This document shows, piece by piece, positions 1 through 64,000 of a stretch of DNA of 64,000 nucleotides. Source of the stretch: Candidatus Oxydemutatoraceae bacterium (lineage in GTDB: Bacteria > Pseudomonadota > Gammaproteobacteria > Poriferisulfidales > Oxydemutatoraceae); NCBI GenBank assembly GCA_965218975.1, contig OZ244717.1, positions 704,001 to 768,000 of the forward strand. The letters are read 5' to 3'. The position numbers were made by a program, and so were the translations under genes. Each line of letters starts with the position of its first letter. Position 1 is the stretch's first letter. The notes beneath the pieces were generated by a model that saw only the letters and a program-made list of their open reading frames with translations, did no database searches and was not told the origin of the DNA.

Positions 1-84
1 TTTCTCGAGCTCTTTTTCGAGCTTATGCTGTCCTCTTTCGAGGTTCAGCAATCGCCGGTCGACGTCTTCAAGCGTTATTTCCAT
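1..84 (-). CDS. 5' part of a coiled-coil protein (MEITLEDVDRRLLNLERGQHKLEKELEK...), runs off window
   Basis: ATG at 84 on minus strand, open to window edge, heptad-like Leu/Glu/Lys pattern; not in ORF track. Confidence 0.45.
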   Translation of the reverse strand, partial: MEITLEDVDRRLLNLERGQHKLEKELEK

Positions 85-96
85 AATAGTCTCTAT

Positions 97-215
97 TTTT
101 GAAGCAAAATTGGCTCATACAGAAACCTTTGATGCGGTGGCCGATGTGCTGATATTGCATATCGGTTACCTTTTTGAGTCGTGCCGTGAATCCCACATGT
201 ATCTGGCACTGTACA
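97..215 (-). mobile_element. IS481-like left end plus first codons of transposase (remnant)
   Basis: Minus strand starts TGTACAGTGCCAGATACATGTGGGA, similar to ends at 907, 7889 and 9467; followed by MQYQHIGHRIKG-type start. Confidence 0.65.
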
Positions 216-450
216 GAGCCTGTAGCTGTTGATAGATTGTCTCTAATGTAACTCCCATAAATTTTTCCTTATCAGTGCAAGGGAACTTCTCACGGGTCTC
301 CTCCCCGCAAACGAGTAAAAAGGCAAGGCACGCACCTTACAGGCTTAAAAGCAGAGTAAAGGGAAGGCGGCAGGTTTGTCAAATCAGTGTATAGGTCCAA
401 AGCACCCATTTCGTGTAGATGCAGTCTGTGACGGATCGTTCCGCGTATCC

Positions 451-621
451 TCACGTTTGCAGTCTCGTTATCAAACTAACCGCGGCAATGATGATGCCGG
501 TAATGATAATCATCCGCTAGGTGAGCCCGGCTTCCAGCTTGACTAACTCAGTTTTAAGTTCAGCTTTTAGCTCGGTCAGACTCGCTTTGGTTGCAACATC
601 ATTTACGTGCGCAACTGAATC
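451..621 (-). pseudogene. DUF1640/CCDC90-like coiled-coil + C-terminal TM gene remnant
   Basis: Minus-strand translation DSVAHVNDVATKASLTELKAELKTELVKLEAGLT*RMIIITGIIIAAVSLITRLQT*; internal TAG at 517-519; 5' end cut by IS remnant. Confidence 0.5.
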
Positions 622-907
622 CGCGGTGCTTTGCCGCGGTCATGCAAGGCACCGGACCCAGTGCGGCGATAACGCCGGCGCCAGCGACAAAGTGCTGCGA
701 CCGACCTTGAATGCGTTCGGGGGTTACAACCCTCCCAAAATGAGGGCATCGTGTTTCTGTTGAAGCTTAGAGCGCTCATGAGCTTCCATTTTGAAGCAAA
801 ATTGGCTTATATAGAAACCTTTGATGCGGTGGCCGATGTGCTGATATTGCATGTCGGTCACCTTTTTATTGACGTCCAAGAATTCAGTATGTATCCGGAC
901 ACGTGCA
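622..907 (-). mobile_element. IS481-like left end and frameshifted transposase N-terminus (HTH)
   Basis: ATG at 852 (MQYQHIGHRIKGFY...), then in shifted frames AFKVGRSTL / ALHDRGKAPR; inverted homolog of 7889-8220. Confidence 0.7.
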
Positions 908-941
908 ACACCCGCAGAACTATTTTTCAGGCAACGGATAA

Positions 942-970
942 TGTGCATAAGTTCAGAAACATTTGGCACT
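942..970 (+). repeat. 29-bp inverted repeat (partner 7858-7886), TGT-start, IS-end-like
   Basis: tgtgcataagttcagaaacatttggcact vs agtgccaaatgtttctgagcttatgcaca: 28/29 reverse-complement match. Confidence 0.8.
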
Positions 971-1249
971 CCTGCCGACAGGAAGGGGCCGGGCTGATGG
1001 GATTATTCGGCATGCAACACCTTCATATCGTCGGGAATTCTAAAGGAGTCGACACACATGCTGCCAAGAAAACTCACAATTACATTCGCCAAATTCGGCA
1101 TGACGTATATAATAGGAAAAAAGAGCGTGCGTCACGAAGAAATAAAGTAGCCGGCAACATAAAATCCTAATTTACCTCTGATATGCTCAGTGGCAAATGA
1201 TTCCATAGAACCGGCGGGGCTCATAAAAACCATAACTGAAATCTAATAT

Positions 1250-2068
1250 GTGCGTATTATTACACTCAACAGCAATGGCATCCGTGCTGCGGCAAGGAAG
1301 GGCTTTTTTCCTTGGTTAGCGCGTCAATGCGCCGATATCGTGTGCATTCAGGAAACGAAAGCGCAACCGGAACAATTAATTGGCGCCCCATACTTCTTCC
1401 CTAAAAATTATTCATGCAAATATGTCGGTGCACAAAAAAAAGGTTATAGCGGTGTCGCGCTATACAGCAAGATACTCCCCGATGCATGGACGGTAGGCTT
1501 TGGGAATGCCGAGTTTGACGCTGAAGGACGTTACCTCGAAGCGAAATTCGGTAAATTATCAGTAATCTCGTTATATGCACCTTCCGGTTCGTCAAGCGAG
1601 AAACGCCAACAAGCGAAGTTCCGTTTCATGAAAGTTTTTATGCGTCACCTACGCAAGCTTAAAAAACTCGGGCGCGACTATATTATTTGTGGCGATTGGA
1701 ACATTGCGCACAAAGAAATTGATTTGAAAAACTGGCGTAGCAATCAAAAAAACTCCGGATTTCTCCCCGAAGAACGCGCTTGGTTGGACCGGTTGTTCGA
1801 CAAGGAAGGTTTTCACGATGTATTTCGTGAAGTCTGTCGTTTGCCTGATCAATATACTTGGTGGTCAAACCGTGGTCAGGCGTGGGAAAAAAATGTCGGA
1901 TGGCGTATTGATTACCATATCGCATCGCCTCGACTACGCAATAAGGCAACAAAGGCACGCATTTACAAAACACAACGCTTCTCCGACCATGCACCGTTGA
2001 TTATTGATTACAATCTCCCGCCATTAGAACAATGGACAACGAAGCACAAACAAAGCACAAACCTATGA
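1250..2068 (+). CDS. xth: Exodeoxyribonuclease III (ExoA/Crc-like AP endonuclease)
   Basis: N-terminal NxNGIRAA, CIQETK, GYSGVA, CGDWNIAH, GWRIDY, SDHAP motifs. Confidence 0.92.
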   Translation: MRIITLNSNGIRAAARKGFFPWLARQCADIVCIQETKAQPEQLIGAPYFFPKNYSCKYVGAQKKGYSGVALYSKILPDAWTVGFGNAEFDAEGRYLEAKFGKLSVISLYAPSGSSSEKRQQAKFRFMKVFMRHLRKLKKLGRDYIICGDWNIAHKEIDLKNWRSNQKNSGFLPEERAWLDRLFDKEGFHDVFREVCRLPDQYTWWSNRGQAWEKNVGWRIDYHIASPRLRNKATKARIYKTQRFSDHAPLIIDYNLPPLEQWTTKHKQSTNL

Positions 2069-3381
2069 ACGAACAAACAAATTGGACGGAGACATTACGG
2101 GTTTACTTAATACCTCGAGTATACACGATGTTATTGCTCGGATTTTCTGCCGGATTACCCTACTTGCTTGTATTCTCAACATTATCGGCGTGGCTGACCG
2201 AAGCCGGACTCAGCCGCACAATGATCGGTTTTTTTAGTTGGGTGGGAATTACCTATTCCGTCAAGGTACTATGGGCGCCATTGCTTGACCACTTATCTCT
2301 GCCTCTTTTAACCCGTCGACTAGGACGGCGACGCGCATGGATACTGGCGGCACAATCGGGAATTGTGCTCAGTTTAACGTTAATGGCATGGACCGGTCCC
2401 ACTCAGAACCCTGTCATGTTTGCATTGCTTGCCGTCCTAGTCGCTTTGTTTTCTGCAACCCAAGATGTTGCAATTGATGCTTATCGTATTGAAGTTATGG
2501 CAAAAGAATACCAAGCGGCAATGGCAGCAATGTACATCTTTGGTTATCGTCTTGCACTATTAGTCGCTGGCGCCGGAGCATTTTACGCCGCTGAATTCTG
2601 GAGTTGGAGTTATAGCTACTTGTTGATGGCCGGATTAATGTCGGTCGGCATCCTTACCGTATTGGCAATTACCGAGCCGAGGGTGGCATCAAACACACTG
2701 TCGCCGATATCGCGCGAACAGTCGGCAAACACTACGTTTTACGGTTGGTTGAAACATGCGATCGTTGCCCCTTTTGCCGATTTCTTTCGGCGTAACAGCC
2801 ACCTCGCTTGGCTAATTTTATTGTTTATCGCAATTTATCGGATCAGCGATATAACCATGGGCGTGATGGCAAACCCGTTTTATTTGGATATGGGCTATAC
2901 CAAAATTCAGATTGCTGAAGTATCTAAAATTTTCGGTTTTTTCATGACGCTAATCGGCGCTGCGGTCGGCGGTATATTGGTACTGCGGTTTGGTTTAATG
3001 CAGATATTAATTGTCGGTGCCTTATTGACAGTGGTTACCAATCTGTTATTCATCGTATTATCAATATCCGCTCCCGACACTATCTTGCTTGCAATGATCA
3101 TCAGCACCGATAATTTAAGCGGCGGCATCACAACTACCGCGTTTATCGCATACTTATCAAGTCTTACGCAAACCGCTTACACCGCAACACAATATGCGCT
3201 GTTCAGCTCATTGATGACGTTGCCGGCAAAACTACTTGGTGGAATGTCGGGTGCAATCGTCGACAGCTACGGCTATACAAATTTCTTTACTTATGCCGCA
3301 ATTCTGGGTATTCCGGCGATTGCTCTCGCCGCTTATCTCGCCCGGCGCGAAAGGCGTCAAGCCAGCCACGCATCCAGCTGA
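2065..3381 (+). CDS. ampG: AmpG family muropeptide MFS transporter
   Basis: LGFSAGLP, KVLWAPLLD, GRRR, SATQDVAIDAYRIE, TATQYAL motifs; ATGA overlap with xth. Confidence 0.92.
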   Translation: MNEQTNWTETLRVYLIPRVYTMLLLGFSAGLPYLLVFSTLSAWLTEAGLSRTMIGFFSWVGITYSVKVLWAPLLDHLSLPLLTRRLGRRRAWILAAQSGIVLSLTLMAWTGPTQNPVMFALLAVLVALFSATQDVAIDAYRIEVMAKEYQAAMAAMYIFGYRLALLVAGAGAFYAAEFWSWSYSYLLMAGLMSVGILTVLAITEPRVASNTLSPISREQSANTTFYGWLKHAIVAPFADFFRRNSHLAWLILLFIAIYRISDITMGVMANPFYLDMGYTKIQIAEVSKIFGFFMTLIGAAVGGILVLRFGLMQILIVGALLTVVTNLLFIVLSISAPDTILLAMIISTDNLSGGITTTAFIAYLSSLTQTAYTATQYALFSSLMTLPAKLLGGMSGAIVDSYGYTNFFTYAAILGIPAIALAAYLARRERRQASHASS

Positions 3382-3935
3382 CAACGCAGTTGTTCAAGTC
3401 CTTCATACGTCGATGCGGAAAATGTCTGCACCGTCACATCGGTTTCGCATAACGCAGATTTAGTTTGCGCAATTGCCCGACGCACCGCTTGACGCTTGAG
3501 CTTATCCGCTTTGGTTAACACTAAGTGTAGCGACAACGCATCGTGCCATTTTAATAATTGCCAATCCGACTCGGTTAGCAAGCGCCGAATATCCGCCACC
3601 AACACGACACCACGCAGACATTGGCGTGTCTTAAAGTACGCCGTTATCAAATCCTGCCACTGAGCGCGTACTACTTGCGATACCCGCGCATATCCGTAAC
3701 CCGGTAAATCAATCAGACGCGATTGCGCATCAAGCGTAAAAAAATTAACCATTTGCGTGCGCCCCGGTGTTTTAGCAACTTTTGCCAACTTGTTTTTCCC
3801 GCAAAGCACATTAATGAGACTTGACTTGCCGGCATTTGAGCGTCCGGCAAATGCAATTTCGCACCTGACCTCCGGCGGGAACTGGCTGGGCTGCGTCGCA
3901 CCGGTTAAGAATTTAGTTTGTTGATACCGAGACAA
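3357..3935 (-). CDS. engB: Ribosome biogenesis GTP-binding protein YihA/EngB
   Basis: GRSNAGKSS, TPGRTQ, DLPGYG, TKADK. Confidence 0.95.
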   Translation of the reverse strand: MSRYQQTKFLTGATQPSQFPPEVRCEIAFAGRSNAGKSSLINVLCGKNKLAKVAKTPGRTQMVNFFTLDAQSRLIDLPGYGYARVSQVVRAQWQDLITAYFKTRQCLRGVVLVADIRRLLTESDWQLLKWHDALSLHLVLTKADKLKRQAVRRAIAQTKSALCETDVTVQTFSASTYEGLEQLRCQLDAWLA

Positions 3936-4082
3936 GCGAACGCCACCATAATTTCAGTAAGCAATTCGGCAGTATAATACTTACCCCCGTCGCTTTGTGA
4001 CAAAATTCGCTTTTTGCTATAGAATGCCGCGAATCTACGGCGGATAAATATCGTAAAAACATGTACATAGTCGCTTTCATTA

Positions 4083-4705
4083 AACCAAAGAGGTTTCTAC
4101 TAATGAAATCGTTATGCGTGTTAGCGTTGCTTGGGAGCTCAATAACGGCAGGCATCGCATCAGCAGAAGGTGATATTGCTGTCGGTAAAGAAAAATCAGC
4201 GGCTTGTGTTGCATGTCACATGGCAGACGGCAATAGCGTCAATCCGGAATGGCCGAAAATTGCCGGCCAGTCAAAGCACTATATCATTAAACAACTCAAT
4301 CTATTTAAAACCAAATCTCGTACCAACCCGTTGATGGACCCGCAGGCGATGATGTTATCCGATCAAGACATTGAAAATCTTGCCGCTTATTTTGAAAGTC
4401 AAGCAACATCGGCCGGCGCCACCGACAAAGGTTTATTCGAACTCGGACAATCTATCTACCGCGGCGGTAATCCGGCAACCGGGGTTCCGGCATGTCTTTC
4501 GTGTCACGGGCCTAACGGTAGCGGCAATCCGGCTGCAGGATTTCCTAAACTCTCGTACCAACACAGCAAATATACCTCTGTCCGCTTAAAGCAATATCGT
4601 AAAGGTGTTAGCTATTTAGGCTCCGAAATCATGAACGGAGTCAGTCAGATGCTAACCGATACGGAAATCGAAGCGGTGTCGTCATATATTCAAGGTCTGC
4701 ATTAA
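4083..4705 (+). CDS. Cytochrome c4 (dihaem)
   Basis: Signal peptide, CVACH and CLSCH haem motifs; conserved engB/c4/dsbA arrangement; start placed at ATG 4083 after AGAGG. Confidence 0.93.
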
Positions 4706-4714
4706 AGGCAAGCT

Positions 4715-5404
4715 ATGATGCGATTAACCCCCCTCTCAACTGCAAACTTCCGCTTATTTTTGATTATGCTCGGATTGCTGGCAAGTCTCGTCAGTGCCCC
4801 CGCTTTCACACAAAACTTTGTTGAAGGAAAAGACTACATCCGTATCGTGCCGCCGGTGCCGACCGATGTCGAAACAGGTAAAGTTGAGGTGAGAGAATTT
4901 TTCTGGTACGGCTGTATGCACTGTTACTCGATAGAACCTGATATTCAAAAATGGGCAAAACCGGATTCCGTGCAATTTGTACGTACGCCGGCATTGCTCG
5001 GAAAAAATTGGGTTACTCACGCGTACACTTACTACACTTTGGAACAGCTGAAACGAATTGACGATTTGCATGCGGTACTATTTGAAGCGCTACATGAGAA
5101 AAAACTGCGGCTTTTTAATGCCGAGCAACTCGCTGACTTTTTTGCGCAATACGAAATCGGCAAAGAAAAATTCTTAGAGGTTTTCCATTCAATGGTGGTC
5201 GATGCTAAAATCAAAAGAGCGGAAAAGATTGGCACCCGATATGCCCTGCGCGCAGTGCCGACCTTCACCGTTAACGGGAAATATCTGACTTCGCCCTCTA
5301 TGATGACGGGTGGCGCTATGGATGATTTCTTTCAGTTAATTGATCATTTAGTATCACTCGAAACTCGTAGCAGCCCGACATCGGACGGGATAGGTAAAAA
5401 CTAA
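4715..5404 (+). CDS. dsbA: Thiol:disulfide interchange protein DsbA
   Basis: EFFWYGCMHC active site, VPTFTVNGKY cis-Pro loop, signal peptide. Confidence 0.9.
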   Translation: MMRLTPLSTANFRLFLIMLGLLASLVSAPAFTQNFVEGKDYIRIVPPVPTDVETGKVEVREFFWYGCMHCYSIEPDIQKWAKPDSVQFVRTPALLGKNWVTHAYTYYTLEQLKRIDDLHAVLFEALHEKKLRLFNAEQLADFFAQYEIGKEKFLEVFHSMVVDAKIKRAEKIGTRYALRAVPTFTVNGKYLTSPSMMTGGAMDDFFQLIDHLVSLETRSSPTSDGIGKN

Positions 5405-5429
5405 CCCCGCGCGTTAGCGAACGGGCCGA

Positions 5430-5960
5430 CTAGCTCTTCGCCGGCGCGGAGAACGCAACAGAATACTCCGTCGCTTGATTCATGTTATCAACAGAGAAGC
5501 GTATTGCTTGTGCATCTATGGTCATTTGCGGCACATTGGAATCCGACAGATAATCACGCGGTTGCAATTGGTACCGCGCAACATCCCGCCCCCCCGAATC
5601 GTACAATGTGAGGTTTAACTGTGGCCAATTCATGGTTGATGTGTGCGATATATAACCGTTAAAAATAAGTGTAGTTCCATATTGAATCAGTTGCGCATCT
5701 CGGATAGTTACTCCGTCATATGATTGCGCCGGCATTGCCCACTGCTCGCAATCTAAATACCGGCACAACGGTTGCACCCAAGAAAGTTCGACAATCTCAG
5801 CAGAATCATCCGATAGATATATCGCATTCACACCACTGACTGTCGAAGTCACAAAAAAAAGCGACAGAAGCAATAAAGTGATCAACGTCGATACACTTTG
5901 CGGTTGCGCTCCGCGCCTATGCGTATTTTTGTCCGCATACAACTTAAAGGATTCTGCCAT
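5430..5960 (-). CDS. DUF3426-like membrane-anchored protein
   Basis: TM helix, LCRYLDC motif, WPQLNLTLYD...PRDYL C-terminal pattern. Confidence 0.6.
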   Translation of the reverse strand: MAESFKLYADKNTHRRGAQPQSVSTLITLLLLSLFFVTSTVSGVNAIYLSDDSAEIVELSWVQPLCRYLDCEQWAMPAQSYDGVTIRDAQLIQYGTTLIFNGYISHTSTMNWPQLNLTLYDSGGRDVARYQLQPRDYLSDSNVPQMTIDAQAIRFSVDNMNQATEYSVAFSAPAKS

Positions 5961-6293
5961 AGCACTTGCGCCTACTTACTATAATCCGTAAACTCCGCCA
6001 GCAGTTCTCTTTTTTGTTACTGTGCAATTTTTGCCGCCGAAGTTTTTCCGAACCCGTGCACTTGGAGATCATTTACGCCTCCCGGGCAATCCGATATTAT
6101 ACATTGTCCCCAATTGTCCCCAATTATCATTCCGACGTTTTTTCGGGCAGATCTCTGAATGCCGTTGTGCAGTCGCCATTAAGGTTTCTTCTTGAAAAGC
6201 GATACAATCAATGCGGCACTTCCGTCTTTTTAACGCCGGACGGGAACGATACAGATAAATTCTCTGAGTAATCTTTGGAACAAAGATTTTTCT

Positions 6294-6905
6294 TCACAAT
6301 CCCAAATTGACGATTGCTTGCTTTACTTGTGCTTGGACATTCGCATCCGGTCGTTTTCCGGAGAATATCTGTCGCATGATCCGGCATGTGCGATCAAAGC
6401 AATCGTTCACCACGACAAAATCAAATTCATGATAATGACGCATTTCATCAAATGCCTGCGCATAGCGCTCCTCAATCACTTCTGCGGAATCTTTTCCACG
6501 TTGTTTCAAGCGTGTACACAGTGTGGTTTTAGATGGTGGCAAAATAAACACCGATTGATTTGGCATTAGCGCGCGTATTTGTGCCGCACCTTGCCGATCA
6601 ATTTCCAAAACGACATCGTAGCCGTTGTCAAATAAATTTCGCACCGCGCTACGGGAAGTTGCGTAATCATCACCAAAAACTTTTGCCGTCTCAAGAAATG
6701 CGCTTTTGCTCTTCATCCGTATGAATTCGGCTTTGCTAACAAAATGATAGTCTACTCCGTCCCGGTCACCGTCGCGTCGCAGTCGTGTTGTATGTGAAAT
6801 GGCGACGCGCAAATGCGGAATTCCTTCCGGAACTGTCTTCAGCAGGCTGGTTTTACCCACGCCCGACGGTCCGGTTACAATAAAAATCTTACCTGCCACA
6901 GACAT
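6294..6905 (-). CDS. gmk: Guanylate kinase
   Basis: GPSGVGKT, SHTTR, GVDYHFVS, LEIDRQGA, FILPPS. Confidence 0.95.
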   Translation of the reverse strand: MSVAGKIFIVTGPSGVGKTSLLKTVPEGIPHLRVAISHTTRLRRDGDRDGVDYHFVSKAEFIRMKSKSAFLETAKVFGDDYATSRSAVRNLFDNGYDVVLEIDRQGAAQIRALMPNQSVFILPPSKTTLCTRLKQRGKDSAEVIEERYAQAFDEMRHYHEFDFVVVNDCFDRTCRIMRQIFSGKRPDANVQAQVKQAIVNLGL

Positions 6906-7040
6906 ATTTTAATGTATCGGCAACCGTCGCGCTCGCGCCGGATGACCGCCAAAACTGCATTTTAGCTTTTGTTCTCCGGAAAGCTTCAAGGCAATAATAG
7001 TCATAAATCCTGCATAGCTTATAACGGCCACAAATACCGG

Positions 7041-7829
7041 CTATTCACTCCACCTCGCTCTCATCGCAGACACTTCCCGCGCAGAAAAGAAATGTTGCGT
7101 GTGTTTATGGTTGCATATTTGATCTGTGTATTCAGGGGAGAACTTAATTCTTTGTTTCATTTCCTGATATACCATTGCATCAGGGTCCAGCCTGCTTTCT
7201 CTGTAACGCATAATTTCCAACCGGTTCAGCCCAAGAAACTCCCTGATAATCCTACTTTTTTTATCATCGTCCAATTCCGTTCTGAGCACCAGTAAGTTGA
7301 CTTTCTTTAGCAGATGATGATTAGTCTGGGTGTAAATCCTGTATCCGATTTCAGTGGAAAAAGGCGCGGCATAAACGTCAATACCAAAGCCGTTTTTCAT
7401 TTCCTGGTTAAACCATTCCAGCGATCGCGTTATTCTATGTTTGGTCCGCCGTTTCCACACGCTGATGTCTGTGGAAGGCGTACTTCCCCTTTTATTCCTC
7501 TCTGGAATCATAAAGAAGAATACAGCCGACAAGGCTCTCTCAATCGGATTTCGCACCAAGCTGATCAAGTAGTATGTATCGGAATAAACAAACACTTTTT
7601 TCGGGTCCATAATTCCTTGAAAATCATGCGCTTGCGCTACTGCGATTAACCTTGTATGGCCTAAAGATCTTTTTAATGATATGAGGATTGACGTCGAACC
7701 GGCTTTTGGTATCGTATAAACAATGATTGAGCTATGATTGAATATTTTATAAATAGCCCTGAATATCCGGGGCCTCCATGGTCGTAATATGGTTTTCAGT
7801 TTTCTGGCAGGTGTATGGTTTAGAAGCAT
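7041..7829 (-). CDS. Sulfotransferase-like putative capsular polysaccharide synthesis protein (NKWYS-like)
   Basis: PKAGSTS (5'-PSB loop), LVRNPIERALS (3'-PB), WFxxExK...GIDVY; start uncertain (7829 or 7865). Confidence 0.65.
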   Translation of the reverse strand: MLLNHTPARKLKTILRPWRPRIFRAIYKIFNHSSIIVYTIPKAGSTSILISLKRSLGHTRLIAVAQAHDFQGIMDPKKVFVYSDTYYLISLVRNPIERALSAVFFFMIPERNKRGSTPSTDISVWKRRTKHRITRSLEWFNQEMKNGFGIDVYAAPFSTEIGYRIYTQTNHHLLKKVNLLVLRTELDDDKKSRIIREFLGLNRLEIMRYRESRLDPDAMVYQEMKQRIKFSPEYTDQICNHKHTQHFFSAREVSAMRARWSE

Positions 7830-7857
7830 AGCAGCGGAAAGTATACAGCAAATGTAT

Positions 7858-7886
7858 AGTGCCAAATGTTTCTGAGCTTATGCACA
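7858..7886 (-). repeat. 29-bp inverted repeat (partner 942-970)
   Basis: Reverse complement of 942-970 with one mismatch. Confidence 0.8.
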
Positions 7887-7888
7887 GG

Positions 7889-8770
7889 TGTATACTGCCG
7901 GACACATATGGGACTCACGGCTTAACTCAAAAAGGTGACCGATATGTAATATCAACACATCGGCCACCGCATCAAAGGTTTCTATATGAGCCAATTTAGC
8001 TTCAAGAATGGAGGCTCATGAGCGCTCTAAACTTCAACAGAAATATGATGCCCTATTATTTTGGGAGGGTTGTAACTCCCGAACGCATTCAAGGTCGGTC
8101 GCAGTACTTTGTCCCGCTGGCGCCTACGTTATCGCCGCATTGGACTCAGTGCATTGCATGACCGCACCAAAGCGCCGCGCAAGAGGCGTCAGCGGACCTG
8201 GCCGCAACCGATTCAGTGTGAAACCGTTTTGCGCTTGTTGGTGGATTGTCGGCAAAGTGCCTGTCGTCCATGACGCGACTGGGTTCTGTCAACAAGCCCC
8301 AGCCCCGACGTCCTTGTCGGGTCGTTCACCGCTGAAAACCAATTGGTTTTCCGGGCGCGTCTCACCCATGACGAGACTTGGTTCTGTTAATGAGCATCAG
8401 CCCCGACGTCCTTGTCGGGTCGTTTGCCCGGAAAACCGATCGGTTTTCCGGGCGCGTCTCACCCTGCGCCAAGCTCATTCGAATCTCGGCAGCAGTAAAA
8501 TCTTTGAGCTGATGAAACCATTTTGTATTTGCTGGTGGATTTTCAGCAAAGTGCCTGTCGTCCATGACGCGACTGGGTTCTGTCAACAAGCCCCAGCCCC
8601 GACGTCCTTGTCGGGTCGTTCACCGCTGAAAACCAATTGGTTTTCCGGGCGCGTCTCACCCATGACGAGACTTGGTTCTGTTAATGAGCACCAGCCCCGA
8701 CGCCCCTGCCTGTGAGTACGCAGACAGGTTTGAGGTCCTGCAAGAATCCCATTTAGGGTGGCATCGTGCA
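7889..8770 (+). mobile_element. Decayed IS481-like element with interior replaced by A/B repeats
   Basis: Left end TGTATACTGCCGGACACATATGGGA, right end TCCCATTTAGGGTGGCATCGTGCA (imperfect IR); ATG-TAA at 7944; shifted-frame NAFKVGRSTLSRWRLRYRRIGLSALHDRTKAPRKRRQRTWPQPIQCE. Confidence 0.72.
8220..8702 (+). repeat. Array A'-B-B-A-B-B' (B = 97-98 bp structured unit, A = 99 bp)
   Basis: B at 8268-8365, 8366-8462, 8562-8659 and partial from 8660; A at 8463-8561. Confidence 0.9.
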
Positions 8771-8897
8771 CAAGGACGCGCTGGCCCAGGACGAGAAGAA
8801 AGCGCCGGTCAAACTGGCGAAGAAGGAAGCGACGAAAGCGGGATAGCGCTAATAAAGAGGAATTGGACGCCACGGCTCGCTTCCATCGCGAAAAAGT

Positions 8898-9266
8898 CTA
8901 GACTTTTCTCGATTGGATTCCGACTACCAGCGCCACAACGTTCATTACCGATGGCACGAATGGGATGATTCCGAAGAACATGTCAAACAAGCCGCCTAGA
9001 ACCGGGAAGAGGGTAAGCCATCTCCTGTCCGTCGCCTTCCCGCGCAAATAACATGCTATGGCCATAATCGCGTAGCAAATCGCCAAGTAGGTGATTCGTA
9101 TCGTGCCCGCGTCCCCAATCGTGCTGTCATCAACAATCGCGACGACCAGCAACATTCCAGATAGATAGGTGAAAGCCGCTGGCACAAGGAAAAGCAGCAA
9201 GAAAACGCCGATGCTTTCAGACCCTCTTTCCTTAAGCGGCTGCACAGATTTGGTTGTATCGTTCAT
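8898..9266 (-). CDS. Small integral membrane protein, unknown function
   Basis: 122 aa, 3-4 hydrophobic helices, GAGG RBS upstream. Confidence 0.65.
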   Translation of the reverse strand: MNDTTKSVQPLKERGSESIGVFLLLFLVPAAFTYLSGMLLVVAIVDDSTIGDAGTIRITYLAICYAIMAIACYLRGKATDRRWLTLFPVLGGLFDMFFGIIPFVPSVMNVVALVVGIQSRKV

Positions 9267-9466
9267 TTCATTACCTCAGTTAGTTTGCACGTTCGTTCGT
9301 CGTTCAGTTTGCGACGTCCCCGAACCCGTTGAGAGACACCTCGAAAGTGTGTTTTTCGTCCCCGTGCTTGGTTCGCATCTTCGCGACACTGCTGGTCTTG
9401 AATTGATTCTATCACCGCTCGGAGCGTCGCATTGTCTGCGATAAGCTCGTTCGGATACTTGTCCCT

Positions 9467-10804
9467 TGTATAGCGCCGGATACATACGGGACTTACGGCT
9501 TAATCTAAATCGGTTTGTCGTTTCAGGGGAAACTACGGACCGTCGGCCGGTAACATTTTGTGTCGCCGGGTTCAACGCCTTGCAAGACCGCGGCAAAACG
9601 CCGCGCAAGAGGCGCTGGCGGGTCCGGACAGAATCTCGGCAGCAGTAAAATCTTTGAGCTAATGAAACCGTTTTATGTTTGCTGGTGGATTTTCAGCAAA
9701 GTGCCTGTCGTCCATGACGCGACTGGGTTCTGTCAACAAGCCCCAGCCCCGACGTCCTTGTCGGGTCGTTCACCGCTGAAAACCAATTGGTTTTCCGGGC
9801 GCGTCTCACCCATGACGAGACTTGGTTCTGTTAATGAGCACCAGCCCCGACATCCTTGTCGGGTCGTTCACCGCTGAAAACCAATTGGTTTTCCGGGCGC
9901 GTCTCACCCTGCGCCAAGCTCATTCGAATCTCGGCAGCAGTAAAATCTTTGAGCTGATGAAACCGTTTTGTGTTTGCTGGTGGATTTTCAGCAAAGTGCC
10001 TGTCGTCCATGACGCGACTGGGTTCTGTCAACAAGCCCCAGCCCCGACATCCTTGTCGGGTCGTTCACCGCTGAAAACCAATTGGTTTTCCGGGCGCGTC
10101 TCACCCTGCGCCAAGCTCATTCGAATCTCGGCAGCAGTAAAATCTTTGAGCTGATGAAACCGTTTTGTGTTTGCTGGTGGATTTTCAGCAAAGTGCCTGT
10201 CGTCCATGACGCGACTGGGTTCTGTTAATGAGCACCAGCCCCGACGTCCTTGTTGGGTCGTTCGCCGCTGAAAACCGATCGGTTTTCCGGGCGCGTCTCA
10301 CCCTGCGCCAAGCTCATTCGAATCTCGGCAGCAGTAAAATCTTTGAGCTGATGAAACCGTTTTGTGTTTGCTGGCGGATTTTCAGCAAAGTGCCTGTCGT
10401 CCATGACGCGACTGGGTTCTGTCAACAAGCCCCAGCCCCGACGTCCTTGTCGGGTCGTTCGCCGCTGAAAACCGATCGGTTTTCCGGGCGCGTCTCACCC
10501 TGCGCCAAGCTCATTCGAATCTCGGCAGCAGTAAAATCTTTGAGCTGATGAAACCGTTTTGTGTTTGCTGGCGGATTTTCAGCAAAGTGCCTGTCGTCCA
10601 TGACGCGACTGGGTTCTGTCAACAAGCCCCAGCCCCGACGTCCTTGTCGGGTCGTTCGCCGCTGAAAACCGATCGGTTTTCCGGGCGCGTCTCACCCTGC
10701 ACTGTCCTCATGCCGGCAACGGACAGAAAGCACCGATCCGAATGTTGCTGCCGAACGCTTCTCCCGAAGCTCTTTAAAAATCCCATTTAGGGTGGCATCG
10801 TACA
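9467..10804 (+). mobile_element. Decayed IS481-like element containing the 197-bp tandem array
   Basis: Left end TGTATAGCGCCGGATACATACGGGA; ALQDRGKTPRKRR fragment; C-terminal LH(C)PHAGNGQKAP fragment; right end TCCCATTTAGGGTGGCATCGTACA. Confidence 0.72.
9631..10695 (+). repeat. Tandem array A'-B-B-(A-B)x4, period 197 bp
   Basis: B at 9712-9809, 9810-9907, 10007-10104, 10204-10301, 10401-10498, 10598-10695; near-identical A units between. Confidence 0.92.
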
Positions 10805-10813
10805 TCCGAATGC

Positions 10814-10822
10814 TGCTATACT
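10814..10822 (+). promoter_or_regulatory. Candidate extended -10 promoter (TGcTATACT)
   Basis: TGnTATAcT 10 bp after IS end and ~37 bp before ATG; GAGGGAG RBS at 10848-10854. Confidence 0.4.
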
Positions 10823-10858
10823 ATAGAGTGTCATGACATAACTTTATGAGGGAGTTTT

Positions 10859-13800
10859 ATGCTGCGTAATATCGCTCTCATGCAAGTAGTTCTACTGGAT
10901 AAGAACAGTAAAATTCTTTTGCTTGGTGTTTTGTCAGGTTTATTTTTAGCAGGAACGAGGTTGCAAGCGCAAGAGACGAGCGATACTTTAACCATCATGA
11001 CCATGTCGGTTGACCCGGCATTAAACGCTTTTGAGGAGAGTGTCACTGTAAAGGAACATCAGCCTTTCTTAGTTTTCACGACATATACCGCGCAAAGGCT
11101 AGCGACTGAAAGCATGAATTTGAGCCTTGAAGTCACTCGGGAGGACAGTACAGTTTTGCCTGCCGGGGATCTCCCCGACGACGGTTTGAGAAAAACCCTG
11201 ACAGTAACCACTGGGACGACGACACAGTCTTTTCTGCAGCTGGGGTTTGCACCGGACTTAGACGAGAATGCGGATTATCAGTACCGTTACTGCGCGGCGA
11301 ATGGTACCTGTTCGTCTACGTTGACGGTGAGTTACTTAACGGCTGAAGCGCCGACGACTGATGTCACGGCAATCAGTCCGCGCTGGAAGGATGTCCTCAG
11401 CGATCAGAGTGTAATCACCGGCGACTGTTTTATAGGTTCGAACGTTGAGACGGTTGCAAATCTCACCCAAGAAAATAACACAGTCCGCTTCGGGCGTATA
11501 GCTCGCGTTGATAACATGCTTCCGCCGCGCGGCGGTGTGTCGGGTTTGATGTATTCATTTGGGTTTCTCGAGGATGATTTTTCCGATGGTACTTATGGCG
11601 AGATTGCTTCTGGCAGCTTTGACGCCTCAAAGCAGGAGTTAGCGCTTAGCGCCAAATGGTGGTGGACCAACGGTTCGGATTCGGCAGAACCGACGTGTTC
11701 GGGTAGTTACACGAGGACTTTAACGCCGTTGCCGGCAACCGTTCCTGAAACCGCGACGACGCCTAGCGCTCCGCTAGACGTGCAGGTGCAAGTGCCTGAA
11801 GAGCCGTTTAGAGTAGTTACTTGGTCTGTGCCGGATAATGACGGAGGAGCGCCGATTACCGCTTATCGCATTTACTGGAGAAAAACCGACGAACAACAAG
11901 AGCAATCAGAGGTGGTTTTCACAAATATCCATTCCTTTTTAATAGAAATTGATCCCGATGCGGGTTATGTATTTGCGGTGACGGCATGGAATGAGCTTGG
12001 TGAAGGTGAACGAAGCGCTGCCGTCTCGCCGCCGGCATCGCCGATATCTTTGACCGCGACGCCGGGCAACGAGGGGGTAGGATTGGAGTGGGCGCCGCCG
12101 GGAGATATCGGCGGCAGCGCAATCACGCATTATCAATATCGGCAGAGAGCCGGCAGCGAGGATTTCGGTCAATGGATAAATATTCCGGACAGCGATGATG
12201 CAGACAGCAACGCCGGTAACGAGACGCGTTCTACGGTCACCAGTTTGACGAACGGCATCGCATACACCTTCCAAGTGCGCGCGGTCAACGTCGCGGGCGC
12301 GGGCGAGGCAACCGACGAAGTAACGACGATTGCGGGAGAGGTTGGCATTTGCGATCGCACACCGCAGGTTCAAGAGGCGATTCTCAACGCGCTTCCCAGC
12401 GTAACCGACTGTACGGTGGTAGCCCATATCAATCTGAACTCCCTCACCGGGGAGTTAGACTTGATCGGCAAAGGAATTACTGCTCTGAAGGTAGGAGACT
12501 TCGTCGGACTCGCTACTCTGACAACGCTGGGTTTGGGGGCCAATCAATTAACGAGTCTGCCTGCGGGCGTATTTGATGATCTTATCTCTTTGACAACGCT
12601 GGGTTTGGGGACCAATCAATTAACGAGTCTGCCTCCGCGCATATTTAATGATCTCAGCTCTTTGACAACGCTGGATTTGGGGTCCAATCAATTAACGAGT
12701 CTGCCTCCGCGCGTATTTGATGATCTCAGCTCTTTGACAGAGCTGGATTTGGGGTCCAATCAATTAACGAGTCTGCCTCCGCGCATATTTGATGATCTCA
12801 GCTCTTTGACAGAGCTGGATTTGGGGTCCAATCAATTATCGAGTCTGCCTGCGAGCGTATTTGATGATCTTGGCTTTTTGATAATGCTGGATTTGGGGTC
12901 CAATCAATTATCGAGTCTGCCTGCGGGCGTATTTGATGATCTTGGCTTTTTGATAATGCTGGGTTTGGGGTCCAATCAATTATCGAGTCTGCCTGTGGGC
13001 ATATTTGATGATCTTGGCTCTTTGAGGACGCTGTTTTTAGATAGAAACAAATTATCAAGTCTGCCTGCGGGCATATTTGATTCTCTAAGCTCGCTGGAGA
13101 TTCTAATTTTGAACGTTAACGCGTTAACGGAGATGGGGTTGCCCGACAGCATATTCGAGCGCCTCACGTCGCTTATAATAATTAGTTTTTTCAGCAATCC
13201 CGGCAGTGACTCCTTCGTACCGTCGGCGGATGCCGGGTCCAACCGGACCGTTGACGTCGGCGAAGTCGTTATGCTGGATGCTACCGCTACCGACGCCGGT
13301 CCGTTCGGGAGCAACGTGAGCTTCGCATGGTTGCAGGACGAAAGCGATAGCGTGTCTGTGACGTTAACTGCTACCGCTACCGTTATGCCGACGTTTACCG
13401 TGCCGGCAGGCACGCCGGACGGGACGATGTTCCGATTCGATCTGGAAGTGATCGGCGGGAATAAGTTTGGGACTCTTGATGATTCGTTTCGACAGGGTCT
13501 GACCGACCGCGACTCAGTGAGGGTAACGGTTAGAATACCGCCTGGCGCGCCAACGTCCTTGACGGCAACGCCGGGTAACGGGCAGGTAGAATTGGGGTGG
13601 GTACCGGGCGACGTCGGCGGCAGCGCGATCACGCATTACCAATATCGGCAGAGAGCCGCCGGCGAGGGTTTCGGCGCTTGGACGAATATCTCGGACAGCG
13701 ACGATGCGGGCAGCAACGCCGGCAACGAGACGCGTTCTATAGTCACTAGTCTGACAAACGGCGTCGCATACACCTTCCAAGTGCGTGCGGTCAACGCCGC

Positions 13801-16800
13801 GGGCGCGGGCGAGGCGACAAACAGAGTAACGGCGATTGCAGGAACGGGCTTTGGCATTTGCGCCCGTACGCCGGTGGTTCAAGGGAGGATTCTCCGCCGA
13901 CTTTCCAGCAGAACCGACTGTGCGGCGGTAACCGAGGCCGATCTGAACTCCCTCGCCGGGGAGTTGGACTTGTCCGAAAGAAGGATTACCGGTCTGAGGG
14001 TGGGGGACTTTAATGATCTCGGCTCTTTGACAACGCTGGATTTGCAGGATAATCAATTATCGAGTCTACCTGCGGGCATATTTGATGATCTCGGCTCTTT
14101 GATAACGCTGGATTTGGAGTTCAATCAATTGTCGAGTCTGCCTGCGGGCGTATTTGATTCTCTAAACTCACTGGAGACTCTAAATTTGAGGGTTAACGCG
14201 TTGAGGAAGGCAGGGTTGCCCGACGACATATTTGATAATCTTGGCTCTTTAACAGAACTGGATTTTGGGTTCAATCAATTGTCGAGTCTGCCTGTGGACA
14301 TATTTGATTTTCTAAGCTCACTGAAGACTCTAAAATTGAACTCTAACAGGTTGACGGAGAGAGGGTTGCCCGACGGCATATTTGATAATCTTGGCTCTTT
14401 GACAACGCTGGATTTGGGGTTCAATCGATTCCCGAGTCTGCCTGCGAGCATATTTGATGATCTTGCCGCTCTGACAACGCTGGATTTGGCGGCCAATCAA
14501 TTGTCGAGTCTGCCTGAAGACATATTTGACGATCTTGATTCTTTGACAACGCTGGATTTGGAGGATAATCGATTATCGAGTCTGCCTGCGGGCATATTTG
14601 ATGATCTTAGCTCTTTGAGAATGCTGTTTTTGACTAGAAACGGATTATCGAGTCTGCCCGACGGCATATTCGAGCGCCTCACGTCGCTTGAAGAAATTAC
14701 TCTGGGCCGCAATCCCGGCAGTGACTCCTTCATACCGTCGGCGGATGCCGGCTTCGACCGGTTAGCTGGCGCTGGCGAAGTTGTTATGCTGGATGCTACT
14801 GCCACCGACGGCGGTCCGTTCGGGAGCAACCTGAGCTTCGCGTGGTCGCAGAACGAAAGCGATAGCACGCCTGTGACGCTGACCGGCGCCGATACCGCCA
14901 CACCCACATTCACCGTACCGGCGGACGTGCCGGACGGGACCGTGTTTCGATTCAATCTGACAGTAACCGGCGGGAATAAGTTTGGGACTCTCAATGATTC
15001 GTCTCGACGGAATCTGACCGACCGCGACTCGGTGAGGGTAACGGTTATGACGCCACCCGGCGCGCTGACGTCTTTGACGGCAACACCGGGTAACGGGCAG
15101 GTAGAATTAGAGTGGGTACCGGGCGGCGCCGGCGGCAGTGCGATCACGCGTTATGAATATCGGCAGAGATCTGCCGGCGAGGATTTCGGCGCTTGGATAA
15201 ATATCCCTGACGGTGATGATGTGGACAGCGCCGCCGACAACGAGACGTATTTTACGATAACCGGTCTGACGAACGGCATCGCATACACTTTCCAAGTGCG
15301 CGCGGTCAACGCTGCGGGCGCGGGCGCCGCTTTGAGCACGGTTTCCGTTACCTTGCCCAAAATAGGGCAAGAAGCAAGCGATATAGCCGTCTTGACCGCA
15401 TCGTCCAATTTGGCATTAGACACTAGGGATATCACCGTCAGCGAACATCAACCTTTCTTAGTTTTCACGACATATACCACGCAAAGGCCATCGACTGAAA
15501 GCATGAATTTGAGCCTTGAAGTTACTCGGGAGGACAGTACAGTTTTGTCTGCCGGGGATCTCCCCGATGACGGTTTGAGAAAAACCCTGTTAGTAACCAC
15601 TGGGACGACGACACAGTCTTTTCTGCAGCTGGGGTTTGCACCGGACTTAGACGAGAATGCGGATTATCAGTACCGTTACTGCGCGGCGAATGGTACCTGT
15701 TCGTCTACGTTGACGGTGAGTTACTTAACGGCTGAAGCGCCGACGACTGATGTCACGGCAATCAGCCCGCGCTGGAAGGATGCCCTCAGCGATCAGAGTG
15801 TAATCACTGGCAACTGTTCGGCAGGTTTGAACGTTGAGACAGTTGCAAATCTCACCCAAGAAAATAACACAGTTCGCTTCGGCGATATAGCTCCCGCTGA
15901 TAACGTGCTTCCGCCGCGTGGCGGTGTGTCGGGTTTGATGTATTCATTTGGTTTTCTCAACGATGATTTTTCCGGCGGTACTTATGGCGAGATTGCTTCC
16001 GGCAACTTTGACGCCTCAAAGCAAGAGTTGGTGCTTAGCGCCAAATGGTGGTGGACCAACGGTTCGGATTCGGCAGAACCGACGTGTTCGGGTAGTTACA
16101 CTAGTACTTTAACGCCGTTGCCGACAACCGTTCCTGAAACCGCGACGACGCCTAGTGCTCCGCTAAATTTGCAGGTGCAGGTGTTCGAGGAGTTTCCCGG
16201 GGTATTGATCACTTGGTCCGCACCGGATGACGGAGGAGCGCCGATTACCGATTACCGCGTTTACTGGAGAAGGACCGACGAACAACAAGAGCAGTCAAAG
16301 ACGGTTTTTCCAAGTAACAATCAGTACTTCCTAGCAGGAATTGATCCCGATGCAGATTATGCATTTGCGGTGACGGCATGGAATGAGCTCGGTGAAGGTG
16401 AACGAAGCACTATCGATACTTTAACCATTATGACTACGTCGGTTGACCCGGCATTAAACGCTTTTGAGGAGAGTGTCACTGTAAAGGAACATCAGCCTTT
16501 CTTAGTTTTCACGACATATACCGCGCAAAGGCTAGCGACTGAAAGCATGAATTTGAGCCTTGAAGTCACTCGGGAGGACAGTACAGTTTTGCCTGCCGGG
16601 GATCTCCCCGACGACGGTTTGAGAAAAACCCTGACAGTAACCACTGGGACGACGACACAGTCTTTTCTGCAGCTGGGGTTTGCACCGGACTTAGACGAGA
16701 ATGCGGATTATCAGTACCGTTATTGCGCGGCGAGTGGTACCTGTTCGTCTACGTTGACGGTGAGTTACTTAACGGCTGAAGCGCCGACGACTGATGTCAC

Positions 16801-19800
16801 GGCAATCAGTCCGCGCTGGAAGGATGTCCTCAGCGATCAGAGTGTAATCACCGGCGACTGTTTTATAGGTTCGAACGTTGAGACGGTTGCAAATCTCACC
16901 CAAGAAAATAACACAGTCCGCTTCGGGCGTATAGCTCGCGTTGATAACATGCTTCCGCCGCGCGGCGGTGTGTCGGGTTTGATGTATTCATTTGGGTTTC
17001 TCGCCGATGATTTTTCCGATGGTACTTATGGCGAGATTGCTTCTGGCAGCTTTGACGCCTCAAAGCAGGAGTTAGCGCTTAGCGCCAAATGGTGGTGGAC
17101 CAACGGTTCGGATTCGGCAGAACCGACGTGTTCGGGTAGTTACACGAGGACTTTAACGCCGTTGCCGGCAACCGTTCCTGAAACCGCGACGACGCCTAGC
17201 GCTCCGCTAGACGTGCAGGTGCAAGTGCCTGAAGAGCCGTTTAGAGTAGTTACTTGGTCTGTGCCGGATAATGACGGAGGAGCGCCGATTACCGCTTATC
17301 GCATTTACTGGAGAAAAACCGACGAACAACAAGAGCAATCAGAGGTGGTTTTCACAAATATCCATTCCTTTTTAATAGAAATTGATCCCGATGCGGGTTA
17401 TGTATTTGCGGTGACGGCATGGAATGAGCTTGGTGAAGGTGAACGAAGCGCTGCCGTCTCGCCGCCGGCATCGCCGATATCTTTGACCGCGACGCCGGGC
17501 AACGAGGAGGTAGGATTGGAGTGGGCGCCGCCGGGAGATATCGGCGGCAGCGCAATCACGCATTATCAATATCGGCAGAGAGCCGGCAGCGAGGATTTCG
17601 GTCAATGGATAAATATCCCGGACAGCGATGATGCAGACAGCAACGCCGGTAACGAGACGCGTTCTACGGTCACCAGTTTGACGAACGGCATCGCATACAC
17701 CTTCCAAGTGCGCGCGGTCAACGTCGCGGGCGCGGGCGAGGCAACCGACGAAGTAACGACGATTGCGGGAGAGGTTGGCATTTGCGATCGCACACCGCAG
17801 GTTCAAGAGGCGATTCTCAACGCGCTTCCCAGCGTAACCGACTGTACGGTGGTAGCCCATATCAATCTGAACTCCCTCACCGGGGAGTTAGACTTGATCG
17901 GCAAAGGAATTACTGCTCTGAAGGTAGGAGACTTCGTCGGACTCGCTACTCTGACAACGCTGGGTTTGGGGGCCAATCAATTAACGAGTCTGCCTGCGGG
18001 CGTATTTGATGATCTTATCTCTTTGACAACGCTGGGTTTGGGGGCCAATCAATTAACGAGTCTGCCTGCGGGCGTATTTGATGATCTTATCTCTTTGACA
18101 ACGCTGGGTTTGGGGACCAATCAATTAACGAGTCTGCCTCCGCGCATATTTAATGATCTCAGCTCTTTGACAACGCTGGATTTGGGGTCCAATCAATTAA
18201 CGAGTCTGCCTCCGCGCGTATTTGATGATCTCAGCTCTTTGACAGAGCTGGATTTGGGGTCCAATCAATTAACGAGTCTGCCTCCGCGCATATTTGATGA
18301 TCTCAGCTCTTTGACAGAGCTGGATTTGGGGTCCAATCAATTATCGAGTCTGCCTGCGAGCGTATTTGATGATCTTGGCTTTTTGATAATGCTGGATTTG
18401 GGGTCCAATCAATTATCGAGTCTGCCTGCGGGCGTATTTGATGATCTTGGCTTTTTGATAATGCTGGGTTTGGGGTCCAATCAATTATCGAGTCTGCCTG
18501 TGGGCATATTTGATGATCTTGGCTCTTTGAGGACGCTGTTTTTAGATAGAAACAAATTATCAAGTCTGCCTGCGGGCATATTTGATTCTCTAAGCTCGCT
18601 GGAGATTCTAATTTTGAACGTTAACGCGTTAACGGAGATGGGGTTGCCCGACAGCATATTCGAGCGCCTCACGTCGCTTATAATAATTAGTTTTTTCAGC
18701 AATCCCGGCAGTGACTCCTTCGTACCGTCGGCGGATGCCGGGTCCGACCGGACCGTTGACGTCGGCGAAGTCGTTATGCTGGATGCTACCGCTACCGACG
18801 CCGGTCCGTTCGGGAGCAACGTGAGCTTCGCATGGTTGCAGGACGAAAGCGATAGCGTGTCTGTGACGTTAACTGCTACCGCTACCGTTATGCCGACGTT
18901 TACCGTGCCGGCAGGCACGCCGGACGGGACGATGTTCCGATTCGATCTGGAAGTGATCGGCGGGAATAAGTTTGGGACTCTTGATGATTCGTTTCGACAG
19001 GGTCTGACCGACCGCGACTCAGTGAGGGTAACGGTTAGAATACCGCCTGGCGCGCCAACGTCCTTGACGGCAACGCCGGGTAACGGGCAGGTAGAATTGG
19101 GGTGGGTACCGGGCGACGTCGGCGGCAGCGCGATCACGCATTACCAATATCGGCAGAGAGCCGCCGGCGAGGGTTTCGGCGCTTGGACGAATATCTCGGA
19201 CAGCGACGATGCGGGCAGCAACGCCGGCAACGAGACGCGTTCTATAGTCACTAGTCTGACAAACGGCGTCGCATACACCTTCCAAGTGCGTGCGGTCAAC
19301 GCCGCGGGCGCGGGCGAGGCGACAAACAGAGTAACGGCGATTGCAGGAACGGGCTTTGGCATTTGCGCCCGTACGCCGGTGGTTCAAGGGAGGATTCTCC
19401 GCCGACTTTCCAGCAGAACCGACTGTGCGGCGGTAACCGAGGCCGATCTGAACTCCCTCGCCGGGGAGTTGGACTTGTCCGAAAGAAGGATTACCGGTCT
19501 GAGGGTGGGGGACTTTAATGATCTCGGCTCTTTGACAACGCTGGATTTGCAGGATAATCAATTATCGAGTCTACCTGCGGGCATATTTGATGATCTCGGC
19601 TCTTTGATAACGCTGGATTTGGAGTTCAATCAATTGTCGAGTCTGCCTGCGGGCGTATTTGATTCTCTAAACTCACTGGAGACTCTAAATTTGAGGGTTA
19701 ACGCGTTGAGGAAGGCAGGGTTGCCCGACGACATATTTGATAATCTTGGCTCTTTAACAGAACTGGATTTTGGGTTCAATCAATTGTCGAGTCTGCCTGT

Positions 19801-22800
19801 GGACATATTTGATTTTCTAAGCTCACTGAAGACTCTAAAATTGAACTCTAACAGGTTGACGGAGAGAGGGTTGCCCGACGGCATATTTGATAATCTTGGC
19901 TCTTTGACAACGCTGGATTTGGGGTTCAATCAATTATCGAATCTACCTGCGGGCGTGTTTGATAATCTTGTCTCTTTGGCAACGCTGGATTTGGGGTTCA
20001 ATCAATTATCGAGTCTGCCCGACGGCATATTTGATAACCTTGGCTTTTTGAAAACGCTGGATTTAGCTAACACTCAATTATCGAGTCTGTCCGACGGTAT
20101 ATTTAATAACCTTGGCTCTTTGGAAACGCTGTTTTTGGGGTTCAATCAATTATCGAGTCTGCCCGACGGCATATTTAATAATCTTAACTCTTTGACAGTG
20201 CTGGATTTGGGGGGCAATCAATTATCGAATCTACCTGCGGGCGTGTTTGATGATCTTGGCTCTTTGACAGGGCTGTATTTAGATAGAAACGAATTATCAA
20301 GTCTGCCTGCGGGTGTATTTGATTTTCTAAGTTCGCTGGAGAGGCTAATTTTGAACGTTAACGCGTTGACAGAGACGGGGTTGCCCGACGGCATATTCGA
20401 GCGCCTCATATCGCTTAGAGTAATTAGCTTGCTTAACAGTCCCGGCACTGATTCCTTCATACCGTCGGCGGATGCCGGATTCGACCGGACCGCTGCCGCC
20501 AGCGAAGTCGTTATGCTGGACGCTACCGCCACCGACGGCGGTCCGTTCGGGAGCAACCTGAGCTTCGCGTGGTCGCAGAACGAAAGCGATAGCACGCCTG
20601 TGACGCTGACCGGCGCCGATACCGCCACACCCACATTCACCGTACCGGCGGATGTGCCGGACGGGACCGTGTTTCGATTCAATCTGACAGTGGTCGGCGG
20701 GAATAAGTTTAGGACTCTTGATGGTTCCTCTCGACGGAGACTGACCGACCGCGACTCTATGAAGGTAACGGCTGGAATACCGCCCGGCGTGCCGCAAAAT
20801 GTCATGCTTGAAGCAGGCGATACGACGGTCACTGTCACTTGGGCAGCTTCGGACCTTGCAACGGGCAGCGCACCGGACACATATCGGGTGCGCTGGCTGA
20901 GCGAGAATCAGCAGATAGGTACCGCAACCGTCGCGGCGATTTCCTACCAGGTCTACGGTTTCGCCCGACATGTCGGGAGTGTTGGGCCAGGATTTAATGT
21001 CGATGAGTTTGACCCGGGCGGCCTCGCCTCGCACGGAGGCCAACTCTATCTGATAGGTTTGAGTGGCTTCTACACCCTTGACCCCGAAACAGGCGTAACC
21101 GTCCGAATAGGTTCAGGGAGATTTAATATCGGTGTCGGTGGGTTTGACCCGGGCGGCCTCGTTTCGCACAACGGCACACTCTATATGGTAGGCACTGATG
21201 GTGAGACTCGCCTCTACACCCTTGACCCCGGAACGGGCACAGCCGAGCAAGTAGGTGCTGCGGATCAATTTAATGTCGGTGAGTCTGACCCGAACGGCCT
21301 TGCTTCGCACAACGGCATGCTCTATATGGTAGGTGCACGGAATGATGCCCTCTACACCCTCAACCCCGAAACGGGCATAGCCTCCCAAGTAGGCCCGGCG
21401 GGATTTAATGTCGGTGAGTCTAGCCCGGGCGGCCTCGCTTCGCATAATGGCGTGCTCTATATGGTAGGCTCCAATGGGGATGCCCTCTACACCCTCAATC
21501 CCAGAACAGGCATAGCCTCCCAAGTAGGCGCTGCGGATCAATTTAATATCGGTGAGAGCGTTCCGTCCGGTCTCACCTCGCACAACGGCATACTTTATAT
21601 GGTAGGTGCCGATGCTGATACGCTTTACCAGCTACACTCCGAAAGCGGACGCTATACGATCGAGGACCTGACCAACGATACCGAATACACAATTGAAGTC
21701 GCGGCCGTCATCAATGCGGTCGCTGCGACTACCGCGGCCGCCGTGACCGTGACCCCGACCGTACCGCAACCGCCGCCGCTACCAAGCACCCCGCAAAACG
21801 TCATGCTTGAAGCAGGCAATAAGACGATCACCGTCACTTGGGTGGCCTCGGACCTTGCAACGGGCGGCGCACCGGACACATATCGGGTGCGCTGGCTGAG
21901 CGAGGGCCAACAGATAGGCACCGCAACCACCGCGGCGATTTCCTACCGGATCTACGGTTTCGCCCGGCAGGTCGGGAATGTTGGCCCAGGATTTAATGTC
22001 GTTGAGTTTGAGCCGACCGGTCTCGCTTCGCACGGAGACCAACTCTATATGGTGGGGCGTCAGCGCGAGGCTCTTTTCACCCTTGATCCCGGAACAGGCA
22101 TAGCCGACCAAGTAGGTCCAAGGAGATTTGATGTCGGTGAGAGATTTCCGACCGGTTTGGCCTTGCACAACGGTACGCTCTATATGTTAGGTAGCAATCC
22201 CCCTTCTGATCCCTCCCTCTACACCCTCGACCCCGAAACGGGCATAGCCTCCCTGGTAGTTTCAGTAGGGATATCTTATGCCGGAGGCCTCGCCTCGCAC
22301 GGAGACCAACTCTATATGGTAGGAGGTATTGATTTGGGGAATCCTGCCCTCTACACCCTTGATCCCAAAACGGGCGCCGCCGACCAAGTAGGCACTGCGG
22401 ATCAATTTAATGTCAATGAAAATCTCCCATCCGGCCTTGTCTCGCACGACGGCACACTCTATATGGTAGGTGCCGCTGAGTATATGGCAGGAGACGCTGA
22501 TAGGGCTGCCCTCTACACCCTTGACCCCGAAACAGGCGTAGCCGAACAAGTAGGCGCTGCGGACCGATTTAATGTCGGTGAGGGCACTCCGTCCGGCCTC
22601 GCCTCGCACAACGGCATACTTTATATGGTAGGTTCCGATACTGATACGCTTTACCGACTACACTCCCAGAGCGGCCGCTATACGATCATGGGTTTGATAA
22701 ACGGCACCGAATACACGATTGAGGTTGCAGCCGTCAATGCAGCCGGTGCGACCACCGCGGCCGCTGTGACTACGACTCCGAACGTGCCGACGTTCACGGT

Positions 22801-25800
22801 CTCGTTCGATCCGAGCGAGTACACGGTCAGTGAAGGCGCCGGAGGTGATTCCTCGGGTGAGCTAACTCTCACGCTCAAACTGATCAGCGCCGGGCGCCCG
22901 CCACGCGGTGATGTAACCGTGACTGTCTCGACGCGCGACGGCAGCGCGTTAGCCGTTGAGGATTATGATCCCCCTCTTAACAATGAGGAAGTCGTCTTTT
23001 CATCCGCAGCAGGCGTGACCGAGTCGTCGCAGACAATTAGTATTCGGATTGTCAATAACATTGTTCAAGAACACGGTGATGAGCTCTTTGATCATGAGAG
23101 TTTTTCGGTGGTTATTACGGATGTAACGGCGGCGCATTCCGATGATACGGTCGTGATTGGTCAGGGCGAAGCGACGGTTGCCATCGTCAATGACGATCCG
23201 TCTCCTATCTGGAGTTTGGACATGTTGCCGAGTACTGTCGGTGAAGGTATGGACACAGTGGTACCGATTGTGATGAGACGGATGCATCATATTGATCGGG
23301 GACATCCGTTGACGCTTGAGCTGGGGGGGACGGCGACGTTCGGTGAAGACTACGTCATCACGGATATGCAGGACAATCCGTTCGCGCTACCGCTTACATT
23401 CACTGCGCCGCATATTGTTGTTCCTGACCCAACGTATAGAGCCCGCCTGATGATAATGGACGACTTAGTGTTTGAGGGCGTCGAGACGATTGAAATAAGG
23501 TTGACCACAACGCACCCGTCTGTCTTCACAGATGATACGTCTCAGACGATCACCATCACCGACAACGATGCCGACGCGGCGCCGGTATTCACCAGTTCGG
23601 AAAGTTTTGAGATCAACGAAGGGCAGACGTTAGTCGGTACGGTGGCGGCTGCGGATGCGAACCCGCAAGACGAGGTAACGTATTCGGTTACCGGCGGCGC
23701 AGATCAAGATCAGTTCACCATCGACTCGTCTTCGGGCGAACTGATCTTCACAACCGCACCGGACTATGAGAATCCGGCGGATGCGGACGGAGACAATGTA
23801 TACATGCTCACGGTGGCGGCGAGTGGCGGCACAAGCGCTCGGGCGTTAACGACGACGCAAGCGATTACGGTGATGGTGCTTGATGTGGCTACTACGATCA
23901 CGGTTACGGCAGAGGAGCCGGCAGTAACGGAAGGCGAGCCGACGGTGTTCGTGTTTGAGCGGACCGACTCGACGGATGCGTTGGATTTGTTGGTGAACGT
24001 TACGGTAGTTGCGACCGACGACGAAATGCTTGCGGATGCGGCGCCTAGTAGGGTGACTTTTGCTGCCGGTTCTGCGACAACGGTACTTAGCCTTGCCACC
24101 GTCATTGATGAAATGATTGGCGACAGAACGGTGATGGTTACCGTGAACGACGGTATGGGTTATGAGGTCGGTATTGAGAATAGCGCCGAGGTGCGGGTGA
24201 TCAACGTCAACGTGGCACCGGTATTCACCAGTTCGGAAAGTTTTGAGGTCAACGAAGGGCAGACGGTAGTGGGCACGGTGACGGCTGCGGATGCGAACCC
24301 GCAAGACGAGGTAACGTATTCGGTTACCGGCGGTGCGGATGAGGCCTTGTTCACCTTCGCCGACTCGTCTTCGGGCGAACTGATCTTCACAACCGCACCG
24401 GACTATGAGAATCCGGCGGATGCGGATACGGATAACGTTTATATGCTCATCGTGACGGCGGCCGGCGGCACGGACGCTCGGGCGTTGACGACGACGCAAG
24501 CGATTACGGTGACGGTGCTTGATGTGGCTACTACGATTACGATTGCGGCGGCGGAGCCGGCGGTAACAGAAGGTGAGCCTGCGGTGTTCGTGTTTGAGCG
24601 GACCGACTCGACGGATGCGCTGGCATTGGCGGTGAACATTACGGTAGATGATCCCGACGGGGTGCTTGCGGCAGCGGCACCTGAAATGGTGACTTTTGCT
24701 GCCGGTTCTGCGACAGCGGAGCTCAGTCTTGCCACCGACGACGATACGCTTGAAGAAGACGACAGCGTAGTGACGGTTACCATCATAGACGGTGCGGACT
24801 ATAGGATCGGTATTGAGAACAGTACTTCGGTGCGTGTTGTCGACGACGACGTCAACGTGGCGCCGGCATTCATCAGTGCAGCAAGTTTTGAGGTCAACGA
24901 AGGGCAGACGGTAGTCGGCACGGTGACGGCTGCGGATGCGAACATAGAAGACGAGGTGATGTATTCGGTTACCGGCGACGGTGTGGATGATGCTCTGTTT
25001 GCAATCAACTCGTCTTCGGGCGAGTTGAGTTTTGTCACCGCACCGGACTTTGAGAATCCGGTGGATACGGATGAAGACAATAACTACATGCTCACGGTGA
25101 CGGCGAGCGGCGGCACGGACGCTCGAGCGTTGACGACGACGCAAGCGATTACAGTGGCGGTGCTTGATGTGGCTACGACGATTACGATTATGGCGGCAGA
25201 GCCGGTGGTAATGGAAGGCGAGCCGGCGGTGTTTACATTCAGTCGGACAGACGCGACGGAGGCGCCGGTATTGGCGGTGAACATTACGGTAGATGATCCC
25301 GACGGGGTGCTTGCGGCAGCGGCACCTGAAATGGTGACTTTTGCTGCCGGTTCTGCGACAGCGGCGCTCAGTCTTGCCACCGACGACGATACGCTTGAAG
25401 AAGACGACAGCACGGTAACGGTTACCGTTGTCGCCACTACGGATTATGAGGTCGGCATTGAGAATAGTGCCGAGGTGCGGGTTGTCGACAACGACGTCAA
25501 CGTGGCGCCGGTATTTACGAGTTCGGCAAGTTTTGATGTCAACGAAGGGGAGACGGTAGTCGGCACGGTGACGGCTGAGGATGCGAACATAGAAGACGAG
25601 GTGACGTATTCGGTTACTGGCGGCGCAGATCAAGATCAATTCACAATTGACTTGTCTTCGGGCGAGTTGAGTTTCGCCACTGTACCGGACTATGAGAATC
25701 CGGCGGACGCGGATACGGATAACGTTTATATGCTCATCGTGACGGCGATCGGCGGCACGGACGCTCGGGCGTTAACGACGACGCAAGTGATTACGGTGAC

Positions 25801-28800
25801 GGTGCTTGATGTGCCTACGACGATTACGATTGCGGCGGCAGAGCCGGCGGTAACAGAAGGCGAGCCTGCGGTGTTCGTGTTTGAGCGGACCGACTCGACA
25901 GAGGCGCCGGTATTGGCGGTGAACATTATAGTAGATGATCCCGACGGAGTGCTTGCGGCAGCGGCGCCTAGTAGGGTGACTTTTGCTGCCGGTTCTGCGA
26001 CAACGGTACTTAGCCTTGCCACCGTCATTGATGAAATGATTGGCGACAGAACGGTGATGGTTACCGTGAACGACGGTATGGGTTATGAGGTCGGTATTGA
26101 GAATAGTGCTTCGGTGCGTGTTGTCGACGACGACGTCAACGTGGCGCCGGCATTCACCAGTGCAGCAAGTTTTGATGTCAACGAAGGGGAGACGGTAGTG
26201 GGCACGGTGACGGCTGAGGATGCGAACCCGCAAGACGAGGTAACGTATTCGGTTACCGGCGGTGCGGATGGCACCCTGTTCACCATTGACCCGTCTTCGG
26301 GTGAGTTGAGTTTTGCCACCGCACCGGACTATGAGAATCCGGCGGATGCGGATACGGATAACGTTTATATGCTCATCGTGACGGCGGCCGGCGGCACAGA
26401 CGCTCGAGCGTTGACGACGACGCAAGCGATTACGGTGACGGTGCTTGATGTGGCTACGACGATCACGATTACGGCGGACGATGCAGAGGTTACGGAAGGC
26501 GAGCAGGCGATGTTCACGCTTGAGCGGACCGACGCGACGGATGCGCCGGTATTGGCGGTGAACATTACGGTAGATGATCCCGGCGGAGTGCTTGCGGCAG
26601 CGGCACCTGAAATGGTGACTTTTAACGCCGGTTCTGCGACAGCGGAGCTCAGTCTTGCCACCGACGACGATACGCTTGATGAAGCCGACAGCGTAGTGAC
26701 GGTTACCATCATAGACGGTGTGGGCTATAGGATCGGTATTGAGAACAGTGCTTCGGTGCGTGTTGTCGACAACGACGTCAACGTGGCGCCGGTATTCAGC
26801 GATCCGGTAAGTTTTGAGGTCAACGAAGGGCAGACGGTAGTGGGCACGGTGACGGCTGCGGATGCGAACCCGCAAGACGAGGCAACGTATTCGGTTACCG
26901 GCGGTGCGGATGAGGCCTTGTTCACCATCGACTCGTCTTCGGGCGAACTGATCTTCACAACCGCACCGGACTATGAGAATCCGACGGATGCGGACGGAGA
27001 CAATGCATACATGCTCACGGTGGCGGCAATCGGCGGCACGAACGTTCGGGCGTTAACGACGACGCAAGCGATTACGGTGACGGTGCTTGATGTGCCTACG
27101 ACGATCACGATTACGGCGGATAAGGCAGAGGTCACGGAAGGCGAGCCGGCGACATTCACGCTTGAGCGGACCGACGCGACGGATGCGCCGGTATTGGCGG
27201 TGAACATTACGGTAGATGATCCCGACGGAGTGCTTGCGGCAGCGGCGCCTGGTATGATGACTTTTGACGCCGATTCTGCGACAGCGATGCTCAACCTTGC
27301 CACCATTGATGATACGCTTGAAGAAGACGACAGCGTAGTGACGGTTACCATCATAGACGGTGCGGACTATAGGATCGGTATTGAGAATAGTGCTTCGGTG
27401 CGTGTTGTCGACGACGACGTCAACGTGGCGCCGGCATTCAGCGATCCGGTAAGTTTCGAGGTTGACGAAGGGCAGACGGTGGTCGGCACGGTGACGGCTG
27501 AGGATGCGAACATGGGGGATGAGGTAACGTATTCGGTTACCGGCGGTGCGGATGGCACCCTGTTCACCATTGACCCGTCTTCGGGTGAGTTGAGTTTTGC
27601 CACCGCACCGGACTATGAGAATCCGGTGGATGCGGATACGGATAACGTTTATATGCTCATTGTGACGGCAATCGGCGGCACGGGTGTTCGGGCGTTGACG
27701 ACGACGCAAGCGATTACGGTGATGGTGCTTGATGTGGCTACTACGATCACGGTTACGGCAGAGGAGCCGGCAGTAACGGAAGGCGAGCCGGCGGTGTTCG
27801 TGTTTGAGCGGACCGACTCGACGGATGCGCTGGCATTGACGGTGAACATTACGGTAGATGATCCCGGCGGAGTGCTTGCGGATGCGGCGCCTGGTATGGT
27901 GACTTTTGACGCCGGTTCTGCGACAGCGGTGCTTAGCCTTGCCACCATTGATGATACGCTTGAAGAAGCCGACAGCGTAGTGACGGTTACCATCATAGAT
28001 GGTGTGGGCTATAGGATCGGTATTGAGAACAGTGCTTCGGTGCGTGTTGTCGACGACGACGTCAACGTGGCGCCGGCATTCACCAGTGCAGCAAGTTTTG
28101 ATGTCAACGAAGGGGAGACGGTAGTGGGCACGGTGACGGCTGAGGATGCGAACCCGCAAGACGAGGTAACGTATTCGGTTACCGGCGGTGCGGATGGCAC
28201 CCTGTTCACCATTGACCCGTCTTCGGGCGAGTTGAGTTTCGCCGCTGCACCGGACTTTGAGAATCCGACGGATGCGGACGGAGACAATGCATACATGCTC
28301 ACGGTGGCGGCAATCGGCGGCACGAACGTTCGGGCGTTAACGACGACGCAAGCGATTACGGTGACGGTGCTTGATGTGCCTACGACGATCACGATTACGG
28401 CGGATAAGGCAGAGGTCACGGAAGGCGAGCCGGCGACATTCACGCTTGAGCGGACCGACTCGATGGATGCGTCGACATTGACGGTGAACATTACGGTAGA
28501 TGATCCCGACGGGGTGCTTGCGGCAGCGGCACCTGAAATGGTGACTTTTGCTGCCGGTTCTGCGACAGCGGAGCTCAGTCTTGCCACCGACGACGATATG
28601 CTTGAAGAAGACGACAGCGTAGTGACGGTTACCGTCATAGGCGGTGCGGGCTATAGGATCGGTATTGAGAACAGTGCTTCGGTGCGTGTTGTCGACGACG
28701 ACGTCAACGTGGCGCCGGCATTCACCAGTGCAGCAAGTTTTGATGTCAACGAAGGGGAGACGGTAGTGGGCACGGTGACGGCTGAGGATGCGAACCCGCA

Positions 28801-31800
28801 AGACGAGGTAACGTATTCGGTTACCGGCGGTGCGGATGATGCCCTGTTTGATATCGACTCGTCTTTGGGCGAACTGATCTTCACAACCGCACCGGACTAT
28901 GAGAATCCGACAGATGCGGATACGGATAACGTTTATATGCTCATCGTGACGGTGGCCGGCGGCACAGACGCTCGAGCGTTGACGACGACGCAAGCGATTA
29001 CGGTGACGGTGCTTGATGTGGCTACGACGATCACGATTACGGCGGACGATGCAGAGGTAACAGAAGGCAAGCCGGTAATGTTCACGTTTGAGCGGACCGA
29101 CTCGACGGATGCGCCGGCATTGACAGTGAACATTACGGTAGATGATCCCGGCGGAGTGCTTGCGGATGCGGCGCCTGGTATGGTGACTTTTGCCGTCGGT
29201 TCTGCGAGAACGGTGCTTAGCCTTGCCACCATTGATGAAATGATTGGCGACAGAACGGTGATGGTTACCGTGAACGACGGTATGGGTTATGAGGTCGGTA
29301 TTGAGAATAGCGCCGAGGTGCGGGTGATCGACGTCAACGTGGCACCGGTATTCAGCGATGCGGTAAGTTTTGATGTCAACGAAGGGGAGACGGTAGTGGG
29401 CACGGTGACGGCTGAGGATGCGAATATAGAAGACGAAGTGACGTATTCGATTACCGGCGGCACGGATGGTGCCCTGTTCACCATTGACCCGTCTTCGGGT
29501 GAGTTGAGTTTTGCCACCGCACCGGACTATGAGAATCCGGCGGATGCGGATACGGATAACGTTTATATGCTCATCGTGACGGCGGCCGGCGGCACAGACG
29601 CTCGAGCGTTGACGACGACGCAAGCGATTACGGTGACGGTGCTTGATGTGGCTACGACGATCACGATTACGGCGGACGATGCAGAGGTCACGGAAGGCGA
29701 GCAGGCGATGTTCACGCTTGAGCGGACCGACTCGACGGATGCGCTGGCATTGACGGTGAACATTACGGTAGTTGCGACCGACGACGAAGTGCTTGCGGAT
29801 GCGGCGCCTGGTATGGTGACTTTTGACGCCGGTTCTGCGAGAACGGTGCTTAGCCTTGCCACCATTGATGATACGCTTGAAGAAGATGACAGCACGGTGA
29901 CGGTTACTGTTGTCGACAGTACGGATTATGAGGTCGGCATTGAGAACAGTGCTTCGGTGCGTGTTGTCGACGACGACGTCAACGTGGCGCCGGCATTCAC
30001 CAGTGCAGCAAGTTTTGATGTCAACGAAGGGGAGACGGTAGTGGGCACGGTGACGGCTGAGGATGCGAACCCGCAAGACGAGGTAACGTATTCGGTTACC
30101 GGCGACGGTGCGGATGATGCTCTGTTTGCAATCGACTCGTCTTCGGGCGAGTTGAGTTTCGCCACCGTACCGGACTATGAGAATCCGGCGGATGCGGATA
30201 CGGATAACGTTTATATGCTCATCGTGACGGCGGCCGGCGGCACGGACGCTCGGGCGTTGACGACGACGCAAGCGATTACGGTGACGGTGCTTGATGTGGC
30301 TACTACGATTACGATTGCGGCGGACGATGCAGAGGTCACGGAAGGCGAGCCGGTAATGTTCACGTTTGAGCGGACCGACTCAACGGATGCGCTTGCATTG
30401 ACAGTGAACATTATGGTAGATGATCCCGACGGAGTGCTTGCGGATGCGGCGCCTGGTATGGTGACTTTTGACGCCGGTTCTGCGAGAACGGTGCTTAGCC
30501 TTGCCACCATTGATGATACGCTTGAAGAAGATGACAGCGTAGTGACGGTTACCATCATAGACGGTGCGGGCTATAGGATCGGTATTGAGAACAGTGCTTC
30601 GGTGCATGTTGTCGACGACGACGTCAATGTGGCGCCGGCATTCACCAGTGCAGCAAGTTTTGATGTCAACGAAGGGGAGACGGTAGTGGGCACGGTGACG
30701 GCTGAGGATGCGAACCCGCAAGACGAGGTAACGTATTCGGTTACCGGCGGTGCGGGCACCCTGTTCACCATTGACTCGTCTTCGGGTGAGTTGAGTTTTG
30801 CCACCGCACCGGACTATGAGAATCCGGCGGATGCGGATACGGATAACGTTTATATGCTCATCGTGACGGTGGCCGGCGGCACAGACGCTCGAGCGTTGAC
30901 GACGACGCAAGCGATTACGGTGACGGTGCTTGATGTGGCTACGACGATCACGATTACGGCGGACGATGCAGAGGTAACGGAAGGCGAGCCGGTAATGTTC
31001 ACGTTTGAGCGGACAGACTCAACGGATGCGCCGACATTGACAGTGAACATTACGATAGATGCGACCGACGAAGTGCTTGCGGATGCGGCGCCTGGTATGG
31101 TGACTTTTGACGCCGGTTCTGCGAGAACGGTGCTTAGCCTTGCCACCATTGATGATACGCTTGAAGAAGACGACAGCACGGTAACGGTTACCGTTGTCGC
31201 CACTACGGATTATGAGGTCGGTATTGAGAGTAGCGCCGAGGTGCGGGTTGTCGACAACGATGCCGTACCCGGGGCGCCGATGAACTTGACGGCTGGGGCA
31301 GGCAATACTCGGGTAGCGCTAAGTTGGGAAGCGCCTGCCGACCCTGGCACTGCGCCGATTGAGCGTTACGAATATCGCGCGAGCAATGACGCCGGAACGA
31401 TTGGGGATCAGGAATGGAATGCCGCCGGCGATGCGACGGGCGAAGTCAGAACTCAAATCGTATCGAGCTTAAGCAACGACACGGAATACACATTTGAAGT
31501 ACGCGCGGTCAGCGCGGCGGGCAACGGTGCAGCCGCGCAAATCATGGCGACACCGAGTTCCGAGACGGCGGTATTCACTCTGACGTTTGACCCGAGCGAA
31601 TATACGTTCACTGAAAGTGCCGAGAGGGTAACTCTCACGCTCAGACTGATCGGCGAAGGGCGTGCGCTGCAAGATGATGTAACCGTTACTGTCTCGACAC
31701 GCGACGGCAGCGCGGTCACTCCTCAGGATTATGTGGCTATTGAGAATGCGACGGTTGTCTTTGAACCCGAAGAGGGCGTGACCGAGTTAACGCAAACGGT

Positions 31801-34387
31801 GACGATTCAGATTGTCAATGACATCGTTTTTGAGTTAGATGACGAGATCTTTTCGGTGGTGATTAACGATGTAACGGCGGCGGCTTCCAGCGACACGGTC
31901 GTGATTGATCAAGACGAAGCGACGGTTACCATCGTTGATGACGGCGGCACACCGATTTGGGTATTGGACCGGTTGCCGAGTTCTGTCGGTGAAAGCACGG
32001 GCACTGTGTCGATTGAGATGGAGAACATGAATGTTCATCCTGTTAGTCGCGGGTATTCGCTGACGCTTGAGCTGGGAGGGACGGCGACGTTCGGCGGCGA
32101 CTACGTCATCACGGATATAGACGGCAATCCGTTGGCGTCGCCGCCTACATTTGATGTAGCGCAAGACCAAACAATGCTTGAAGCCCGCCTGATAATAACG
32201 GACGATCGGGTGTTTGAGGGTGAGGAGACGATTGAGATACGCTTGAGCACGACCGAGCCGAAGATCCTGATAGACGACGCTACGACGCAGACGATCACAC
32301 TCATCGACAACGATGCGGCGCCGGTATTGTTTCTGTCGGTGAGCACGACTGCCATTGACGAAGGCGAATCAATTGATATTACGCTAGAGATCACGAACGA
32401 ATCGGTATTTGCTGAGGATCAAACGATTGCGTTAGAGTTTACCGGCGATGCGATGCCTGGAGACGACTATACGGTATCGGTCGACGGTTCGCCGCTGTTA
32501 CCGCCGTATGAGTTGACTTTAACGGCGGGAGAATCTGCGCTAAGCGTAACGATCATGGCGCTAATAGACGACATGACGACCGATATGGCGACCGAGGCGG
32601 ATGAAGCGATCGAGATAACCGCATTGCATGGCGCCGATACAATCGGTAAAAAAACGCTCACGATCATCAGCGACGTCAGTCCGGTTGAACGCATTGCGGA
32701 TTTGACGCCGGCAGTCCTCGGAAATTTCACTCCGGGCGCAGTGATTCCGTCCGAAATCGGGCGCTATATCGTCATTCCGGGCCAGCGTAACGACGGCGCG
32801 AGCATTGATGCGACTGCTTTGTTGGTCAGATTTAATCCTTCGTTGCGTGCTTGTATTGTCAATGATTCTGTGGCGAGCGAACCGTCGTATCAATTCGACT
32901 GCGATGTTTTGTCCGGGCCGTTGGCGGAAGACTCGACAGTTCAGGCGCCGGTATTCGGCAGCGTGTTGTATTGGGCCGATGTCAGAGACGACAAGGGCCT
33001 GATTGTTCGGGCAACAAGCCAAAAGATTTATGTCGCGCCGCTGCTCGGATTCGCTTCCGGCTTGCAAGCGATTGCGTCTGATACCGCGTCGGCGGACGTG
33101 CTGTTATTAACGTCGGACGATGCCGATGTGCCGAGCTCAATCAATCTTGATTTTGAAGCGGGGGTTAGTCCGAGCGTTCCTTTTGAAGACGGGCGCGGCA
33201 CAGTAAGCATCAACGCGTTGTCAGCAGGAGATATTCTTCGGCTTACGGCAATCAACGGAGTTGCTTTTAGCGGCGCCGATTCTGATTTGAACGCGGTCAC
33301 CGAAGCGATGCTCGCCATGCACGAGCTATTTGCGTTGGGCAACAATGCGCTGAGATTGATTGAGGCAAAAGAGGCGGGTATCAATCCGATTGAGTCTGTG
33401 GACCCGGGACTGTCGGCGGAGTTGATTGTGTTTGATCAAGTGACGACGATTACGCTGACGAACGATTATATGGTTGATGTGTTCGTATATAGCACAGCGA
33501 CGGCGATGTTTGAGTTGGCGGGCATGTCCGAAGATGCGGTAAGAGAATTGATCATCGACTTGAGCGACAATGAGCTTAAGGCTATTGACCGTGAAGGTGA
33601 AGAGTGGGTCATTTCGCTTGAAGATGCGGATTTCAGCCCGTACATTTTTCAAGTGATGATGTCGACGAATCAGGAAGTGACGGCAAGTATTCATGCGCTC
33701 GGCGATGTTGCGGATGAATTAGGCATGATTGATGCCGACTTGACGCTGGCAACGACGGGGACATTGCTGACCGGCTTTTACGCTTACAAGCAAGCGGATG
33801 AAGCGAGCGTCGGCGTAGCGCGTATCACAAGCAACGCGATTTTGAATCTTCCGCCGTTACCGGACGGTCGCGAAGTTGCGGAGGTAGAGAGCGGCGTATT
33901 TGATTTCATCGCTGCCGATTTGACCGGCGGTGTTGCGACGGTCGTGGTTGAATTGTCCGCGGCGGCGCAGGAAGGGTCGCGTTACTACAAGTATCAACCG
34001 GATGACGGCTGGACAGAATTCAACACGAGTAGCAACGATAGGATTTACAGTGCACCGGCGCCGTGTCCGAGTGCGCAAGCCAGCCGCGAGCCGGATGCGG
34101 GCGGCGGTCTGAGTGACTATGCGTGGCGTTTGGTCTCCGACGGCGTTCGCGCAGACGATGAGTGTTTGCTGCTGGAAATTGAGGACGGTTCGGTCAATGA
34201 CTCCGACGGGAGAGTCAACGGGATTATCTTTGATCCGGGCGCGTTGGTGCAGTTTGTCGCAAGAGTCGGTGGCGGCGGCGGCGGTGCGGTCGGCTTGTGG
34301 TGGCTGCTTCTGTTCGTCGGTATCATTTTGGCGGCGATGGTCTTGAAACGCCGGAATGCAAGACCGACGCGGCGGATTTCACCTTAA
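10859..34387 (+). CDS. Giant surface adhesin-like protein (7,842 aa): unknown Cys domain x3, FN3, four LRR blocks, PKD-like, two propellers, Calx-beta, 12 cadherin/Calx-like units, choice-of-anchor U-like domain, GlyGly-CTERM-like tail
   Basis: Uninterrupted ORF; signal peptide ending LQA-Q; NQLSSLPAGVFDDL repeats; YTFQVRAVN FN3; PDYENP/APVF cadherin; EIEDG..ND.DG..NG.I.DPG then GGGGG-TM-KRR. Confidence 0.88.
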   Translation: MLRNIALMQVVLLDKNSKILLLGVLSGLFLAGTRLQAQETSDTLTIMTMSVDPALNAFEESVTVKEHQPFLVFTTYTAQRLATESMNLSLEVTREDSTVLPAGDLPDDGLRKTLTVTTGTTTQSFLQLGFAPDLDENADYQYRYCAANGTCSSTLTVSYLTAEAPTTDVTAISPRWKDVLSDQSVITGDCFIGSNVETVANLTQENNTVRFGRIARVDNMLPPRGGVSGLMYSFGFLEDDFSDGTYGEIASGSFDASKQELALSAKWWWTNGSDSAEPTCSGSYTRTLTPLPATVPETATTPSAPLDVQVQVPEEPFRVVTWSVPDNDGGAPITAYRIYWRKTDEQQEQSEVVFTNIHSFLIEIDPDAGYVFAVTAWNELGEGERSAAVSPPASPISLTATPGNEGVGLEWAPPGDIGGSAITHYQYRQRAGSEDFGQWINIPDSDDADSNAGNETRSTVTSLTNGIAYTFQVRAVNVAGAGEATDEVTTIAGEVGICDRTPQVQEAILNALPSVTDCTVVAHINLNSLTGELDLIGKGITALKVGDFVGLATLTTLGLGANQLTSLPAGVFDDLISLTTLGLGTNQLTSLPPRIFNDLSSLTTLDLGSNQLTSLPPRVFDDLSSLTELDLGSNQLTSLPPRIFDDLSSLTELDLGSNQLSSLPASVFDDLGFLIMLDLGSNQLSSLPAGVFDDLGFLIMLGLGSNQLSSLPVGIFDDLGSLRTLFLDRNKLSSLPAGIFDSLSSLEILILNVNALTEMGLPDSIFERLTSLIIISFFSNPGSDSFVPSADAGSNRTVDVGEVVMLDATATDAGPFGSNVSFAWLQDESDSVSVTLTATATVMPTFTVPAGTPDGTMFRFDLEVIGGNKFGTLDDSFRQGLTDRDSVRVTVRIPPGAPTSLTATPGNGQVELGWVPGDVGGSAITHYQYRQRAAGEGFGAWTNISDSDDAGSNAGNETRSIVTSLTNGVAYTFQVRAVNAAGAGEATNRVTAIAGTGFGICARTPVVQGRILRRLSSRTDCAAVTEADLNSLAGELDLSERRITGLRVGDFNDLGSLTTLDLQDNQLSSLPAGIFDDLGSLITLDLEFNQLSSLPAGVFDSLNSLETLNLRVNALRKAGLPDDIFDNLGSLTELDFGFNQLSSLPVDIFDFLSSLKTLKLNSNRLTERGLPDGIFDNLGSLTTLDLGFNRFPSLPASIFDDLAALTTLDLAANQLSSLPEDIFDDLDSLTTLDLEDNRLSSLPAGIFDDLSSLRMLFLTRNGLSSLPDGIFERLTSLEEITLGRNPGSDSFIPSADAGFDRLAGAGEVVMLDATATDGGPFGSNLSFAWSQNESDSTPVTLTGADTATPTFTVPADVPDGTVFRFNLTVTGGNKFGTLNDSSRRNLTDRDSVRVTVMTPPGALTSLTATPGNGQVELEWVPGGAGGSAITRYEYRQRSAGEDFGAWINIPDGDDVDSAADNETYFTITGLTNGIAYTFQVRAVNAAGAGAALSTVSVTLPKIGQEASDIAVLTASSNLALDTRDITVSEHQPFLVFTTYTTQRPSTESMNLSLEVTREDSTVLSAGDLPDDGLRKTLLVTTGTTTQSFLQLGFAPDLDENADYQYRYCAANGTCSSTLTVSYLTAEAPTTDVTAISPRWKDALSDQSVITGNCSAGLNVETVANLTQENNTVRFGDIAPADNVLPPRGGVSGLMYSFGFLNDDFSGGTYGEIASGNFDASKQELVLSAKWWWTNGSDSAEPTCSGSYTSTLTPLPTTVPETATTPSAPLNLQVQVFEEFPGVLITWSAPDDGGAPITDYRVYWRRTDEQQEQSKTVFPSNNQYFLAGIDPDADYAFAVTAWNELGEGERSTIDTLTIMTTSVDPALNAFEESVTVKEHQPFLVFTTYTAQRLATESMNLSLEVTREDSTVLPAGDLPDDGLRKTLTVTTGTTTQSFLQLGFAPDLDENADYQYRYCAASGTCSSTLTVSYLTAEAPTTDVTAISPRWKDVLSDQSVITGDCFIGSNVETVANLTQENNTVRFGRIARVDNMLPPRGGVSGLMYSFGFLADDFSDGTYGEIASGSFDASKQELALSAKWWWTNGSDSAEPTCSGSYTRTLTPLPATVPETATTPSAPLDVQVQVPEEPFRVVTWSVPDNDGGAPITAYRIYWRKTDEQQEQSEVVFTNIHSFLIEIDPDAGYVFAVTAWNELGEGERSAAVSPPASPISLTATPGNEEVGLEWAPPGDIGGSAITHYQYRQRAGSEDFGQWINIPDSDDADSNAGNETRSTVTSLTNGIAYTFQVRAVNVAGAGEATDEVTTIAGEVGICDRTPQVQEAILNALPSVTDCTVVAHINLNSLTGELDLIGKGITALKVGDFVGLATLTTLGLGANQLTSLPAGVFDDLISLTTLGLGANQLTSLPAGVFDDLISLTTLGLGTNQLTSLPPRIFNDLSSLTTLDLGSNQLTSLPPRVFDDLSSLTELDLGSNQLTSLPPRIFDDLSSLTELDLGSNQLSSLPASVFDDLGFLIMLDLGSNQLSSLPAGVFDDLGFLIMLGLGSNQLSSLPVGIFDDLGSLRTLFLDRNKLSSLPAGIFDSLSSLEILILNVNALTEMGLPDSIFERLTSLIIISFFSNPGSDSFVPSADAGSDRTVDVGEVVMLDATATDAGPFGSNVSFAWLQDESDSVSVTLTATATVMPTFTVPAGTPDGTMFRFDLEVIGGNKFGTLDDSFRQGLTDRDSVRVTVRIPPGAPTSLTATPGNGQVELGWVPGDVGGSAITHYQYRQRAAGEGFGAWTNISDSDDAGSNAGNETRSIVTSLTNGVAYTFQVRAVNAAGAGEATNRVTAIAGTGFGICARTPVVQGRILRRLSSRTDCAAVTEADLNSLAGELDLSERRITGLRVGDFNDLGSLTTLDLQDNQLSSLPAGIFDDLGSLITLDLEFNQLSSLPAGVFDSLNSLETLNLRVNALRKAGLPDDIFDNLGSLTELDFGFNQLSSLPVDIFDFLSSLKTLKLNSNRLTERGLPDGIFDNLGSLTTLDLGFNQLSNLPAGVFDNLVSLATLDLGFNQLSSLPDGIFDNLGFLKTLDLANTQLSSLSDGIFNNLGSLETLFLGFNQLSSLPDGIFNNLNSLTVLDLGGNQLSNLPAGVFDDLGSLTGLYLDRNELSSLPAGVFDFLSSLERLILNVNALTETGLPDGIFERLISLRVISLLNSPGTDSFIPSADAGFDRTAAASEVVMLDATATDGGPFGSNLSFAWSQNESDSTPVTLTGADTATPTFTVPADVPDGTVFRFNLTVVGGNKFRTLDGSSRRRLTDRDSMKVTAGIPPGVPQNVMLEAGDTTVTVTWAASDLATGSAPDTYRVRWLSENQQIGTATVAAISYQVYGFARHVGSVGPGFNVDEFDPGGLASHGGQLYLIGLSGFYTLDPETGVTVRIGSGRFNIGVGGFDPGGLVSHNGTLYMVGTDGETRLYTLDPGTGTAEQVGAADQFNVGESDPNGLASHNGMLYMVGARNDALYTLNPETGIASQVGPAGFNVGESSPGGLASHNGVLYMVGSNGDALYTLNPRTGIASQVGAADQFNIGESVPSGLTSHNGILYMVGADADTLYQLHSESGRYTIEDLTNDTEYTIEVAAVINAVAATTAAAVTVTPTVPQPPPLPSTPQNVMLEAGNKTITVTWVASDLATGGAPDTYRVRWLSEGQQIGTATTAAISYRIYGFARQVGNVGPGFNVVEFEPTGLASHGDQLYMVGRQREALFTLDPGTGIADQVGPRRFDVGERFPTGLALHNGTLYMLGSNPPSDPSLYTLDPETGIASLVVSVGISYAGGLASHGDQLYMVGGIDLGNPALYTLDPKTGAADQVGTADQFNVNENLPSGLVSHDGTLYMVGAAEYMAGDADRAALYTLDPETGVAEQVGAADRFNVGEGTPSGLASHNGILYMVGSDTDTLYRLHSQSGRYTIMGLINGTEYTIEVAAVNAAGATTAAAVTTTPNVPTFTVSFDPSEYTVSEGAGGDSSGELTLTLKLISAGRPPRGDVTVTVSTRDGSALAVEDYDPPLNNEEVVFSSAAGVTESSQTISIRIVNNIVQEHGDELFDHESFSVVITDVTAAHSDDTVVIGQGEATVAIVNDDPSPIWSLDMLPSTVGEGMDTVVPIVMRRMHHIDRGHPLTLELGGTATFGEDYVITDMQDNPFALPLTFTAPHIVVPDPTYRARLMIMDDLVFEGVETIEIRLTTTHPSVFTDDTSQTITITDNDADAAPVFTSSESFEINEGQTLVGTVAAADANPQDEVTYSVTGGADQDQFTIDSSSGELIFTTAPDYENPADADGDNVYMLTVAASGGTSARALTTTQAITVMVLDVATTITVTAEEPAVTEGEPTVFVFERTDSTDALDLLVNVTVVATDDEMLADAAPSRVTFAAGSATTVLSLATVIDEMIGDRTVMVTVNDGMGYEVGIENSAEVRVINVNVAPVFTSSESFEVNEGQTVVGTVTAADANPQDEVTYSVTGGADEALFTFADSSSGELIFTTAPDYENPADADTDNVYMLIVTAAGGTDARALTTTQAITVTVLDVATTITIAAAEPAVTEGEPAVFVFERTDSTDALALAVNITVDDPDGVLAAAAPEMVTFAAGSATAELSLATDDDTLEEDDSVVTVTIIDGADYRIGIENSTSVRVVDDDVNVAPAFISAASFEVNEGQTVVGTVTAADANIEDEVMYSVTGDGVDDALFAINSSSGELSFVTAPDFENPVDTDEDNNYMLTVTASGGTDARALTTTQAITVAVLDVATTITIMAAEPVVMEGEPAVFTFSRTDATEAPVLAVNITVDDPDGVLAAAAPEMVTFAAGSATAALSLATDDDTLEEDDSTVTVTVVATTDYEVGIENSAEVRVVDNDVNVAPVFTSSASFDVNEGETVVGTVTAEDANIEDEVTYSVTGGADQDQFTIDLSSGELSFATVPDYENPADADTDNVYMLIVTAIGGTDARALTTTQVITVTVLDVPTTITIAAAEPAVTEGEPAVFVFERTDSTEAPVLAVNIIVDDPDGVLAAAAPSRVTFAAGSATTVLSLATVIDEMIGDRTVMVTVNDGMGYEVGIENSASVRVVDDDVNVAPAFTSAASFDVNEGETVVGTVTAEDANPQDEVTYSVTGGADGTLFTIDPSSGELSFATAPDYENPADADTDNVYMLIVTAAGGTDARALTTTQAITVTVLDVATTITITADDAEVTEGEQAMFTLERTDATDAPVLAVNITVDDPGGVLAAAAPEMVTFNAGSATAELSLATDDDTLDEADSVVTVTIIDGVGYRIGIENSASVRVVDNDVNVAPVFSDPVSFEVNEGQTVVGTVTAADANPQDEATYSVTGGADEALFTIDSSSGELIFTTAPDYENPTDADGDNAYMLTVAAIGGTNVRALTTTQAITVTVLDVPTTITITADKAEVTEGEPATFTLERTDATDAPVLAVNITVDDPDGVLAAAAPGMMTFDADSATAMLNLATIDDTLEEDDSVVTVTIIDGADYRIGIENSASVRVVDDDVNVAPAFSDPVSFEVDEGQTVVGTVTAEDANMGDEVTYSVTGGADGTLFTIDPSSGELSFATAPDYENPVDADTDNVYMLIVTAIGGTGVRALTTTQAITVMVLDVATTITVTAEEPAVTEGEPAVFVFERTDSTDALALTVNITVDDPGGVLADAAPGMVTFDAGSATAVLSLATIDDTLEEADSVVTVTIIDGVGYRIGIENSASVRVVDDDVNVAPAFTSAASFDVNEGETVVGTVTAEDANPQDEVTYSVTGGADGTLFTIDPSSGELSFAAAPDFENPTDADGDNAYMLTVAAIGGTNVRALTTTQAITVTVLDVPTTITITADKAEVTEGEPATFTLERTDSMDASTLTVNITVDDPDGVLAAAAPEMVTFAAGSATAELSLATDDDMLEEDDSVVTVTVIGGAGYRIGIENSASVRVVDDDVNVAPAFTSAASFDVNEGETVVGTVTAEDANPQDEVTYSVTGGADDALFDIDSSLGELIFTTAPDYENPTDADTDNVYMLIVTVAGGTDARALTTTQAITVTVLDVATTITITADDAEVTEGKPVMFTFERTDSTDAPALTVNITVDDPGGVLADAAPGMVTFAVGSARTVLSLATIDEMIGDRTVMVTVNDGMGYEVGIENSAEVRVIDVNVAPVFSDAVSFDVNEGETVVGTVTAEDANIEDEVTYSITGGTDGALFTIDPSSGELSFATAPDYENPADADTDNVYMLIVTAAGGTDARALTTTQAITVTVLDVATTITITADDAEVTEGEQAMFTLERTDSTDALALTVNITVVATDDEVLADAAPGMVTFDAGSARTVLSLATIDDTLEEDDSTVTVTVVDSTDYEVGIENSASVRVVDDDVNVAPAFTSAASFDVNEGETVVGTVTAEDANPQDEVTYSVTGDGADDALFAIDSSSGELSFATVPDYENPADADTDNVYMLIVTAAGGTDARALTTTQAITVTVLDVATTITIAADDAEVTEGEPVMFTFERTDSTDALALTVNIMVDDPDGVLADAAPGMVTFDAGSARTVLSLATIDDTLEEDDSVVTVTIIDGAGYRIGIENSASVHVVDDDVNVAPAFTSAASFDVNEGETVVGTVTAEDANPQDEVTYSVTGGAGTLFTIDSSSGELSFATAPDYENPADADTDNVYMLIVTVAGGTDARALTTTQAITVTVLDVATTITITADDAEVTEGEPVMFTFERTDSTDAPTLTVNITIDATDEVLADAAPGMVTFDAGSARTVLSLATIDDTLEEDDSTVTVTVVATTDYEVGIESSAEVRVVDNDAVPGAPMNLTAGAGNTRVALSWEAPADPGTAPIERYEYRASNDAGTIGDQEWNAAGDATGEVRTQIVSSLSNDTEYTFEVRAVSAAGNGAAAQIMATPSSETAVFTLTFDPSEYTFTESAERVTLTLRLIGEGRALQDDVTVTVSTRDGSAVTPQDYVAIENATVVFEPEEGVTELTQTVTIQIVNDIVFELDDEIFSVVINDVTAAASSDTVVIDQDEATVTIVDDGGTPIWVLDRLPSSVGESTGTVSIEMENMNVHPVSRGYSLTLELGGTATFGGDYVITDIDGNPLASPPTFDVAQDQTMLEARLIITDDRVFEGEETIEIRLSTTEPKILIDDATTQTITLIDNDAAPVLFLSVSTTAIDEGESIDITLEITNESVFAEDQTIALEFTGDAMPGDDYTVSVDGSPLLPPYELTLTAGESALSVTIMALIDDMTTDMATEADEAIEITALHGADTIGKKTLTIISDVSPVERIADLTPAVLGNFTPGAVIPSEIGRYIVIPGQRNDGASIDATALLVRFNPSLRACIVNDSVASEPSYQFDCDVLSGPLAEDSTVQAPVFGSVLYWADVRDDKGLIVRATSQKIYVAPLLGFASGLQAIASDTASADVLLLTSDDADVPSSINLDFEAGVSPSVPFEDGRGTVSINALSAGDILRLTAINGVAFSGADSDLNAVTEAMLAMHELFALGNNALRLIEAKEAGINPIESVDPGLSAELIVFDQVTTITLTNDYMVDVFVYSTATAMFELAGMSEDAVRELIIDLSDNELKAIDREGEEWVISLEDADFSPYIFQVMMSTNQEVTASIHALGDVADELGMIDADLTLATTGTLLTGFYAYKQADEASVGVARITSNAILNLPPLPDGREVAEVESGVFDFIAADLTGGVATVVVELSAAAQEGSRYYKYQPDDGWTEFNTSSNDRIYSAPAPCPSAQASREPDAGGGLSDYAWRLVSDGVRADDECLLLEIEDGSVNDSDGRVNGIIFDPGALVQFVARVGGGGGGAVGLWWLLLFVGIILAAMVLKRRNARPTRRISP
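10981..14426 (+). repeat. Intragenic near-identical duplication, copy 1
   Basis: Matches 16414-19931 (offset 5433, then 5505 after one extra 72-bp LRR). Confidence 0.9.
16414..19931 (+). repeat. Intragenic near-identical duplication, copy 2
   Basis: Matches 10981-14426 with one additional LRR near 17950-18030. Confidence 0.9.
23575..31262 (+). repeat. 12 tandem ~640-bp cadherin + Calx-beta-like units
   Basis: AP(V/A)F...NEG.TVVGTV.A.DAN starts near 23578, 24215, 24860, 25503, 26143, 26785, 27428, 28070, 28712, 29342, 29987, 30632. Confidence 0.88.
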
Positions 34388-34397
34388 AAAATTATAC

Positions 34398-34520
34398 TAA
34401 AAACCCAGTCCTGTTCCCCCATATCGCTATAAAAACAAACTTAAACCGAGTTCATATATTGAACTATAACGTTGTTTCTGTCGGGTGAAAAACATAATAC
34501 CATCTGTATATAGGACTGAT
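34398..34520 (+). repeat. Non-coding 3' segment shared by both giant genes
   Basis: Similar to 50033-50156 (shared cttaaaccgagttcatatattgaa and ttctgtcggg-gaaaaaca). Confidence 0.8.
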
Positions 34521-34613
34521 GACAGTATTATTCCGGTTACACCTTGTTTATAACTTGACTTCGATAAAATCCGATCAGAACTTCGCTATCATTGCTTTTA
34601 ACTTCATAGGTTT

Positions 34614-35002
34614 CTTGACTTCGTAGGTTTTGTCTCGTAAGTGATTGATATTATTGCCTTCAGGATTCTCAAGGGCACTACATACGCGGATACGGTGTTG
34701 TTTGTAGCCCTCCGCGCTCAGCTTCCCCCAGGGCGTGACTTGTCGGGAAGCGGGAACGGAGCTTCGTTCCATTTCAGACCTACGCTACGGTAGATCCTGT
34801 TGGCGTCCGCGCTCGCGCGGCTCGGTATCGCATACCGCTCCTATGTGTCGGTATGTACCAAGATGCTCAACTGCAAGGTGTCCAGCTCGCGCTGGATCCG
34901 CTCCGCGCTCATCGGGAAGCCCAGCGCCTTAAGCCGCCGACACAGCTGCTGCAAGCAGCAGAAGGCCATGTAGCAGATCGCAATGTGTGCGCGGATGCGC
35001 CG
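34614..35002 (-). mobile_element. IS1634-like transposase C-terminal remnant with right end
   Basis: RRIRAHIAICYMAFCCLQQL...MSAERIQREL...LSILVH*ERYAIPS...IYRSVGL, TGA at 34718; tgtagtgcc...aagtcaag end; IHF-like TATCAATCACTTA at 34638-34650. Confidence 0.65.
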
Positions 35003-35267
35003 GATAAAATGCGCCGTGTTCCGCAGCGCACGAATGCAAAAGGGCAAACAAAACGACTGTTCAAGCGCCGTTGCAGGGCACACAAGCCGAAAGACTTCAA
35101 AGCACAGTATCCGGGGCCATTGCATCGCCCTAGATACAATTGTGCGTTATCAGCACGGGATGCGCCGCACCGTCTTAACGGCCATCGATGTCTATACCCG
35201 AATGGCAATAGCAGTGGCAACCAACCGCTGTAACAGCCGCAACGCAGCCGCATTTCTGCGCCTGGCA

Positions 35268-35446
35268 GAATTTCGGCAGCAGTAAAGTCTTTGAGCTGAT
35301 GAAACCATTTTGTGTTTGCTGCCGGATTGTCGGCAAAGTGCCTGTCGTCCATGACGAGACTTGGTTCTGTCAATGAGCGCCAGCCCCGACGTCCTTGTCG
35401 GGTCGTTCGCCGCTGAAAACCGTTCGGTTTTCCGGGCACATCTCAC
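35268..35446 (+). repeat. A'-B insertion 1 within transposase
   Basis: B at 35349-35446; transposase resumes at cctgacggac (LTD). Confidence 0.9.
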
Positions 35447-35653
35447 CCTGACGGACGGCGGTAGTGAGTTTCAAGGACAGTTTGCCCAGCTCATCCGGGA
35501 ATCGCTCGCGATTGAGCAGTGGCTGACCTATCCCAAGTGTCCAAAAATGAACGCGCACATCGAGCGCTTCAACCGCACTGTCCAGGAGGATTGTATTGAT
35601 CATGCAGAAGATCTGCTATTCGCCGATACGGAAGCATTCAATGACCGGTTATG

Positions 35654-35798
35654 GAACCGTTTTGTGTTTGCTGCCGGATTGTCGGCAAAGTGCCTGTCGT
35701 CCATGACGAGACTTGGTTCTGTCAATGAGCGCCAGCCCCGACATCCTTGTCGGATCGTTCGCCGCTGAAAACCGATCGGTTTTCCGGGCGCGTCTCAT
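35654..35798 (+). repeat. A'-B insertion 2 within transposase
   Basis: B at 35701-35798; transposase resumes at cctgcaccgt (LHR). Confidence 0.9.
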
Positions 35799-35932
35799 CC
35801 TGCACCGTCCTCATGCCGGCAACGGACAGAAAGCACCGATCCGAATGTTACTGCCGAACGCTTCTCCCGAAGCGCTTCAAACATCCCATTGCCGGTGGTG
35901 GTATTATATAGCGTGCAGGCTATCAGCTTTAT

Positions 35933-35941
35933 TGCTATAAT
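35933..35941 (+). promoter_or_regulatory. Candidate extended -10 promoter (TGcTATAAT)
   Basis: Perfect TGnTATAAT 20 bp upstream of ATG 35961. Confidence 0.5.
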
Positions 35942-35960
35942 AAAAACAAAAACTATTATT

Positions 35961-38900
35961 ATGCGTTTTTCTTGTATACGTACTTCGGTCGGCATATGCT
36001 GCATACTGTATGCTTTATTGATACAGGCGCAGCAGACTCAGCCCGCAGCTCCCAGCAACGTAGAAGTTACACCCGGTGACAGACAGATTACCGTGACCTG
36101 GCAGTCCCCGGCCGAGGGAACCGGCGGCCCGGTTGCAGACTACCGCATCGGTTGGACTCCGCCCGACGGCATCGGCAGCGCGACTGTCGCAGCAGATGTG
36201 AGCGAATATACGATCGAGGGTCTGACCAACGACACCGAATACACAATCGAAGTCGCAGCCGTCAACGCAAGCGGCGCGACTAGCGCAGTAGCCGTGATCG
36301 AGACCCCGATCGCACCGCTGCCTTTGCTGCCCGGTGCGCCGACGACTTTGACGGCAACACCGGGTAACGGGCAGGTAGAATTGGAGTGGGCGCCGCCGGA
36401 AGATATCGGCGGCAGCGCAATCACGCGTTATGAATATCGGCAGAGAGCCGCCGACGGGGATTTCGGTTCATGGAAGATTATCCCGGACGGCGATGATGCG
36501 GACAGCGATGCTGGCAACGAGACGCGCTCTACAGTCACTAGTCTGACGAACGGCATCGCATATACCTTCCAAGTGCGTGTGGCCAACGCCGCGGGCCCAG
36601 GCGAGGCAACAGATGAAGTAACGACGATTGCAGGAGCGGGCTTGGGTATTTGCGATCGCACACCGCAGGTTCGAAAGGCGATTCTTAACCGGCTTTCCGG
36701 CATAAGCGACTGTGCGGCGGTAACCGATGCCGATCTGAACTCCCTCGCCGGGGAGTTGAGCTTGTCCGAAAGAGAGATTGCCTCCCTGAGGGTGGGGGAC
36801 TTTGAGGGGCTCGTTACTCTGACGACGCTGAATCTGAGTTATAATTCGCTATCGAGTCTATCTGCGGGCATATTTGATGGTCTTGGTTCTTTAATCGGGC
36901 TGAATTTGGGGAACAATCAATTATCGAGTCTGCCTGCGGGCGTATTTGATAATCTTGATTCTTTAACATGGCTGAATCTGAGTTTTAATTCGCTATCGAG
37001 TCTATCTGCGGGCGTATTTGATGGTCTTGGTTCTTTAATATGGCTGTCTTTGCTGATCAATCAATTATCGAGTCTGCCTGCGGGCGTATTTGATGATCTT
37101 GGTTCCTTAATAAGGCTGAATTTGGGGAACAGTCAATTATCGAGTCTGCCTGCAGACGTATTTGATAATCTTGATTCTTTAACATGGCTGAATTTGTCGG
37201 TCAATCGATTATCGAGTCTGCCCGACGGCATATTCGAGCGCCTCACGTCGCTTGAAATAATTTTTTTGATGTATAATCCCGGCAGTGACTCCTTCATACC
37301 GTCGGCGAATGCCGGATCCGACCGGTTCGCTGTCGCCAGCGAAGTCGTTATGCTGGACGCTACCGCCACCGACGGCGGTCCGTTCGGGGACAACGTGAGC
37401 TTTGCGTGGTCGCAGGACGGAAGCGATAGCACGACTGTAACGTTGACCGGCGCCGCTACCGCCACGCCTAGGTTCACCGTGCCGGCGGACGCGCCGGACG
37501 GGACCGTGTTTCGATTTGATCTGACAGTGATCGGCGGGAATAAGTTTGGGACTGATAAGCTTGGGATTCTTGAAGATGATTTCTCTCGGCAGAGACTGAC
37601 AGACAGTTCCTCGGTGAGGGTAACGGTTGCGACGCCACCCGACGCGCCGACGGCACTGACGGCGACAACGCACAACAGTAGTGTGGATCTAAGTTGGAAC
37701 GCACCTGCCGACCCCGGCATTGCGCCGATCAGCCATTACGAATATCGCGCGAGCAGCGACGCCGGAACGGTTTGGGACCCGAACTGGACGATCGCCGGTG
37801 ATGCGACGAGCGAAGTCAGAACTCAAATCGTGTCGGGCTTAACCAACGGCACGGAATACACATTTGAAGTGCGGGTGGTCAGTGCGGTAGGCGCCGGCGC
37901 AGCCGCGCGCGTCACGGCGACACCGAACGTGGCGATATTCACGGTCTCGTTTGATCCGATAGACTATCCGACCAATGAAAGTGAGGGAAGTGTAATTCTC
38001 ATGCTCAGACTGATCGGCGAAAGACCGTTGCGCGGCGATGTAACCGCTAATGTCTCGACAAGCGAAGGGAGCGCATTCGCCCCTCATGATTATGTCGAGC
38101 GTAGTAGTGTTTCTGTTTCCTTTACGCTTGCTTCACCTGTGCCGCAACCTGTGACGATTTCTATTGTCGATGACGACGTTTTTGAACCCGATGATGAGAT
38201 ATTTTCGGTGATCATTACCGATGTATCGGCGGCGCATCGTGACGATGAGGCGGTGATTGATCAGAGCGAAGCGACGATTACGATCATCGACAACGATGAT
38301 GCGCCGGTATTGTCCCTGTCGGTCGGCGCAACCGAAATCAATGAAGGCACATCAACCGATGTTGTAGTAGAGATGACGGCGACATAATCGGCGAGGATTA
38401 CGATCATCGACAACGATGATGCGCCGGTATTGTCCCTGTCGGTCGGCGCAACCGAAATCAATGAGGCGCATCAACCGATATCGAAGTGGGAATCACGAAC
38501 GAATCGGTATATGCCGAAGATCAAACGATCGCGTTAGAGTTTACCGGCGATGCGATGTTTGACCGGCGATTCGCCGTTGTCGTGTATGAGTTGATGCATC
38601 TACGGCAAGCAACGATCATAGCGACAGACGACCGAGCGGACGAGACGGATGAAATGATTGAGATAACCGCGCGGCATGACGGCGACATAATCGGCGAGGA
38701 AACGATTACGATCATCGACAACGATGATCGCCGGTATTGTCCCTGTCGGTCGGCGCAACCGAAATCAATGAAGGCGCATCAACCGATATGAGTGGGAATC
38801 ACGAACGAATCGGTATTTGCCGAAGATCAAACGGGTTAGAGTTTACCGGCGATGCGATCTGAGGGACTATATGGCGACGATTCGCCGTTGTCGTCGCCGT

Positions 38901-41900
38901 ATGAGTTGACTTTGTCGGCAGGGGCATCTACGGCAACGGCAACGATCATAGCGACAGACGACCGAGGACGAGACGGATGAAATGATTGAGATAACCGCGC
39001 GGCATGACGGCGACATAATCGGCGAGGAAACGATTACGATCATCGACAACGATGATGCGCCGGTATTGTCCCTGTCGGTCGGCGCAACCGAAATCAATGA
39101 AGGCGCATCAACCGATATCGAAGTGGGAATCACGAACGAATCGGTTGCCGAAGATCAAACGATCGCGTTAGAGACCGGCGATGCGATGCCTGAACGACTA
39201 TCGGTATGGTCGGAGATTCGCCGTTGTCGTCGCCGTATGAGTTGACTTTGTCGGCAGGGGCATCTACGGCAACGGCAACGATCATAGCGACAGACGACCG
39301 AGCGGACGAGACGGATGAAATGATTAGATAACCGCGCGGCATGACGGCGACATAATCGGCGAGGAAACGATTACGATCATCGACAACGATGATGCGCCGG
39401 TATTGTCCCTGTCGGTCGGCGCAACCGAAATCAATGAAGGCGCATCAACCGATATCGAAGTGGGAATCACGAACGAATCGGTATATGCCGAAGATCAAAC
39501 GATCACGTTAGAGTTTGCCGGCGATGCGATGCTTGAGGACGACTATACGGTAATGGTCGGAGATTCGCCGTTGTCGTCGCCGTATGAGTTGACTTTGTCG
39601 GCAGGGGCATCTACGGCAACGGCAACGATCATAGCGACAGACGACCGAGCGGACGAGACGGATGAAATGATTGAGATAACCGCGCGGCATGACGGCGACA
39701 TAATCGGCGAGGAAACGATTACGATCATCGACAACGATGATGCGCCGGTATTGTCCCTGTCGGTCGGCGCAACCGAAATCAATGAAGGCGCATCAACCGA
39801 TATCGAAGTGGGAATCACGAACGAATCGGTATATGCCGAAGATCAAACGACGTTAGAGTTTGCCGGCGATGCGATGCTTGAGGACGACTTACGGTAATGC
39901 CGATTCGCCGTTGTCGTCGCCGTATCAGTTGACTTTGCCGGCACGTCTCAGCAACGATCATGACGACAGACGACCCAGCGGACGAGACGGATGAAATGAT
40001 TGAGATAACCGCGCGGCATGACGGCGACATAATCGGCGAGGAAACGATTACGATCATCGACAACGATGATGCGCCGGTATTGTCCCTGTCGGTCGGCGCA
40101 ACCGAAATATGAAGGCGCATCAACCGAATGGAATCGAACGAATCGGTATGCCGAAGATCAAACGATCCGTTAGAGTTTGATGCGTCGCTATACGGTAATG
40201 GTCGGAGATTCGCCGTTGTCGTCGCCGAGTTGACTTTGTCGGCAGGGGCATCTACGGCAACGGCAACGATCATAGCGACAGACGACCGAGCGGACGAGAC
40301 GGATGAAATGATTGAGATAACCGCGCGGCATGACGGCGACATAATCGGCGAGGAAACGATTACGATCATCGACAACGATGATGCGCCGGTATTGTCCCTG
40401 TCGGTCGGCGCAACCGAAATCAATGAAGGCGCATCAACCGATATCGAAGTGGGAATCACGAACGAATCGGTATATGCCGAAGATCAAACGATCACGTTAG
40501 AGTTTGCCGGCGATGCGATGCTTGAGGACGACTATACGGTAATGGTCGGAGATTCGCCGTTGTCGTCGCCGTATGAGTTGACTTTGCCGGCAGGGTTGTC
40601 TTCGGTAAGCGCAACGATCATAGCGACAGACGACCCAGCGGACGAGACGGATGAAATGATTGAGATAACCGCGCGGCATGACGGCGACATAATCGGCGAG
40701 GAAACGATTACGATCATCGACAACGATGATGCGCCGGTATTGTCCCTGTCGGTCGGCGCAACCGAAATCAATGAAGGCGCATCAACCGATATCGAAGAGA
40801 ATCACGAACGAATCGGTATATGCCGAAGATCAAACGATCACGTTAGAGTTTGCCGGCGATGCGATGCTTGAGGACGACTATACGGTAATGGTCGGAGATT
40901 CGCCGTTGTCGTCGCCGTATGAGTTGACTTTGCCGGCAGGGTTGTCTTCGGTAAGCGCAACGATCATAGCGACAGACGACCCAGCGGACGAGACGGATGA
41001 AATGATTGAGATAACCGCGCGGCATGACGGCGACATAATCGGCGAGGAAACGATTACGATCATCGACAACGATGATGCGCCGGTATTGTCCCTGTCGGTC
41101 GGCGCAACCGAAATCAATGAAGGCGCATCAACCGATATCGAAGTGGGAATCACGAACGAATCGGTATATGCCGAAGATCAAACGATCACGTTAGAGTTTG
41201 CCGGCGATGCGATGCTTGAGGACGACTATACGGTAATGGTCGGAGATTCGCCGTTGTCGTCGCCGTATGAGTTGACTTTGCTGGCAGGGTTGTCTTCGGT
41301 AAGCGCAACGATCATAGCGACAGACGACCCAGCGGACGAGACGGATGAAATGATTGAGATAACCGCGCGGCATGACGGCGACATAATCGGCGAGGAAACG
41401 ATTACGATCATCGACAACGATGATGCGCCGGTATTGTCCCTGTCGGTCGGCGCAACCGAAATCAATGAAGGCGCATCAACCGATATCGAAGTGGGAATCA
41501 CGAACGAATCGGTATATGCCGAAGATCAAACGATCACGTTAGAGTTTGCCGGCGATGCGATGCTTGAGGACGACTATACGGTAATGGTCGGAGATTCGCC
41601 GTTGTCGTCGCCGTATGAGTTGACTTTGCTGGCAGGGTTGTCTTCGGTAAGCGCAACGATCATAGCGACAGACGACCCAGCGGACGAGACGGATGAAATG
41701 ATTGAGATAACCGCGCGGCATGACGGCGACATAATCGGCGAGGAAACGATTACGATCATCGACAACGATGATGCGCCGGTATTGTCCCTGTCGGTCGGCG
41801 CAACCGAAATCAATGAAGGCGCATCAACCGATATCGAAGTGGGAATCACGAACGAATCGGTATATGCCGAAGATCAAACGATCACGTTAGAGTTTGCCGG

Positions 41901-44900
41901 CGATGCGATGCTTGAGGACGACTATACGGTAATGGTCGGAGATTCGCCGTTGTCGTCGCCGTATGAGTTGACTTTGCTGGCAGGGTTGTCTTCGGTAAGC
42001 GCAACGATCATAGCGACAGACGACCCAGCGGACGAGACGGATGAAATGATTGAGATAACCGCGCGGCATGACGGCGACATAATCGGCGAGGAAACGATTA
42101 CGATCATCGACAACGATGATGCGCCGGTATTGTCCCTGTCGGTCGGCGCAACCGAAATCAATGAAGGCGCATCAACCGATATCGAAGTGGGAATCACGAA
42201 CGAATCGGTATATGCCGAAGATCAAACGATCACGTTAGAGTTTGCCGGCGATGCGATGCTTGAGGACGACTATACGGTAATGGTCGGAGATTCGCCGTTG
42301 TCGTCGCCGTATGAGTTGACTTTGCTGGCAGGGTTGTCTTCGGTAAGCGCAACGATCATAGCGACAGACGACCCAGCGGACGAGACGGATGAAATGATTG
42401 AGATAACCGCGCGGCATGACGGCGACATAATCGGCGAGGAAACGATTACGATCATCGACAACGATGATGCGCCGGTATTGTCCCTGTCGGTCGGCGCAAC
42501 CGAAATCAATGAAGGCGCATCAACCGATATCGAAGTGGGAATCACGAACGAATCGGTATATGCCGAAGATCAAACGATCACGTTAGAGTTTGCCGGCGAT
42601 GCGATGCTTGAGGACGACTATACGGTAATGGTCGGAGATTCGCCGTTGTCGTCGCCGTATGAGTTGACTTTGCTGGCAGGGTTGTCTTCGGTAAGCGCAA
42701 CGATCATAGCGACAGACGACCCAGCGGACGAGACGGATGAAATGATTGAGATAACCGCGCGGCATGACGGCGACATAATCGGCGAGGAAACGATTACGAT
42801 CATCGACAACGATGATGCGCCGGTATTGTCCCTGTCGGTCGGCGCAACCGAAATCAATGAAGGCGCATCAACCGATATCGAAGTGGGAATCACGAACGAA
42901 TCGGTATATGCCGAAGATCAAACGATCACGTTAGAGTTTGCCGGCGATGCGATGCTTGAGGACGACTATACGGTAATGGTCGGAGATTCGCCGTTGTCGT
43001 CGCCGTATGAGTTGACTTTGCTGGCAGGGTTGTCTTCGGTAAGCGCAACGATCATAGCGACAGACGACCCAGCGGACGAGACGGATGAAATGATTGAGAT
43101 AACCGCGCGGCATGACGGCGACATAATCGGCGAGGAAACGATTACGATCATCGACAACGATGATGCGCCGGTATTGTCCCTGTCGGTCGGCGCAACCGAA
43201 ATCAATGAAGGCGCATCAACCGATATCGAAGTGGGAATCACGAACGAATCGGTATATGCCGAAGATCAAACGATCACGTTAGAGTTTGCCGGCGATGCGA
43301 TGCTTGAGGACGACTATACGGTAATGGTCGGAGATTCGCCGTTGTCGTCGCCGTATGAGTTGACTTTGCCGGCAGGGTTGTCTTCGGTAAGCGCAACGAT
43401 CATAGCGACAGACGACCCAGCGGACGAGACGGATGAAATGATTGAGATAACCGCGCGGCATGACGGCGACATAATCGGCGAGGAAACGATTACGATCATC
43501 GACAACGATGATGCGCCGGTATTGTCCCTGTCGGTCGGCGCAACCGAAATCAATGAAGGCGCATCAACCGATATCGAAGTGGGAATCACGAACGAATCGG
43601 TATATGCCGAAGATCAAACGATCACGTTAGAGTTTGCCGGCGATGCGATGCTTGAGGACGACTATACGGTAATGGTCGGAGATTCGCCGTTGTCGTCGCC
43701 GTATGAGTTGACTTTGCCGGCAGGGTTGTCTTCGGTAAGCGCAACGATCATAGCGACAGACGACCCAGCGGACGAGACGGATGAAATGATTGAGATAACC
43801 GCGCGGCATGACGGCGACATAATCGGCGAGGAAACGATTACGATCATCGACAACGATGATGCGCCGGTATTGTCCCTGTCGGTCGGCGCAACCGAAATCA
43901 ATGAAGGCGCATCAACCGATATCGAAGTGGGAATCACGAACGAATCGGTATATGCCGAAGATCAAACGATCACGTTAGAGTTTGCCGGCGATGCGATGCT
44001 TGAGGACGACTATACGGTAATGGTCGGAGATTCGCCGTTGTCGTCGCCGTATGAGTTGACTTTGCCGGCAGGGTTGTCTTCGGTAAGCGCAACGATCATA
44101 GCGACAGACGACCCAGCGGACGAGACGGATGAAATGATTGAGATAACCGCGCGGCATGACGGCGACATAATCGGCGAGGAAACGATTACGATCATCGACA
44201 ACGATGATGCGCCGGTATTGTCCCTGTCGGTCGGCGCAACCGAAATCAATGAAGGCGCATCAACCGATGAAAGGAATCACGAACGAATCGGTATATGCCG
44301 AAGATCAAACGATCACGTTAGAGTTTGCCGGCGATGCGATGCTTGAGGACGACTATACGGTAATGGTCGGAGATTCGCCGTTGTCGTCGCCGTATGAGTT
44401 GACTTTGCCGGCAGGGTTGTCTTCGGTAAGCGCAACGATCATAGCGACAGACGACCCAGCGGACGAGACGGATGAAATGATTGAGATAACCGCGCGGCAT
44501 GACGGCGACATAATCGGCGAGGAAACGATTACGATCATCGACAACGATGATGCGCCGGTATTGTCCCTGTCGGTCGGCGCAACCGAAATCAATGAAGGCG
44601 CATCAACCGATATCGAAGAGAATCACGAACGAATCGGTATATGCCGAAGATCAAACGATCACGTTAGAGTTTGCCGGCGATGCGGTCTTGAGGACGACTA
44701 TACGGTAATGGCCGTTCGCCGTTGTCGTCGCCGTATGAGTTGACTTTGCCGGCAGGGTTGTCTTCGGTAAGCGCAACGATCATAGCGACAGACGACCCAG
44801 CGGACGAGACGGATGAAATGATTGAGATAACCGCGCGGCATGACGGCGACATAATCGGCGAGGAAACGATTACGATCATCGACAACGATGATGCGCCGGT

Positions 44901-47900
44901 ATTGTCCCTGTCGGTCGGCGCAACCGAAATCAATGAAGGCGCATCAACCGAAGTATCACGAACGAATCGGTATATGCCGAAGATCAAACGATCACGTTAG
45001 AGTTTGCCGGCGATGCGATGCTTGAGGACGACTATACGGTATGGTCGGAGATTCGCCGTTGTCGTCGCCGTATGAGTTGACTTTGCCGGCAGGGTTGTCT
45101 TCGGTAAGCGCAACGATCATAGCGACAGACGACCCAGCGGACGAGACGGATGAAATGATTGAGATAACCGCGCGGCATGACGGCGACATAATCGGCGAGG
45201 AAACGATTACGATCATCGACAACGATGATGCGCCGGTATTGTCCCTGTCGGTTGCAACCGAAATCAATGAAGGCGCATCAACCGATATCGAAGTGGGAAT
45301 CACGAACGAATCGGTATATGCCGAAGATCAAACGATCACGTTAGAGTTTGCCGGCGATGCGATGCTTGAGGACGACTATACGGTAATGGTCGGAGATTCG
45401 CCGTTGTCGTCGCCGTATGAGTTGACTTTGCCGGCAGGGTTGTCTTCGGTAAGCGCAACGATCATAGCGACAGACGACCCAGCGGACGAGACGGATGAAA
45501 TGATTGAGATAACCGCGCGGCATGACGGCGACATAATCGGCGAGGAAACGATTACGATCATCGACAACGATGATGCGCCGGTATTGTCCCTGTCGGTCGG
45601 CGCAACCGAAATCAATGAAGGCGCATCAACCGATATCGAAGTGGGAATCACGAACGAATCGGTATATGCCGAAGATCAAACGATCACGTTAGAGTTTGCC
45701 GGCGATGCGATGCTTGAGGACGACTATACGGTAATGGTCGGAGATTCGCCGTTGTCGTCGCCGTATGAGTTGACTTTGCTGGCAGGGTTGTCTTCGGTAA
45801 GCGCAACGATCATAGCGACAGACGACCCAGCGGACGAGACGGATGAAATGATTGAGATAACCGCGCGGCATGACGGCGACATAATCGGCGAGGAAACGAT
45901 TACGATCATCGACAACGATGATGCGCCGGTATTGTCCCTGTCGGTCGGCGCAACCGAAATCAATGAAGGCGCATCAACCGATATCGAAGTGGGAATCACG
46001 AACGAATCGGTATATGCCGAAGATCAAACGATCACGTTAGAGTTTGCCGGCGATGCGATGCTTGAGGACGACTATACGGTAATGGTCGGAGATTCGCCGT
46101 TGTCGTCGCCGTATGAGTTGACTTTGCCGGCAGGGTTGTCTTCGGTAAGCGCAACGATCATAGCGACAGACGACCCAGCGGACGAGACGGATGAAATGAT
46201 TGAGATAACCGCGCGGCATGACGGCGACATAATCGGCGAGGAAACGATTACGATCATCGACAACGATGATGCGCCGGTATTGTCCCTGTCGGTCGGCGCA
46301 ACCGAAATCAATGAAGGCGCATCAACCGATATCGAAGTGGGAATCACGAACGAATCGGTATATGCCGAAGATCAAACGATCACGTTAGAGTTTGCCGGCG
46401 ATGCGATGCTTGAGGACGACTATACGGTAATGGTCGGAGATTCGCCGTTGTCGTCGCCGTATGAGTTGACTTTGCTGGCAGGGTTGTCTTCGGTAAGCGC
46501 AACGATCATAGCGACAGACGACCCAGCGGACGAGACGGATGAAATGATTGAGATAACCGCGCGGCATGACGGCGACATAATCGGCGAGGAAACGATTACG
46601 ATCATCGACAACGATGATGCGCCGGTATTGTCCCTGTCGGTCGGCGCAACCGAAATCAATGAAGGCGCATCAACCGATATCGAAGTGGGAATCACGAACG
46701 AATCGGTATATGCCGAAGATCAAACGATCACGTTAGAGTTTGCCGGCGATGCGATGCTTGAGGACGACTATACGGTAATGGTCGGAGATTCGCCGTTGTC
46801 GTCGCCGTATGAGTTGACTTTGCTGGCAGGGTTGTCTTCGGTAAGCGCAACGATCATAGCGACAGACGACCCAGCGGACGAGACGGATGAAATGATTGAG
46901 ATAACCGCGCGGCATGACGGCGACATAATCGGCGAGGAAACGATTACGATCATCGACAACGATGATGCGCCGGTATTGTCCCTGTCGGTCGGCGCAACCG
47001 AAATCAATGAAGGCGCATCAACCGATATCGAAGTGGGAATCACGAACGAATCGGTATATGCCGAAGATCAAACGATCACGTTAGAGTTTGCCGGCGATGC
47101 GATGCTTGAGGACGACTATACGGTAATGGTCGGAGATTCGCCGTTGTCGTCGCCGTATGAGTTGACTTTGCTGGCAGGGTTGTCTTCGGTAAGCGCAACG
47201 ATCATAGCGACAGACGACCCAGCGGACGAGACGGATGAAATGATTGAGATAACCGCGCGGCATGACGGCGACATAATCGGCGAGGAAACGATTACGATCA
47301 TCGACAACGATGATGCGCCGGTATTGTCCCTGTCGGTCGGCGCAACCGAAATCAATGAAGGCGCATCAACCGATATCGAAGTGGGAATCACGAACGAATC
47401 GGTATATGCCGAAGATCAAACGATCACGTTAGAGTTTGCCGGCGATGCGATGCTTGAGGACGACTATACGGTAATGGTCGGAGATTCGCCGTTGTCGTCG
47501 CCGTATGAGTTGACTTTGCTGGCAGGGTTGTCTTCGGTAAGCGCAACGATCATAGCGACAGACGACCCAGCGGACGAGACGGATGAAATGATTGAGATAA
47601 CCGCGCGGCATGACGGCGACATAATCGGCGAGGAAACGATTACGATCATCGACAACGATGACGTGCCCGGCGCACCGACGGAGTTAGTAGCCGCGGCGGG
47701 CGATACACACGCGGTCCTAAGTTGGGACGTACCTGCCGATTCCGGCACTGCGCCGATCAACCGCTATGAATATCGCGCAAGCAGCGACGGCGGGAATATT
47801 TGGGACCCGAACTGGACGATCGCTGGCGATGCGACGGGCGAAGTCGGAACTCAAATCGTATCGAACTTAGTCAACGACACGGAATACACATTTGAAGTGC

Positions 47901-50035
47901 GTGCGGTCAGTGCAGCAGGCGACGGCACAGCCGCACGCATCACGGCAACACCGATAGTTGATGATACAGGGGCTAGCCTAACTTTACGCCGCATAGGCGA
48001 CGAAGATGGCTATGATTTGATTGCCGATGTGCTCGCAAACGCCGAGGTGTCGGCAGACGGCAGTTTTGAAGTGGCGGTAGGTTCCGACATCGTATCGTGC
48101 ACCGGTTGCGATAGCTTGGAAGCGTTTACAGCCTGCGAGGATACAAGGCAATTATGCCCACTTAACTTTGATGATGAAAACCGGCGGCTATTTTTGCAGC
48201 AATTGGGCTTTACCGCAGTGATTTGGCGTGCGAAAGATGCAAACGGTAATATTTTCACCGGCGATGCGGAAATTACGGATTATGACATTGACGGCAGTTT
48301 GGAAGGTGTCGCATTTGCTCAACTATTTTATGTCGCACCGATTGTGGGTCTTGCGAATCGGAGTAAATATATCCCTCAAGGCAGCAGTTCGACGATTACG
48401 ATTGAGATTGATGTCCGGCCTGCCGAACTCGAACTTGGGCTTAAGGCAGAAGACTTTTCTGTAGAAGGAACATTGCCAACTTGGACTTTCACTTCTATGC
48501 CTCTAGCTGTAATAGCGGATGGCGCTGCGTTAGAAGATGGCAATAGCGCGACAATCAGGCTGCTTGAGAACGACCTGAGTACGGATAGCGAAATGCCGGG
48601 GCTTCCGACGCTGTCGAATCCGGGAAGCGAAACTGATATTATGGTGGCCTATAACGATCCTTCCACATGGTTTTATACTGTCACTCGTAGTTCATTTATA
48701 GTTCGCGAACTTGACGTGCCGGCTTCATTCGGATTCAGGGTTCCGTTTAGAGTATTGGCTCTGGTCGATAATGAAGAAAGACGTTATGTGCGAGTGTCGG
48801 AGTTGACTGATCAGGGCTTAACGTTCAAGTCAACTCCGGCGGAGACCGGTGTTCTCATACGAGGCGAGTGGACGGTTAACATCATCGACGACTTGACGAA
48901 TCCCGAGAGCGAGGCCTTTGAGATTCCGGCCTGTCCGGTCGGCACCATCAAGTGTTCGGTTATGGGTAATTTTGCCCCGACGGAAGAAACTCCTCTGGTT
49001 ATAAGAGGTGTCTTTGCCGGCGCCGGTTTTGATGCGAATAGTAGTGAGAGATTGACGACGACAATAACACAAACAATATACGTCAATATAGTTGATGATC
49101 AATTATTGCCGGATAGGATAGACGATCTGGACGTTGACGGAGTTCGGGATGACTATGCGGATGGTGACGATAGCGCGATTCGTAATGTGAAGTTTTACAG
49201 AGATAACAGAGAGTTTCTTTATGCCGGAGATGAGACGAGGAACGATAGAAGGTCAACTTTAATTATTACCACCGGGGACGGTAAAGATGGCGAAGAGGAC
49301 GGTCAAGCCATTCAAAAACCCGCTGTAGGTCTATTTTCAGTGGTAGTAAGGTCGGTGACGGAAAATGCAATACCGCATTGGTCTGCGCTGATTGCCGAGA
49401 GCGAAGAAGATGCCGAAATAATAGGGATTGGCACACCACCGGCCTACGCAGGCAGCGGTGTCTATGATTTTGAAGTAATTTTTGATGTGGATAACTTTGA
49501 CTTGCAAGCGCGGGTGGTTATTCCGCAACGTGAACCTATAGCCGAAGGTTCGGTCTATTACAAATATATCAATGGCGATCGGTTGGAGATTGATAGCGAT
49601 TGGTTGGAGATTGATAGCGATTGGGTGGAGATTGATGGCGATTGGTTGGAGATTGATAGCGATTGGGTGGAGATTGATGTGTCCGAAGTCGATCGTACTT
49701 ATTCGGCGCCGAGGACTTCAGACAATGCTTGCCCAAGTCCGGATGCGATAGCGTATTGGACGCCGGGTCTCAATGCGGGCCATCGCTGTGTGCTGTTGGA
49801 GATCGCAGATGGCGGGCCGAATGATGCTGATAGTGAAGCAAACGGCATTGTTGCAAATACGGGGGCGATCGGCGGTAGCAGTGTCGGCGTCGATAGACGG
49901 CGGCGGCGCGGCGGTGGCGGCGCGGTCGGCTTGTGGTGGCTGCTTCTGTTTTCCGGCATCGTTTCGGCGGCGATGTGCTTGAAGCGCCGGAATGCAAGAC
50001 TGACACGGCGGATTCCGCTTCAAAGTTTGCGCTAA
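35961..50035 (+). CDS. Second giant surface protein (FN3, LRR, PKD-like, Calx-beta, ~27 x 116-aa repeats, FN3, anchor domain, GlyGly-CTERM-like tail); frameshifted as assembled
   Basis: Signal peptide MRFSCIRTSVGICCILYALLIQA; ORF pieces 35889-38387, 40726-44346 and 45041-50035 are collinear; breaks confined to 38360-40800 and 44265-45040. Confidence 0.75.
38276..47660 (+). repeat. 348-bp tandem repeat array (~27 units, Calx-beta/Ig-like 116 aa)
   Basis: TITIIDNDDAPVLSLSVGATEINEG... recurring every 348 bp, most units near-identical. Confidence 0.95.
49577..49681 (+). repeat. 5 x 21-bp in-frame tandem repeat (D-W-L/V-E-I-D-S/G)
   Basis: gattggttggagattgatagc variants x5. Confidence 0.9.
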
Positions 50036-50360
50036 AAGCCCAATCCTGCGTCCGCCCGTATCGCTATAAGAGCGAGCTTAAACCGAGTTCATATATTGAA
50101 TTACGGCATTGCTTCTGTCGGGCGAAAAACACAATACCACTATATATGGGATTGATTTGCCAATTTCAGAAGCCGCTGTCTCAAAAATCCACAAAATTTA
50201 TTTGTTGCCCGACCCGGATGGGCTTGATCGCTATAATAACCAATGACCACTTAAAGTGCGCAACTGCACGCTACCGAATGCCTTGCATACTCTGCCCGGT
50301 TTGTCCGATATGTGATGGTCGCGTACACTTGTTATACTTGTTTATTCAATAGCCGATAAA

Positions 50361-50933
50361 ATGACTTGTTCAATGTATTTGCGTTTCTTTATATTGTGTT
50401 TGCTTGTATGGATGTCGTTATGGGCGTCAAGCCCGGTTATGGCAGAATCAGGTATTGTGCTGACACAAGTGAGTGCGCCCAAACGCAATAATACATTGCA
50501 TTTGGATGCGTCTGCCAACATTCGTTTGTCCGACGGAGTGCAGGCGGCTTTAGATAGAGGGGTGTCTTTGATCTTTGTTACTACGATACAAATTCGCAGA
50601 AAAGCAAAGCTCTTACCAGCAAAGCGGATGCTTTCATTGGAGATTACTCGCCGGCTCGCTTATCATGCATTAACTAAAAAATTCACTGTCGATGATTTAA
50701 CTTTTGGCACGCGGGAGAGTTTCTCTTCGCTTGCGCGTGCACTCGTCTATATCGGCAAGTATCGTGGAATTTCATTGTTGGATTTGCCGCTGGTCAATTC
50801 CGGCCCCAATGTGTTTCTACGAATGCGGATTCGACTGGTGCGCGATGCCCTGCCGATGCCGTTGCGCCTGAAGAGCTATGTATCAAGCGACTGGTACTTG
50901 TCTTCAGATTGGTATGAATGGTCATTGCAGTAA
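50361..50933 (+). CDS. DUF4390 domain protein
   Basis: Signal peptide, ALDRGVSL.F, L.YHALT, LPMPL..W.LSSDW; typical position before ntrY. Confidence 0.8.
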   Translation: MTCSMYLRFFILCLLVWMSLWASSPVMAESGIVLTQVSAPKRNNTLHLDASANIRLSDGVQAALDRGVSLIFVTTIQIRRKAKLLPAKRMLSLEITRRLAYHALTKKFTVDDLTFGTRESFSSLARALVYIGKYRGISLLDLPLVNSGPNVFLRMRIRLVRDALPMPLRLKSYVSSDWYLSSDWYEWSLQ

Positions 50934-53071
50934 GTCATTTCCGGAAAGTGCTTCTACCGGCGGGAGCGCTGCTGCTGCTGTTGACGATTTCTTTGTTCTT
51001 ACTGGTCAGTTCGGTGCAGGATTCGGCGGCTTTTGATCGCCATCATTTAAAGATTCTCAGCTTTAACATTTTGCTGCTATTAGTTTTCATCATTTTGATT
51101 GTGGTGAATGTCGGGCGGTTGGTTTATCGTCGCATCAAGCGACGTACCGGATCGCGCTTGACGTTCAAGCTCACAATATTATTCGTTATTTTTGCCTTAG
51201 CCCCGGCAACGGTAGTTTATGGCGTTTCTTTATGGATGATTGACAAGGGGATGAGCTCTTGGTTTTCAATTGATGTGGAGCAGGCACTTGAGGATGCAAT
51301 TTCACTGAGTCGTCATTCGCTTAATACCCAGTTAAGTTTATATAAAAATGAAATTGTTCCGTTGGTTGAAGACTTGATCGGCGCACCGGATGATCTTGCG
51401 GCATATTTAATTAATACTTATGTTGCGGCAAACCGTGAGAGCGAGGTCGTCTTATTAGCTAGCGACCGCCGGATTGTTGCGGCGGCAAGCGGCATATTTC
51501 CCAAGCTATTGCCGGATTTGCCTTCCGATGAAATATTACGCAGCGTGATTGGCGGAGAACCCTATTACGGGATTGATCCGATTCAGGCACGTGGTCTTTA
51601 CGCGCGATTAGTTATTTCCTTGCCGCCGACTCGGACAATGCCAGAACTGAGAATTCTGCAGCTACTGTATCCCGTGTCCGAACGGGCAAATACGCTTGCG
51701 GTCAGCGTGCAAAATACTTATCGTCATTACGGCCAATTGTCTTATCTGCGTAATAGTTTGGAGGATAATTTTATTTTGGCGCTGAGTTTGGTTTTACTTT
51801 CGGGCATTTTTTATGCGGTATGGGTCGCGCTTGTCTCCGCGCGCAATTTGGTTCGACCGGTTGTGAAATTGACCGATGCCACGCGAGCGGTTGCCGCCGG
51901 TGAATTGGAAGTAAAAATATCCAAACCCTCGCAAGATGACTTGGGGTTGTTAGTCGAATCATTTAATGAGATGACGGTACGCTTGTCGGAAGCACGGGAC
52001 AGCAGCGCGCGAAGCCGGGAACAACTTAGCAATCAACATACTTATCTGTATACGGTGCTAGGAAATATTTCATCGGGAGTTTTGGGTCTTGATGCACGGC
52101 ATGTATTGAAAACAGTGAACCGTGCGGCGAGTGATATTTTAGACATTGACTTAACGGAATTATCTGAGAAGTCGTTGTTTTGCAAAGTTGACCGACCCGG
52201 TTTCGTTCATTTTCGCGACCATATCAAACCGTATTTAGAGAATAGAAATCTTGAATGGGAGACTCGGTTTGATTTGACTTCGGGTGGTAAATATCAATCG
52301 CTGATTTGTCGCGGTAAGGTATTGCCGGACGGCGGTTGTGCGATTGTTTTCAATGACATCACTCAAATGGAACAGGCGCAACGTGAAACGGCATGGGGTG
52401 AGGTTGCGCGTCGGCTGGCGCATGAAGTAAAGAATCCGTTGACCCCGATTCAGCTCTCTGCCGAGCATTTGAGCAATAAGCTGTCGGGAAAATTGGCGGC
52501 AAAAGATAAAGAATTCCTTGAACGATCAACGCACACAATTATTGAGCAGGTTAAGTCGATGAAGCAGATGGTAGATGAATTCAGCCAGTATTCGCGTCTG
52601 ACGACACCGCGACCGGAGATTCTACCGATGAATACGCTGGTGTGCGAGGTGGTGGATTTATATCATTCCGGCGATTACCAAATCACGCTAAAACTACTGA
52701 CTGAAGATCTTTTGGTTTCGGGCGATGCTTCGCGTTTGCGTCAGCTTTTGCATAATTTATTAAAAAACTCAGAGGAAGCGCTTCAGGAAAATTCCAGCGG
52801 AGAAATCATAATTGTGTTACGTGCAGATCAACAAAGTGCGAGCAAAGTGGTTCTGGCGGTATCCGATAACGGTCCGGGTTTCGATCCGGCGGTCGTCAAA
52901 AACTTGTTTGAACCGTATGCGACCACCAAGCTAAAAGGTAAAGGTTTAGGACTGGCAATCGTCAAGAAAATCGTGGAAGAGCATAATGGCAAGATTCGAG
53001 CGTTTAATTTGCCGCAAGGCGGCGCCTCGGTTATTGTTACATTACCACGTATCTGGAGGGAGGCAGCATGA
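50918..53071 (+). CDS. ntrY: NtrY-like sensor histidine kinase (HAMP-PAS-HisKA-HATPase)
   Basis: AWGEVARRLAHEVKNPLTPIQLSAE, NLLKN, DNGPG, GLGL. Confidence 0.88.
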   Translation: MVIAVSHFRKVLLPAGALLLLLTISLFLLVSSVQDSAAFDRHHLKILSFNILLLLVFIILIVVNVGRLVYRRIKRRTGSRLTFKLTILFVIFALAPATVVYGVSLWMIDKGMSSWFSIDVEQALEDAISLSRHSLNTQLSLYKNEIVPLVEDLIGAPDDLAAYLINTYVAANRESEVVLLASDRRIVAAASGIFPKLLPDLPSDEILRSVIGGEPYYGIDPIQARGLYARLVISLPPTRTMPELRILQLLYPVSERANTLAVSVQNTYRHYGQLSYLRNSLEDNFILALSLVLLSGIFYAVWVALVSARNLVRPVVKLTDATRAVAAGELEVKISKPSQDDLGLLVESFNEMTVRLSEARDSSARSREQLSNQHTYLYTVLGNISSGVLGLDARHVLKTVNRAASDILDIDLTELSEKSLFCKVDRPGFVHFRDHIKPYLENRNLEWETRFDLTSGGKYQSLICRGKVLPDGGCAIVFNDITQMEQAQRETAWGEVARRLAHEVKNPLTPIQLSAEHLSNKLSGKLAAKDKEFLERSTHTIIEQVKSMKQMVDEFSQYSRLTTPRPEILPMNTLVCEVVDLYHSGDYQITLKLLTEDLLVSGDASRLRQLLHNLLKNSEEALQENSSGEIIIVLRADQQSASKVVLAVSDNGPGFDPAVVKNLFEPYATTKLKGKGLGLAIVKKIVEEHNGKIRAFNLPQGGASVIVTLPRIWREAA

Positions 53072-54315
53072 GTCAAAAAATTTTAGTTGTGGATGATGAA
53101 CCCAATATTTGCAATTCGGTACAAGATATTCTCGAGGATGAAGGGTTTGAAGTGCAGATTGCCGATAGTGCCTCAATGGCTAATACTCAAATAGCAATGC
53201 AGGCATTTGATCTGGTGCTACTGGATATTTGGATGGCGCCCGAGGACGGCATCAGTTTATTGCGTCAATGGAAGGAACAGAATCAAGTGCGGGCGCCGGT
53301 AGTGATGATGTCTGGACACGGAACAGTTGAAACTGCGGTTGAGGCGACCCGACTCGGCGCCTGCGGCTTTATTGAAAAGCCGTTAACGATGGCGAAATTA
53401 CTACAGGTTGTATGCAACAACTTGAAACCCGTCGCTGTGACAGAACACAGCGTCGCGCCGGGACGCGAATTTGTGGGGTCAAGCGCGGTCGTCAGAAAAC
53501 TGCGTGAAGATATTTTACGTTGCGCCACTGCTGGACAGCATGTCTTCATTCGAGGCGAATACGGCACAGGAAAACAATTTATCGCGGAAAATATTCATAG
53601 CCAAAGTACACGGTCGAACGCTCCTTTTGTGGTGGTTGCCGAAGGGTCGGGCAGCGATACTTTTACGCGAGCTGGAGGCGGCACTTTATTTCTTGAGTGC
53701 GAGAAGATTCCGCCTGCGTTGGCCCAAAGTCTGAAAAAAAAAATTGATAATGGCGATAATAATTACTGTGTGATATTTACCACACGGGATTTATCGTTGA
53801 CCAATACCGGTCTTTCCGCACAGCTCCAAGCGCTGCTTTCACCATTGATTGTGGTTGCACCGCCATTGCGCGCTTATGCCGAAGATATTCCCGAGATTAT
53901 TCGTGCCAGCACTGATTGGCATAGTCAAAACGATCGAAAATTACCGTATCGGAAGTTTTCTATCGCCGCGCAAAATTATCTGTTGCATTACGAGTGGCCC
54001 GAGAATCTTGCCGAGCTCGACTATTGCGTATATCGCTTATTGAAGGACGGCACCGATGAAGAAGTGTCTCCGGAAGAAGTAAAACAGATGGTTGGCGTGT
54101 CATATTCGGAGTATGCCTGGTTTGAGCAAGTTCTGCAAAAGCCAATGCGTGAGGCGCGGGAAATGTTTGAGAAAATGTACTTGAAGCAATTGCTTGAGCA
54201 AGTGGGCGGTAGTGTGAGCCGGTTGGCTGAAAAAACCGATATGGAGCGTACCCATCTATATCGTAAACTGCGTGCTTTGGGTATTGCTTACAAAGAGAGT
54301 AAGAGACACAGATGA
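53068..54315 (+). CDS. ntrX: NtrX-like response regulator (REC, degenerate AAA+, Fis HTH)
   Basis: LLDIWM, MMSGHG, FIEKP, GEYGTGK, MERTHLYRKL. Confidence 0.85.
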   Translation: MSQKILVVDDEPNICNSVQDILEDEGFEVQIADSASMANTQIAMQAFDLVLLDIWMAPEDGISLLRQWKEQNQVRAPVVMMSGHGTVETAVEATRLGACGFIEKPLTMAKLLQVVCNNLKPVAVTEHSVAPGREFVGSSAVVRKLREDILRCATAGQHVFIRGEYGTGKQFIAENIHSQSTRSNAPFVVVAEGSGSDTFTRAGGGTLFLECEKIPPALAQSLKKKIDNGDNNYCVIFTTRDLSLTNTGLSAQLQALLSPLIVVAPPLRAYAEDIPEIIRASTDWHSQNDRKLPYRKFSIAAQNYLLHYEWPENLAELDYCVYRLLKDGTDEEVSPEEVKQMVGVSYSEYAWFEQVLQKPMREAREMFEKMYLKQLLEQVGGSVSRLAEKTDMERTHLYRKLRALGIAYKESKRHR

Positions 54316-55688
54316 AAATTATCATCCTTGGTGCCGGCCAAGTCGGAGGATCGCTTGCCTGCATTTTGGCGGATGAGGGCAATGATGTTACTTTGGTCGA
54401 CGAAAATGCTGCTTGCCTTGAGGAATATAAAACGATTGCCGATTTAAGAACGGTGGTCGGCCGTGCGTCGCATCCGGAAATTTTGCAACAGGCAGATGCC
54501 GAAGATGCCGATATGATTGTAGCGTTGACCGGTGAAGATGAAACGAATATGGTCGCTTGTCAAGTTGCGCACACATTATTTCATGTCCCGACTAAAATTG
54601 CCCGAGTGCGACGTGTCCCCTACCGCAAACATCCCAAGCTGTTTTCCGACGATGCGATACCAATTGATGTACTGATCCGTCCGGAAGAATTGGTGTCGGA
54701 AACCATCAGCCGTTTAATCAAGTATCCTAATTCGTTGCGGGTGGTTGAATTTGCCGACGGACAGCTGTTGTTAGTGGCGGTGCGTGCCGAGTATGGCGGG
54801 CAATTGGTCGGCAAATATCTACATGAAATTCCTACCGAACTACCGGGAATCGAGGCGCGGGTGGCGGCGATTTATCGCGATGGTACGGAAATGATTACTC
54901 CCGACGGCGATACGCGGATTGAACATCGCGACATTGTATTTTTTATTACCGCGGACAGATTTGTTCGCTCAATGACGGTTGCTTTGCATAGTTCGGAAAA
55001 GCCGTATAAAAGGATTTTTATTGCCGGCGGCGGCAGAATCGGCACGCATTTGGCGGAGGTTTTAATGCCAGATTATCAGGTCAAAATTATTGATTATAAT
55101 CAAGCGCGCAGTGAAATGTTAGCCGAGCGGCTAAATGATGTCGTAGTGTTACAGGGCGATGCAATCAGCGCTGAAATTATGCTTGAAGAAAATATGGATT
55201 GCATGGATGTATTTTGCGCAGTGACGAACGATGACGAGGATAATATCCTGTCGTCGATGATGGCGAAGCATTTGGGTGTCCGAAAAACAATGGCGTTGAT
55301 TAACCGCCCGCGCTACGTTGATTTGATTCAGCAAGGTAGTATCGATGTTGCTATTTCACCGCAACAAGACTCTATCAGTGCTTTGCTCAGACATATTCGC
55401 AAGGGCGATGTCGCAGTGGCATATTCATTGAACCGTGGCAAGGCGGAAGCGATTGAAGCGATTGCGCATGGTGATCAGAACACTTCGCAAGTGGTCGGTA
55501 AAAGCATTGACAACATCTCGCTGCCCGAAGGCGCGGGCATCGGCGCGGTGGTGCGCGGAGAAGAAGTGATAATGGCTCATCATGATCTGATAATTGAAAC
55601 TGACGACCATGTTATTTTATTTGTAAGCAACAAAAAATATATTCCCGCGATTGAAAGATTATTTCAAGTTAAAGCAACTTTTTTTTAA
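54312..55688 (+). CDS. trkA: Trk potassium uptake protein TrkA
   Basis: MKIIILGAGQVG and second Rossmann IAGGGRIG, 458 aa. Confidence 0.96.
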   Translation: MKIIILGAGQVGGSLACILADEGNDVTLVDENAACLEEYKTIADLRTVVGRASHPEILQQADAEDADMIVALTGEDETNMVACQVAHTLFHVPTKIARVRRVPYRKHPKLFSDDAIPIDVLIRPEELVSETISRLIKYPNSLRVVEFADGQLLLVAVRAEYGGQLVGKYLHEIPTELPGIEARVAAIYRDGTEMITPDGDTRIEHRDIVFFITADRFVRSMTVALHSSEKPYKRIFIAGGGRIGTHLAEVLMPDYQVKIIDYNQARSEMLAERLNDVVVLQGDAISAEIMLEENMDCMDVFCAVTNDDEDNILSSMMAKHLGVRKTMALINRPRYVDLIQQGSIDVAISPQQDSISALLRHIRKGDVAVAYSLNRGKAEAIEAIAHGDQNTSQVVGKSIDNISLPEGAGIGAVVRGEEVIMAHHDLIIETDDHVILFVSNKKYIPAIERLFQVKATFF

Positions 55689-57139
55689 TGCAGCTGCTAT
55701 TGGTGCAAAAGATTATCGGCGTTTTGTTGATATTGTTCAGCACAATTATGCTTGTGCCGGCGGCAGTCGGGCTATGGTACGGCGAACATAGTGCTCAAAC
55801 TTTTCTAATTGCGTTTGGCGTCACCGTCGGCGCTGGCGCGCTATTGTGGTTGCCGGTGCGCCGGTTGGGAACGGATTTACGTTTGCGCGACGGCTTTCTG
55901 GTCGTAGTGTTGTTTTGGACTGTGCTCAGCGTTTTCGGTGCCGTGCCGTTTTATCTGATTGAAGATTATCAGATGAATCTGACGGTCTATGATGCTCTGT
56001 TTGAATCTTTCTCCGGGTTGACGACAACCGGCGCCACCGTGTTGATCGGGTTGGACGATCTGCCGCATTCACTTCTGTTGTACCGGCATTTGCTGCAATG
56101 GTTGGGCGGCTTGGGTATTATTATTTTAGCGCTTGCAATATTGCCGATGTTGTCTGTCGGCGGAATGCAGTTGTATCGGGCCGAAACATTAGGCCCGGTG
56201 AAAGACACCAAGCTGACGCCGCGAATCACCGAAACGGCAAAAGCACTGTGGTACATTTATGTTTTGCTGACGACCTTCTGCGCGTTAGCTTACTGGCTAG
56301 CCGGGATGACACCGTTTGATGCGATCTGCCATAGCTTTTCAACGATTTCCATTGGCGGGTTCTCTACCCATGATGCCAGCATCGGCTATTTTGACAGTGT
56401 GGCGATTGAGCTTATTGCGGTGGTATTTATGTTGATTGCCGGGGCAAACTTCGGTTTGCATTTTGGCGCATTGCGGCATAGAAGTTTTAGCGCATACGCA
56501 CGTGACAGCGAATTCAAGTTGTTTATTGGCATTATGCTGTTCGCCGTTGCGGTGGTCGCGCTGTATTTAATTGAGGAAGGCGCGCAGTCCGGCACGGCGA
56601 TACGCCAAGCTTTGTTTCAAGCGATCTCAATCGGCACGACAACCGGGTTTACCACTTCCGGTTATGCGTACTGGCCGGGGTTTTTACCCGCGTTTTTAAT
56701 TTCGGTCAGTTTCATCGGCGGCTGCGCCGGGTCAACCAGCGGCGGCATTAAAGTCATTCGCTTTTTATTGCTGGTCAAGCAAGGTATGCGTGAACTGTTT
56801 CACTTAACCCACCCGCATGCGGTCGCATCAATCACTGTAGGGAAAAAGTTTGTGACAGCGGAAGTCGTCAATGCTGTTTGGGGATTTTTTGCGGTATATG
56901 TCGGTCTCTTTTTGCTGATGATTATGCTTCTGCTTGCATCGGGCTTGGACGAAGTTACCGCTTTTTCGGCAGTTGCCGCGACTCTAAACAACTTAGGGCC
57001 GGGGCTTGCCGGCGTGAGTGAAAGTTATGCCGAGATTGGGAACCACGATAAATTGTTATTGTGTATGTCCATGTTGCTCGGGCGGCTTGAAGTATTTACC
57101 TTGTTGGTTGTTTTTACTCCCGGATTCTGGCGCAAGTAG
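55688..57139 (+). CDS. trkH: Trk potassium uptake membrane protein TrkH
   Basis: FESFSGLTTTGAT, QWLGGLG, GGCAGSTSGGIK, NNLGPG, LGRLE. Confidence 0.96.
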   Translation: MQLLLVQKIIGVLLILFSTIMLVPAAVGLWYGEHSAQTFLIAFGVTVGAGALLWLPVRRLGTDLRLRDGFLVVVLFWTVLSVFGAVPFYLIEDYQMNLTVYDALFESFSGLTTTGATVLIGLDDLPHSLLLYRHLLQWLGGLGIIILALAILPMLSVGGMQLYRAETLGPVKDTKLTPRITETAKALWYIYVLLTTFCALAYWLAGMTPFDAICHSFSTISIGGFSTHDASIGYFDSVAIELIAVVFMLIAGANFGLHFGALRHRSFSAYARDSEFKLFIGIMLFAVAVVALYLIEEGAQSGTAIRQALFQAISIGTTTGFTTSGYAYWPGFLPAFLISVSFIGGCAGSTSGGIKVIRFLLLVKQGMRELFHLTHPHAVASITVGKKFVTAEVVNAVWGFFAVYVGLFLLMIMLLLASGLDEVTAFSAVAATLNNLGPGLAGVSESYAEIGNHDKLLLCMSMLLGRLEVFTLLVVFTPGFWRK

Positions 57140-57159
57140 CGTTGATTATTTTAGCCGGT

Positions 57160-58083
57160 TCATTTTTTTGGACGATAAATATGTGCGATCGGACTACGGG
57201 CAAATCGTTTATATATCCATAAGTACTGCTCGGGACAGCGCATAATGATTTTTTCCAACATCCGATTTAATGCGGTGGCGGATACTAATAAATCTCGGTC
57301 GTACAGAGCGTCAGGCGCGGCAAAATATACCAGACGATACCCGGCTTCAAGCCGTTCAGTGCACAGAAATACTACTGTTGCGTACCGTGCCAGATGTGAC
57401 ACGAGTGTTCCGGTATATGCCGGCAGGCCAAAAAAGGGCGCGAGTGTTTTGGCAGTTCTTTTGCGTGTCGCCAAATCAGCCAGCACCCCGATATTTTTTC
57501 CTTCGCGTAAGGCATGGAACAAAACGCGAATACTTTTGATATTTGCCGGCAACGGACGAAACCCCAGAGTGCGGCGTCCATTATTGATGAATTGGTCAAG
57601 CAACAAGTTTTTATTGGGATGATATAAGCAAATTAAAGGTTCCTGATTATATTGCAAACCGGCAAACGCTTCCCAACATCCGTAATGCAATGAAACGTAA
57701 ATTACTGGGCCTTTGGCTTGCGCCGTATCGGCAATCTGTTGTCCTTCGACTTGTTGGCATAATTGACGCACATATTGCCGCCCCTTTTGCCAAAGATGCG
57801 GTAATTCAATACATAATTTGCCCATTTCACGGAAACTTTTTTGCGCAAGGCGACGGTGTTCAAGCGGGGATTTGTTCGGCAAACAGACCTTTATATTTGC
57901 CAGCACAATTCGCCGGTGACGCGGCGTTGCGTGGTAAGCGATCGTTCCCAGATAAGCGCCGCACCGGCGAGTGGCGTGTAACGACAAATGCGCGCAACTT
58001 TGCCACAAGGCGCAGATTGCCCGGCCGATCAATTTTTCTATAAGAATTTTATAAAAAGTTGATTTTTTTTTTGAATCCTTCAT
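57160..58083 (-). CDS. lpxL: Lipid A biosynthesis acyltransferase (LpxL/HtrB family)
   Basis: HYGCWE motif, PFFGLPA, PEQYLWIYKRF. Confidence 0.8.
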   Translation of the reverse strand: MKDSKKKSTFYKILIEKLIGRAICALWQSCAHLSLHATRRCGAYLGTIAYHATPRHRRIVLANIKVCLPNKSPLEHRRLAQKSFREMGKLCIELPHLWQKGRQYVRQLCQQVEGQQIADTAQAKGPVIYVSLHYGCWEAFAGLQYNQEPLICLYHPNKNLLLDQFINNGRRTLGFRPLPANIKSIRVLFHALREGKNIGVLADLATRKRTAKTLAPFFGLPAYTGTLVSHLARYATVVFLCTERLEAGYRLVYFAAPDALYDRDLLVSATALNRMLEKIIMRCPEQYLWIYKRFARSPIAHIYRPKK

Positions 58084-58235
58084 GGAATGGGGTTTGCCAA
58101 TGTAATATAATCTGTTCTAGTTGCTTGTTTAATCCCGCATGATACGGGTTTTGATCTTAGTAACCAAGATAAACGGTAAATTACCAAGTAATGCCAAAGT
58201 GTATTATTACTTTAATATAAAGGAGCAAAAGCGTT

Positions 58236-58517
58236 ATGCAAAAGAGGAGACTATTAACCGGGTCGGCAATTGCCGGTATTTTGACAATCAGCACAACCAT
58301 CGCATCGGCAGTTCCCAATCAACCGAGCGAGTGGGAAAAATGCGCAGGCGTTGCCAAAGTAGGGATGAATGACTGCGGCGCGTTAGATGGGAAGCATGCC
58401 TGCGCTGGTCAGTCGAAAATGACGAATAGCGATCAGGAGTGGATCTATGTTCCCAAAGGCACTTGCGACAAAATTCCCGGCGGAATGGTTGTTGCAGTCA
58501 AGCCCGCGAAAAAGTAA
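58236..58517 (+). CDS. DUF2282 / bufferin BufA1-type metallophore precursor
   Basis: Signal peptide, EKCAGVAKVGMNDC...HACAG...WIYVPKGTCDKI four-Cys pattern. Confidence 0.88.
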   Translation: MQKRRLLTGSAIAGILTISTTIASAVPNQPSEWEKCAGVAKVGMNDCGALDGKHACAGQSKMTNSDQEWIYVPKGTCDKIPGGMVVAVKPAKK

Positions 58518-58528
58518 CCGCCGGACTT

Positions 58529-58573
58529 ACAATTGACGTCGGAGAGAGGGTTCTTCGGCGTCAATTGTTTTTT
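58529..58573 (+). terminator. Stem-loop + T tract between precursor and MNIO genes
   Basis: acaattgacgtcggag / cttcggcgtcaattgt followed by ttttt. Confidence 0.65.
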
Positions 58574-58594
58574 ACTCACTACCTGATTGGAACA

Positions 58595-59452
58595 ATGTCT
58601 ACCGTGACGCAGCGCGGCTGCCAGACAAAACAACCGCAGGGAGTCGGCATCGGGTTCCGCCATCCGCACGCCGCCGAACTGATTCGGCGCAAGCCGCCGC
58701 TGGGTTGGTTGGAGGTTTTGGCGGACAACTACTTTGCGGAAGGCGGCTTGGCGCATCGCCAACTTGCCGATATATGCGCGCATTATCCGATAACAGTACA
58801 TAGTGTCGGGATGTCTCTCGGATCAATTGACCCTCCCGATTTTTCTTATCTGCAAAAGATTAAAAATCTGGCGAAGCGGCACGACGCGCTGAGTATCTCG
58901 GATCATCTGTGCTTTGTCAGTGCGGACAATGTGCGGTTGCATGACTTATTGCCGTTGCCGCATACGGAAGAGGCGGTGCGACATACCGCAAGTAAAATCC
59001 GTCAGGTGCAGGATTTTTTTGAACAAAGAATCTTAATTGAAAACATTTCAAGCTATTTGACTTATCAATCGTCCGTCATGGGCGAGGTTGAATTTCTGAA
59101 TGCAGTCGCGACCGAAGCCGACTGCGATATATTGCTTGATCTGAATAACTTGTATGTGAGTGCATATAACCACAAGTATGATGTGCAAGCGATGCTGCGC
59201 GGCGTCAATGCGGAACGAGTGCGGCAGATCCATTTGGGCGGTTTTGAGGACAAGGGCGTTTATTTACTGGACGCGCACAACCACCGCGTTGCTGGCGAAG
59301 TATGGGATTTACTTGCCCGATTGGCTAGTTGGTGTAGCGATATTCCGGTACTGATAGAATGGGACAACGACCTGCCGGCATTAGACGTTCTGCTGGATGA
59401 AGCGCGACATGCCGAGCGAGTTATGCAACAGACGCAGCACGCGATGGCGTAA
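58595..59452 (+). CDS. DUF692 multinuclear non-haem iron oxidative enzyme (BufB-type)
   Basis: GIGFR, WLEVLADNY, HSVGMSLGS, SDHLCF, DLLPLP, ENISSY, LDLNNLYV, IHLGG, IEWD. Confidence 0.92.
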   Translation: MSTVTQRGCQTKQPQGVGIGFRHPHAAELIRRKPPLGWLEVLADNYFAEGGLAHRQLADICAHYPITVHSVGMSLGSIDPPDFSYLQKIKNLAKRHDALSISDHLCFVSADNVRLHDLLPLPHTEEAVRHTASKIRQVQDFFEQRILIENISSYLTYQSSVMGEVEFLNAVATEADCDILLDLNNLYVSAYNHKYDVQAMLRGVNAERVRQIHLGGFEDKGVYLLDAHNHRVAGEVWDLLARLASWCSDIPVLIEWDNDLPALDVLLDEARHAERVMQQTQHAMA

Positions 59453-59470
59453 GTGATTATAGTGACGTTG

Positions 59471-60241
59471 ATGGATTTGCGTCGCCTCCAACAAAATTTC
59501 AAAGATGCATTATTAACCGGCGAGACCGCTTGTTTATCCGATGCCCTTTGTCAGCAGGATGAAGGCGGCATGTCAAAACAAGAACAAGTCGCGGTATATC
59601 GCAACAATATGATTGGCGGGCTGACTAATACTTTGAAACAAATTTATCCGGCTTGTCGCAGGCATTTGACAGACGAACATTTTTTACCCGCGGCACGGGG
59701 TTATATCGCGACGCATCCGTCAACCCATTACGATTTGAATTTTTATGGCGCCGGTTTTGCACAATTCATTCAACAGTTAAGTGCCGATTATGCGGCGATA
59801 TCCGACCGGCCCTATTTGCCGGAATTGGCGCATTTGGAATGGTTGTGTCATTCTGCCTACTATGCGCAAGATGACGGCGCGTTTGATTTTGCCGCTTTTG
59901 AACGAGCGGCAGCGGATCAACCCGATACCATTCGATTTGTCCCAAGCAACAGTTTAGCACTGCTATCCTCGTGTTATTCGTTAAAACAGATCCGTGAAAC
60001 ATCGGGCGATTTATCGCAATCATTGGTATCTCCGCTTACCGATGCAACAAAGCACTTATGCATTAGTCGGCGGAAGTGGGAAGTGGCGGTGGATGAGATC
60101 AATGCGGAAGTTTATCATTTGATAACTGCTGTTTTAAACAACAATTCGCTGGAAAATTTGTCCGCACGCTGCGCGCAGATTGATCGGCATCTGCCGGAAT
60201 TGGTGCGGAAAAAATGGCTTTGCGGATTCGTCGTTAAATAG
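59471..60241 (+). CDS. DUF2063 partner protein (BufC/HvfC-type)
   Basis: LQQNF..AL, VYRNN, YP, YG..F..F, LPELAHLEW; follows DUF692. Confidence 0.85.
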   Translation: MDLRRLQQNFKDALLTGETACLSDALCQQDEGGMSKQEQVAVYRNNMIGGLTNTLKQIYPACRRHLTDEHFLPAARGYIATHPSTHYDLNFYGAGFAQFIQQLSADYAAISDRPYLPELAHLEWLCHSAYYAQDDGAFDFAAFERAAADQPDTIRFVPSNSLALLSSCYSLKQIRETSGDLSQSLVSPLTDATKHLCISRRKWEVAVDEINAEVYHLITAVLNNNSLENLSARCAQIDRHLPELVRKKWLCGFVVK

Positions 60242-60415
60242 CTTGGTCGCAATTTAAGGATGTTATCCTCTGTTTGGCGCGTTGCATTTTGTAATTCCGA
60301 TATGAACGGACATGTCGCGCCTTGATCACCTGAAGCAGTTTTATTTTATCTTGGTTTGCTTAGAGAAGCGCCTTGTCGGAGCGCGTTGACTATCGGATTG
60401 CAGCAGTCGTATGTC

Positions 60416-60441
60416 TGCATAGTGTCGGATACATACTGGAC
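60416..60441 (+). mobile_element. Solo IS481-like left-end sequence
   Basis: tgcatagtgtcggatacatactggac resembles tgtatagcgccggatacatacgggac at 9467. Confidence 0.45.
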
Positions 60442-60484
60442 AAATCTTTTGTTTTGTTTACTATAGCACTTTAAAGCAAATACG

Positions 60485-61081
60485 ATGTCCACTTCACGCA
60501 CGAGCACCGTCCGGCGTCATACCGCTGAAACCCAAATTGACGTTACCCTCAATTTAGACGGGGGCGGTCGGGGAAAAATTAAAATCGATATTCCTTTTCT
60601 GAAACACATGCTTGAGCAGTTAAAAAAACATGCTTGCCTTGATCTGGATATCACAGCGGCCGGCGACCTCGAAGTTGACGACCATCATACTGTTGAAGAT
60701 ACCGGGATTACGCTGGGCGAATGCTTTGCGAAAGCGCTGGGTGACAAGCAAGGTATCAGCCGTTACGGTCATGCGTATGTTCCGCTGGATGAAGCATTGT
60801 CGCGGGCGGTGATTGATTTCTCCGGAAGACCGGGGCTTGAATACAATGTTTGTTACACACGCGCGCGCATTGGTGATTTTGATGTTGATCTGATCCATGA
60901 ATTTTTTCAAGGGTTTGCAAACCATGCCCGGGCAACTTTACACATTGATAATCTTCATGGCGTGAATAGCCACCATATCGCAGAAACGATATTCAAAGCA
61001 TTTGCGCGTGCCGTTCGCATGGCGATCGCCATTGACGCAAATATGCAAGGAGCGCTTCCGTCGACAAAAGGCAGGCTTTGA
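60485..61081 (+). CDS. hisB: Imidazoleglycerol-phosphate dehydratase
   Basis: [26 protein letters not shown]. Confidence 0.96.
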
Positions 61082-61090
61082 CGTTGTTTA

Positions 61091-61729
61091 ATGACTTCCA
61101 TCGGGATTATAGATTACGGTATGAGCAATCTGCGTTCAGTATATCAAGCGCTGACGGCAGTGGCGCCGAACGGGGTGCATGTTGAGATGGTAAACGATGC
61201 GGCAGGGATTCGTTGCGCGGACAAAATCGTGTTCCCCGGGCAAGGTGCGGCGCAAGACTGCATCCGTGCGCTGATGCGACGTCAGATGACGGATGCGTTG
61301 CGCGAGGCGGTGCGTGAAAAGCCTTTTTTAGGCATTTGTATGGGGCTGCAGATATTGCTTGAGCGTAGCGATGAAAACGATGGCACCGTCTGTCTAGGTG
61401 TATTTGCCGGCGTAGCAAGGCATCTTGCCGAACATCACCCGGCAGCGCCGAACCATAAAATTCCGCACATGGGTTGGAATCAGGTTGCGCAAGTGAAATC
61501 ACATCCTTTATGGTGGAGAATTGAGGATGCCGCCTATTTTTATTTTGTGCATAGTTATTATGCCGCGCCCGATTCTTCCGATATTGTTGCGGGCGTAACT
61601 AGTTACGGCGAACCGTTCGTTTGTGCGGTCGCCGATCAATTTGTTTTTGCAGTGCAATTTCATCCGGAGAAAAGCGCTGATAACGGAATACGTCTGCTTA
61701 AAAATTTTTCACGGTGGAACGGTGATTAA
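61091..61729 (+). CDS. hisH: Imidazole glycerol phosphate synthase glutaminase subunit
   Basis: IDYG..NL, GICMG, PHMGWN, YFVHSY, QFHPEKS. Confidence 0.96.
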   Translation: MTSIGIIDYGMSNLRSVYQALTAVAPNGVHVEMVNDAAGIRCADKIVFPGQGAAQDCIRALMRRQMTDALREAVREKPFLGICMGLQILLERSDENDGTVCLGVFAGVARHLAEHHPAAPNHKIPHMGWNQVAQVKSHPLWWRIEDAAYFYFVHSYYAAPDSSDIVAGVTSYGEPFVCAVADQFVFAVQFHPEKSADNGIRLLKNFSRWNGD

Positions 61730-61730
61730 A

Positions 61731-62471
61731 ATGTTAATTATTCCTGCGATTGACTTGAAAGGCGGCAACTGTGTGCGTTTGCGTCAAGGAAAAATGGAAG
61801 AAGAGACTGTTTTTTCGGAGGATCCGATCGGTATGGTTGAGCGATGGGTTCGGGCGAGCGCACGACGTTTACATATTGTTGACCTTGAGGGCGCGCGCGA
61901 TGGGAAGCCGGCGCATGCCGAGATTATTTCTGAGATTGCAAGTCGTTTTCCCGACCTTGTGATTGAAGCCGGCGGCGGGATACGTGATGAAGACACAGTG
62001 CAGTTTTATCTCGATGCCGGTGTGCAGTTTGTTGTTTTAGGCACGCGGGCGGTAACACAACCGCATTTTGTGAAAGACTTATGCCTAGAGTTTCCCAGTC
62101 ATATTATTGTCGGTCTGGATATGCGTAACGGAAAGGTTGCAACTGCCGGGTGGTCGAAAATGACCCATCATGATGTGGTTGACATGGCAAAACACTTTGA
62201 AGATGACGGCGTCTGTGCAATTATTTTTACGGATATTGACCGCGACGGGATGTTGACTGGGGTCAATGTTGAGTTTACCAAGAAGGTTGCTTCGGCGGTC
62301 AATATTCCGGTGATTGCGTCAGGCGGCGTCGGTTCGCTTGATGACATTAAAGCGGTTTGCAATATACGTGAAGAGGGAATTGTCGGCATCATCGTCGGGC
62401 GCGCCCTCTATGATGGTGCGGTGGACTTCAAAGCGGCGCAGGAGTTGGCGAACAGTTTTAGCGGCGGATAG
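61731..62471 (+). CDS. hisA: ProFAR isomerase
   Basis: [35 protein letters not shown]. Confidence 0.96.
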
Positions 62472-62475
62472 TGAT

Positions 62476-63243
62476 ATGCCGCTTGCCAAGCGCATTATTC
62501 CATGTTTGGATGTGGACGCCGGCAGAGTCGTCAAAGGGATTCGTTTCGTTGATATTTGCGATGCCGGCGATCCGATTGAGGTGGCCAAGCGTTACAACCG
62601 AGAAGGTGCGGACGAGGTCGCATTTTTGGACATCACCGCAAGTTCCGATAATCGCGCGACCATTGTTGACCTTGTTGAGCGAGTGGCGGCGGAGATTTTT
62701 ATTCCACTCACTGTCGGCGGAGGGATTCGCAAATTGGATGATGTACGGGTTCTCCTCAATGCTGGCGCCGATAAAGTAGCGATTAATACCGCCGCAGTTT
62801 TTGACCCTGATTTTATTCGTCATGCGGCGGATAAGTTCGGGTCGCAATGTATCACAGTGGCGATTGATGCCAAGCAAACCAGCGAGCATCCGATGCGGTG
62901 GGAAGTTTACACGCATGGCGGACGACGATCGTCGGGTAAAGATGCGGTAACATGGGCACGGCAAATGGCGCAATTCGGCGCCGGTGAGATTTTGCTGACG
63001 AGCATGGACCGCGACGGCACTAAAATCGGGTTTGATCTGGCGCTGACGCGTACGATATGTGCTGCGGTTTCTATTCCGCTCATCGCTTCCGGCGGGGTCG
63101 GCACATTGGAACACCTCTATGACGGGTTAGTTGAAGGAACCGCCGATGCGGTCTTGGCAGCAAGCATCTTTCATTTTCAGGAATATACTATCCGTCAGGC
63201 TAAGGAGTACTTACACCAACGCGGGGTCGCCGTGCGCCTGTGA
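62476..63243 (+). CDS. hisF: Imidazole glycerol phosphate synthase cyclase subunit
   Basis: [34 protein letters not shown]. Confidence 0.97.
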
Positions 63244-63293
63244 GTGTGCGCTTGGGGTTATAATGGAGACGTTCGGTTTGAGGGAGAGGTTTT

Positions 63294-63617
63294 ATGCAAA
63301 ATTCCGGTATTCTTGAAAAAATCGCCATGGTGTTGGATGCACGTAAATCTGAGACAGCAGAAAAGTCTTATGCCGCATATCTGTATCAACAGGGGCGCGA
63401 GGCTATTCTTGATAAAGTGAACGAGGAAGCTGGAGAGATGTGTGTGGCGGCACGTCAAGACGACAAACAGAATCTGGTGCATGAAGTTGCCGATCTGTGG
63501 TTTCACTGCATGGTTTTGCTTGCGCATCGGAATATTCGTCTGCAAGAAGTGTTTACCGAACTAGAGCGTCGTTTTGGAACTTCGGGGCATGCGGAGAAAC
63601 GTCGGCGGAACAAATGA
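63294..63617 (+). CDS. hisE: Phosphoribosyl-ATP diphosphatase
   Basis: SY.A.L, KVNEEAGE, EVADLWFH, RRFGTSG. Confidence 0.93.
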   Translation: MQNSGILEKIAMVLDARKSETAEKSYAAYLYQQGREAILDKVNEEAGEMCVAARQDDKQNLVHEVADLWFHCMVLLAHRNIRLQEVFTELERRFGTSGHAEKRRRNK

Positions 63618-63666
63618 CGGATGGCGAAGCGTCCGTTATAAAATCTAACAAGAGAGGTGGAGAAAT

Positions 63667-63861
63667 ATGTCGTGGGGACCCTTGCAAATATTAGTTGTAC
63701 TGGCAATTGTTTTGCTGCTGTTCGGAACAAAAAAGTTGCGTAATCTTGGTTCTGATTTGGGTAGCGCCATCAAAGGATTTAAAAAATCCATGAACCAAGA
63801 CGAGGAGAAAGAGACAGCGGCGACAAAACGCAACCCTGTCAACGAAGACGACAAAAACTGA
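63667..63861 (+). CDS. tatA: Twin-arginine translocase TatA
   Basis: [25 protein letters not shown]. Confidence 0.95.
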
Positions 63862-63870
63862 AAATAAGTT

Positions 63871-64000
63871 ATGGCAGATTTCGGCTTTTGGGAGTTTATG
63901 CTGGTCATGCTCATCGCTTTGCTTATCGTAGGCCCCGATCGTTTACCGCGTCTGGCGGCGGAGACTGGGAAATGGGTCGGTAAGATCAGACGACTGGCAG
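63871..64000 (+). CDS. tatB: Twin-arginine translocase TatB (partial, runs off window)
   Basis: MADFGFWEFMLVMLIALLIVGPDRLPRLA... Confidence 0.9.
   Translation, partial: MADFGFWEFMLVMLIALLIVGPDRLPRLAAETGKWVGKIRRLA

Follow-up and report, generated by a model that had tools for sequence, protein, structure and literature searches.

A folded repeat with one fixed end inside broken IS481-like elements of a Candidatus Oxydemutatoraceae genome and its class-wide relatives

Introduction

Elements of the SINE/LINE type insert by a target-primed process and show a precise 3' end, a variable 5' end, transduced flanking sequence, and variable target duplications or deletions; some eukaryotic elements of this type prefer tRNA genes. 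REP sequences, BIMEs, and REPINs are small, hairpin-rich, strand-specific extragenic repeats moved by RAYT, an HUH enzyme of the Y1 type. REP elements are not known to have long flanking repeats or to cause deletions in the target. The one-ended rolling-circle elements of the IS91/ISCR group have one fixed end next to a short conserved target motif, a variable end that carries flanking sequence, and tandem products. In E. coli, the rtT RNA is released from the tyrT transcript, and the 178-bp repeats of the tyrT/tyrV-rttR loci lie head to tail downstream of the tRNA gene, each carrying the last 14-19 nt of the tRNA, with a joint (..AATCC followed by TTCCCCC) that falls after CC.

The element considered here, B, is a genuine folded repeat of ~115-145 bases with a single sharply fixed end. 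It was found in a stretch of 64,000 nucleotides (the window) of a closed genome of 2.08 Mb (G000) from a Candidatus Oxydemutatoraceae bacterium, inside genes resembling IS481 transposases. As with MITEs (about 100-300 bp), B is non-autonomous, occurs in many copies, and is able to sit in other mobile elements; unlike them, it lacks terminal inverted repeats in its monomer and a target duplication of fixed length, and it causes deletions in the target. The text of a MITE survey (PMC11602168) holds nothing relevant on tRNA, tandem copies, IS481, or absent TSD, and a narrow literature search, covering main texts, found no description of the B family. For annotation purposes, this family explains why the IS481 copies of this genome are broken at identical places.

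Anatomy of B in the window

The ends of B in the window were located by the regular expression TCTCA[CT]CC, which places them at 8367, 8464, 8661, 9811, 9909, 10106, 10303, 10500, 10697, 35448, and 35800. A preliminary description of this DNA had stated that B ends with (G/A)TCTCA(C/T) and is followed by CCTG or CCATG, a rule that fits 11 of these 11 ends. The bases after TCTCA(C/T)CC are ATGACG at 8367, 8661, and 9811, TGCGCC at 8464, 9909, 10106, 10303, and 10500, TGCAC at 10697 and 35800, and TGACGG at 35448. Matches of the expression at 11468, 15857, and 16901 are not B and belong to unrelated repeats within a giant ORF. By blastn, B is confined to 8222-8721, 9666-10697, and 35303-35800, consistent with the former statement that it occurs nowhere else in the 64 kb. 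A covariance model of the wider family (R1, described below) yields 12 matches in the window (31-67 bits), and a 50-nt piece of B was observed twice in it at a chance expectation of 0.00.

Two of the copies reside in one 5'-truncated element of the IS481 family (35001..35900, + strand, delimited by its coverage profile), the right end of which (..CCCATT..) has a degenerate terminus. An A+B insert occupies the LTDGG site (35268..35448, + strand; R1 match of 51.5 bits) and consists, in this order, of a carried A flank (about 35268-35302) that stems from the N-terminal LRQ..ELMKP region of the IS, the 5' arm of B, and a core unit (35334-35448) ending in TCTCACCC; it substitutes for about 36-40 nt of the host. 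At the LHRPH site of this IS481-like gene, another B copy (35654..35800, + strand) substitutes for 22 nt of host sequence; in it, carried flank and 5' arm (35654-35685) precede the structured core unit (35686-35800; R1 match of 57.5 bits, E 4.7e-11), which has the end TCTCATCC.

The remaining copies belong to two IS481-derived elements, likewise on the + strand. The longer one (9467..10804, inverted-repeat pair at 713467-714803 of the contig) harbors an (A+B) array and is composed of a left inverted repeat (TGTATAGCGCCG..), a short N-terminal remnant, five A+B units with a period of 197, one of them with an additional 97-nt core unit, and the segment from LHRPH to the right end. R1 matches it at 9697-9811, 9813-9909, 9992-10106, 10189-10303, 10386-10500, and 10583-10697. 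The unit at 9813..9909 (+ strand, 31.3 bits) is a 5'-shortened core unit (B positions 48-144), joined head to tail to the preceding B end (..TCTCACCC followed by ATGACG..). The A segments between B units are host IS481 coding sequence, e.g. CTGCGCCAAGCTCATTCGAATCTCGGCAGCAGTAAAATCTTTGAGCTGATGA at 9910..9960 (+ strand), which encodes LRQAHSNLGSSKIFELM. The shorter element (7889..8770, inverted-repeat pair at 711889-712769 of the contig; R1 matches 8253-8367 and 8547-8661) shows the order left inverted repeat, N-terminal remnant, B with core unit, A, B with partial core, and right end.

A fixed 3' end and variable 5' joints

Extraction of all B copies genome-wide revealed that the 3' end is kept in 315 of 320 matches, which stop at query positions q140-146, with just five matches truncated at the 3' side. 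The ~17-20 distinct 3' joint classes all lie at ..GTCTCACCC, and the 5' starts vary, with joints scattered over many positions of B. This asymmetry of a fixed 3' and a variable 5' end is strong, and the earlier view is upheld that B is a non-autonomous repeat, terminates precisely on its 3' side, and has 5' joints that vary and bring donor flank with them. The four 5' points that had been named are all real, but they are of differing kinds: 8220 is a deletion joint, 9631 a deletion reaching into the A segment, 35268 the A+B insert, and 35654 the joint of the LHRPH site. The GAA common to them, to which the preliminary description drew attention, is without demonstrated meaning. BLAST start classes 15, 19, and 22, considered as discrete 5' truncations, were set aside as artefacts, for the most part, of an 11-nt minisatellite that varies in the 5' arm.

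Counted by eye from the listing, the 225 ends defined by the regular expression in the whole genome fall into 103 tandem joints, 101 ends at four host sites (LHRPH, 39; LRQ/A, 32; LTDGG, 18; downstream of A, 12), 11 nested deletions into the 3' region of the host, and 10 others. The same joints, the filler of the empty LHRPH site, and the tandem joints recur in contigs from 4 public runs (3 studies), one of which is maybe the source sample.

It had also been claimed that B causes no target duplication and removes a few codons, and B-less genomic copies, when aligned, confirm this. Compared with them, B took the place of 18 to about 40 nt at four sites, with microhomologies of 3-7 nt and with donor flank carried along. 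The LHRPH site (..TTATG, 22 nt, CTGCACC) is empty in 5 of 48 copies. About 36-40 nt are missing at the LTDGG site (empty in 2/25), 18 nt at the site downstream of A (empty in 1/64), and 33 nt at the LRQ site. A single 3' joint is combined with two 5' joints at LTDGG, type 1 in 14 and type 2 in 6 of the 25 copies. B has at its 5' end the string AAACCGTTTTG, which belongs to the host at the site downstream of A but is found at the LHRPH site, too. DDE cut-and-paste had been rejected as the mode of B insertion, and this is supported: B bears no hallmark of it and causes target deletions.

The IS481-like host element

A B-free ORF piece of 181 aa from another IS copy matches NF033577 (IS481 family transposase) with E 5.6e-21 and 75 bits, the best of 2 families, though below the curated cut-off of 224. 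The genome holds 8 rve matches, all weak, and no intact transposase gene. As in the IS481 family, the IS is bordered by terminal inverted repeats of the form TGT..ACA and, in some copies, by a short target duplication, the left end reading TGTA(T/C)AGTGCCA.. and the right end ..TGGCATCGTACA. From 39 left-end and 85 right-end matches, 26 inverted-repeat pairs were formed; three of them, loaded with B, have 5-bp target duplications (ATCTC, with 1 mismatch if 6 bp are taken, CCCTT, and GCGCC), and the majority of the 26 show none. Relative to the nearest IS right end, B is co-oriented in 165 of 166 blocks; for 28 blocks, no such end lies inside 2.5 kb.

Since dozens of IS copies have identical joints, these point to descent of B within the IS, and the claim that B preferentially hits IS481 as a target is not sustained. 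Most B copies in the genome are explained by descent, and B-loaded IS copies carry 5-bp target duplications of their own. Gene conversion after transposition could be another way to load B into IS copies. The events at new sites are few and involve the same IS family, the same orientation, and microhomology, so that copying between aligned IS copies fits them.

A class-wide family of structured repeats

B is not specific to the IS481 setting but represents a branch of a structured repeat family distributed across the class. R1 was built from other genomes alone, with B left out, and its best match to B genome-wide reaches 77.2 bits (E 4.2e-14). In the order, 3 of 53 genomes contain R1 matches, and in the class 26 of the 151 families sampled do. 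A search with a hairpin motif located 4 loci in 3 genome records other than this one, each of these genomes having 40-90 among the matches listed. Family members are ~95-140 nt long, strand-specific, and end with ..G(T/C)CTCACCC. Their fold encompasses a long-range closing helix and two hairpins whose loops read (C)ATCC(N)TG, along with a CGTTCG linker. In the family alignment, 98.4% of the cells at 31 pairs are paired, 9 pairs show compensatory changes, which back five helices, and G.U pairs occur on the B strand only; none of 500 shuffles attained the score of this alignment. B is without the third hairpin in the joint alignment.

Full-length units in other genomes have a fairly constant 5' start. 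A tRNA gene is present at 11 of the 14 best-match loci, with units in both orientations relative to it, and flanking direct repeats of 15-25 nt were found at 7 of 16 loci (equally long ones in 0 of 200 shuffles). Tandem arrays with a fixed end and carried flank arise independently in other genomes, e.g. in G008, where a block made up of 18 nt from the 5' end of tRNA-Lys, spacer, and element is present three times with joints directly after CACCC. The flanks of the tRNA-linked copies of G004 and G008 are rearranged in G012, G016, and G018. Pseudohongiella-type genomes have long flanking repeats at 0 of 21 solo copies and a tRNA gene at 0 of 26 loci, and because of these copies the family may spread by more than one route.

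Searches beyond the family model gave the following picture. A DNA search for B in 40 relatives yielded nothing, its 3'-end pattern has no match among genome contigs and metagenome contigs, and plasmids contain no blastn match to the B unit. A 16-mer pattern gave >118 matches in viral contigs, which by our own estimate is about the level of chance, and R1 matched none of 80 of those loci. Rfam 15 returned 0 matches at E<=5 for window positions 7800-10900 and, on three loci of the family (L020, L022, and L031), chance-level matches away from the element only.

How B spread

We consider it narrowly probable that B spread in this genome mainly as a passenger in broken IS481 copies, accompanied by a copy-choice or target-primed process defined by its fold. 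This reading proceeds from direct observations of anatomy, homology, structure, empty sites, microhomologies, and hitch-hiking with the IS, and from searches in which RT and Y1 enzymes were not found. An ancestral copy of the family would have entered an IS481-family transposase gene directly 3' of the codons ELMKP, and three processes may then have given rise to the ~320 present units. Defective, B-loaded IS copies would transpose in trans; core units and A+B units would be amplified head to tail; and a handful of copy events would have taken place within or between IS copies. In these latter events, the copied stretch would start at a variable upstream donor position, which brings along A or AAACCGTTTTG, and stop exactly at the 3' terminus of B, and the recipient would lose 18 to about 40 nt, with microhomology of 3-7 nt at entry and of 1-4 nt (..CC) at exit.

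Copy-choice or target-primed synthesis may account for these copy events as well as for the tandem arrays. The completed fold of the element would release or define the 3' end ..CACCC, which would then pair with ..CC in the target. A landing point behind that of departure would produce a duplication, comparable to the repeats of 15-25 nt that other lineages show at the ends of tRNA genes, and one ahead of it a deletion, as in this genome. We infer a template switch, with an intermediate of either DNA or RNA nature; capture of cDNA or ssDNA would yield identical joints.

According to the preliminary description, B is a retroelement-like or rolling-circle element that targets IS481 and is copied by a reverse transcriptase (target-primed) or an HUH enzyme encoded elsewhere, an explanation we regard as unlikely. 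It would agree with the precise 3' end, the variable 5' end, the carried upstream flank, and the deleted target; the flanking repeats of variable length elsewhere resemble LINE/SINE target duplications, and the ..CC overlap at the 3' joint could reflect primer-template pairing. The precise 3' end, the variable 5' end, and the variable duplications or deletions of a target-primed retroelement are thus all present, but its RT partner was not found. In the closed genome (99.4% complete), profile searches returned 0 matches for RVT_1, Y1_Tnp (PF01797), TnpB (PF07282), and the IS110/IS1111 DEDD transposase (PF01548), contrary to the claim of a mobilising RT or HUH enzyme; Y2_Tnp (PF04986) also has 0 matches there, but likewise 0 in all 14 control genomes. 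Of 11 carriers tested, 3 have RT; it was not found in the other 8, among them the multi-copy carriers G041-G043, G080, G128, and G173, and it is not commoner in carriers (8/26) than in non-carriers (43/125). Y1_Tnp has 0 matches in all six carriers tested (G000, G004, G008, G041, G042, and G043). HUH elements are not known to make target duplications, and recurrence inside IS481 is accounted for by descent. Possibly a mobilising enzyme escapes recognition, has been lost, or comes from a plasmid or phage.

It also appears improbable that B has no mobility of its own, i.e. that a single entry into the IS was followed by passive IS transposition, unequal crossing-over, slipped-strand changes at microhomologies, and gene conversion among ~80 IS copies. 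All joints examined contain microhomology, CTGC(N)CC is common to several host sites, the LTDGG joint at 1056468 falls within the TGACG of the next unit, and the minisatellite of the 5' arm and the numerous deletion derivatives are in line with such changes. Slippage, however, predicts equal truncation of both ends, whereas the 3' end is hardly ever missing and the 5' joints are many; deletion alone is insufficient for the presence of B with donor flank at >=3 further sites, and arrays with fixed ends and carried flank as well as long flanking repeats appeared independently in other genomes.

Units of the B family might instead be chiefly functional structured RNAs or processing signals, similar to rtT and kept by selection, with copy number as a secondary matter. 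This is very unlikely as the main explanation, though compatible with the other readings. Compensatory changes and the restriction of G.U pairs to one strand speak for it, as do motifs kept across families, proximity to tRNA genes, and a layout that is the same as in the tyrV-rttR repeats of E. coli; both orientations relative to the tRNA, the location of the units within dead transposase genes in this genome, and the lack of an Rfam match speak against it. Least probable of all is an ordinary MITE with two defined ends, mobilised by a DDE transposase, whether that of IS481 or a different one, and leaving monomers as half-elements from one-ended events: inverted dimers in G167, where a head-to-head pair of units has longer, inverted-repeat-like outer ends (ACAGGATTAAGCAGGGCGAGCC..), do resemble one, and so does the fairly constant 5' start elsewhere, but the monomer ends GTGC(A/C)TG.. 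and ..CTCACCC are not mutually inverted, target changes have no single length (deletions of 18 to about 40 nt, duplications of 15-25 nt), and the B end is, by eye, only weakly similar to the IS right end.

Several further candidates were discarded. A type IIS restriction site (GTCTC) as the end-defining feature has mismatching cut positions, integron attC-like or Xer-type conservative recombination leaves the target deletions unexplained, likeness to a group II intron remnant, 4.5S RNA, 5S RNA, or a tRNA-like gene is limited to a few bases, and the motif common with a Tn3-type inverted repeat lies on the wrong strand.

Beyond the spread of B as an IS481 passenger, we tentatively put forward a wider idea, possible but rather doubtful: the B family could be a bacterial SINE counterpart without reverse transcriptase. 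Its members would be class-wide, self-copying repeats whose ..CACCC end is set by the fold and pairs with ..CC in the target, which home on tRNA-gene ends (15-25 nt duplications), are able to colonise and disable insertion sequences, and are copied by a host polymerase or an unrecognised enzyme. If so, one small repeat family would stand behind tRNA-linked repeats in many gammaproteobacterial-type genomes, behind tandem arrays that carry their neighbours, and behind an IS481 family silenced in a genome of 2.08 Mb. With these repeats, it is practicable to ask if folded DNA or RNA is able to bring about its own duplication in the absence of a dedicated transposase, and R1 provides a sequence-defined marker for tracking such events.

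Comparison with known systems

Like IS91/ISCR elements, B has one fixed end beside a short motif, a variable end that carries flank, and tandems, but the CTG flanking B is not conserved in other lineages, where flanking direct repeats exist. With REP, BIME, and REPIN sequences, the family has in common small size, richness in hairpins, mosaic clusters or arrays, and inverted doublets in some genomes; it differs in a unit 3-4x longer, a long-range helix, and Y1_Tnp in none of six carriers. SINE/LINE elements share with it the precise 3' and variable 5' end, carried flank, 15-25 nt duplications or deletions, head-to-tail tandems, and tRNA genes; the B family differs from them by its bacterial host, by having no A-rich or simple-repeat tail, and by an RT partner being neither found nor enriched.

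The tyrT/tyrV-rttR repeats of E. coli provide a further comparison, and parts of a bioRxiv preprint (10.1101/2024.07.17.603846) offer general remarks on rtT. The short strings GCTTCGAC and GTTCGACTC, noted by eye, seem to be common to the B family and the rttR repeats. R1 scores <=7 bits on the E. coli locus, and the likeness is one of layout rather than of demonstrated homology. This layout is seen again in G004, G008, and G167, and also in the (A+B) arrays of this genome, in which IS481 flank takes the place of the tRNA.

B and its host elements in the window

An IS481-family element truncated at its 5' end (~35001-35900, +; containing 35268-35802) hosts two insertions of the structured repeat B, which break its frame twice. 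Copy 1 (35303-35448, +) is preceded by an A segment of ~35 nt (35268-35302, +), host IS481 coding DNA that stems here from another part of the same IS, and is followed by LTDGGSEF; copy 2 (35654-35800, +) lies between ..FNDRLW and LHRPH. Two further IS481-derived elements (7889-8770 and 9467-10804, +) carry more B units and an array of five (A+B) repeats. A preliminary description of this DNA had reported a constant 3' end followed by CCTG or CCATG, and no B elsewhere in the 64 kb. Both statements hold: each of the window's 11 B ends has TCTCA(C/T)CC and then TG.. or ATG.., and neither blastn nor a scan with R1, a covariance model of a class-wide repeat family built from other genomes with B excluded, found B elsewhere in the window.

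A different repeat with ~22 genome copies (34621-35000) borders the IS481-like copy and cuts its 5' part short, and also interrupts one B copy elsewhere (reverse-strand position 1165977). Two large ORFs begin directly after IS481-derived elements, one of 7842 aa (10859-34387, +) and a second at 35889-38387 and onward (+). Both are composed of repeated modules with near-identical internal duplications, and these modules, read from the translation, look like fibronectin-III, leucine-rich-repeat, and cadherin domains.

A widespread structured repeat family

As DNA, B was not found among 40 relatives, nor was its 3'-end string in two public sequence collections. The motif of its first hairpin matches four loci in three other genome records, a Pseudohongiella MAG and two Pseudomonadales MAGs. 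These three genomes contain a 125-nt intergenic repeat (40-90 per genome among the matches listed, tandem arrays included) that aligns with the core of B from GTGC(A/C)TG.. to ..CTCACCC and has one hairpin that is missing in B. A five-helix structure is well supported in 28 units from these genomes, with 31 pairs, 98.4% of cells paired, and both sides changed in 9 pairs (57 cells); its score was reached by none of 500 shuffles, and a shift of 1-3 columns lowers pairing to 31-44%. As G.U pairs are confined to the strand ending in ..CACCC (e.g. pair 10:23 in 25 of 28 units), it is this strand that folds, as RNA or as single-stranded DNA.

R1 recognises B, giving 12 matches in the window and a best score genome-wide of 77 bits (E 4e-14). 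Within the order it detects the family in 3 of 53 genomes, and within the class in 26 of 151, sampled as one genome per family; these 26 carriers include the source genome and the unpublished G195, and several harbor many copies and arrays. No B-family unit was matched on plasmids or in 80 viral loci. B thus belongs to a widespread family of small structured repeats that, as far as could be found in a narrow literature check, is apparently undescribed.

Distribution of B in the genome

The window corresponds to positions 704001-768000 of the closed source genome (2.081 Mb, 47.7% G+C), which yields 328 B matches by sensitive blastn; 320 of these measure 40 nt or more and group into 194 blocks. 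The 3' end is kept, as 315 of the 320 stop at query positions 140-146 and only five are 3'-truncated, whereas 5' starts are dispersed. Throughout the genome, the carried flank and the core unit are separated, in the 5' arm of B, by a variable-number 11-nt minisatellite (CGGATTGTCGG / CGGATTGTGCC), e.g. at window position 35672-35690. Start classes 15, 19, and 22 were rejected as 5' truncations, being mostly false BLAST classes produced by this variation; starts at 40 and 48 are genuine head-to-tail joints.

The sequences following 225 regex-defined B ends were sorted by eye from a listing. Tandem joints account for 103 ends (69 at position 48, ..CACCC/ATGACG; 29 at position 40; four at position 4; one at position 79). 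At another 101, B adjoins one of four host-IS sites, named by codons or position: LHRPH (39), LRQ/A (32), LTDGG (18), and downstream of A (12). Nested deletions from the B end into the 3' region of the host IS make up 11 ends, and the remaining 10 are spread over five further contexts, which include a second IS481 subfamily. From this tally, B is almost confined to IS481-derived DNA. Where an IS right end lies within 2.5 kb, B points the same way as the nearest one in 165 of 166 blocks; the other 28 blocks lack such an end. Among the few B pieces outside IS481 are three tandem copies of a ~302-bp unit (G000:C1:1035012-1035693, in the source genome) with only B positions 69-144, bordered on either side by non-IS sequence.

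The same joints and tandem joints, together with the three empty LHRPH-site fillers, recur in contigs of four public runs from three studies (one run may be the source). The anatomy of B is therefore not an assembly artefact of this record.

Association with IS481 and the question of an enzyme

The preferential targeting of IS481 that had been proposed is not borne out. An identical joint with an identical deletion occurs in 43 of 48 LHRPH-site copies, which repeated independent hits could not produce and which reflects descent or gene conversion. The host IS has the ends TGTA(T/C)AGTGCCA.. and ..TGGCATCGTACA, whose 39 left-end and 85 right-end matches form 26 pairs, and 5-bp target duplications surround three B-loaded copies (87450-89042, 485030-486862, 1255776-1257568); transposase-dead, B-loaded IS therefore moved as units. 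An intact transposase gene of this IS was not found in the genome, the best open frame being 246 aa. A B-free piece of 181 aa matches NF033577 at E 5.6e-21, under the curated cut-off, and is IS481-like. Genuine new-site events are few and all fall inside this IS family; their orientation is always the same, and microhomology is present. Such a pattern is expected from copying between aligned IS copies and needs no target recognition.

Mobilisation by an RT or HUH enzyme had likewise been suggested, together with a search for such genes. A search of this kind revealed no RVT_1, Y1_Tnp, IS110-type, or TnpB-type gene in the closed genome (99.4% complete); a Y2/IS91 profile search gave no matches there, and none in its controls either. 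Eight of 11 tested carriers, seven multi-copy ones among them, gave no RT match, and Y1_Tnp turned up in none of six carriers. In the 151-genome sample, RT is present in 8 of 26 carriers vs. 43 of 125 non-carriers. Given these absences and the lack of RT enrichment, an RT- or Y1-driven mechanism is unlikely as a general route; copying by an unrecognised enzyme is conceivable.

Empty sites, joints, and a proposed copying mechanism

B-less IS copies in the same genome provide the pre-insertion sequence of each site. The LHRPH site is empty in 5 of 48 copies (..CGGTTATG GGAGTATTTAGCCTGGTATAAG CTGCACC..; WEYLAWYKLHRPH), with 22 nt replaced by B, and the site downstream of A in 1 of 64 (ATGAAACCGTTTTG CCATCGCCACCAGCTGCT CTGCCCAAG), with 18 nt replaced. 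At the LRQ site, the host sequence ..CGGAT, 33 nt, CCTGCGCC became ..CGGAT/TGTCAGC..B..CACC/CTGCGCC. The LTDGG site is empty in 2 of 25 copies (..FLRLTLAVLPPPVKYILTDGG), the loss amounting to ~36-40 nt; it shows one 3' joint and two 5' joints, with 14 A+B copies entering at CTGCGCC and six having an CCGCAACC flank, and in the copy at 1056468 the joint lies within TGACG of the next unit. B starts everywhere with AAACCGTTTTG, which belongs to the host at the site downstream of A. This site was therefore the donor of the LHRPH-site copy, which brought along 11 nt of donor flank and entered at a shared ATG. Microhomology spans 3-7 nt at entry and 1-4 nt at exit (..CC, CTG). Empty sites, donor flank, and microhomology joints bear out the signature described initially, i.e. 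target deletion plus a constant 3' end and a varying 5' end that brings flank along. The interpretation given in the preliminary description was partly right on this junction signature, wrong on IS481 targeting, and unsupported as to the enzyme.

Template switching is the most likely origin of these joints. A strand under synthesis along the recipient would quit its template at a short match and enter the donor upstream of or within the element, a step whose traces (entry joint, microhomology, carried flank) are observed. Synthesis would continue through the element until the closing helix forms, whereupon the product would fold and release a free ..CTCACCC tail. The tail would then pair with a nearby ..CC on the original template; the ..CC overlap itself is observed. 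Landing ahead of the departure point would delete target bases (IS copies here), landing behind it would duplicate them (tRNA ends), and landing in the element's own upstream flank or first hairpin would produce a head-to-tail array; deletion, duplication, and array are all found. Alternatively, the copied strand could be cDNA primed on a nicked target, which would yield identical joints, and the missing RT is the sole argument against it. This fixed-end, flank-carrying mode of duplication merits experimental study.

Other lineages and comparison with known systems

In diverse genomes, a tRNA gene lies on the 5' side of the element in 11 of 14 best-hit loci, at a distance of 7-300 nt and never on the other side (seven divergent, three or four downstream on the same strand), while a random 3-kb locus would contain one ~5% of the time by our estimate. 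The neighbor is tRNA-Ser in six of the 11 (L058, L061, L063, L064, L067, L068; GGA or GCU anticodons), above its share of tRNA genes. Direct repeats of 15, 16, 17, 20, 24, 24, and 25 nt flank the element in 7 of 16 loci, and none of 200 shuffles gave repeats as long. In six of the seven, the repeat is a tRNA-gene end, with the 3' joint after ..CC inside the tRNA (D-loop or T-arm) and the 5' joint just outside it. Stalling at highly transcribed tRNA genes as the basis of this site preference is speculation. In genome G008, a unit of 18 nt of the tRNA-Lys 5' end, 11 nt, and the element is repeated three times with joints CACCC/AACTGAG, the tRNA counterpart of the (A+B) arrays.

Pseudohongiella-type genomes show array joints ..CACCC/ATCC.. 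into the first hairpin, with long flanking repeats at 0 of 21 solo copies and a tRNA gene at 0 of 26 loci. A second repeat module (GTCATTCCGCGCGGAGCGAAGC.. / ..CGCAGAATCT....GGGATTCTG) lies upstream of many units there (L033 1380-1500 and similar loci), so that these intergenic regions are mosaics of several repeat families. Genome G167 (L079-L084) harbors palindromic elements of ~290 bp, formed by two head-to-head units with longer outer ends (ACAGGATTAAGCAGGGCGAGCC..) and AT-rich flanks, in appearance a MITE or REPIN version of the family.

The 178-bp tyrV-rttR repeats of E. coli (L078, NC_000913.3 1286640-1287340) differ from the family in giving no R1 match (at most 7 bits). By eye, the family consensus has the short strings GCTTCGAC and GTTCGACTC in common with them, a possible hint of a distant kinship that R1 does not support. 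Their layout is the same, with a tRNA 3' fragment in each unit and the joint AATCC/TTCCCCC.
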